Source: a virus
Lineage: Duplodnaviria; Heunggongvirae; Uroviricota; Caudoviricetes
Reading direction: 5' to 3' (one strand)
IMG/VR virus record: IMGVR_UViG_3300028888_000058
Location: 1 to 39,059 of that record
Length of the DNA stretch: 39,059 bases
The position numbers and the translations under genes were made by a program. Under the pieces are notes generated by a model that did not search any database, had not been told where the DNA came from, and worked only from the letters and a program-made list of their open reading frames with translations. Every line of letters begins with the position of its first letter. Position 1 is the first letter of the stretch. Positions 1 to 39,059 of this stretch are shown here, in pieces.

Positions 1-1014
1 GCAAAACGTGCACTTGAAACGGCAAAGAAAACATCAGCAGATATTACTGATATTCTTCTTGTAGGTGGTTCATCTCGTATGCCACAAGTTCAAGAAGCTC
101 TTAAGAATACATTCGGTGATAAGTTGAATAAGTCATCTAACTTTGATGAAGCTGTTGCACTTGGTGCTGCAATTCAGGCTAAGGCAATTGTTAATCCTGA
201 GGAATCAGATACAGTTCTTCTTGATGTAACTCCTATTACATTGGGTATTGAGGTTAATGGTAATATGATGGGTAAGCTTATTGAAGCTAACACAACAATT
301 CCTGCAAAGAAATCACAAATATTTACAACTGCTGTAGATAATCAACCTGCGGTATCAATTGTAGTTCTTCAGGGTGAACGTCCAATGAGTAAGGATAATA
401 AACAAATTGGTATGTTTAATCTTGATGGTATTGCTCCTGCTCCACGTGGTGTTCCACAGATTGAAGTAACATTTGATATTGATGCTAACGGTACATTGAC
501 TGTATCTGCTAAGGATCTTGGAACTCAAAAGGAACAACATATTACGATTAATGATTCCAATACATTATCTAAAGAAGAAATTGAACGTATTAAGAAGGAA
601 GCTGAAGAACATAAAGCCGAGGATGCTGCTAAGAAGGCAGAGTTTGATAAGAAGAATGCTGCTGAGGGATATATTTATTCTGTTGAACGTTCATTAAGCG
701 ATGATAATCTTAAGGATAAGTTTACTGATGATGAAAAGAAACAACTTCAGGATTTAGTTGACGCTGCTAAAAAAGCTATTGATGAAAAAAATGATTCTGA
801 GATGTTTGCAAAGAAAGACGAACTTGAGAAAGTTTATAATCCTATCATCAGTCGTATCTATCAAGAGAATATGCCTAAGGATGCAAATGGAAATCCTCAA
901 GTAGATCCAAATATGTTCAATAATATGTTTGGTGGAAACAACGGAGCATCTGGAGATAATCCATTTGGTGGAAATCCATTCCAAGCTGGAACTCCGTTCA
1001 CAGAAACAAAATAA
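1..1014 (+). CDS. dnaK: DnaK/Hsp70 chaperone, 5'-truncated by window edge
   Basis: Frame open from base 1 (AKRALE...[15 protein letters not shown]); [39 protein letters not shown] motifs. Confidence 0.97.
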
Positions 1015-1024
1015 AACTCTTAAC

Positions 1025-1079
1025 GAGACTCTCATTTGAGAATCTCCAAAATAAATATATTCAATAAATAATTGGAGGT
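1025..1079 (+). promoter_or_regulatory. Two mutually exclusive hairpins in hsp20 leader; one occludes SD GGAGG (1074-1078)
   Basis: 1025-1046 gagactctca/gagaatctc hairpin; 1042-1049 atctccaa pairs with 1072-1079 ttggaggt. Confidence 0.45.
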
Positions 1080-1086
1080 AATTATT

Positions 1087-1521
1087 ATGACAAACGCTTT
1101 AGATTTTTTTGGTGCAAAAGATTTATTTGATTTTAGTTTTAATCCTATTAAAACTTTCTTCGGTGATTTTGTTCCATTTAACTTTACCAATTCCCCAAAG
1201 GTTAATGTAAAGGAAACTGATAAAGCTTATGAAATAGAAATTGCCAATCCTGGATTTGGAAAAGATGATACCAAGATTGAAATTAAAAATGGTATTATCA
1301 GTGTAAGTATGACTAATGAATATCAAGAAGGACCAGAAGATGAAAAATATCATGTCCAACAATGGAGTAAGTCATCTTATAATGAATCTTGGAATATTCC
1401 AGAAAATGTAATTGAAGAACAGATTAGTGCTAAACATGATAATGGAGTTCTTACAATTACATTACCTAAGAAAGAGGTGGAACAAAAACAGATTGAATCT
1501 AGGACAATTAAAATTGAATAA
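1087..1521 (+). CDS. hsp20: Small heat-shock protein (Hsp20/alpha-crystallin family)
   Basis: PKVNVKETDKAYEIEIANPG and ISAKHDNGVLTITLPKK motifs; start moved to ATG 1087, 8 nt after GGAGG. Confidence 0.95.
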   Translation: MTNALDFFGAKDLFDFSFNPIKTFFGDFVPFNFTNSPKVNVKETDKAYEIEIANPGFGKDDTKIEIKNGIISVSMTNEYQEGPEDEKYHVQQWSKSSYNESWNIPENVIEEQISAKHDNGVLTITLPKKEVEQKQIESRTIKIE

Positions 1522-1530
1522 AGAGTTGCT

Positions 1531-1564
1531 TGGGATTGGATCTCGAGATCCAATCCCATTTTTT
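1531..1564 (+). terminator. Intrinsic terminator (perfect 28-bp palindrome + T tract)
   Basis: tgggattggatctc|gagatccaatccca followed by tttttt. Confidence 0.9.
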
Positions 1565-1586
1565 ATAAAAATTATATTGATAAAAT

Positions 1587-1988
1587 ATGACACCAACAGA
1601 ATTAATAATACTTGAACGTAATGATATTCGTTCAGATAAATTTGCTGCTGCCGCAATATCTTATATTTATAAAGCATTTGGTGATATTATTCGTTCAAAA
1701 GAAATATGGCCATTTTCAAATAAAGTAAATTTAGGATGGCAGAATTCTAAAGGAACAGAACAAGACTGTTTAGATGCAATGAATTTTCTTACAAGAGCAT
1801 TAGAGAAATATGAATTAGAATTAGAAGAAGAAACTAATAAGACTAATTTATCTGGAGATGACTTTATTAAGAAACTTAGATACTTGTTAAATAATATAAG
1901 TAATGAGGTTAAAATAGCAAATGAAACTTCAGATAATATTAATGCTACATCAAATAATGTTGAAGAAGAAATTAATAAGTTGTCATAA
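1587..1988 (+). CDS. Hypothetical protein
   Basis: 133-aa ORF filling the gap between hsp20 and dnaJ. Confidence 0.8.
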   Translation: MTPTELIILERNDIRSDKFAAAAISYIYKAFGDIIRSKEIWPFSNKVNLGWQNSKGTEQDCLDAMNFLTRALEKYELELEEETNKTNLSGDDFIKKLRYLLNNISNEVKIANETSDNINATSNNVEEEINKLS

Positions 1989-2000
1989 TAGGTTTTAATT

Positions 2001-3083
2001 ATGAATAGTAAGAATTTATATGATATATTAGGAGTTTCTAATACTGCTTCTGAGGATGAAATTAAAAAGGCTTACAAGAAATTAGCTATTAGATATCATC
2101 CTGATAGACAAGGTGGAAAATCCGATAAAGAAAAACAAGAAGCTGAAGAAAAGTTCAAAGAAATAGGAGCAGCATATGCGATATTAAGTGATCCAAATAA
2201 ACGTCAACGTTATGATGCTTATGGTACTGTTGATGAAGATATGATGGCTGGTACTGGCTTTGACATTGGTGATTTATTTAAGCATATGATGGGTGGTTTT
2301 GGTGGATTTGAAAGTTTCTTTGGAAACCGTGGAGGATTCAGACAAGAATACCCAGAACAAGCAAAATCAATTCAAGTAAACATCCCATTAAATATTGAAC
2401 AGATATTTACTGGTTATTCACATGAAATTGAATATGATGCAGATTATAGATGCTCAGAATGTCATGGATCTGGTGGCACAGGGGTAGAATTATGTCCACA
2501 CTGTCATGGCACTGGTGTTATAACTAGAACACAACAATCAGGATTTGGAATTATACAGCATCAATCACCATGTCCATATTGTGGCGGCACTGGAAAAACA
2601 ATAAAGAATAAATGTTCTAAATGCAACGGCACTGGTATTATAAGAGGCAAAAAGAAATGTAAGATTGAATTTAGACCTGGAGTAGAAAATGGTGATTATA
2701 AAGTTTATCAAGGATACGGTAATGAAGGTAAAGATTCAAGAACACAAAATGGAAATCTAATAGCAGTTCCTGTTTATAATATTGATGAAACAAAATATAA
2801 GATAACAGATAGAGCTGTTTATGAATTGATTGAAGTTTCATATTATGACTGCATATTAGGAGCTGAAATAAAACATAAATTACCAAATGGAAAAGAAGTA
2901 ACTGTTAAGATTCCTGAATATTCTAAAGATGGTACACAGATTGTATTGAAAGGTGAAGGAATTAAATTACAAAATAATTATGGATATGGCAATTACATAT
3001 TTATTATAAAGCCTAAGATGCCAACATATATTAAAGCAGAAGAAAAGGAATTACTTAAAAAGATTAAAAATTTTAATAAATAA
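2001..3083 (+). CDS. dnaJ: DnaJ/Hsp40 co-chaperone, class A
   Basis: J domain with HPD, G/F-rich linker, four CxxCxGxG zinc-finger repeats, C-terminal domain. Confidence 0.97.
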   Translation: MNSKNLYDILGVSNTASEDEIKKAYKKLAIRYHPDRQGGKSDKEKQEAEEKFKEIGAAYAILSDPNKRQRYDAYGTVDEDMMAGTGFDIGDLFKHMMGGFGGFESFFGNRGGFRQEYPEQAKSIQVNIPLNIEQIFTGYSHEIEYDADYRCSECHGSGGTGVELCPHCHGTGVITRTQQSGFGIIQHQSPCPYCGGTGKTIKNKCSKCNGTGIIRGKKKCKIEFRPGVENGDYKVYQGYGNEGKDSRTQNGNLIAVPVYNIDETKYKITDRAVYELIEVSYYDCILGAEIKHKLPNGKEVTVKIPEYSKDGTQIVLKGEGIKLQNNYGYGNYIFIIKPKMPTYIKAEEKELLKKIKNFNK

Positions 3084-3691
3084 TGATTAAGACAGATACT
3101 ACTAAAGAATGTTGGAATCTATCATTTAGTGCTATACTTGCAGGATTTTGCATATCTATAGGTTGTATAGTTAATCTTATGGTAGGTGGTGGAATTCCTG
3201 GTGCTATATTGTTTACGTTTGGACTTATAACAGTAGTTCATTATAAATATGCATTATATACAGGTACTGCTGGATTTGTTGAAAACATATCAGATATTGG
3301 AAACTTATTTTGGTTTATATTTTTCAATAACTTTTTAGGTTGTGCTATAACTGCGGCAATTGCGACATATGCTATACCTGAGTTAGTAGATAAATCAAAT
3401 GCTATTGTTGAAGCAAGATCACAAGTAGATATTTGGCAAGCATTAATAAGAGGCATATTTTGTGGATATTTAATGACAACTGCTGTTAAATTTGCTCGAG
3501 AAAACAAATGGCTACCACTTTTATTTGCGGTCCCAGTATTCATATTAGCAGGATTTTATCATTCTATTGCTGATGCCTTTTATATATGTGCTGCTAATAT
3601 TCATTCACCACAGATAGCATATAATTATTTAATGGTTATATTAGGAAATTTTATAGGGTGTAATTTATATAGATTAAAATTTTTAGAATAA
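3083..3691 (+). CDS. Formate/nitrite transporter (FNT) family channel, short form
   Basis: AILAGFCISIG, LYTG, NFLG, GIFCGYLM, FILAGFYHSIAD, ILGNFIG motifs; TAATG overlap with dnaJ. Confidence 0.9.
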   Translation: MIKTDTTKECWNLSFSAILAGFCISIGCIVNLMVGGGIPGAILFTFGLITVVHYKYALYTGTAGFVENISDIGNLFWFIFFNNFLGCAITAAIATYAIPELVDKSNAIVEARSQVDIWQALIRGIFCGYLMTTAVKFARENKWLPLLFAVPVFILAGFYHSIADAFYICAANIHSPQIAYNYLMVILGNFIGCNLYRLKFLE

Positions 3692-3702
3692 TATTAAAAA
3701 TT

Positions 3703-3732
3703 GTCCAGAAATTTGAATATTTCTGGACTTTT
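3703..3732 (+). terminator. Terminator hairpin whose loop carries the upstream box of the next promoter
   Basis: gtccagaaat-ttgaat-atttctggac then ttttt. Confidence 0.7.
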
Positions 3733-3759
3733 TCTATATTATATTTGTAAATCAAACAA
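3712..3759 (+). promoter_or_regulatory. Putative early promoter TTTGAA-N17-TATATT plus AATCAAACAA leader
   Basis: tttgaa 3712-3717, tatatt 3735-3740, aatcaaacaa 3750-3759; motif recurs through window. Confidence 0.7.
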
Positions 3760-3771
3760 AAAATATAAAGT

Positions 3772-4221
3772 ATGGGATATTCAATTAATTCAACATGGAC
3801 TCGTCTCCATGAAAAAGATATCAATCGTCTCAATGAGATTATTGATGATGAATATTGCATTGAGCAAGAAATTGGTAGAAAACTTCATATTATGAAAGTT
3901 TTTGAAAATCTACTTGAAGAGGAGTTTAATCATTTGAGATTTGACATTATTGAATCATTTATGAAATCAACTAATTGGGAATGGTCATTCTATGAAAATG
4001 GAAAATCATTTTATAAGATTCCTGATAAGAATGATATGATTAAAATGATTAAACGAGAATTCTTTAACCATGCTTTATATGATATCATTGAACTTGGTAA
4101 GAAAGAATATACATGTACAACTGGTGGATTTGTATTCAATATGGGTATAACTGGTGAATATGCTTCTAAAAACAATTGTTATTTGAATATTTATTTTGAT
4201 ATTTCACATTTCACTAAATAA
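3772..4221 (+). CDS. Hypothetical phage protein
   Basis: 149-aa ORF directly after promoter. Confidence 0.8.
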   Translation: MGYSINSTWTRLHEKDINRLNEIIDDEYCIEQEIGRKLHIMKVFENLLEEEFNHLRFDIIESFMKSTNWEWSFYENGKSFYKIPDKNDMIKMIKREFFNHALYDIIELGKKEYTCTTGGFVFNMGITGEYASKNNCYLNIYFDISHFTK

Positions 4222-4224
4222 ATT

Positions 4225-4455
4225 ATGCAAAAGTATCCTTATTACAGTATTAATAAAGTGGAAGGCGGAATGATGACAAAACTTTTCAGAAACCGTCACT
4301 TTAATACACAAGAAGATGCAGTAATTGCTTTTAATAAGTGGAGAGAAAATCATCCAAATATTGAAGGACAATATATTATTCTACATTATACTACATATTA
4401 CACATCAAGAATTTGTATGATTTTTGAAGGAAGCACAATAACATGGATTGATTAA
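4225..4455 (+). CDS. Hypothetical protein
   Basis: Tightly packed ORF with aattatg start context. Confidence 0.7.
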   Translation: MQKYPYYSINKVEGGMMTKLFRNRHFNTQEDAVIAFNKWRENHPNIEGQYIILHYTTYYTSRICMIFEGSTITWID

Positions 4456-4483
4456 ATGAATAAACCAATTAAGATATATAATT

Positions 4484-4948
4484 ATGATTAAAACTTGGAA
4501 TGATTTTATTAATGTTAGAAATTGTGGTATTAATAATTGTGATGACGAATATCTGGACGAATATCATAATGTAATATTAGGTGGATTACCATTAAATGTT
4601 ATTGATCCATATTTCCAAAGTAAAATTGTTGGTAAAATATTTGAAGTTATTGGAGAAATTTCATTTAGATGTCCATGCGGAGGCGCTAGAACAAATAAAA
4701 TTGTAATTAAAAAATCAAAAACTTCATGTAAATCTATTACATATAAACATGATAATGCGCATGGATGGCGATTTTCTGCAAAATTTAAAACAGTAGATAA
4801 TAAAACATTTACTGCATATGATCATGTTAATGAAATTTTTGACAAACATTCTAATGTGAATTTTACTATTAATGATGCATTTATTCTATTAAATGAAGTT
4901 TATGAAATGTATAAACCTGTAGATTTAAATTCTGAAATTAATAAATGA
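4484..4948 (+). CDS. Hypothetical protein
   Basis: 154-aa ORF; ATGA overlap with next gene. Confidence 0.8.
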   Translation: MIKTWNDFINVRNCGINNCDDEYLDEYHNVILGGLPLNVIDPYFQSKIVGKIFEVIGEISFRCPCGGARTNKIVIKKSKTSCKSITYKHDNAHGWRFSAKFKTVDNKTFTAYDHVNEIFDKHSNVNFTINDAFILLNEVYEMYKPVDLNSEINK

Positions 4949-5646
4949 ATAAGCCTATTAGAAATATACTTTGTTATTCTCATTATGATTTTGATAATAT
5001 AATGAGAAATAATGGATGGATAGATAAACTTCCTGAAGGGGTTTCTGCAATATCAATATGTTCTCCAAATGAGGGTGATCTTGCAGAACATTGGTTTAAG
5101 AATGATTGGAACACTGTCGGGGAAGATCATAATCCAAGAGTATATAATCTCGATATTGATGATATTAACCCATTTTGGTTTAAAAATCAAGAAAGTAAAT
5201 GCTATGATGATTCTTTGGAATTATATAATGAAGGTAAAGTAAAACAATCAAATATTTATTTTAGTCATATCTATATTACCGGATTAAATAACGAATGTAT
5301 AGATATTCTTCATGCATTAGATTATGAAGAGGCATTTAAATTGGTAGATTGGATTAATTGGAGACTTAAATATGATGATACTATTTATATTCACTGTGCT
5401 GTTGGTGCAAGTAGAAGTCAGGGTGTTGTAAGATATATTGTTGATACTTATGGGAATGATTATGATATTAGATTGAATCCAAGCAATCCTAATAATACAT
5501 ATAATCCACATGTGTTGATAATGTTAAAGCGTGCATATATGAATAGCGATTTTTATTCTTGTATATATCAAGATGATGAATATAATTATTTGAATCACGC
5601 AGAACCAATGAAATTTGATGATAACATTAAATTAAATTTATTATGA
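4945..5646 (+). CDS. Cysteine-dependent (PTP/dual-specificity-like) phosphatase
   Basis: IYIHCAVGASRSQGV = HCX5R(S) P-loop; conserved PNPHV-like motif downstream. Confidence 0.8.
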   Translation: MNKPIRNILCYSHYDFDNIMRNNGWIDKLPEGVSAISICSPNEGDLAEHWFKNDWNTVGEDHNPRVYNLDIDDINPFWFKNQESKCYDDSLELYNEGKVKQSNIYFSHIYITGLNNECIDILHALDYEEAFKLVDWINWRLKYDDTIYIHCAVGASRSQGVVRYIVDTYGNDYDIRLNPSNPNNTYNPHVLIMLKRAYMNSDFYSCIYQDDEYNYLNHAEPMKFDDNIKLNLL

Positions 5647-5834
5647 AACCAAATTTTATAAAATATTCCATATATAATCATGCTGGTCATACTTTTACTG
5701 GTAATGCAACAGAATTTGCTTATTATTGGGTAAATAGAAATAATGAATATATTTCAAAAGAATGGTGTATAAAACAAATAAAAAGATCAAAATCTAGAAA
5801 TAGTAGAAGATATAAATCAAAATATGAAATTTGA
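5643..5834 (+). CDS. Hypothetical protein
   Basis: ATGA-coupled short ORF. Confidence 0.6.
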   Translation: MKPNFIKYSIYNHAGHTFTGNATEFAYYWVNRNNEYISKEWCIKQIKRSKSRNSRRYKSKYEI

Positions 5835-5858
5835 TTAAAATATTAAACTAAATATTTT

Positions 5859-6038
5859 ATGAGTAACGAACAGTATTTTTATAAGATTCTTCAGGATTAT
5901 GGAAAATATCTTGAAAGATGTGAAGAAGATGGTAATGAAGCTATGGATTTGATTAGTTTCGGATGTCTTGGTTATGATATTGGAGATGATGATATCTTAT
6001 GTGATGAATTCATTAAATGGACTAAAAATCATAAATAA
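5859..6038 (+). CDS. Hypothetical protein (59 aa, not in ORF track)
   Basis: MSNEQYFYKILQDYGK...TKNHK*; TAATG coupling to next ORF. Confidence 0.65.
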   Translation: MSNEQYFYKILQDYGKYLERCEEDGNEAMDLISFGCLGYDIGDDDILCDEFIKWTKNHK

Positions 6039-6169
6039 TGTACGAAGATACTAATTATATATATTATCATATTTTTGATGAACCTGAATTTAAAGTTGAA
6101 ATAAAAGACAAGAAATCTTCTCCTAAAGATTATGGAATGAAACTATTAAATAAAAGAAGAAAGAAATGA
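6038..6169 (+). CDS. Hypothetical protein (43 aa, not in ORF track)
   Basis: MYEDTNYIYYHIFDE...RRKK*; coupled at both ends. Confidence 0.6.
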   Translation: MYEDTNYIYYHIFDEPEFKVEIKDKKSSPKDYGMKLLNKRRKK

Positions 6170-6465
6170 AAAAAATTATAGTAATATTTTTAATGTGCAT
6201 ATGTCTATCATCTTGCGATTGGATGGATGATAAGACAGGCAAGTGTAAAGTTAATTATTCTATTGTTTATCCTGATACGACAATAACATATGATTCTATA
6301 TTTTATTATAGATGGGCTGCAGAACATTGGAATACACATGTTCCATTTACATCATCTTATAAAGGATCTAATTATATTAGATTAGGAATGAATGAATTTG
6401 TTCATACCACATGTCCTATTCGTATTAATTCATATAAGATACTAACAAAGAATATAGATGAATAA
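6166..6465 (+). CDS. Putative lipoprotein
   Basis: MKKIIVIFLMCICLSS-C signal II-like N-terminus. Confidence 0.7.
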   Translation: MKKIIVIFLMCICLSSCDWMDDKTGKCKVNYSIVYPDTTITYDSIFYYRWAAEHWNTHVPFTSSYKGSNYIRLGMNEFVHTTCPIRINSYKILTKNIDE

Positions 6466-6598
6466 CGATTTAGAAGAACTTAAGACTACATATAAAGTCT
6501 TAAAGAAAATTATGGGAGAAAATCATATGACAAAAGATACTGCTTTTGTTAGGGTTCTTAATTATATATCTAATAAAATTTGTGATGAGATAGTATGA
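6458..6598 (+). CDS. Hypothetical protein (46 aa, not in ORF track)
   Basis: MNNDLEELKTTYKVLKK...; ATGA overlap with 6595. Confidence 0.6.
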   Translation: MNNDLEELKTTYKVLKKIMGENHMTKDTAFVRVLNYISNKICDEIV

Positions 6599-6879
6599 CT
6601 GTACAAGAAATTAAAAATTTTATTATCAATATTAAAGCTGCATCAATAGTTAATTCTTTTTTGTTTGATTACCTTGATGAACATGGTAAATTAGATGATA
6701 TTAAAGAAGAATTATATGAAGATGATTATGATGATATACATGTCATTGGATATACATGTGATGTTAATATTATTAAAGTATTTGTTATCTACGCATGTGA
6801 ATGTACAGATACCGGTTTGATGTTTGAAGAATTTAGTATTGAATTAGATGACTTTATAAATTATCTTAAGAAAAACTAA
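6595..6879 (+). CDS. Hypothetical acidic protein
   Basis: 94-aa ORF. Confidence 0.75.
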   Translation: MTVQEIKNFIINIKAASIVNSFLFDYLDEHGKLDDIKEELYEDDYDDIHVIGYTCDVNIIKVFVIYACECTDTGLMFEEFSIELDDFINYLKKN

Positions 6880-6914
6880 GTATATAATTTATTAATGAAA
6901 TTATTTATATAATA

Positions 6915-6959
6915 TTTGAATTTTTCGTAAAATGTTCTATATTTAAATTAATCAAACAA
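6915..6959 (+). promoter_or_regulatory. Putative early promoter plus AATCAAACAA leader
   Basis: tttgaa 6915-6920, N17, tatatt 6938-6943, aatcaaacaa 6950-6959. Confidence 0.7.
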
Positions 6960-6970
6960 ATATATAGAAT

Positions 6971-7336
6971 ATGAATATAAAGTATCAAATTCAGATTAAG
7001 ACCCGTAATTGTGATGGTAGTTCTCCAGTTATTACAAAGTCTATTTCGTTGGAAGATTTGATTAGGTTTTCAAATCTTGCATCAATTATCAATAAGAATT
7101 TCAAGGGTGATGTTTGGAATTGGTTCGGACAGAACAAAGGCCTCCCAAAGATGTGGGATGGTAACCAATATGTTCTATATACTTGTGGTATTGCTAATTG
7201 GATGAAGAAGGAGTTTGATTATAATGTAGAAGATTTTAATCTTATTAAAGAGTTCTATCTTCGTTTTACTCCAGACGGTTGTGATGGTATTGAGTGGATT
7301 AAGTTTTTTAAAGTAGAAGAACTTACTGATTTTTAA
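6971..7336 (+). CDS. Hypothetical protein
   Basis: 121-aa ORF after promoter. Confidence 0.8.
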   Translation: MNIKYQIQIKTRNCDGSSPVITKSISLEDLIRFSNLASIINKNFKGDVWNWFGQNKGLPKMWDGNQYVLYTCGIANWMKKEFDYNVEDFNLIKEFYLRFTPDGCDGIEWIKFFKVEELTDF

Positions 7337-7337
7337 T

Positions 7338-7661
7338 ATGAAAGATTTAATTGCAGCATTAATTATTTTGAATGATGTTTTGAATAGACCAGATTCGAAA
7401 TATCCTACAGCATGTGAGCATGATATGCTTTATGTATGTGACGTCAATTTCAATTTAGTTACAATTGATATGATTCACACATTATATAAGCTTGGTTTTA
7501 TTCCTGGTTCTGATGAAGATGCAGATATTCTTATTAATTATAATGATGCTGGAGAATATGATGGTGAAATTGATTTTGAAACAATTGATCAGGAGACTTG
7601 GGATTCTATTAAAGAAGAATTAACAAATTGTTTTAGATCATATCGTTTTGGTAGTTGTTAA
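7338..7661 (+). CDS. Hypothetical phage protein (PxxCEHD motif)
   Basis: YPTACEHDMLYV and FGSC end resemble a widespread uncharacterised phage family (recalled). Confidence 0.8.
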   Translation: MKDLIAALIILNDVLNRPDSKYPTACEHDMLYVCDVNFNLVTIDMIHTLYKLGFIPGSDEDADILINYNDAGEYDGEIDFETIDQETWDSIKEELTNCFRSYRFGSC

Positions 7662-7674
7662 AAAATGTTAAAAT

Positions 7675-7720
7675 TTTGATTTAATTTAAAAAAATTCTAT
7701 ATTATTATATAATCAAACAA
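7675..7720 (+). promoter_or_regulatory. Putative early promoter plus AATCAAACAA leader
   Basis: tttgat 7675-7680, N17, tatatt 7698-7703, aatcaaacaa 7711-7720. Confidence 0.7.
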
Positions 7721-7722
7721 CA

Positions 7723-8055
7723 ATGAAGAGAATTTTAGATATTCTTTGTGACCAAGTAATTGATATTGCATTAATTAATAAAGATGCGATTATATCGATT
7801 GAAAACGCAGATCTAAGAAATTATCCTAGTCGTTTTGTAGAACGTATTGAATCAGTTAAAAATTATTGTTTCAAATTATACGTTGATACTGATAACGGAA
7901 AGCTTAATTATTATGACATTAATGATCTGATGATTTATTTAATGCGAGCATTGGGTAATTATCGTAATTCATATCGTAAAAACAGTTATGCATATCGAGT
8001 TATGAATTCATTATTGGATATTGTTGAACAGTCGTTTATAGAAATCAATTCATAA
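7723..8055 (+). CDS. Hypothetical protein
   Basis: 110-aa ORF after promoter. Confidence 0.8.
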   Translation: MKRILDILCDQVIDIALINKDAIISIENADLRNYPSRFVERIESVKNYCFKLYVDTDNGKLNYYDINDLMIYLMRALGNYRNSYRKNSYAYRVMNSLLDIVEQSFIEINS

Positions 8056-8056
8056 A

Positions 8057-8434
8057 ATGAAGAAGCTATTATTTACCACATTATTGTTTTTAACATCAGT
8101 TTTTGCATATTCTGTTGATTTGAATGGAACATATTTGACCGAAGATTATAACACCAAGTCAATTGATAATTTGATTAAAGTAACATATACATTCACTAAT
8201 GATAGTCTATATATTGATGTATATCCTTCAGGGTGTGGTATTTCTGCAATGAGTTTAAAACAAACTTCAGATAATGATTATGATGCTGTGGAAACACTAT
8301 ATGATATTAATACTGGAGATATCCTAAAGAAGACAATATATCATCTATCATTTTTTCCTTGTGTTTGGGATAAAGATAGTTGGGCAGTGTATAGAGATGA
8401 AACTGTAATAGATATAATTAAAAAGATTGATTAA
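8057..8434 (+). CDS. Putative secreted protein
   Basis: MKKLLFTTLLFLTSVFA signal-peptide-like N-terminus. Confidence 0.7.
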   Translation: MKKLLFTTLLFLTSVFAYSVDLNGTYLTEDYNTKSIDNLIKVTYTFTNDSLYIDVYPSGCGISAMSLKQTSDNDYDAVETLYDINTGDILKKTIYHLSFFPCVWDKDSWAVYRDETVIDIIKKID

Positions 8435-8906
8435 TATGAAGAAGTTTGAGATTATTCGTGACATTTTTTCAATTGTAATGCGTTGTGGATTTAACGACGA
8501 TAAACAGGATGCTATTAGCGAGTATACAAAAGATAAGCTGACTAATACAGTATATGTTAAGAAGATTGCATTGGTGGATTCTGTTACTAATGTAGATTCT
8601 ATTGCAGTGACTGCTATGGAAAGTGATTTTTCAGATGCTTGTGATTCAGATCTTCGTATTGCATTTAATGATAAAAATATTGGAAAGAGAATTATTCTTT
8701 ATGCCAATGAAGTAGAATATTCTGTATTGGTAATCATTTATGAGTACCTACGAAGAATGTTCGGTGCTAATAAAGATGAATTTGCATATAATTATGTTAT
8801 GAATGCATGGGATATTCTTGAAAGTGAGGGAAAAACTGTTAATCTACCTAATAAAGAGTTGATGTATATTCTTAATAAATTTAAAGAGACATTTGTAGAT
8901 AAATGA
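8427..8906 (+). CDS. Hypothetical protein
   Basis: ORF in packed operon; true start may be ATG 8436. Confidence 0.8.
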   Translation: MINMKKFEIIRDIFSIVMRCGFNDDKQDAISEYTKDKLTNTVYVKKIALVDSVTNVDSIAVTAMESDFSDACDSDLRIAFNDKNIGKRIILYANEVEYSVLVIIYEYLRRMFGANKDEFAYNYVMNAWDILESEGKTVNLPNKELMYILNKFKETFVDK

Positions 8907-9223
8907 AAGATGAACGATTGATAACAGAGGATCTTCTTAAGTCAATAGGATTCGAAGATGTTACATTTGAATGGGAACGAGAATATTGGAATAAAATATT
9001 AGGTATTGATAATTATTGTACATTAAGATATTGTACATATAATGAAGATGGTTCAAACTGTGTTAAATTAGATTTTCAAAATGGCATTGTGAATAATGAT
9101 GCTAATTGGGGATTACATATAGATAATAATGCTTGTGAATCTATTGGATCTGCTGATATATCTTATGTATGGCAATTTAATATGATGATGGAAATTTTAG
9201 GTTCGAAATTTAGAATTATATAA
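8903..9223 (+). CDS. Hypothetical protein
   Basis: ATGA-coupled 106-aa ORF. Confidence 0.8.
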   Translation: MKDERLITEDLLKSIGFEDVTFEWEREYWNKILGIDNYCTLRYCTYNEDGSNCVKLDFQNGIVNNDANWGLHIDNNACESIGSADISYVWQFNMMMEILGSKFRII

Positions 9224-9224
9224 T

Positions 9225-9479
9225 ATGGGACGTTGGAGTATTAAAGAATTAGATAAGTCAAAGACTGAACAATCTATAGTTAATGAAGAAGCAAGATTGA
9301 AGCAGATTAAGGAATCTTATGCTAAGTTGGATAATGAATATGAAGCATATCGTGAAGAATCTAATAAGAAGCTTAATGATATGAAGGAACGACTTAGATC
9401 TTTAGAGAATTCTTATAGACAGGGTTCTGAATTTATTAGACAATGTAATATACATTTAAGAGAAGATTTTAACGATTAA
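9225..9479 (+). CDS. Hypothetical coiled-coil protein
   Basis: Heptad-rich E/K/L sequence. Confidence 0.75.
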   Translation: MGRWSIKELDKSKTEQSIVNEEARLKQIKESYAKLDNEYEAYREESNKKLNDMKERLRSLENSYRQGSEFIRQCNIHLREDFND

Positions 9480-9519
9480 TAATATATAACAAATAAAAAT
9501 ATATAAGGAGAGAAAAACT

Positions 9520-10968
9520 ATGAGTAAATTCAATTCCACAAAGAAGAGTACTGATTTGAAAAAGAATCAGATTAGTGTTGGTGAAATCGCAGGCCGCGTT
9601 ACAAACGCTGCAGCTGCACAGTCAAACATCCAATTACTTCGTAGAGCAGTTCTTGCTAACTTGCTTTGGGAGAACATTGCATATATGGATGGTCAGAAGG
9701 TTGTAGATGAGATTGTTCGTCTTGTACCTATCTGTGATCCAAAGGATGTTGCAAATCTTACAATTGAGGCTCGTGTTATGCAGAAGCTTCGTCATACACC
9801 TTTGTTCCTTGCTGTTCAGATGTGTAAGCATGAAGAGACACGTCCTTATGTTAAGGATGTACTTCCAAAAATTATCACTCGTGCCGACATGTTAACAGAC
9901 TTTATGGCACTTTATTGGATGGATGGTAAATGTCCTATCTGTAATGCTGCTAAGAAGGGTCTTGCTGAGGCATTCCATAACTTTAAGGAGTACCACTTTG
10001 CAAAGTATGACCGTGATGCTGAAATTAAGCTTCGTGATGTAATGTTCATGGTTCGTCCAAAGCCAACAACACAGCTTGAGGCAGTTCTTTATAAGAAGAT
10101 TGCTGACCGTACACTTGAGACACCAGAGACTTGGGAGGTATTACTTTCAAATGCTCACACAAACGAAGAGAAATCTGCTGTTTGGGAGAAGCTTATCAAT
10201 GAGGGTAAGATTGGTGGTAAGGCTATGCTTATGAACCTTCGTAACATGCAGACTGCTGGTGTACCACGTCCAGTTATTGAGAAGGGTCTTAAAGAGCTTA
10301 AGGGCGCAATGCTACTTCCACTTGACTTCTTAAAGGCAATGCGTATGTGTTCTGGTTTCGACCGCGAAATTGAGGATGCTATGCTTAAGACTTACGAGAA
10401 TCTACCTAAGCTTCCAGGTAAGACATTGTTTATCGTAGACGTTTCAGGTTCTATGGGTTCAATCACAAGTTCAGGTTCAATATTCAGCCGTATGGACCAG
10501 GCTGCTGCGATGGCGATGCTTGCGGCTAACCAGTGTGAGGACTTCGAGCTTGTATGTACAGCTGGTGATGACTGGTCACGTACAGAGAGACATGAATACA
10601 TTAAGTATCCTTCTAAGGGATTTAAGATGTTCCAGGACATCAATTCTATGTACCATAAGTTAGGCGGTGGTGGTATCTTTACATATCAGTGTATTGAGAA
10701 ACTTCGTAAGCAACTTGGTGACAAGATTCATGATTATGCTCGTATAATCGTATTCTCAGACTCACAGGATATCGATGTATCACACGGTAGCACAAATAAG
10801 CCACGTCCATTTGGTAAGTACAACTACATTTGTGACGTATCTGCTCATACTCACGGTATTAACTATAAGGGTGTATGGACTGCTGAGATCTCAGGTTGGT
10901 CAGAGCACTTCTTAACTTATATCGCTGCATTTGAAGGTATTGAGAATCAGTTCGCTGATTTGAACTAA
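9520..10968 (+). CDS. TROVE/vWA domain RNA-binding protein (Ro60/Rsr family)
   Basis: LRRAVLANLLWE, LRHTPL, FAKYDR, TPETWEV, LMNLRNM, vWA MIDAS IVDVSGSM and VFSDSQ; AAGGAG SD upstream. Confidence 0.92.
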   Translation: MSKFNSTKKSTDLKKNQISVGEIAGRVTNAAAAQSNIQLLRRAVLANLLWENIAYMDGQKVVDEIVRLVPICDPKDVANLTIEARVMQKLRHTPLFLAVQMCKHEETRPYVKDVLPKIITRADMLTDFMALYWMDGKCPICNAAKKGLAEAFHNFKEYHFAKYDRDAEIKLRDVMFMVRPKPTTQLEAVLYKKIADRTLETPETWEVLLSNAHTNEEKSAVWEKLINEGKIGGKAMLMNLRNMQTAGVPRPVIEKGLKELKGAMLLPLDFLKAMRMCSGFDREIEDAMLKTYENLPKLPGKTLFIVDVSGSMGSITSSGSIFSRMDQAAAMAMLAANQCEDFELVCTAGDDWSRTERHEYIKYPSKGFKMFQDINSMYHKLGGGGIFTYQCIEKLRKQLGDKIHDYARIIVFSDSQDIDVSHGSTNKPRPFGKYNYICDVSAHTHGINYKGVWTAEISGWSEHFLTYIAAFEGIENQFADLN

Positions 10969-10976
10969 TATACAAT

Positions 10977-11010
10977 TTGGGAATATACTTTATAGTATGT
11001 TCCCAAGTTT
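10977..11010 (+). terminator. Terminator hairpin after TROVE gene
   Basis: ttgggaatatact-ttat-agtatgttcccaa, 13-bp stem with one G-U. Confidence 0.75.
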
Positions 11011-11042
11011 CATTAATATAATGTTAATAATTTAAAAACTAT

Positions 11043-11345
11043 ATGAATATGGAAATGGCACAAATTATTTGGTTGATTATTTGCGGTGTTGTAATTATCG
11101 CTGGTTTTTGGCTTGGTTCTTATTACTTGAGTGAATGGAAGGATGCTTGTATTGATTATGCAAAGTATACTGCTAAGTCAGCAGTAAATTTGAAGAAGAA
11201 AAATGATGATAATTTGGTTGATACATATGAGTCAGAAATTGCTAAGAATTTGGTTCAGAAACAAATTTGCTTGCCAATTTGGTCTACAAGTTTTATTCTT
11301 GTTGTAGTATTTCTTGGAATTGTAGCATTCACATTATTTAAATAA
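11043..11345 (+). CDS. Hypothetical membrane protein, two TM segments
   Basis: Hydrophobic stretches at both termini. Confidence 0.75.
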   Translation: MNMEMAQIIWLIICGVVIIAGFWLGSYYLSEWKDACIDYAKYTAKSAVNLKKKNDDNLVDTYESEIAKNLVQKQICLPIWSTSFILVVVFLGIVAFTLFK

Positions 11346-11347
11346 TT

Positions 11348-11977
11348 ATGAATAAAATTGATATTGAAAACATTAATAAAGAATTAGCTAAGCGTAAAGC
11401 TGCTAATTATGAATGGAAAGATGGTGGCGAAATGACTAAGGACGATATTATGCTTCGCACCACGAATGAGTTAAATGAACTTGTTAAGGATTTTGAAACT
11501 AAAAAACAAAACAGTATTTCAGAAAATATTCATAAATTAGTTGATGATATATTCAAGAAGTATGCAGAAGATGTCGATTGTGTTGATAATATGATTCCAT
11601 TATCATGTGCATATAGACCTGAATATAGACTTTATGGAGATACCGGTATTGAAGTATATAGTTCAGTAATGTTTAGCGATATAGATGGCTATAACGATAA
11701 TCCACACGTTAAACCAATTGCTCGTAATTGGTGCGAAGAAGATGAACGTTGGCAAAGTTATGCTAATGATTTAGATAATTTGGTTGATGAAATATCTAAA
11801 ACTAATGTTCCTTGTGCAGCAGAACATTGGAAAGATAATGGTGAAGTATTAAATGAATACTGGTATGGTGTTATTGCTATAACAAGAGATTATAAAATTG
11901 TAGGATTTGAAATGCGAGATGATGGTTTACCGCAAGATTCCAATAAATTGAATTATCCTTGCATAATGACTGTTTAA
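11348..11977 (+). CDS. Hypothetical protein
   Basis: 209-aa ORF. Confidence 0.85.
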   Translation: MNKIDIENINKELAKRKAANYEWKDGGEMTKDDIMLRTTNELNELVKDFETKKQNSISENIHKLVDDIFKKYAEDVDCVDNMIPLSCAYRPEYRLYGDTGIEVYSSVMFSDIDGYNDNPHVKPIARNWCEEDERWQSYANDLDNLVDEISKTNVPCAAEHWKDNGEVLNEYWYGVIAITRDYKIVGFEMRDDGLPQDSNKLNYPCIMTV

Positions 11978-12029
11978 GAATTATTTATATAAATTTTGAA
12001 TTAAAATAATTTTACAATCTATATTATAT

Positions 12030-12123
12030 TGTAATTAGTTTTATTGAAGCCGGTTTCTTAATATATAGAAGCGACAGTCGGGCATTATTTTTTACTTAGG
12101 TAGAAAATATGTCCGATTTTTTT
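12030..12123 (+). ncRNA. Candidate ~90-nt small RNA
   Basis: Promoter-like tttgaa 11995 / tatatt 12020 upstream; hairpin 12053-12072; long stem 12077-12117 with U tract; no ORF. Confidence 0.4.
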
Positions 12124-12149
12124 GTCTTATAAATATATCAAATTTAATT

Positions 12150-12482
12150 ATGAACGAATCAAATATTCTTGATTATACACGCAATCTTTTCGGTAATAGC
12201 ACAGGAGATTTTTATTCTTTTAGAAATAAGAATAAGCGTTCTAATATTACAATTGTAAAAAAATCTAATATTAGTATTGGTTTTACTAAAGAACAATTAA
12301 ATAAGATTGTTGCTGCTGCAAATGGAAAAAGAATAAGTTTTATAATTGGTGATAATACATATTATTATTCTAAAGAAACTAGATTTGATGATGAATTAAT
12401 ATTTTTTTATGAAAGTTCATATGAATCGACATACATTTATCCATTACAAATGATTAGTTATATTAGAATATATGATAAATAA
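12150..12482 (+). CDS. Hypothetical protein
   Basis: 110-aa ORF; TATAAATA at 12128-12135. Confidence 0.75.
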   Translation: MNESNILDYTRNLFGNSTGDFYSFRNKNKRSNITIVKKSNISIGFTKEQLNKIVAAANGKRISFIIGDNTYYYSKETRFDDELIFFYESSYESTYIYPLQMISYIRIYDK

Positions 12483-12502
12483 AAATATATAAATTTTAAA
12501 TT

Positions 12503-12616
12503 ATGGAAAATTTTAAAGAAATAATTAAATTTAATTGGGAAGAAAATATACATCCTTCACGAGCGAGAATTGGAACTATGTATTGTTTTAAATTATGTGA
12601 AATTTGGAAAAACTAA
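12503..12616 (+). CDS. Hypothetical small protein (37 aa)
   Basis: MENFKEIIKFNWEE...; fills gap. Confidence 0.45.
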   Translation: MENFKEIIKFNWEENIHPSRARIGTMYCFKLCEIWKN

Positions 12617-12635
12617 ATATATTTAATTTAAGATT

Positions 12636-12743
12636 ATGAGTAATGACGATTATGAAAGAGCTAAAAGATGGCATGAATTCTATTTTGGAAAAAATTATGA
12701 TCCATATAAAAGAGGAGCATTATCAGATAAATCAAAATATTAA
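12636..12743 (+). CDS. Hypothetical small protein (35 aa)
   Basis: MSNDDYERAKRWHEF...; fills gap. Confidence 0.5.
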   Translation: MSNDDYERAKRWHEFYFGKNYDPYKRGALSDKSKY

Positions 12744-12745
12744 TT

Positions 12746-12955
12746 ATGGGATGGCATCAAAAATGTGAATATGCAAACAAATGCCCTTATGGGAGCAACA
12801 CAGAACCTGGTACGTGTGGTTATACATCGTGCCGTAGAGAAACTATTTTGAATAACGTAAAAGATGGTAGTTTTACCTCTTTGGAAGTTCTTGAAAGTAC
12901 TGGGCAAATCTCTAAAAAAGAGGCATATCGTTTATATAGAAAATATATAATATAA
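12746..12955 (+). CDS. Hypothetical Cys-containing small protein
   Basis: 69-aa ORF with CxxxxxC / CxxxxC spacing. Confidence 0.7.
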   Translation: MGWHQKCEYANKCPYGSNTEPGTCGYTSCRRETILNNVKDGSFTSLEVLESTGQISKKEAYRLYRKYII

Positions 12956-12970
12956 TAGTGTATTAATATT

Positions 12971-13105
12971 ATGACTTTAGATGAAGCTATTGAACATTGT
13001 TATGAAATAGTCAATAATAAATGTAAAAACTATGAATGTCGTATGGATCACAAACAGTTAGCAAAATGGTTGACTGAACTTAAAAAATATAGGGAAGCAT
13101 TATAG
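12971..13105 (+). CDS. Hypothetical phage protein (44 aa, not in ORF track)
   Basis: MTLDEAIEHC...HKQLAKWLTELKKYR, a recurrent phage motif (recalled); ends in TAG inside terminator. Confidence 0.7.
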   Translation: MTLDEAIEHCYEIVNNKCKNYECRMDHKQLAKWLTELKKYREAL

Positions 13106-13112
13106 CTTCCCT
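13091..13112. terminator. Bidirectional terminator between convergent genes
   Basis: agggaagc-attata-gcttccct. Confidence 0.8.
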
Positions 13113-13115
13113 TAT

Positions 13116-13667
13116 TTATTTACCCATTATTTCATTATATTTTTTTAGGTCTTCTTCATCAGCTTTATAATAAGGTTCCCAGATTTTCATTCGTATATCT
13201 TCAAGTTTTGCAAGTTCTGGTTGTATTTTCTTAATCTTATTTTTTAATTGTTCAATTTCATCAGATATCTTATTGAACTGTTCTCCATATTCTTGAGCTT
13301 TTTCTTCACCTTCTTTAAATTTGCCATCTGCATAAAGACCACCAACTTCTTCATCTTGGTCAATTTGTAATTGTCTATAATTACGTTTAGCATCTTTAAG
13401 ATCCTGTTCGTAACCCCAAAGTTCATCTTCAAGTTTTTCTATCTTTTTATTGATATCTTTTTCTTGGTCTTTACATTTATTATATAACTGACGAACTTTT
13501 TCATGGTTCTTTTCATAAGTTTCCCATTTAAGTTTTTCAAGTTCAGGATCTGGATCATCTACCCAAAGAGTTACGATTTCACCAGTATCTTCATCAACGA
13601 AATCTTCATAATGGCCGTTTTTGCCATCTTTTTCTGATTCTAATATGTATTGTTTAAAATCTTTCAT
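13116..13667 (-). CDS. Coiled-coil protein with capsid-targeting-like leader and RpoB-like peptide; putative head-internal protein
   Basis: MKDFKQYILE|S leader; EDFVDEDTGEIVT; long heptad repeats. Confidence 0.85.
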   Translation of the reverse strand: MKDFKQYILESEKDGKNGHYEDFVDEDTGEIVTLWVDDPDPELEKLKWETYEKNHEKVRQLYNKCKDQEKDINKKIEKLEDELWGYEQDLKDAKRNYRQLQIDQDEEVGGLYADGKFKEGEEKAQEYGEQFNKISDEIEQLKNKIKKIQPELAKLEDIRMKIWEPYYKADEEDLKKYNEIMGK

Positions 13668-13669
13668 TA

Positions 13670-13933
13670 TTAATGTGTTGATTTATTTTTAACATCAAAA
13701 TAATCTTTCATATCCCAAATAAATTGATTAGTATCAATATTATAACCTTTCTTTTGAAGTTTTTCTATTTCTGTAAATATGTCATCAAATAATTTTTTAA
13801 CATATTCACTATATTGAATATTAAGATTTTCCAATTGTGATAAATCACCTGCTATTTTACGAGCAATATCTTTTGTTATTGCTTTATCTAAATTCTTTTT
13901 AGATTCATTTAGTATTGTTATTAAATCTTTCAT
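13670..13933 (-). CDS. Small protein with capsid-targeting-like leader
   Basis: MKDLITILNE|S leader; TATAAATA 13 nt upstream on minus strand (13947-13954). Confidence 0.8.
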   Translation of the reverse strand: MKDLITILNESKKNLDKAITKDIARKIAGDLSQLENLNIQYSEYVKKLFDDIFTEIEKLQKKGYNIDTNQFIWDMKDYFDVKNKSTH

Positions 13934-13985
13934 ATTGACTATTTTATATTTATATATTAAAAATAATATTTTATACTAAATGAAA

Positions 13986-14014
13986 ATTGAATATAATTTA
14001 ATAATTTCTATATT
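13986..14014 (+). promoter_or_regulatory. Putative early promoter
   Basis: attgaa 13986-13991, N17, tatatt 14009-14014. Confidence 0.65.
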
Positions 14015-14044
14015 ATTAATGGAACAATAACAAACTTGAGAAAC

Positions 14045-14254
14045 ATGAACAATATTACAAAAACAGTTAAAGATGTACGAGAATTCTTTACAAAAGGAAT
14101 GAAAAATATTTGGGGAACTTTGACTCCAGATGATCGTAAAGATAATGATGTTTATTGCCGTGACATACATGGTAATCTTTATAAGGTAATTGGATTTGAA
14201 GATGATAAAGAAAACAATAGAGGAATTATTAAAGTAGAACGTATATATGATTAA
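14045..14254 (+). CDS. Hypothetical protein
   Basis: ATG 14045 preferred over TTG 14036. Confidence 0.7.
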   Translation: MNNITKTVKDVREFFTKGMKNIWGTLTPDDRKDNDVYCRDIHGNLYKVIGFEDDKENNRGIIKVERIYD

Positions 14255-14669
14255 AGATTTTATTATTGCTTATATTAAAGCATACAAAGAAGTTAATGCA
14301 GAAAGACTTAAAGCAAAAGAATGCATTAATGATGCTAAGGAAATGAAAAAAACTTGGGAAGAAAAACAAGAAAAATTAAAAACAGTATTAAGATATCTTG
14401 GTGATTTATATTTGTCATTACCGAAAGAACCTCGTAAGAATTGCGTACAAGGTACTATTGATCTTTTCCAATATGGTATTGGTGTTCCTTATAATAATAG
14501 GAAAGATGGACTTATTAAGTTATATCAAGAAAATATAATTTATTATATTGATATATATCTTAAGTACGCTAAGAAAGATTATAAGAAAAACAATTATAAT
14601 AAAGTTATTAAAGACTATGATGACTTAATTGAAAACGTCAAAAAACAACTAAAATTTTGGGATACATAA
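14247..14669 (+). CDS. Hypothetical protein
   Basis: 140-aa ORF, overlapping operon packing. Confidence 0.8.
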   Translation: MIKDFIIAYIKAYKEVNAERLKAKECINDAKEMKKTWEEKQEKLKTVLRYLGDLYLSLPKEPRKNCVQGTIDLFQYGIGVPYNNRKDGLIKLYQENIIYYIDIYLKYAKKDYKKNNYNKVIKDYDDLIENVKKQLKFWDT

Positions 14670-15295
14670 TGAGTGCAAGAGAAAAGAAAATAACATTATA
14701 TAGCAGAAATGGTATTAAGATTGAACGATACGATAATCTTTTAAAGAAAGGATATTTGTTTCATCATGGTAGTACTTCACAAGTTATTGAAAGAGTTTCA
14801 ATTGAATCTAAAGGAAAAATTATTAGAACAGGAAAACGTGATTATTCAATTAAGAAAAAATCACCATTAGGATTCTATTACTTTACTCCTTCACATTATT
14901 CAAGAGTAGAATTTCAAACAGAAAAAAGTATATGTGCATCTTTTAAGACAATATCATTTCAACTTAATGATAAAAGATATTATTTTGAATATCCTACAAA
15001 ATATAAAGATGTAGGAATAGGAATTGAAACTAGACCTTGGGATATTCTTCCAGGATATAAAGGAATATTTGATCATTTTATAACAGATCTTTATAAAGAA
15101 TTAAATAAGTTCTTTGACCTTATTGAAGACAATAATAAAATACTTAAAGCTGATAATTTGCAAAGATTAAAAAACGAAACATATAGAGACATATTTGGTG
15201 ATCCTAAAGGTCCATCTACAAATTATAATGACATTAAAATATTATCACATGGATTTGATTTAAAAGAATCATTTAGAAAAAGAAAAGAAAATTAA
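14657..15295 (+). CDS. Hypothetical basic protein
   Basis: 212-aa ORF; start could be ATG 14669. Confidence 0.8.
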   Translation: MGYIMSAREKKITLYSRNGIKIERYDNLLKKGYLFHHGSTSQVIERVSIESKGKIIRTGKRDYSIKKKSPLGFYYFTPSHYSRVEFQTEKSICASFKTISFQLNDKRYYFEYPTKYKDVGIGIETRPWDILPGYKGIFDHFITDLYKELNKFFDLIEDNNKILKADNLQRLKNETYRDIFGDPKGPSTNYNDIKILSHGFDLKESFRKRKEN

Positions 15296-15297
15296 TT

Positions 15298-15519
15298 ATG
15301 ATAACAGCAGATGAAGCATTAAAAATTTCCATATATAATCACATGGAAATTCTTGAAAGAAAAATAAAAGAAGCAGCAGAAAAAGGTCAAAGAAAAGTAT
15401 CTTTAAAAGGTTGTATTAGAATATCATCAGAAGAAGAAAGAATATTACAAGATAATGGATTTAAGATAACAATTGGACATTGTGGAAAAGGTGGTGAATT
15501 TGATATTATAAATTGGTGA
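15298..15519 (+). CDS. Hypothetical phage protein
   Basis: 73-aa ORF. Confidence 0.75.
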   Translation: MITADEALKISIYNHMEILERKIKEAAEKGQRKVSLKGCIRISSEEERILQDNGFKITIGHCGKGGEFDIINW

Positions 15520-15520
15520 A

Positions 15521-16219
15521 ATGATAAGTGGACATAGTACATATTGGCAAATAAAAGAAAGACCGTATCCATCAAAACGATATGTATTGATATTTGATAA
15601 ATATCGTAATTATGATGGCAAGAATCCTTCTATAACTGAATATGATAGTTTAGATGAACTTCATGAAGAGACTAAACTATTGAATGAATATTATAAAGAT
15701 ACCCCACGTCCTGTTGTTGAAAAGAAAAGATATCATGCAGCAACATCATATAGTTTTTCTGGTGATGCTTATTTTTGGGGATATATTGTTTTGGATTTTG
15801 AAACACAAAAAATAATTGAATCTGGAAATGATGGCATCAATATTCATTATCAATCTGGATATAAGAAAATAAAAGGAAAGTCTATAAGTAACGATATAAA
15901 AGATTTCTTCTTCAGGAAAGATGACGAGATTCCAAAAGGTTATCGTTGGGACTATGGAGAATATGAAGGTTGGCTTCAATATAGATGGGGTGATGGCAAG
16001 AATGCTATAGGATATGCTGGTGAACCTAAAATAAAAAATAAGAATAAAGATATTGAAGAAGATTATGAGGGTAATTTTGAAGGTTATTTACCATGTACAT
16101 TAGAAGAAGAATTATCAGTATCTGAATATAGAAACTCATTAGATAAAAAAGAAACAACATCTTCGATAGCTGATATGCTTGGAGAAGACAATCCATTACT
16201 TAAATTAAAATTTGATTAA
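15521..16219 (+). CDS. Hypothetical protein
   Basis: 232-aa ORF. Confidence 0.85.
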   Translation: MISGHSTYWQIKERPYPSKRYVLIFDKYRNYDGKNPSITEYDSLDELHEETKLLNEYYKDTPRPVVEKKRYHAATSYSFSGDAYFWGYIVLDFETQKIIESGNDGINIHYQSGYKKIKGKSISNDIKDFFFRKDDEIPKGYRWDYGEYEGWLQYRWGDGKNAIGYAGEPKIKNKNKDIEEDYEGNFEGYLPCTLEEELSVSEYRNSLDKKETTSSIADMLGEDNPLLKLKFD

Positions 16220-16454
16220 GAATATGAGTAACTTATATGGATGTGGTAATTTTGAAACAACTGAAGGTGGCATAATAGCTATGATTTCAGTTTTAGCAAT
16301 ATTTTATTATATTCTAAATTATAATCCTACTTGGGAATTTGGTATTATACTTATACTTTGTTTTTGTTTAGGATTCCTTTGTGATTTATTTGGAGTTCTA
16401 TTACATAATGTATTAATTTATATTTGGAAAACATTAAAAAAGATATTCAAATGA
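16212..16454 (+). CDS. Hypothetical membrane protein
   Basis: Two hydrophobic segments; true start may be ATG 16224. Confidence 0.7.
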   Translation: MIKNMSNLYGCGNFETTEGGIIAMISVLAIFYYILNYNPTWEFGIILILCFCLGFLCDLFGVLLHNVLIYIWKTLKKIFK

Positions 16455-16582
16455 CAAAGAAAGAATGGAAAGAAGTAACTAAGAAAATGATTGAATCTTT
16501 TCCTACGGATACTTTAGCAACTGGTAAATTAGAAGATAAAGTTATCGTTAAATTATTAATGAGATTTTATAAAGCTTTATGA
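16451..16582 (+). CDS. Hypothetical small protein (43 aa)
   Basis: ATGA-coupled at both ends. Confidence 0.6.
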   Translation: MTKKEWKEVTKKMIESFPTDTLATGKLEDKVIVKLLMRFYKAL

Positions 16583-16659
16583 TTATATTATACATTATAA
16601 TTTGTATTCTAACATTTTTTATTGGGTTCTTATTAGGAAGAAGAATACAGAAAAATTAG
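16579..16659 (+). CDS. Small single-pass membrane peptide (26 aa)
   Basis: MIILYIIICILTFFIGFLLGRRIQKN*; TAG stop. Confidence 0.5.
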   Translation: MIILYIIICILTFFIGFLLGRRIQKN

Positions 16660-16685
16660 AAAAGAAGTTTTAGAACATTATTAAT

Positions 16686-16823
16686 ATGAAAAATACTGTA
16701 CTTTGGCGACGACATATTCCTGATAGTATTTTTGAAGAGTGTATTTGGTGTGATGATGATCCAGAACTTTGGGAACATTCAGTTGATGGACAATTAGATA
16801 TTTTATTTTGGAGTAAATTATAA
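16686..16823 (+). CDS. Hypothetical small protein (45 aa)
   Basis: MKNTVLWRRHIPDSIFEECIW... Confidence 0.55.
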   Translation: MKNTVLWRRHIPDSIFEECIWCDDDPELWEHSVDGQLDILFWSKL

Positions 16824-16844
16824 GTATATTTGATAAGATACAAT

Positions 16845-17774
16845 ATGATACTTAGTATTGATTTTAGAACAGATATTCCAGCATTTTATTCTGACTGGTT
16901 AATTAATAGATTTAATGAAGGATTTGTAATGTTTAGAAATCCTGCTGCCCCTAATATGGTTCATAAGATCATATTAGACAATAAGCATATAGAAGGAATT
17001 ATGTGGTGTTCAAAAGATTATCTTCCAATACTTCATGACTTAAAGAATATCACAGATAAATTTCCAAGTATATTTCATTACACAATAACAGGCTACGGAA
17101 AAGATATTGAACCTGGAGTACCAAGTTTTGAACAATCTATTTATACATTCAAAGAACTTTCTCAAAGATATGGAAAAGAAAAAGTAATATGGAGATTTGA
17201 CCCTATCTTTTATTGTAAAGACTTTGAAGAAGTTCAGACACTTGAAAGATTTGAAAATATATGCAAAGAGTTACATAATTATACAGATAGAGTTGTAGTC
17301 AATTTTGTATCTCCTTATGAAAAAGTCAAAAGACATTTACCAGAGATGATTGAACTTAATAATATTCAAAAGAAAGTTCTTATAATGAATATGCTTGATA
17401 TTTGCAATAGATATGATTTCAAATTACAGACATGTGGTAATGGTTTACAATTCAAAGATTTAGAAGGTGTTGAAGTTACAGGATGCCTCGATGAACATGC
17501 TTTGAATTTAATGGGAATCTATCCTAAGCAAAATAGAACAGAAATGGCATGGGGATGCTTATGTTATCCAAATACGTGCATAGGTGTTTATAATACTTGT
17601 CTTCATAAATGCAAATATTGTTATGCATCAGCAGATTTTGATAAATGTGATGAGAACTTTAAAATACATGATCCAAAGTCTCCATTATTGATTAGCAATA
17701 TAAAACCAACTGATACAATAATTGAAATGAAGCCTAAATTATTAAATACAAATCAACTTAAATTGAATTTTTAA
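16845..17774 (+). CDS. DUF1848-family radical-SAM-like protein (spore-photoproduct-lyase related)
   Basis: RTDIPAFYSDWL, YTITGYGKDIEPGVP, VIWRFDPI, C-terminal GVYNTCLHKCKYCYA (CX3CX2C); ATG 16845 preferred. Confidence 0.88.
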   Translation: MILSIDFRTDIPAFYSDWLINRFNEGFVMFRNPAAPNMVHKIILDNKHIEGIMWCSKDYLPILHDLKNITDKFPSIFHYTITGYGKDIEPGVPSFEQSIYTFKELSQRYGKEKVIWRFDPIFYCKDFEEVQTLERFENICKELHNYTDRVVVNFVSPYEKVKRHLPEMIELNNIQKKVLIMNMLDICNRYDFKLQTCGNGLQFKDLEGVEVTGCLDEHALNLMGIYPKQNRTEMAWGCLCYPNTCIGVYNTCLHKCKYCYASADFDKCDENFKIHDPKSPLLISNIKPTDTIIEMKPKLLNTNQLKLNF

Positions 17775-17790
17775 AATAATATTCTATTTT
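17762..17790 (+). promoter_or_regulatory. Putative early promoter
   Basis: attgaa 17762-17767, N17, tatttt 17785-17790. Confidence 0.55.
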
Positions 17791-17815
17791 ATATATTATA
17801 AACAAATAATGTATT

Positions 17816-18043
17816 ATGAAGATATTTAATTTTAACAAATCAATTACTGTTTATTTATGTGTTAATAAGAATGGATCTATAGGATTGCATTCAATAGAAC
17901 CAACTCGTGATGAGAACCGTGGAATGTGGATATCTAAAATGCCATTTTGTAATTCTCTTGCATATAACCAACTTGTAAGCTTGGTTGAGAAATCTAATTT
18001 GACTTGGAACAATGATCCAGAACCTATAACTTTAAATATATAG
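17816..18043 (+). CDS. Hypothetical protein
   Basis: 75-aa ORF, one of few TAG stops. Confidence 0.75.
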   Translation: MKIFNFNKSITVYLCVNKNGSIGLHSIEPTRDENRGMWISKMPFCNSLAYNQLVSLVEKSNLTWNNDPEPITLNI

Positions 18044-18049
18044 CATTTA

Positions 18050-18142
18050 ATGTCTTTCTAATGCGGTTATATTGTTTTAATATATAATTTTATTATTTAA
18101 GATATATACCGCATTAGAAAGACATCTAGAACTATCTAGATG
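18050..18142. repeat. Perfect 18-bp inverted repeat with 40-bp AT spacer, plus adjacent 8-bp palindrome
   Basis: atgtctttctaatgcggt 18050-18067 / accgcattagaaagacat 18108-18125; catctaga-acta-tctagatg 18123-18142. Confidence 0.9.
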
Positions 18143-18179
18143 AAATATTTAATAGATATATAAATAAAATATTTTTACA

Positions 18180-18377
18180 ATGATTTTAGAAGCTTACGAT
18201 AAATTTGAATATAAATATGTAAAATTATCTACATCTATAAAATCTTCTGTAGATGATTTGAATTCTTATGGTAATGAAGGGTGGGAAATCGTTAAATTCT
18301 TTGAACCACGTAATGCTTTAGTTGGAGATACATTTGCTGCATTATTAAAACGTAAAATAACCAGAACAGAAGTATGA
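18180..18377 (+). CDS. DUF4177-like small protein
   Basis: FEYKYV...DDLNSYGNEGWEIV...LLKR pattern; TATAAATA at 18159-18166. Confidence 0.7.
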   Translation: MILEAYDKFEYKYVKLSTSIKSSVDDLNSYGNEGWEIVKFFEPRNALVGDTFAALLKRKITRTEV

Positions 18378-18721
18378 AATATCCAAAAGTAGGTGAAAAA
18401 TTTTATTGGAAAAATCAAGATGGTGAAATTTTTGAAGATACTTGTTTAAAAATTGAAGCAGATGATATTCCTACATTAGAAACAATGTTCTTTATATTTT
18501 TAACAGAAAATGGAGGAGGTAGTTTTGTTTCTGAAAGCAATATAATAGATTCAAATTCTATTGAAGTTATAAATTTCAAAAAAGAACAATTAAAAAATAA
18601 ACTTAAAGAAATTTCAGATTTAATTTCTCAAAAGGAAGTTAGAAAAATTCTAATGGCTAAATTAATTAATGAATATGGTTGGCTTGAAGCAGATAAAATT
18701 TTAGATATTTTAAGTAACTAA
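18374..18721 (+). CDS. Hypothetical protein
   Basis: ATGA-coupled ORF. Confidence 0.8.
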   Translation: MKYPKVGEKFYWKNQDGEIFEDTCLKIEADDIPTLETMFFIFLTENGGGSFVSESNIIDSNSIEVINFKKEQLKNKLKEISDLISQKEVRKILMAKLINEYGWLEADKILDILSN

Positions 18722-18739
18722 ATAATAATTTTTTATATT

Positions 18740-19078
18740 ATGAATAAGTCATTGTATTTTATTGAATGTACTGCAAAAGATGATATTGAATTTAAGAACG
18801 GCTGGACAGATACAATTAAGACTGTTTATAAAAAGGGTGATGTTGTTTATTTTAACCCTAAAGCATCGTCTAATGAAACATATGTAGGATACGGAAAAGA
18901 TAATCCGTACTGTTATTGGAGTAATTCGCATATTCCTTTTACACGTCAGAAGAAGTTTGCTAAGAAATGGCAGATTAAAGAGTATGCAGATAAAAATGCA
19001 AGATGGATTGAACAAATTGGTCATTTCACGCCAGTTGTCAAAGAAATTAAATTAAAATATGTTGAAGAAGAGATATGA
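18740..19078 (+). CDS. Hypothetical protein
   Basis: 112-aa ORF. Confidence 0.8.
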   Translation: MNKSLYFIECTAKDDIEFKNGWTDTIKTVYKKGDVVYFNPKASSNETYVGYGKDNPYCYWSNSHIPFTRQKKFAKKWQIKEYADKNARWIEQIGHFTPVVKEIKLKYVEEEI

Positions 19079-19233
19079 TAGAATTATCTAATGATATGAA
19101 AAGTTATCTATTTCAAAGATTCCTTAGAAATAATGCAAATAAATATACACATTATTATAAGGAATGGATTGATAACATAACACAAGATCAATTAAGTTAT
19201 TTTATATTAGAAAAGCAACGTCTTAACAAATGA
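19075..19233 (+). CDS. Hypothetical small protein (52 aa, not in ORF track)
   Basis: ATGA overlaps at both ends. Confidence 0.7.
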   Translation: MIELSNDMKSYLFQRFLRNNANKYTHYYKEWIDNITQDQLSYFILEKQRLNK

Positions 19234-19553
19234 AAGGCCCATCATTAGAACGACAATATAATATTATTCAGGAACAAATCAAGAAAAAGATTGATAATTA
19301 TAATTCAAAATTCGATGTACAAGAATGTGATTATTTATATGGTCCACAATTTCCTGTTGGAATGGGTGTAGGACCTATTCGTTATAGTAGATGGGAATTA
19401 TATAAATTTGATGAAGAAAAATTTCAAATTTGTAAGAATAAAAACCCGAAAGAACTTAATTGTAAAGAATGTCAATCTTGTGGATTATGGGATATTGATG
19501 GTCATTATAAAATTCCATGTTATAATATTATGAAAATAGGAATAGATTTATAA
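19230..19553 (+). CDS. Hypothetical Cys-containing protein
   Basis: CKECQSC motif. Confidence 0.75.
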   Translation: MKGPSLERQYNIIQEQIKKKIDNYNSKFDVQECDYLYGPQFPVGMGVGPIRYSRWELYKFDEEKFQICKNKNPKELNCKECQSCGLWDIDGHYKIPCYNIMKIGIDL

Positions 19554-19556
19554 TAT

Positions 19557-20156
19557 ATGAAAGCTATATTTCTTGATTTTGATGGGGTCATAACAATTCC
19601 ACCAAAATGGCATCTTAATGCTAATAAGATTAAATATATAAAAAGGATTGTAGATGAAACAGGAGCTAAAATTATTGTTTCATCTTCTTGGCGTCGTGAA
19701 AATGTTAAAAAGACAATTAATGATATGATTGGTAAAACAAAACGATGTCCAAGAAATAAAATGCTTTATTGGCTTATTGATAATCTTTATGATGTTACAT
19801 CTTGGTTTTCTGATAAGAAATATAATGGAACTGGTAGAGGTGGTGAAATACAATCATGGCTTGATAAACATCCAGAAGTTGATAATTATGTTATAATTGA
19901 TGATGATAATGATATGCTTGACTCACAGTTATATCATTTTGTTCAAACTAATTATGAGGACGGTATTACAGAAACAGAAACAATAAGAGCTATTAAAGTA
20001 CTTAATGGTAAATATTTTCAAAATCCAATGGCTCTTAATTTTGAATTACGATTCCAACATTTATTAAAATGTCATAATTTACCAAATAAGTGTGAAGAAC
20101 TACAACAATATAATGATCTTTGTAAAGATTTAGATAATAGATATGAAGGAATATAA
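19557..20156 (+). CDS. HAD-superfamily phosphatase, HAD_SAK_2 (Swiss-Army-Knife RNA-repair-like)
   Basis: FLDFDGV, IIVSSSWR, RGGEIQSWL, YVIIDDDNDM, FVQT motifs. Confidence 0.88.
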   Translation: MKAIFLDFDGVITIPPKWHLNANKIKYIKRIVDETGAKIIVSSSWRRENVKKTINDMIGKTKRCPRNKMLYWLIDNLYDVTSWFSDKKYNGTGRGGEIQSWLDKHPEVDNYVIIDDDNDMLDSQLYHFVQTNYEDGITETETIRAIKVLNGKYFQNPMALNFELRFQHLLKCHNLPNKCEELQQYNDLCKDLDNRYEGI

Positions 20157-20685
20157 TATCATATTCTTAGATATTGATGGTGTTATGAATAGTGTCCAAT
20201 ATGATTGTTGGAGACAAAATAAGAAATTGAATAGATTAAGATATGGTAGTATTGATACAAGAGAATGCTATAGAATGGCTAAATTCTGTGAAGACAATAA
20301 TGTTAAGTTGGTCATATCGTCTTCTTGGAGAAATGGAAATTCTTGGGAACAGAATAATGAAGACTTTATAAGAGATGGTAATTGTTTAGGAGAATTTCAC
20401 TTACATGGTTTAGAAATATTAGCACCTTATGTAGTTGGTGTTACTCCATATTCTAAAAGCAGGCATCGTGGTCAAGAAATTCAATATTTTATAGATATAA
20501 CAAATGGAAAATATCCAGAATATCGTAAAATAATGAAAGAAGATTTTACTATATTAAATTATTGTATAGTAGATGATGATAATGATATGTTAGATATTCA
20601 GAAAAAGAATTTTGTACAGACTAATCCTTGGACTGGAATAACAAGAAAGAATTATCATAAAATAAAAGAAATACTTAAATTATGA
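20143..20685 (+). CDS. Second HAD_SAK_2-like phosphatase (tandem paralog)
   Basis: FLDIDGV, LVISSSWR, RGQEIQ, YCIVDDDNDM, FVQT motifs. Confidence 0.88.
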   Translation: MKEYNIIFLDIDGVMNSVQYDCWRQNKKLNRLRYGSIDTRECYRMAKFCEDNNVKLVISSSWRNGNSWEQNNEDFIRDGNCLGEFHLHGLEILAPYVVGVTPYSKSRHRGQEIQYFIDITNGKYPEYRKIMKEDFTILNYCIVDDDNDMLDIQKKNFVQTNPWTGITRKNYHKIKEILKL

Positions 20686-20870
20686 ACATAAAGAAAGAAT
20701 ATATTAGGTGTCTTAAAGATCCTGTTTATTTCTTTAATAAATATTGTAAGGTATATAATAAAGAAACCGGAGAATATGTTAATCTTAAAATAACACATAA
20801 GCAATATGAGAGATTTATTAAATTCAAGAATTCACAAAATTCTAGACAAACGAGACAAGCTAAACTATAA
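20682..20870 (+). CDS. Mini-protein resembling the N-terminus of T4-type large terminase
   Basis: EYIRCLKDPVYFFNKYCKV...G pattern (recalled gp17 N-terminal ExxKCxxDPxYFxxxY); no ATPase domain follows. Confidence 0.5.
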   Translation: MNIKKEYIRCLKDPVYFFNKYCKVYNKETGEYVNLKITHKQYERFIKFKNSQNSRQTRQAKL

Positions 20871-21312
20871 TGTATGTTATGATTGTCCAAGTGAAGGATA
20901 TGATATGTATCGTAGGGAGGAAGAAGAAAAGAATGATTGGAAAAGAAAGTATGAAGAACTTCAAGAAAAATTCAAAAATTTCTTTGATATTCCAAAACAG
21001 AATGAATTAGGAGAAAAGTTTCCATGGTCAGGATATATTGATATGAATGGAAAGATATATAAATGCAATTCTTGTGAACATGAATCTATTATACGACAGA
21101 TTATCTTTAAGGAATATTTAGATGAATATTTTAAGGTACCTGCATCATTTTATGATCATAAACCACAAGGAACATTTCAAGAAGAATACTTTGCAATGAA
21201 GTATCTTGGATTTGCTAAGGTATCATCTTTTGAAAATGCTCCAACTAAAAAGATTCTGTTCTTTTATGATAAACTTACATGGAAACAATCTAATGAAATA
21301 TATCCAACATAA
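20806..21312 (+). CDS. Hypothetical protein
   Basis: 168-aa ORF. Confidence 0.8.
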   Translation: MRDLLNSRIHKILDKRDKLNYNVCYDCPSEGYDMYRREEEEKNDWKRKYEELQEKFKNFFDIPKQNELGEKFPWSGYIDMNGKIYKCNSCEHESIIRQIIFKEYLDEYFKVPASFYDHKPQGTFQEEYFAMKYLGFAKVSSFENAPTKKILFFYDKLTWKQSNEIYPT

Positions 21313-21314
21313 TA

Positions 21315-22088
21315 ATGAAAACACCATTTGATAAAATATATGTATTAACTTTACCATCATTTAAAGATCGTTATACTTTCGTTGGTAATCAATTAAAAGA
21401 TTTAAATATTGATTATCAATTTTTATGGGGAACAGATTTTGGTAATATTAATATGGATGCGTATGGATATAAAATACATTATCCATATTTATGTTTATAC
21501 AGTAATTTATATACTGGTAAAGATTTTAGTTGTACAATTAATCATTATAATGCAGTATATCAAGCATATGAGTTTGGGTATGAAAAAATACTTATTATGG
21601 AAGATGATATATGTTTTTTAAAAAATAAAGAATTAATAGAAGCAATTTTTAATAGTATTCCTGATGATGCTGATTTTGTAACATATGATCCACGTTTTAG
21701 TAATTTTATAGAAGATTTTAAACAATTTAATAATGATTTAATAATTAATAAAGATAAATCATATTTTAAAGATATTGGACAATATAAATTAATGTTCGGT
21801 GGGATGTTATATGCTATAATGAACAGAACAACAATGAAATTATATTTAAATAATCAAAGAAAAAATATTTGGATGTCAGATGTTGTTCAAGGCATATTTA
21901 ATAATGTTAAAATAAATAAATATGTATGTACAAAATGTATTTGTACAGATCAATTTAATATTAAGAATAATTTTAATGCTGGTAATTTAATATGGTATAA
22001 AAATAATTATAAAGATTTAAACATATCTAATTTTTATATACCATCAAATTATCATATATTTGAAAGAGATACAAAAACATATAAATAA
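21315..22088 (+). CDS. Glycosyltransferase family 25-like
   Basis: FDKIYVLTL, SCTINHY, KILIMEDD motifs. Confidence 0.8.
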   Translation: MKTPFDKIYVLTLPSFKDRYTFVGNQLKDLNIDYQFLWGTDFGNINMDAYGYKIHYPYLCLYSNLYTGKDFSCTINHYNAVYQAYEFGYEKILIMEDDICFLKNKELIEAIFNSIPDDADFVTYDPRFSNFIEDFKQFNNDLIINKDKSYFKDIGQYKLMFGGMLYAIMNRTTMKLYLNNQRKNIWMSDVVQGIFNNVKINKYVCTKCICTDQFNIKNNFNAGNLIWYKNNYKDLNISNFYIPSNYHIFERDTKTYK

Positions 22089-22092
22089 TTTA

Positions 22093-22851
22093 ATGAAAAT
22101 ACCGTTTAACAAAATATATGTAATAACGTGTCCTTCTTTTAAAGAAAGATTTTTATTTGTAAATAATCAATTAAAAGATTTAGGTATATGTAATTATTCT
22201 TTTATTTGGGGTTCAGATTTAGGAAATTTTAAAAAGGATTCATTAGGGTATAAAATACAATGGCCTCAATTATGGGAATATGAGCATAATTGTACTGGTA
22301 GAGATTTTGGGTGCACATTATCACATTACGATGCAATATATCAAGCATATGAATTTGGATATGAAAAAATACTTATTATTGAAGATGATATATGCTTTAT
22401 AAAAAATAAAGAATTATTAGAAGTAATTCTTAATAATATTCCAAGTGATGCAGATTTTGTTACATATGATCCTAGATTTTGGTTTGATATAGATTTTAAT
22501 CAATTTCATAATGATATTAAAACATCAAATTATTATATAAAAGATAAATATAATTTTATGTTTGGAAGTATGATGTATGGAATAATGAATAGAAATTCAA
22601 TGAATTTATATCTTAATAATCAAAGAAAAAATTTATTTATAGCAGATCATGTACAAGGATTTTTTTGCAATGTATCAGTAAATAAATATGTATGTACAAA
22701 ATGCTTATGTACAGATCAATTTAATATTGAAAATAATTTTAATTATACAAAAAAGAATAAAGCATATAAGAATAATTATAAAGATAATGAAAACTTAAAA
22801 ATTAGTGATTTTTATATTCCTGAAAAATATCAATCATTTTTACGTACATAA
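22093..22851 (+). CDS. Glycosyltransferase family 25-like, tandem paralog
   Basis: FNKIYVIT, GCTLSHY, KILIIEDD; start moved to ATG 22093 to match paralog. Confidence 0.8.
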   Translation: MKIPFNKIYVITCPSFKERFLFVNNQLKDLGICNYSFIWGSDLGNFKKDSLGYKIQWPQLWEYEHNCTGRDFGCTLSHYDAIYQAYEFGYEKILIIEDDICFIKNKELLEVILNNIPSDADFVTYDPRFWFDIDFNQFHNDIKTSNYYIKDKYNFMFGSMMYGIMNRNSMNLYLNNQRKNLFIADHVQGFFCNVSVNKYVCTKCLCTDQFNIENNFNYTKKNKAYKNNYKDNENLKISDFYIPEKYQSFLRT

Positions 22852-22879
22852 TTGAATTTTTTAAATAATATACTATATT
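22851..22879 (+). promoter_or_regulatory. Putative early promoter
   Basis: attgaa 22851-22856, N17, tatatt 22874-22879; aatcaaataa at 22891. Confidence 0.65.
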
Positions 22880-22902
22880 TATATTATAAAAATCAAATAA
22901 AT

Positions 22903-23229
22903 ATGATTACAATTAAAAAGCTTCATAAAAAATACGGTAAACGTAAAATTCAAGTTTTTGAAGATAAAAAAATGCTCGGCGAAATAACTGAATGCTGGCA
23001 TTGGATTTCATTACCGAGAGAAAATCACGAAATTCTTCGAAAAGTTGCAATGGAGAATCTTTGGTGGTTGCTTCATTCAGACAACATTGGAGAAGATTAT
23101 ACTGAACTTGAAGCTTGGGAAGAAAAAATTGAACGTTGGGATAAGGGTCATTCTTATGGAGCTAATAATGAATCATTATTCTTTCCAGGAGAAAAGGATG
23201 TAGCATTAAATTCAATTAATAATAAGTAA
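22903..23229 (+). CDS. Hypothetical protein
   Basis: ATG 22903 downstream of promoter, in frame with the track ORF. Confidence 0.75.
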   Translation: MITIKKLHKKYGKRKIQVFEDKKMLGEITECWHWISLPRENHEILRKVAMENLWWLLHSDNIGEDYTELEAWEEKIERWDKGHSYGANNESLFFPGEKDVALNSINNK

Positions 23230-23230
23230 T

Positions 23231-23629
23231 ATGACATTTCCAGAAATATTTGAACAGTTTAAGAATCATATTTTTATCAGACGTGAAAGCTGGGAAAATA
23301 ATGTATTTATTCAATTAAGACATACAACATTATTAATTCGTCTTGTAAAGTATGAAATTAGAAAATCACCAGAAACATTGGATAATGATATAAGATTATC
23401 TGCTGAAGATCTGATTGCTGATGATTGGATTGATATTAATATAGAAGATTTCATGTCAAAGAAACCATCAAAACCAAAAACATTATGGGAATATATAGAT
23501 ACTTTAGATAACGGATCTGACAAATGGCGTGAAGCTATAGATCTTGGTGTTAAATATCATAAAGATGGTAAGAACCCTGACGAATATCTTGAAGAAATTA
23601 TTAATAAGGTTGAACATTCTAAAAATTAA
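23231..23629 (+). CDS. DUF2829/Tad2-like protein with C-terminal extension
   Basis: MTF...K..I.R..W N-terminus and LSAEDLIADDW motif. Confidence 0.6.
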   Translation: MTFPEIFEQFKNHIFIRRESWENNVFIQLRHTTLLIRLVKYEIRKSPETLDNDIRLSAEDLIADDWIDINIEDFMSKKPSKPKTLWEYIDTLDNGSDKWREAIDLGVKYHKDGKNPDEYLEEIINKVEHSKN

Positions 23630-23634
23630 TTAAT

Positions 23635-23778
23635 ATGACTGTTAAAAACAATAATGGAGAAATTTTAAATTGTGAAATTAATTTAGGTAGTATTCACGTT
23701 TGGAATGAAAATAATGATTATCGATTAGATATTGATTCTGGTGAATTTGAAGAAGAATTTGAAATAATAGATGAATAA
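23635..23778 (+). CDS. Hypothetical small acidic protein (47 aa)
   Basis: Fills gap; taatatg start context. Confidence 0.6.
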   Translation: MTVKNNNGEILNCEINLGSIHVWNENNDYRLDIDSGEFEEEFEIIDE

Positions 23779-23783
23779 ATAAA

Positions 23784-23809
23784 TGTTCTATTCACTGAGC
23801 TATGGAACC
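23784..23809 (-). pseudogene. 26-nt tRNA 5' fragment (Arg-like), no anticodon arm
   Basis: Minus strand GGTTCCATAGCTCAGTGAATAGAACA = acceptor 5' strand + T8A9 + D arm. Confidence 0.55.
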
Positions 23810-23883
23810 GCAATAAAAATTCAGTAAATAAAAACATTTATTAACAATATGGAATTGTTAAAATTTCATTAAAACAAACAATT

Positions 23884-24717
23884 ATGGGAAAGCAAAAAAG
23901 AAGTGAGAACACTTATCAGAAGATTAACACAATCTTCATGCGTGATGCAAAGAATGTAATTATGCCGTATGAGCCATTTGTTGAGCCAGAATTTGAATAC
24001 TTACGTGGTCTTAAGTGGCGTGGCGAATGCAAAATTGATGGAACTAATATGCGTATTGAAGTTACTAAGGAAATTGTTCCTTCAGAAACAAGTGTTGTGC
24101 CTGAAGTTGCAGGTGTAAAGTTTAATGTACGTTATGCAGGTAAGACTGATAATGCACAGATTCCACCAAAGTTGCTTAAATTCATGGAAGAGAATTATCC
24201 TAAGGAGAAAGTATTGGCTTCTCTTGGACTTAAGGATTTTATTCCCGTTGAAGAGTGGGAAACAGACCACAACTGGTTAGAGTATGACCAAATTCCTAAT
24301 ATCTATACTATCTATGGTGAGGGCTATGGAGCAGGTATTCAGAAGGCTGGTGGTAACTATATTAAAAATGGTGTAGGATTTATTGTATTTGATGTTAAGG
24401 TAAATGATATCTATCTTAAGACTGATGCTCGTGATGAGATCGCAACAAAGCTTGGTGCTCCTATTGTTCCATTGATGGGTTACTTTACTCTTGATGAGGC
24501 AATTGATTTTGTTCGTAAGGGATTTAAGACTAGTCTTTGGGATAATAAGGATTTCATTGAGGAAGGTCTTGTACTTCGTACTGACTTGGGCCTTCGTAAC
24601 CGTATGGGCAAACGTTTGATTGTAAAAGTCAAGTATGAGGATTTCCAAAAGTATCGTGCAGTTTATGGTACTGATGGGCCTGTAGAACAAGAAAAGAACA
24701 AAAATTATGAAAAATAA
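23884..24717 (+). CDS. ATP-dependent RNA ligase, Rnl2-like
   Basis: Motif I ECKIDGTN, IYGEGYG, FIVFDV, EEGLVLR, IVKVK. Confidence 0.88.
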   Translation: MGKQKRSENTYQKINTIFMRDAKNVIMPYEPFVEPEFEYLRGLKWRGECKIDGTNMRIEVTKEIVPSETSVVPEVAGVKFNVRYAGKTDNAQIPPKLLKFMEENYPKEKVLASLGLKDFIPVEEWETDHNWLEYDQIPNIYTIYGEGYGAGIQKAGGNYIKNGVGFIVFDVKVNDIYLKTDARDEIATKLGAPIVPLMGYFTLDEAIDFVRKGFKTSLWDNKDFIEEGLVLRTDLGLRNRMGKRLIVKVKYEDFQKYRAVYGTDGPVEQEKNKNYEK

Positions 24718-24720
24718 AAG

Positions 24721-24783
24721 TCAGCCAGGGAGACTATAAAATTATTCTCTGATGAGACCTGGACGAAAATATATTCCCTCTGA
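24721..24783 (+). ncRNA. Candidate structured RNA containing hammerhead core boxes
   Basis: CTGATGAG 24749-24756, CGAAA 24764-24768; closing stem tcag(cc)aggga/ttccctctga; ccagg/cctgg complement. Confidence 0.4.
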
Positions 24784-24784
24784 A

Positions 24785-24819
24785 TCCACTTGCTTGTGAA
24801 AGTAGGTGGATTTTTTATT
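24785..24819 (+). terminator. Intrinsic terminator, copy 1 of a 35-bp direct repeat
   Basis: tccacttgctt-gtga-aagtaggtgga-tttttt, GNRA loop. Confidence 0.85.
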
Positions 24820-24909
24820 AAATTTTTTGTTATTGTAAAAATAAATTACTATTTTAATATAATCAATGTTTTATTAATGTTGACAATAAAAATATTTTAT
24901 TAGTAATTT

Positions 24910-25584
24910 ATGAAGAAATTCAAATTATTTATTATGATTGTTTTATTCAGCTTAATGCTTGGATTTAGTTCATGCAACGGTTGTGGTAAAGCAACAGAGC
25001 CTCAACCACAGACAGATTCAATAGAGGTTGCTGCAGATTCAGTAGTTACAAATGCTGTAATTAATGTTGAAAATACAATTTCTTTGGATCGTCAATCAAT
25101 GTATGTTAAATCAGGTGGCGATTATCGTTGGTTCGAAACTGAAATTCTTCTTCCTGAATTTATGGATGCAGAAAATGCAACTAGTGATCCTGTAATGGTT
25201 GTTAATATTTTCCAAAAGGTTATTGAAAGAGGAAACGGTTTTGATACTTATGTATATAAGTTCCAACACTTTAATGATGGTACAGTACTTACAGACTCTG
25301 TTGCTGGATTCTGGGTTGAAAATTGGCCTTTAGAAGATAAAGCAATTAAACTTAAGTATGCAGAAGCTTGGGATAAAATACAACAAGTTAATTTCCCAAA
25401 GCCACACTCAAAGCACGTTACTTTAAGAAATCCAATTGGTCCTATTGAAATTAATACACAATGGATCTTTGGTAATATTAAAGAACAAATTTGGGTAGAT
25501 GCAGTTACTGGAGAATGCAAAAATTCTAATCCTGCATTCCCAGAAGAAAAAGGATTTAAAATGCCATTAGGCGAGTGGCCATAA
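24910..25584 (+). CDS. Putative lipoprotein
   Basis: MKKFKLFIMIVLFSLMLGFSS-C lipobox; flanked by identical terminators. Confidence 0.8.
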   Translation: MKKFKLFIMIVLFSLMLGFSSCNGCGKATEPQPQTDSIEVAADSVVTNAVINVENTISLDRQSMYVKSGGDYRWFETEILLPEFMDAENATSDPVMVVNIFQKVIERGNGFDTYVYKFQHFNDGTVLTDSVAGFWVENWPLEDKAIKLKYAEAWDKIQQVNFPKPHSKHVTLRNPIGPIEINTQWIFGNIKEQIWVDAVTGECKNSNPAFPEEKGFKMPLGEWP

Positions 25585-25631
25585 TTTATGACCATAATTT
25601 TTTTTAATTTTTTTTTATTAGTTTTTACGAT

Positions 25632-25666
25632 TCCACTTGCTTGTGAAAGTAGGTGGATTTTTTATT
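25632..25666 (+). terminator. Intrinsic terminator, copy 2 (identical to 24785-24819)
   Basis: 35/35 identity. Confidence 0.85.
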
Positions 25667-25721
25667 TGAATTATTTTCTAGAAATTTGAATATAACAAGT
25701 TCATAAATTTCCTTGTGAAAT

Positions 25722-25750
25722 TTTGAATAATATATAATTTTTTCTATATT
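25722..25750 (+). promoter_or_regulatory. Putative early promoter
   Basis: tttgaa 25722-25727, N17, tatatt 25745-25750. Confidence 0.7.
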
Positions 25751-25789
25751 ATAAATATAAAAAATTAGTAACAATTAAAACTCAAAAAT

Positions 25790-26413
25790 ATGAACGATTA
25801 TCGTACAATCACCCTTGTTTCTCGTAACATTAATTGTTCAACTATTACTGCAGATGAATTTATTGCTGCTATGTTTTCTGATTTTCTCGAGGCTGAGGAG
25901 AAATATAATGACCTTTATATTCCTGAGTGGGAAGCTGTCAAAGTTAGCAATTTCTTTAATCACATGGAATGGGCCCGTAAACGTGCTATTAATTTTGCTG
26001 AAAAGAAATGGAAGACTGAGAAGAAGCGTACTGCTTATGTTGAGTCTGAGGTTGAGAAAGCCCGCAAGAATTATAAGATGAGTGATTTCTATTATGATCT
26101 CTCGTTCTTCGATTTTGATGTAAATCCTGGAGAAATGGGTATCTCAGGTGATTGTTCTATTTCTTATAAGGAGCTAACTCCAATTAAACTCCTCCGTTGC
26201 TTCGAGTCAGTTAAGAATAATAAGTATTTTAAAAAGGCAACTGGTTGGAAGTTTACTTATAAGGCCGATAATAATTCATATCGTACAGCATTCCGTCCAC
26301 ATATTGAACTGATTACTGATACTGAGACTGCTGCTCAGATGCAGAAGGATGCTGAGAATCTGACTGAATCTGTTCGTAAGTTCTATGAGGGATGTACTTA
26401 CTGGGGAGACTAA
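25790..26413 (+). CDS. Hypothetical protein, high-expression codon style
   Basis: 207-aa ORF rich in CGT/AAG/GAG codons. Confidence 0.85.
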   Translation: MNDYRTITLVSRNINCSTITADEFIAAMFSDFLEAEEKYNDLYIPEWEAVKVSNFFNHMEWARKRAINFAEKKWKTEKKRTAYVESEVEKARKNYKMSDFYYDLSFFDFDVNPGEMGISGDCSISYKELTPIKLLRCFESVKNNKYFKKATGWKFTYKADNNSYRTAFRPHIELITDTETAAQMQKDAENLTESVRKFYEGCTYWGD

Positions 26414-26454
26414 TAAATCTCACTATTATTTAAAAACTATTAAAAACAAGTAAT

Positions 26455-26739
26455 ATGAAAATTATAGCAGACATTTACGGTTCAAAACCATTAACAGATG
26501 AAGAAGTAATCAAGGTATTATCTGAAACTGGAGAAAAACTTGTTATTTCAAATGGTAAGACTATTACACAGGTATCTTGGTCTCCAGATAATGATATTGA
26601 AATTCTTACTGTTAGAATTAAAGATATGTCTATTCAAAATTATCTTTTTACAAAGTTCAATGGTATTGAGACTATTAATTGGATTCGTCAGAAATCATAT
26701 AAGGGTTGTAAATTCTATTACGGATATATTAAAGATTAA
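26455..26739 (+). CDS. Hypothetical protein
   Basis: 94-aa ORF. Confidence 0.75.
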   Translation: MKIIADIYGSKPLTDEEVIKVLSETGEKLVISNGKTITQVSWSPDNDIEILTVRIKDMSIQNYLFTKFNGIETINWIRQKSYKGCKFYYGYIKD

Positions 26740-26741
26740 AT

Positions 26742-27050
26742 ATGGAACCAAAATTTATTATTGAATGTATTCATAAAGAATATTGGAATATTCCAATGTA
26801 TTTAAAGAAGATAGGCCCAAAACCGTGGAATATCGAATGGACTAATGATCCTTATAAAGCAAAAATTTATGATACAATTCAAAGAGCTGAAAAAGAATCA
26901 TTAAGAATGTCTGAATATGTAAAATATTGTTATGATCGTGGCTATAGTTCACATTGCTATGGGTGGGATTCAGAAAAACAAGTTAGTTTGGTAATGAAAA
27001 ATGTACAAGGTAACGTTAGAAAAATAAAAATTGCATTTATTGATGAATAA
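26742..27050 (+). CDS. Hypothetical phage protein
   Basis: WTNDPYKAKIYDT motif. Confidence 0.75.
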   Translation: MEPKFIIECIHKEYWNIPMYLKKIGPKPWNIEWTNDPYKAKIYDTIQRAEKESLRMSEYVKYCYDRGYSSHCYGWDSEKQVSLVMKNVQGNVRKIKIAFIDE

Positions 27051-27534
27051 TAAAATTGAAACATATTTCGTTGATTATCCTTCTGCATTAAAACTAAAGA
27101 AAATTGGTTTTGACGTAGCTTGTGATTTATATTTTGAATGGTACCCTCATTATAATGGTGAACCAATTTCTTTTGATGAAGAATGCGAATTGAAAGATGA
27201 AGGAAAATCAAATTTAATAACATATAAAGAATTAGTACAGCGAATGTATAATACTAATTCTAAATTAAAGTATTCTAAAAACTGTTCATGTCCAGAAATC
27301 TATAAAGTTACAGATTGGATTTTGGAAAACTATAACATATTTATTGATGCTAAACCATATTGGTGTGAAGATGGAATTATGTGGTTATTCGAAGCATATT
27401 ATCTTATGGATACACATTGGAAACCTATTAAAAGTATAACTGCTAAAACTTCAAAAATTCATGCATTAGCAGACGGTATTGAATATGTCTTGAATTTGAT
27501 TGTAACAAATAAAATAAAAAAAGGGAATCATTAA
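27043..27534 (+). CDS. Hypothetical phage protein
   Basis: VDY.SAL.LKKIGFD..C pattern; ATG 27043 preferred. Confidence 0.8.
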   Translation: MNNKIETYFVDYPSALKLKKIGFDVACDLYFEWYPHYNGEPISFDEECELKDEGKSNLITYKELVQRMYNTNSKLKYSKNCSCPEIYKVTDWILENYNIFIDAKPYWCEDGIMWLFEAYYLMDTHWKPIKSITAKTSKIHALADGIEYVLNLIVTNKIKKGNH

Positions 27535-27584
27535 TGATTCCCTTTTTTGAATAAAAAAAAGAAGTACTTAATAAAAGTACTTCT
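27517..27584. terminator. Two back-to-back hairpins at convergent junction
   Basis: aaaaaagggaatca-ttaa-tgattccctttttt (27517-27548); agaagtactt-aataa-aagtacttct (27560-27584). Confidence 0.85.
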
Positions 27585-27598
27585 AAAAAATAAAATTT

Positions 27599-28309
27599 TT
27601 AATAATTAGTTATAAAAGGTAATTTTTTAATATTATGTTCTTTAATATAAGTTACAAATTTATCATATCGTGCAAGATCATCAATATTATAATTAGGATA
27701 TGAAGATATTAACAAATAAACTCCTTTATATAATCCTTCATGATTAATATCTTTATTATATTCATTAAATGTATCCAATACTTCTTTACGTGATCGTCCA
27801 TATATATAATTTTCAGGTCCTAACAATAATGGTGTCTTAATTACTGTATACCATACTTCTCCAATATGATCAATCATACTATCTATTTCATTTCTTTGTT
27901 TTTCTTTACTTTCTGCCATTTGTTGCATAGAACGTTTGAATTCATCTAATGTATATAATGAATTACATTTTTTATCATCAATACCCATACGATCTGCCAT
28001 TCCTTTTGTTAATACATGTGTATTATGCATATTAGAAAATGTCTTATCTTCAATAGATTTTTCTAAATTCTTATAATTTTCTTCTGTTAAGATATAAGGA
28101 TATCCTTCATAAGTATCATTTAATTTCAATTCATTATATAATGCAACAGTATCCACGTGTTGATATCTGTATTCATTAATATCATATACTAAGTCTGCAT
28201 AATTATTTAATGCAAATAATGCTTCCTTTGCTTCTAAATAAGAATTTGCATATATAATAACTCTTTCATTAAATTTATCTTTCTTATAAAATATATATAA
28301 TGTACTCAT
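27599..28309 (-). CDS. Hypothetical protein
   Basis: 236-aa ORF in minus-strand operon. Confidence 0.8.
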   Translation of the reverse strand: MSTLYIFYKKDKFNERVIIYANSYLEAKEALFALNNYADLVYDINEYRYQHVDTVALYNELKLNDTYEGYPYILTEENYKNLEKSIEDKTFSNMHNTHVLTKGMADRMGIDDKKCNSLYTLDEFKRSMQQMAESKEKQRNEIDSMIDHIGEVWYTVIKTPLLLGPENYIYGRSRKEVLDTFNEYNKDINHEGLYKGVYLLISSYPNYNIDDLARYDKFVTYIKEHNIKKLPFITNY

Positions 28310-28310
28310 A

Positions 28311-28664
28311 TTATTCTATGTTATATTTTTGTTTATATTTTTCTACTTCCTTTAATAATTCATTTATTAAGTTTAATGGCATCTTAACATGATCTAAAGA
28401 TATTGAATACCCTGCATCTGTATATATAGGAGAAGTTGAAACGTTATATCCTCCAATGCCTTCATTATTCATTTCATATTCAAATCTAAGATAAGGAACA
28501 ATATAATTAAGAATATCTTTATATAGAAAATAATCAGAATTATCACTTTCATTTCTTGCTTTTTCCAATTCTGTTTCAAGTTCTTTAATTCTTTTTTCTA
28601 ATTCATTTTCCTTTTGAATATGGCTTTTAATAATGTCTTTTATTAATATTCCAGTATCTTCCAT
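28311..28664 (-). CDS. Hypothetical protein, paralog of 28667-29203
   Basis: Shared G(I/V)L(I/F)KD...H..KENELE..IK.L motif. Confidence 0.8.
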   Translation of the reverse strand: MEDTGILIKDIIKSHIQKENELEKRIKELETELEKARNESDNSDYFLYKDILNYIVPYLRFEYEMNNEGIGGYNVSTSPIYTDAGYSISLDHVKMPLNLINELLKEVEKYKQKYNIE

Positions 28665-28666
28665 AT

Positions 28667-29203
28667 TTAATAATCAAATATAGATTTCAAATTTAATTTA
28701 ATTGAATCATTTACATCAAAATATTCATATTTTTGTGATGTTGAAAATAATTTATTTTTGTTAAATATCTTATTATTATCTGAATCAACATAATAAATGC
28801 CTGCATCCTTTAATGATCCTAATTCTAATTTATTATGAGTATTATAATCTGCACTCATTATTTGTCTTTCAATAAAATTGGCGTCATCATTAGACATTGG
28901 AAAATTATCGATAGATAACTTATATCCATCTGCATCTACACTTATATGTATATAATTCCTCATCTGTACGAATAATTCATACATACGATTATACATTGGT
29001 GTTGATGTTGATTTTATTCTTGACTTTAATTGCTTAATTTCATTTTCTAACTCGTTTTCCTTTTTTAAATGCTGTCTAACAAAATCTTTAAATAAAACAC
29101 CTTTACTTTCAATCTTTTCGTTATCTTCTTTAAATATTTCCATTTTATCTTGTAAATATAAACTTAATGCTAAACCAAATAACCAATCATCATTATTTTC
29201 CAT
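28667..29203 (-). CDS. Hypothetical protein, paralog of 28311-28664
   Basis: Same shared motif. Confidence 0.8.
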   Translation of the reverse strand: MENNDDWLFGLALSLYLQDKMEIFKEDNEKIESKGVLFKDFVRQHLKKENELENEIKQLKSRIKSTSTPMYNRMYELFVQMRNYIHISVDADGYKLSIDNFPMSNDDANFIERQIMSADYNTHNKLELGSLKDAGIYYVDSDNNKIFNKNKLFSTSQKYEYFDVNDSIKLNLKSIFDY

Positions 29204-29218
29204 AGCTAATATAATATA

Positions 29219-32200
29219 TTAAAATGGTACTTCCCCATCAGTAGATTCAAATAAATCGTTTTGTAAATTCTTTTCCTCTTTCTTATTTGATTCTTCATTT
29301 GTCTGTGTGAATATGTTATCCTTAAGCATATTAGTATTTTCTTGTTTTCTCATGAATCTATTATTAGATTCATCTAATTCTGAATACTCATAATATCCAT
29401 AAGGCTTATGTATAACATTTGGAAGTTCAGATTTGACATCTTCAAGACGCCTCTTTTCTTTAATTTCAAATTCAACATCAATATCTTCAGTTTCATCAAC
29501 TTCTTTCATATCATCAACTAATTCCTCAATAAAGAATGCTTGTGTTTCTTGTGATCCTCCATATATGTCATTAAGATCTGTTTTCTTTGTCCACAATAAT
29601 TCAAATGGGACAATTCCAACGTTGCCATTCTTAGGACGTGACTGTAATATGATTATCTTCCAAAGATCTTTACTCAACTCAAATACTGTTTCAAGATATT
29701 CCTTATCTTCCACAATAAGATTTGGAATTGAATTTGCATATCCTACTGCATAATCAGCAAGATATTTATTTATTTCATTTTCATTTGTTGAACTATGAGC
29801 ACGTGCCCAATTTTGTGAATCTTTAACGAATTTCAATACAGGAAAATCCAATCTTTTTCTTTTACGATTATATTCTATCTGTACAAATCTACGAATACGA
29901 TTTAATTTTGTGTAATTGATTCTATTCTGTTTCTTATCAATACAATATTCAAATATGTCTTTTATAGTTTCACAATCATAAAATTTATAAAGTCCTATTA
30001 CAATTGGTATGTTCTTTTCAAGAATTTCAATATCTGATGCATATATATTGTTCTCTTCTCTTTCAATCTTATATGAATCATCCTTAAATATTTCATATGA
30101 TCCTTTAAGAAGTTCTTTATATGTATCTATATTTCCATCATTAAGATGATTAAGAAACTTAAATGTTTCTGCTGTATTATAATTATATCTATTATGACGA
30201 CATAACTTTAAGAATTCTTCTACATCCTCCTGTTTTGCTTCATCTATTCTATCTTTATGATCTTTAACAATAACTTCATACCCATAATATTTCATTCCAT
30301 TTGTAAGAACTTCTAATTGTTTTGAATACTCAGTATATCGTTCTTCAAATACTTTAAGCTTATATGTTGTTTCATCTATATAATATTTACAATCATTTTC
30401 ATCATATTTAAGATATCTATTTGCAGACAATAAAGATTGAATCAATGGGTTATATTTTGATTCTTCATTATTACGTTCAAGCATATCATTACATGTATGA
30501 ATCAAATCTCGTGCAAACATTAAATCCTTTTCAGAAAAACTTAAATCCAATGGTTGTGTATAATAATAGTTAATTGGAATTCCTGAAGAATCTTCCTTTT
30601 CCAAAAACAATTTAATATATAAGTCATTATTACGAAGACGATTCGCAAACTGTTCTATATCCTGAGCTATCCATGTTTCATTAAAATAAACAGAAAATCT
30701 GTATCTATCACAAATATCAACACCTACAGAAAGATATGTTGTACAGAATATAATATCATTTGTTCCTATAGATTTATCAATATTGATAGTATCCATAGTT
30801 TCTTCTCCGTAATTTGATTTTTTATAATAGAACGCTTTTAATTCTTTTCCACTTCTGAATTCATTAAGATATTGTTGAATAAGTCCTGTAACCTGTTCAA
30901 AATAAAGATTTCCTTTATTTGTTGGAAACAATATTTTCTTTCCATCTATAATGTCATGTGCCATTGACTTACACATTTCAATAAGCTTTTCAGTATTTGT
31001 TGGAACCATATCTATTTCAAATTCCTTGTTACGAAAATCTTCTTTAATTACTTTAATATGCTTAATGTTTGGAAAGAATAACATTTCTCCAGTTGGTGTT
31101 CCTGTCATCATAATGATTTTAGCTTTACAGTTTGCCAATCTCTGAATAGTTGGTGACATAACATCCCTATATGAACTTGTGAATAATAAATGTGATTCGT
31201 CAATAACAATATATTCAAATCCTGCCTGGTCTAATTCATAAACATTTAATCTTGAAAATTTATCAATAGTCATTGACATATTTCTATCTCCAAGAATTTC
31301 ATCCAAGTTTGGTCTTTTATTTCCATAAAAATATAACCAATCAGATGTCTTTTCATCAGCTTCAACTTTTGCTTTAATTGTTGATGTAAACGGCAATATC
31401 AATAATGTTTTTGATTTAAGACTTTTAATCATTTCAGTCTTTCCATATCCTGCACCAGCTTCAAGCAAAGTTATATGAGAAAGATTAGCTATTATATCTT
31501 CTTTAATATCGGAAAGATATTGATTATTCTTTATAGTTAATCTTACTTGTGATGAATGATCATTTAATATTTTAGTTGGATCTAATGCTGCATTATCTTC
31601 ATTTTGTATTTCTTTTTCTAAATTTTGTAATTCATTTGAATATACATTTTCTGCTTTAACAGATAATTTAAATCCATGATATTTATTTAATTCTTTAATA
31701 GCCCAAATAGATATTGGCTTATTATGAATTGAAGCAGTCTTAACGTCTCCAGCCAACTCACGTCTTGATGTTCCTTCACAAATTTCAATCATTATTTGTA
31801 AAGCTTTATCATATCCATAAATAGATGTCAACGTATTAGCAAGTTGCCAACGTTGTGCGTGCTTATAGTGTTTCTTTCCCTTTTCCTTTGAAAGATCTCT
31901 ATCATTAATACCTGAGATATTAGATATGTCTACTTTTTCTTCTTCAGTTGTTTCGGTATTAAACCATTCTAACTTATGAAATATATCTTTAAGGTCAGGA
32001 TGCGATATCCAATCAATACTTGTTACTCCACTATGAAATGCTGATTCAAAATTAACATCCAATCTTAAATCCCTAAAATTTGTACTTAATAATGCATTAT
32101 TATCTGAAGATATGAAAATACCTTGTTGAGGCTTACACATAGCCATATCCATGTATTTTAATATATCTTCCTTTTCATATCCAAATTTCTTTGCATATTT

Positions 32201-32860
32201 CATAAGCACAATGTATATATATGAATACTTATGTCTAAAATTACATATATATTCAATACGCCTACTATTCGTATCAATTGATATTGGTGTAATCTTTGTC
32301 CAAACGTGACAAGATTTTCCTGATGCAGATATACAGCATCCTAAAAACCAATGATATTGTTTTAATTCATCAAAAAGTATCTGCTTAATATTTCGAGCAA
32401 GAGCTTCATCCTTAATATCAATATCTATAATCTGAAGTCCATTCCAAATATTATAAGACATATCTCCTATAGGACGCTGATTTGATGAAGTTGAATAAAC
32501 AACTTTTCTTTGAATTTTTTCAGTATTCCTATAAGATGGATCTTTCATTAAATTATAAATATCACCCCAGTTCCATATTATACCTGTCTTTTCGTAAATT
32601 GTATTTACAACAAGTGTTTCTATGAACTGTAATTGATCTGAAAAGAAATCCTCTTGTTCTGTATCTGAGCATTCAATATAATTATAAGAACTATATTGTG
32701 ATCCTAAATCATTTGAAGTCACCTCGTTTAATTCATTAAATTCGTTTGATATCTGACTAAATGATTTAAGAATATCTGTTAATGATTTGTCTTTACTATT
32801 ATATTGATTGTTTAATTTTTTTAAATAATTACCTAACTCACTATTAAAAATTTCTGCCAT
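29219..32860 (-). CDS. Primase-polymerase (AEP, BT4734/VirE_N-like) + PriCT-like + SF2 helicase fusion
   Basis: QIIDIDIKD, ISASGKSCHVW, DMAMCKPQQGIFISSD; Walker A EAGAGYGKT, VIDESH, MTGTP, TTYLSVGVDI, QFANRLR. Confidence 0.82.
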   Translation of the reverse strand: MAEIFNSELGNYLKKLNNQYNSKDKSLTDILKSFSQISNEFNELNEVTSNDLGSQYSSYNYIECSDTEQEDFFSDQLQFIETLVVNTIYEKTGIIWNWGDIYNLMKDPSYRNTEKIQRKVVYSTSSNQRPIGDMSYNIWNGLQIIDIDIKDEALARNIKQILFDELKQYHWFLGCCISASGKSCHVWTKITPISIDTNSRRIEYICNFRHKYSYIYIVLMKYAKKFGYEKEDILKYMDMAMCKPQQGIFISSDNNALLSTNFRDLRLDVNFESAFHSGVTSIDWISHPDLKDIFHKLEWFNTETTEEEKVDISNISGINDRDLSKEKGKKHYKHAQRWQLANTLTSIYGYDKALQIMIEICEGTSRRELAGDVKTASIHNKPISIWAIKELNKYHGFKLSVKAENVYSNELQNLEKEIQNEDNAALDPTKILNDHSSQVRLTIKNNQYLSDIKEDIIANLSHITLLEAGAGYGKTEMIKSLKSKTLLILPFTSTIKAKVEADEKTSDWLYFYGNKRPNLDEILGDRNMSMTIDKFSRLNVYELDQAGFEYIVIDESHLLFTSSYRDVMSPTIQRLANCKAKIIMMTGTPTGEMLFFPNIKHIKVIKEDFRNKEFEIDMVPTNTEKLIEMCKSMAHDIIDGKKILFPTNKGNLYFEQVTGLIQQYLNEFRSGKELKAFYYKKSNYGEETMDTINIDKSIGTNDIIFCTTYLSVGVDICDRYRFSVYFNETWIAQDIEQFANRLRNNDLYIKLFLEKEDSSGIPINYYYTQPLDLSFSEKDLMFARDLIHTCNDMLERNNEESKYNPLIQSLLSANRYLKYDENDCKYYIDETTYKLKVFEERYTEYSKQLEVLTNGMKYYGYEVIVKDHKDRIDEAKQEDVEEFLKLCRHNRYNYNTAETFKFLNHLNDGNIDTYKELLKGSYEIFKDDSYKIEREENNIYASDIEILEKNIPIVIGLYKFYDCETIKDIFEYCIDKKQNRINYTKLNRIRRFVQIEYNRKRKRLDFPVLKFVKDSQNWARAHSSTNENEINKYLADYAVGYANSIPNLIVEDKEYLETVFELSKDLWKIIILQSRPKNGNVGIVPFELLWTKKTDLNDIYGGSQETQAFFIEELVDDMKEVDETEDIDVEFEIKEKRRLEDVKSELPNVIHKPYGYYEYSELDESNNRFMRKQENTNMLKDNIFTQTNEESNKKEEKNLQNDLFESTDGEVPF

Positions 32861-33013
32861 TTACATATATTGGTAGATATATTTTTGTAAAAAATAGTTA
32901 CTAAATGAAAAATATTTAACATGTTCTTAACTTAAATTATAAGGAATTTTCATTATAATATACTAAAATTTTATTTTTAATTAACTTATAAAATACAAGG
33001 ATATATAGTATAT

Positions 33014-33871
33014 ATGGAAAATTGTGTTCAAACAATAAATGGAACAACAGCTACAAATACTGTTGGAATGGAAGAATTTTTAAAACAGAAAGCACAGCTT
33101 GAAGATCAAATAGATTATCAGTTTATACAAAGAATCATTCAAGAAATAACCCAGTCATGTGCTTTACCATTACCATTACCAGCATCAGCAATACCTCCAT
33201 TGATTTACCAGGCTGCACAAAAGTTTTGGGAAGACTACGATTTTGCGGTAGAAGAACGTTTTTATTGCATTAAGAATTCTGATTTTTGTAGATGCGGTCC
33301 TAATAATGTATTGACACTTCCACAACGTATCATATCTGTATTTGGTGTATATAAGACTTTAGATAGTTTTAATTACGGAGTAATGGGAGACTTCTCATTA
33401 GAACGTATGGTACTTAATAATTCAGCATTGGCTTCTGGTGCAGGTGGTACTTTATCTGATGTATTCGGTTCAGGTACAGGATATAACTTAACAGATGTAA
33501 TGAGTGCATTATATGAAGTACAGACTTATAAAGCAATGTTTGACGCACCAGTCACATTTAATTTCAATCCATATTCACATAAGCTTGTAATACTTGGTAA
33601 TCTTGAATATTCAGATCTTGTGATTCAATGTTATTTAAGATGCAAAATACAAGATCTTTATCAATTATATTATTTCTTTAGATATTGCGTATGTCTTGGA
33701 ATGCGTGGTTTAGCAACTATAATTGGTTCATATGATTTTAAAATGCCAGGTGGCGTAACAATCAATTATCAAAGATTCCATGATATGGCTGTAGAAGAAA
33801 TGGATAAGATTGATGAATGGATAAGAACTCAACATGCAGCTGACTACTTCTTTAATAGTAATACTGTATAA
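33014..33871 (+). CDS. T4 gp13-like neck/head-tail connector protein
   Basis: FNFNPYSHKLVILG and FKMPGGVTINYQRF...EEMDKI motifs. Confidence 0.75.
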   Translation: MENCVQTINGTTATNTVGMEEFLKQKAQLEDQIDYQFIQRIIQEITQSCALPLPLPASAIPPLIYQAAQKFWEDYDFAVEERFYCIKNSDFCRCGPNNVLTLPQRIISVFGVYKTLDSFNYGVMGDFSLERMVLNNSALASGAGGTLSDVFGSGTGYNLTDVMSALYEVQTYKAMFDAPVTFNFNPYSHKLVILGNLEYSDLVIQCYLRCKIQDLYQLYYFFRYCVCLGMRGLATIIGSYDFKMPGGVTINYQRFHDMAVEEMDKIDEWIRTQHAADYFFNSNTV

Positions 33872-33892
33872 GTTAAAAACATATTTAATTTT

Positions 33893-34525
33893 ATGAAACA
33901 TATAAACAACTTCATATTAGAAAAACTAATCATAAATAAGAATACCAAAATAGATAAGTATCATTATCATCCTAAAGATAAAGATGAATTAAAAGAACTA
34001 GTGGATAAACTTATTGAAGAACGTGGAAACGAAGCAGACCTTAATGATATAGATACATCAAAAATAACTGATATGTCATATTTATTTTCTGATTCTAAAT
34101 TTAATGGAGATATATCCGAATGGGATGTAAGTAATGTTACTAAGATTAAAGGTATGTTCTTTAAATCTAAGTTTACAAGTGAAAATAGTGACATTTCTAA
34201 ATGGGATGTAAGTAATGTAACTAGTATGTTGGGAATGTTTGCTGATTCTGAATTTAATGGAGATATATCTAATTGGAATGTAAGTAATGTCAGTGAAATG
34301 AATTATATGTTTTTAGAATCTGAATTTACAGGTGAAAATGGAGATATATCAAAATGGGATGTAAGTAATGTTACAGATATGGAGGGGATGTTTAGAAAAT
34401 CTAAATTTAATGGTGACATATCAAAATGGGATGTAAGCAAGGTAAGAGATATGTATAATATGTTTGATAATTCTCCTTTGGAAAAAAATCCACCTAAATG
34501 GTATATAAAATGGTCAGTAAATTGA
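33893..34525 (+). CDS. BspA-like/DUF285 repeat protein with capsid-targeting-like leader
   Basis: Five (FNG)DISxW(D/N)VSxV repeats, alternating 25/22-aa spacing; MKHINNFILE leader. Confidence 0.88.
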   Translation: MKHINNFILEKLIINKNTKIDKYHYHPKDKDELKELVDKLIEERGNEADLNDIDTSKITDMSYLFSDSKFNGDISEWDVSNVTKIKGMFFKSKFTSENSDISKWDVSNVTSMLGMFADSEFNGDISNWNVSNVSEMNYMFLESEFTGENGDISKWDVSNVTDMEGMFRKSKFNGDISKWDVSKVRDMYNMFDNSPLEKNPPKWYIKWSVN

Positions 34526-34547
34526 TAAAAATATTTATATAGAGGAA

Positions 34548-34709
34548 ATGACAATATTTGATTATATAGATAAATATGTACAATCTAAAAATACATCAAT
34601 AAGTAACGATAAAGATTCAATATTATCAGAAATGCTTTCACCAGATGAAAAACGTCTATATGATTATATAATGGAAAGTGATAGGCAAAGACTAATAAAA
34701 TATTCTTAA
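34548..34709 (+). CDS. Hypothetical small protein (53 aa, not in ORF track)
   Basis: GAGG upstream; MTIFDYIDKYV... Confidence 0.6.
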   Translation: MTIFDYIDKYVQSKNTSISNDKDSILSEMLSPDEKRLYDYIMESDRQRLIKYS

Positions 34710-34719
34710 ATTTTTAAAT

Positions 34720-34959
34720 ATGGATATTAAGCAAAAAATATCATATAAGCATGATTATTTAGAATCATATAATATCATAGGCAATAATAAATATGACTAT
34801 GCTAAACATGGTATACTTACAAAATCTTTGCCTAAAGTATTATTTAAAGGTAATTCTATATTCGTTACTTTTTTGCAATTAATAGATCTTAGACTTATAA
34901 TGATGTTCAAATACATTGATAGATTAAAAAGGTTCAAATATATTACATGGTATGAATAA
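34720..34959 (+). CDS. Hypothetical protein
   Basis: TAATG coupling with next gene. Confidence 0.7.
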   Translation: MDIKQKISYKHDYLESYNIIGNNKYDYAKHGILTKSLPKVLFKGNSIFVTFLQLIDLRLIMMFKYIDRLKRFKYITWYE

Positions 34960-35288
34960 TGAAAAAACTTTTAATGATTTTAATATTTACATTAATATTG
35001 GCATGTACACCTAAGACCATTATTACTGGCCCTACACAAATTGATGGTACAATGTCAAACATTGGAACATTTTATTATCAACAGCATCAAATGGATTCTA
35101 TGTGTATAGCAGATACATTACCTGGATTAAATGCTTGGCAATACATAGAACAAGCTGATTATGAAACAGGTAATCATATACATATTTATTTCTTTATTAA
35201 ACAGGATACTATAAATAATAAAGAATTAATGTATAGAGCATTATTAAAAGATAGTATATATAAAGTAACAAAAAGATTAACTAAATAA
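34959..35288 (+). CDS. Putative lipoprotein
   Basis: MKKLLMILIFTLILA-C lipobox. Confidence 0.75.
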   Translation: MKKLLMILIFTLILACTPKTIITGPTQIDGTMSNIGTFYYQQHQMDSMCIADTLPGLNAWQYIEQADYETGNHIHIYFFIKQDTINNKELMYRALLKDSIYKVTKRLTK

Positions 35289-35293
35289 TAATT

Positions 35294-35920
35294 ATGGTAT
35301 ATGGATTCGTTGCTTCAAAAATAGATGGAACTGAACATGAATTTAAAGTAGATGAAAAAATGAAAATGCCAGTTTCATATTCATATAAAAACAATTTGCC
35401 TGATATTTTAAATCAAGGTTCTAATCCAATATGTGTTCCTTGTGCTATATCTGCTTTTATTAACTGGAGTATTAATGTTGATAATAATTATGATACAAAA
35501 ACAGATCATAATGTTGATGTTAAATCAATATATAACTCAAGAACAACTCCAGGAAATACTGGTATGACATTTAAAGATGCATTTAAATTTATTCGTAATA
35601 ATGGTGTAAAGACAAATATTGGAAATTATAATATTGATGAATATTTTAGATTAGGTTCAATAATTCAACTTAAGCAAGCATTAATATGTAACGGCCCATG
35701 CTTAGGAGCATTACCTGTTTATAATGATATAAGAAACGATTTCTGGTATGAAAGACCTGGTGATTCTTTTTTAGGCGGTCATGCTATTGCAATTGTTGGA
35801 TATAATCAAAAGGGATTTTTAATTAGAAATTCTTGGGGTAAACGTTGGGGAGACAAAGGATATACATTATTAGAATATGATGAATTCGAAAGTTTTTATG
35901 AGATATGGTCTGTTATCTAA
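35294..35920 (+). CDS. Papain-like cysteine peptidase (C1A)
   Basis: NQGSNPICVPCA (oxyanion Q, catalytic C), GGHAIAIVGY (H), IRNSWG (N). Confidence 0.9.
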   Translation: MVYGFVASKIDGTEHEFKVDEKMKMPVSYSYKNNLPDILNQGSNPICVPCAISAFINWSINVDNNYDTKTDHNVDVKSIYNSRTTPGNTGMTFKDAFKFIRNNGVKTNIGNYNIDEYFRLGSIIQLKQALICNGPCLGALPVYNDIRNDFWYERPGDSFLGGHAIAIVGYNQKGFLIRNSWGKRWGDKGYTLLEYDEFESFYEIWSVI

Positions 35921-35946
35921 ATAAAAATTATTCTATAATAACTACA

Positions 35947-36021
35947 AACAAATTCCATTAAATAATATATTTTTATATATATCACAAATAAATATAAAAA
36001 TGTTATTTAATGGAATTTGTT
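35947..36021 (+). promoter_or_regulatory. Long hairpin occluding the start codon at 36010
   Basis: Perfect 19-bp IR aacaaattccattaaataa / ttatttaatggaatttgtt, extended inward by atttttatat/atataaaaat. Confidence 0.7.
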
Positions 36022-39000
36022 GACAATACTGGACATATATTTTCTCTTCCTTCTTTTAATGAAAAACCAATTGGTTATGAATTTGAAGAAAACGATTATG
36101 TTTTTTGGATGAATGATCAATCATTATATAGATTATCAATTAACAATTATTATATTAAAGTCGTATATGCTTTATACCAAACTAATAATTTAGATAACTG
36201 TGATGTAGAAATATATTTTAATAATTCTAATGTATATAGTCTTGTATCACCAATAAAGATACAGGAATATATATCTAGTCTTGATGATATTAACGAAATA
36301 GTTGATATTGATTCAGTTTTAGAAGCATCATTATCTAAAATAACTAATGAAGATATATATGCAATATATACAACAGAAAATATAGGAGGCAATGATATAG
36401 ATTATTGTATAATTCCTATTTATGTCGTTGCGACTTCAAATTCTGAAGGATCATGGCTATCTAATTTAATGATCCATATAAATGACAATAATAATGAAAC
36501 TTGGTGTCCTATAACATTTGGCGGAGTATTTGTAGATGAATACGAAGAATTAATAATCAATGGACAAAACATGGGTATTAATCTTCCTAAAGACATTATA
36601 AAAGCAGTATATTCTGAAAGTTTTTATAATGATGAATATAATGTAGAAACATATAATAGAAAGCTTAAAGAATATTTGCTTAATTATATGGGAATACATG
36701 GTGAATTAGGAAACTATAATTCTGCTATTAAAGCATTAAATTGGTTTGAATATGGAGATAGAATATCAATATCAAAATTATTAAAAACAGATAATGAAGT
36801 TCAATCACAATATATAAGAGATTATTTTAATATTAAGAATGATGTTTTAAAATCATTTTATAAATTCAAATTAGATTCTTTAATATCATTAACATTAATG
36901 ATTAATAAAGAATTAGAAGAAACATATCCTATTGATTTTTCTACAGGTTGGCTTATGGGTGAAAGCAAACCAAAGTTATTGGATCTTTTAGATTTCTATG
37001 AAAAAATCAAAATAGGAAACCATGATATGCCTATTGATGATGATGTAGAAAAATATTTCTATTGGAAACCTTATTTTGATTTCTCATTTAATGAATTAGG
37101 ACTTAAACTTGCATGTCTTAAATATTATTATAAGAAATATTTTTTACCTATTCATCTTAATGTTCATACTGTTTCATTAGGCCAACGTGTATTTGCAAAT
37201 GATATAAAATGGAGTAATTACACGCAATCAAACTGTGCATTGCCAATTGCATATACATATAAAAATGAAAATGAAGTAGAATTCTTAGGAAATAATTTAC
37301 ATTATTTTACAAAACAAATACATTATATAGATGATAATTTTAATGAATTTGATCAAATATATATAAACAAGAATAATAATACAGTATTCTATGAATTAAA
37401 TGATACTTGCGTAAATATACCTATAAGATTCAAATCTAATAAATTATATAATTGCATCTTAATTTTAGAACGTCAAAACTATAAGAATATTGAATTTATA
37501 CATTATATTGAAAGCCCTATAAAAATTAAGCTTCATATTGATAAAGAAAATCATACTTATACAACATCAGTATCTGAAATTAATATTTATAAGAATTTTG
37601 AATTGTTAAATCTTAACAATATGAAATTCGCATATATCTATGGTAGTGAAAATCTTTATTCAGAATACTTTAACGGATTCAATAATATGATAGATGATGC
37701 TTATAAAATAGTATTAGGTATAAATGATATTGATTATGAATCTGATATTATAGATATTGAAAAAACTATCAAAATCAAAATTAAATGTGAAATTGATAAG
37801 TTTGATAATATTGTAATTGATAATAATTATGTAGATGATGAAATATATTTGGATAATTGCTGTGATGTTCTTTTAGAAAAACATTTCTCATTCTATAATG
37901 AAGATGATAATTATAAAAACTTTATATTATATCCAAAAAAGATTAATGTTAAAAATTTCATAGAAACAAATTTATTTGAATTTTGGATTAATTCAAATTA
38001 TGCATTAAAATTATGTGTAAATGGCAGATGGTATGAATATTCATTTAAAACTGCTATTACCAAACCAGTTATTGATTTTGGTAGATTAAAATATAAATAT
38101 TATTTAAATAATGTAAAGAGTTTAGTTAATAATGTTATTCCTGAAGATGATTATGATCATTATTTATTGATGCTTAGTAATAAAGATGAAACTAATACTA
38201 TTGATAGTGATGTAGAAATGGAAGATGATTATGATTGGGAAGACTTATATACTAAACTTAATTTAGATGATAATTATAGTTTAATAATTCCTGTTGATAC
38301 AAATAATGAATTATATGATACTGCAATTGATTATGGAATGATAAGTTTCTTTAATCAGTTATCAGATATAACAAATGATAAAGTAGCATTTAATGCTTAT
38401 ATGCATAATCCTTCATTTATAGAAGTAAATCATATTAATTTTGATATTGATATATTTAAGATATTAAAATATAACTTGGAAAATAACTTACAATATATTG
38501 ATGGCGAATTAATTAATGATCAATTCTATAGATATATAGAATATTATTCATATATTTATAATAATGACTATAGATTGAAAACATTCTTTAGTGATGAAGC
38601 AAATAACATATATGGATTAAAATGTTATATATTAGATAATGATAAGCATAAGAACGTATTTGTTCATTATGATTACAATAAAGAAGAATATTTTATATAT
38701 GATACTAATAATGAACTAATTAAAAAGTGGGAAACAAATGAAAAATTATATTTGAAATATGAAATATATATACATAATGATTTAGTTGGTAAAAATATAA
38801 ATATTATACAAACATCATTATCTAATTTAAAGCATACATTAATATGTGCTTATGGACAGAATATTTACATACTTAGAGAAACAGATGAAAACTCAAATAA
38901 GTATGTAATAATAAATGATGACTATACAGTAATAGAAGGAACTAATACTGAAGATAAAGTTATAAATAATGATGCTTATCCTTTATGGGGAGAATTCTTA

Positions 39001-39059
39001 ATTAATCTTGAAAGTATTGAATTTGAATTTAGATATGAAAATAACTGTTATGTTACAAA
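36010..39059 (+). CDS. Large protein (>1016 aa), 3'-truncated; possibly virion structural
   Basis: Read codon by codon from ATG 36010 (MEFVDNTGHIFSLPSF...) with no stop to window end; omitted by ORF track; product guess is from context only. Confidence 0.85.
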   Translation, partial: MEFVDNTGHIFSLPSFNEKPIGYEFEENDYVFWMNDQSLYRLSINNYYIKVVYALYQTNNLDNCDVEIYFNNSNVYSLVSPIKIQEYISSLDDINEIVDIDSVLEASLSKITNEDIYAIYTTENIGGNDIDYCIIPIYVVATSNSEGSWLSNLMIHINDNNNETWCPITFGGVFVDEYEELIINGQNMGINLPKDIIKAVYSESFYNDEYNVETYNRKLKEYLLNYMGIHGELGNYNSAIKALNWFEYGDRISISKLLKTDNEVQSQYIRDYFNIKNDVLKSFYKFKLDSLISLTLMINKELEETYPIDFSTGWLMGESKPKLLDLLDFYEKIKIGNHDMPIDDDVEKYFYWKPYFDFSFNELGLKLACLKYYYKKYFLPIHLNVHTVSLGQRVFANDIKWSNYTQSNCALPIAYTYKNENEVEFLGNNLHYFTKQIHYIDDNFNEFDQIYINKNNNTVFYELNDTCVNIPIRFKSNKLYNCILILERQNYKNIEFIHYIESPIKIKLHIDKENHTYTTSVSEINIYKNFELLNLNNMKFAYIYGSENLYSEYFNGFNNMIDDAYKIVLGINDIDYESDIIDIEKTIKIKIKCEIDKFDNIVIDNNYVDDEIYLDNCCDVLLEKHFSFYNEDDNYKNFILYPKKINVKNFIETNLFEFWINSNYALKLCVNGRWYEYSFKTAITKPVIDFGRLKYKYYLNNVKSLVNNVIPEDDYDHYLLMLSNKDETNTIDSDVEMEDDYDWEDLYTKLNLDDNYSLIIPVDTNNELYDTAIDYGMISFFNQLSDITNDKVAFNAYMHNPSFIEVNHINFDIDIFKILKYNLENNLQYIDGELINDQFYRYIEYYSYIYNNDYRLKTFFSDEANNIYGLKCYILDNDKHKNVFVHYDYNKEEYFIYDTNNELIKKWETNEKLYLKYEIYIHNDLVGKNINIIQTSLSNLKHTLICAYGQNIYILRETDENSNKYVIINDDYTVIEGTNTEDKVINNDAYPLWGEFLINLESIEFEFRYENNCYVT

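Follow-up and report, generated by a model that had tools for sequence, protein, structure and literature searches.

A megaphage protein with a T4-like capsid-targeting tag and an RpoB-like hairpin on a predicted coiled coil

The gene described here, P0001, lies on the minus strand at positions 13116–13667 of a window of 39,059 nucleotides, the whole stretch of viral DNA that was analysed. According to the ORF list and its translation, it encodes an acidic protein of 183 amino acids with a pI of 4.7. The reading frame is a real gene, as the earlier note had taken it to be: its product is a member of a conserved family. The placement on the minus strand is likewise borne out, and the flanking genes to either side run on the plus strand. 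Upstream of P0001, on the same strand, is an ORF of 87 amino acids, P0002 (13670–13933), which begins with the tag MKDLITILNE followed by S. Directly 3′ of the P0001 stop codon there is a hairpin resembling a bidirectional intrinsic terminator, with an 8-bp stem and T-runs on both strands (13091–13112). The gene had also been proposed to be under the control of a late promoter with a TATAAATA box. Such a box is present 13 nt upstream of the P0002 start (13947–13954, minus strand), where it precedes P0002 and not P0001; the window contains 23 copies where 19.7 would be expected, with no strand bias, and the promoter role is not supported. The Bacteroidota −33/−7 promoter pattern is not enriched in the window, with 5 copies against 2.6 expected. 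The G+C content of the window is 22–36%. The window also encodes DnaK (its C-terminal part), DnaJ, a Ro60-like protein with TROVE and VWA domains, a DUF1848 protein and an RNA ligase (1–3083, 9520–10968, 16830–17774 and 23884–24717), besides many small unknown genes.

The P0001 family comprises 135 clusters at 90% identity in a word-indexed search and 61 representatives at 50% identity in an exhaustive HMMER search. Its members come from metagenomic sources throughout, and neither the DNA of the window nor the P0001 protein was found among the GenBank phages. A 99%-identical copy is located on an IMG/VR contig of 435,272 bp, a 57%-identical copy on a 158-kb contig (relative G001), and some other members on phage contigs of 137–460 kb, those in ENA having 137 and 460 kb. 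Because copies of P0001 sit on the 435,272-bp, 137-kb and 460-kb contigs, the virus that bears it is a megaphage of roughly 435 kb, from gut or rumen. Its host is probably a member of the Bacteroidota, as judged from sequence features. An SD-like motif precedes just 4 of the 59 genes of the window, in keeping with the Bacteroidetes, in which SD motifs are known not to be used (PMC7797042), and the copy of an RpoB segment discussed below indicates the same phylum. Some relatives of phrog_35807, a further phage family with such a copy, have sources named as Bacteroides and Parabacteroides, and these were counted toward the same host.

Alignments of the family show three conserved parts, namely the first ten residues, the segment DGKNGHYEDFVDEDTGEIVTLWVxDPDPE, and a block at about residues 95–133. 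The hairpin is the most conserved segment of the family, with D25, T28, G29 and E30 conserved at 90% or more across 96 sequences whose overall identity falls to about 19–30%; the loss of this motif in phage homologues, which the earlier note had named as evidence against its proposal, is thus not what the alignments show. In some distant members the hairpin is degenerate, so that exact mimicry is not kept universally. The third block, residues 95–133 (13269–13385, minus strand), is the tip region, in which the alignments single out R98, L100, D103, E105, E107, G109, Y112, G115, A124, Q125, Y127, G128, F131 and N132. A Pfam search with the longer members of the family detected no fused domain.

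The AlphaFold2 model of P0001, calculated from the 96 sequences, has a mean pLDDT of 88. It contains two long helices, helix 1 at residues 41–113 (13329–13547, minus strand; pLDDT 84–98) and helix 2 at residues 117–181 (13125–13319, minus strand), and the body of the protein is confidently predicted to be an antiparallel helical hairpin, about 100 Å long, with the conserved block at its tip. The two helices had been expected from the sequence, with QIDQDEEVGG as the acidic turn between them. The helices are found in the model; the turn, in contrast, consists of only three residues, 114–116, and the conserved acidic stretch, IDQ(D/E)EEVG in the family, belongs to helix 1, just before the turn. 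Foldseek searches of PDB and BFVD returned just generic long coiled-coil hairpins, all with E > 0.009, Pfam and PHROGs gave sub-threshold coiled-coil noise alone, and a feature search of the ESM Atlas gave no usable match for P0001. With generic coiled coils as the only matches in Pfam and Foldseek, the suggested likeness to Gre and DksA is not upheld. Prediction of a complex between mature P0001 and a fragment of Prevotella RpoB comprising β2 and β-i4 gave a score of 0.01, which speaks neither for nor against binding.

The first ten residues of P0001, MKDFKQYILE (13638–13667, minus strand), resemble the capsid-targeting sequence (CTS) of T4 and end in I-x-E, an assignment based on comparison with T4 IPII and IPIII and on conservation in the family, where M1, K2, Y7 and E10 are retained. 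The T4-like leader seen by the earlier note is well founded: MKDFKQYILE followed by S in P0001 compares with MKTYQEFIAE followed by A in T4 IPII and IPIII (read from NC_000866), and leaders of this type are common to the neighbouring genes. In P0001, as in its neighbours, the tag ends at a site of the prohead-protease type, here I8-L9-E10 and then Ser. In T4, the CTS directs the internal proteins and Alt into the core (PMC3012670, PMC5694885), and gp21 removes the propeptide by cutting after Glu (PMC5694885). A protease of the gp21 type (S77) is encoded by relative G001, which is 57% identical over P0001 (PF03420, E 1.6e-13).

Three ORFs of the window are tagged: P0001, P0002 and the ORF at 33893. 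The last (33893–34525, plus strand) encodes a DUF285 protein that begins with MKHINNFILE, followed by KLIINKNTK. In another relative, L125, the P0001 homologue lies in a run of 15 consecutive genes of one orientation, 12 of which have a tag of the form MK[DNTH][LI]..., with I/L/V-x-E at positions 8–11, and the P0002 homologue is two genes upstream of the P0001 homologue. The tag is missing from some long relatives of P0001, and duplicated tags occur in the proteins P0060 and P0121. In the 460-kb relative L002 (9279–10004 and 10479–11378), the gene upstream of the homologue ends in a tag-like ..MISLKNYILESIQ, and in the downstream gene the tag starts five residues in. The tags thus appear to be located at gene junctions, and gene fusions may come about through them.

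Between the tag and the helices, residues 18–37 (13557–13616, minus strand) are predicted by AlphaFold, in agreement with the alignments, to form a β-hairpin with strands at 18–24 and 31–37. By sequence and profile comparison, residues 21–30, EDFVDEDTGE (13578–13607, minus strand), are identical to the β-i4 hairpin of Bacteroidota RpoB. The RpoB-like peptide of the earlier note is present in fact: HYEDFVDEDTGEIVT, at residues 19–33, has its RpoB counterpart in NTWHEDFVDEDTGEVVSI, residues 246–263 of chain C in PDB entry 9n9p, the RNA polymerase of Flagellimonas taeanensis (Bacteroidota). With residues 8–48 as the query of a phmmer search of all PDB sequences, this β subunit, 9n9p_C, is the best match, aligned as NTWHEDFVDEDTGEVVSI, at E 0.15, and in six-frame searches with the family profile RpoB is the sole match in each of five Bacteroidota genomes (E 0.02–0.08 per genome). 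These E-values are weak, and the contiguous identity between the P0001 clade and RpoB is short, at 10 residues (11 of 14 identical). Comparisons of profiles, which provide the alignment to Bacteroidota RpoB that had been proposed as a check, give a significant match. Searched against the PDB, the hairpin profile finds Bacteroidota RpoB as its best match, with E 6.3e-5. Alignment of the phage N-terminus with an alignment of 102 RpoB segments in hhalign has a probability of 95.6%, a P value of 1.1e-8 and a score of 48.9 over 23 columns; 150 column shuffles gave a mean score of 10.5, a maximum of 22.2 and a best P value of 2e-3.

A degenerate DNA pattern for FVDEDTGE, searched in one genome per prokaryotic species, matches at least 120 loci; the context LAARVLKTWxEDFVDEDTGEVVSIERNE is found in 120 of 120 among the matches listed, nearly all of which have Bacteroidota titles. 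Among 61 genomes sampled evenly from the class to which a Flavobacterium genome belongs, 48 encode the exact 10-mer EDFVDEDTGE, once in each. In a phylum-wide sample the 8-mer is present in 73 of 301 genomes, and the matches fall on exactly every fourth genome; this regularity is tentatively taken to reflect stratified sampling, with the exact motif confined to a single stratum, the class Bacteroidia. A MAG labelled Oscillospiraceae (CAVFVD010000036.1) also encodes a typical Bacteroidota RpoB segment, probably on a mis-binned contig. The RpoB segment is located between the DRKKKLP and IYRQLRNAEPP blocks, corresponding to the flanks of E. coli β-i4, and within PF04561 (Rpb2 domain 2, lobe). β-i4, also named SI1 or dispensable region 1, is a lineage-specific insertion in RpoB that comprises between one and six BBM2 modules (Opalka et al. 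2010, PMC2939025). Judged by the profiles, the shuffles and the bridging members described below, the similarity of the P0001 hairpin to the β-i4/BBM2 module is significant. A complete BBM2 module, with hairpin, helix and closing strand as in the model of P0184 (see below), is absent from P0001: the 23 hairpin columns align, and after residue 37 the coiled coil follows.

The second PDB match of the hairpin profile is T4 UvsX, aligned as KNGWYAREFLDEETGEMI at E 0.0076, an unrelated hairpin. Because of this match, part of the motif is best taken as a recurrent hairpin signature, shared by unrelated proteins, and this is probably the explanation of the likeness to UvsX. Residues 261–280 of T4 UvsX (uvsX at L133, 3390–4562, minus strand), KNGWYAREFLDEETGEMIRE, are similar to the phage hairpin, down to the KNG prefix. 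UvsX, looked for as an intragenomic source of the hairpin, was not found in the 158-kb fragment of relative G001.

When IMG/VR was scanned for the 8-mer FVDEDTGE, 39 loci were found, two of which connect the P0001 family with RpoB. The protein P0185 and the N-terminus of an open frame of 831 residues in L149 are both distant members of the P0001 family by hhalign (98.5% probability, E 3e-15, and 98.3% probability, E 2.5e-14, respectively), with alignments of 136–139 columns that span both the hairpin and the coiled coil. Their hairpins also carry the flanks of the RpoB segment (KTWVEDFVDEDTGEVVQITRN), and L149 and a fragment of Prevotella RpoB share 21 identical residues out of 36 (58%, E 4e-10). 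Because P0185 and L149 bridge the two, the P0001 hairpin is tied to RpoB by homology and not by the bare motif; these comparisons establish, at the level of sequence, that it is homologous to the β-i4 hairpin of Bacteroidota RpoB.

The same segment is found in other phage proteins. P0184, of about 285 residues, represents the phrog_35807 family, which is unrelated to P0001; 29 of 45 residues are identical to RpoB (BLASTP, E 5e-15). In a Foldseek search, its AlphaFold model (pLDDT 70) has a single significant match, the RNA polymerase β subunit 9n9q_F, with E 1.5e-5 and 41% identity over 85 columns. The family is large, with more than 1,000 clusters, and occurs in the early/replication region of Bacteroidales temperate phages. 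Because phrog_35807 carries its own copy, Bacteroidota phages have copied this RpoB surface more than once. Proteins of this family with an N-terminal β-i4 copy were seen at L157 (3978–4853, minus strand) and on ten other contigs. Frames of 36–52 codons, possibly microprotein versions of the RpoB hairpin, encode the hairpin and a short helix, MSNIYKEDFVDEDTGEVIQMELDLDKLHKHHK..., as at L135 (13172–13282, minus strand) and on eight other contigs, all viral and 39–181 kb in length. Acidic viral proteins of 640–940 amino acids on six further contigs contain ..EIEFEFVDEDTGE.. after a (PE)n run.

Taken together, these features suggest a protein of three modules. Residues 1–10 would act as a T4-type capsid-targeting propeptide that recruits P0001 into the prohead core, by analogy with T4 IPI–III and Alt, and the gp21-type (S77) protease of the phage would then cut after Glu10. 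The mature protein would be packed alongside the DNA and injected into the host. There, residues 18–37 would display the host's near-invariant EDFVDEDTGE, homologous to the first half of the β-i4 (BBM2) insertion, on the roughly 100 Å helical hairpin predicted for residues 41–181, whose tip is the second conserved site. In this way P0001 would most likely be an early effector against the host transcription machinery. The hairpin may serve as a decoy that competes with the polymerase's own β-i4 for its binding partner; alternatively, it may dock beside β-i4 on the polymerase, with the stalk and tip making a second contact. As a whole, the model of a packaged, cleaved and injected protein that acts on host transcription through an RpoB-like hairpin is put forward tentatively, its chances being a little below even. 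Packaging and cleavage at Glu10 are inferred by analogy with T4, and the action on the transcription apparatus, as decoy or by docking, is suggested by the homology of the hairpin.

It is possible, though unlikely, that P0001 is a packaged internal protein whose hairpin is a common D-x-D-T-G-E acidic β-turn reached by convergence, and which has a target other than transcription, for example in anti-defence, as T4 IPI*, or as acidic DNA-associated cargo. T4 internal proteins are indeed diverse anti-defence proteins (PMC3012670), and such a turn would account for the match of the same profile to UvsX, for a ubiquitin-derived hairpin among the weak PDB matches, for the 8-mer in several unrelated IMG/VR proteins and for the degenerate hairpins of distant family members. 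However, the match of the bridging members to RpoB extends over 36 residues and takes in the flanks KTW..EDF and ..I.RN, the scores of shuffled columns never approach the observed one, and in bacterial genomes the 8-mer is confined to RpoB in every one of the matches listed. A structural role is improbable. In that case P0001 would belong to the core or scaffold of the prohead from which a very large T4-like capsid is made, helping to build or size the core before being cut by the protease and then lost or retained, and would be no effector. The long helical hairpin, a second I-x-E site at residue 164 and the strong conservation across megaphages, unlike that of fast-changing cargo, would suit a scaffold, as would weak coiled-coil matches to scaffold and tape-measure PHROGs; these matches, however, have E-values of 2e-4 to about 0.02, typical of any coiled coil, and phrog_73, at E 0.022, does not amount to a match to a head-scaffold family. 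Nor is the gene adjacent to those for the protease or major capsid protein: it is found among small tagged accessory genes, and in G001 the homologue, at about 64 kb, is some 67 kb away from the protease at 131 kb. A scaffold would also leave the RpoB-like hairpin unexplained.

The tag itself might not be a packaging signal but serve the gene arrays as a module for recombination or translation start, so that P0001 would act in the cytoplasm once made during infection. This fits the tag-like peptides found internally or C-terminally in fused genes, such as the 241-aa gene of L002, as well as the tags duplicated in P0060 and P0121 or missing in some relatives; yet the peptide is close to the T4 CTS in length, pattern and terminal I/L-x-E, a relative encodes a gp21-type protease, and the tag is kept at the protein level among members of about 30% identity, all of which makes this explanation quite improbable. 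Least probable of all is a secondary-channel factor of the Gre/DksA kind, with the acidic tip near the active site of the polymerase and the N-terminal hairpin at the rim, next to β-i4. E. coli β-i4 (SI1) is contacted by DksA and TraR, which counts in favour of such a factor, as do the conserved acidic residues D103, E105 and E107 near the tip. The helices of P0001, on the other hand, at about 70 residues (about 100 Å), are roughly double the coiled coils of Gre or DksA in length, the turn itself (ADGK, 113–116) is not acidic, a globular rim-binding domain is lacking, and neither Pfam nor fold searches gave a match. The packaged effector with an RpoB-derived hairpin remains the preferred reading.

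If the copies are considered together, Bacteroidota phages may have repeatedly copied the β-i4 hairpin into unrelated proteins (the P0001 family, phrog_35807 and the 37-residue microproteins) as a means of capturing or displacing whatever host factor or defence sensor recognises this surface of the RNA polymerase, with the megaphage copy delivered ready-made from the capsid at infection. This broader proposal is speculative, and in its entirety rather unlikely. The sequence insertions of Bacteroides RNA polymerase have been described as uncharacterised (PMC11685472), and our literature search found no paper connecting BBM2 modules with phage proteins. Because several unrelated phage families keep its near-invariant hairpin, the β-i4 surface is marked as functionally important, and the phage hairpin proteins offer a direct handle on the β-i4 partner.

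As in T4 IPI, IPII, IPIII and Alt, P0001 has an N-terminal tag of ten residues with the same pattern and an I-x-E end, and the T4 internal proteins are likewise encoded by small, diverse, arrayed genes in a phage with a gp21-type S77 protease, which is found here in a related phage. Beyond the tag there is no similarity: P0001 is an acidic helical hairpin that many megaphages keep in strongly conserved form, and its packaging is proposed by analogy. T4 Alt sets a precedent, being a packaged protein with an action on the host RNA polymerase at injection, and, if P0001 is packaged, this idea of a pre-made protein would be extended to protein mimicry in gut megaphages. With β-i4 of RpoB, P0001 shares 10 identical residues, 23 profile-similar columns and a helix after the hairpin; in contrast to β-i4, which belongs to a polymerase subunit, it retains no more than the hairpin half, joined here to a coiled coil. 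The phrog_35807 protein P0184 is, like P0001, a phage protein with the same RpoB segment and from the same host phylum, whereas its copy is longer (about 85 aligned residues) and is followed by two α/β domains, with neither tag nor coiled coil, in the early/replication region of temperate phages. In Gre, DksA and TraR, too, conserved acidic residues lie close to the tip of a coiled-coil hairpin, although P0001 matches them in neither sequence nor fold, has helices about twice as long and lacks a globular or zinc-finger domain. Finally, P0001 resembles the DNA mimic Ocr of T7 in being an acidic phage protein proposed to imitate a surface encountered in the host, with the difference that the object imitated would be a protein hairpin of the RNA polymerase and not DNA.
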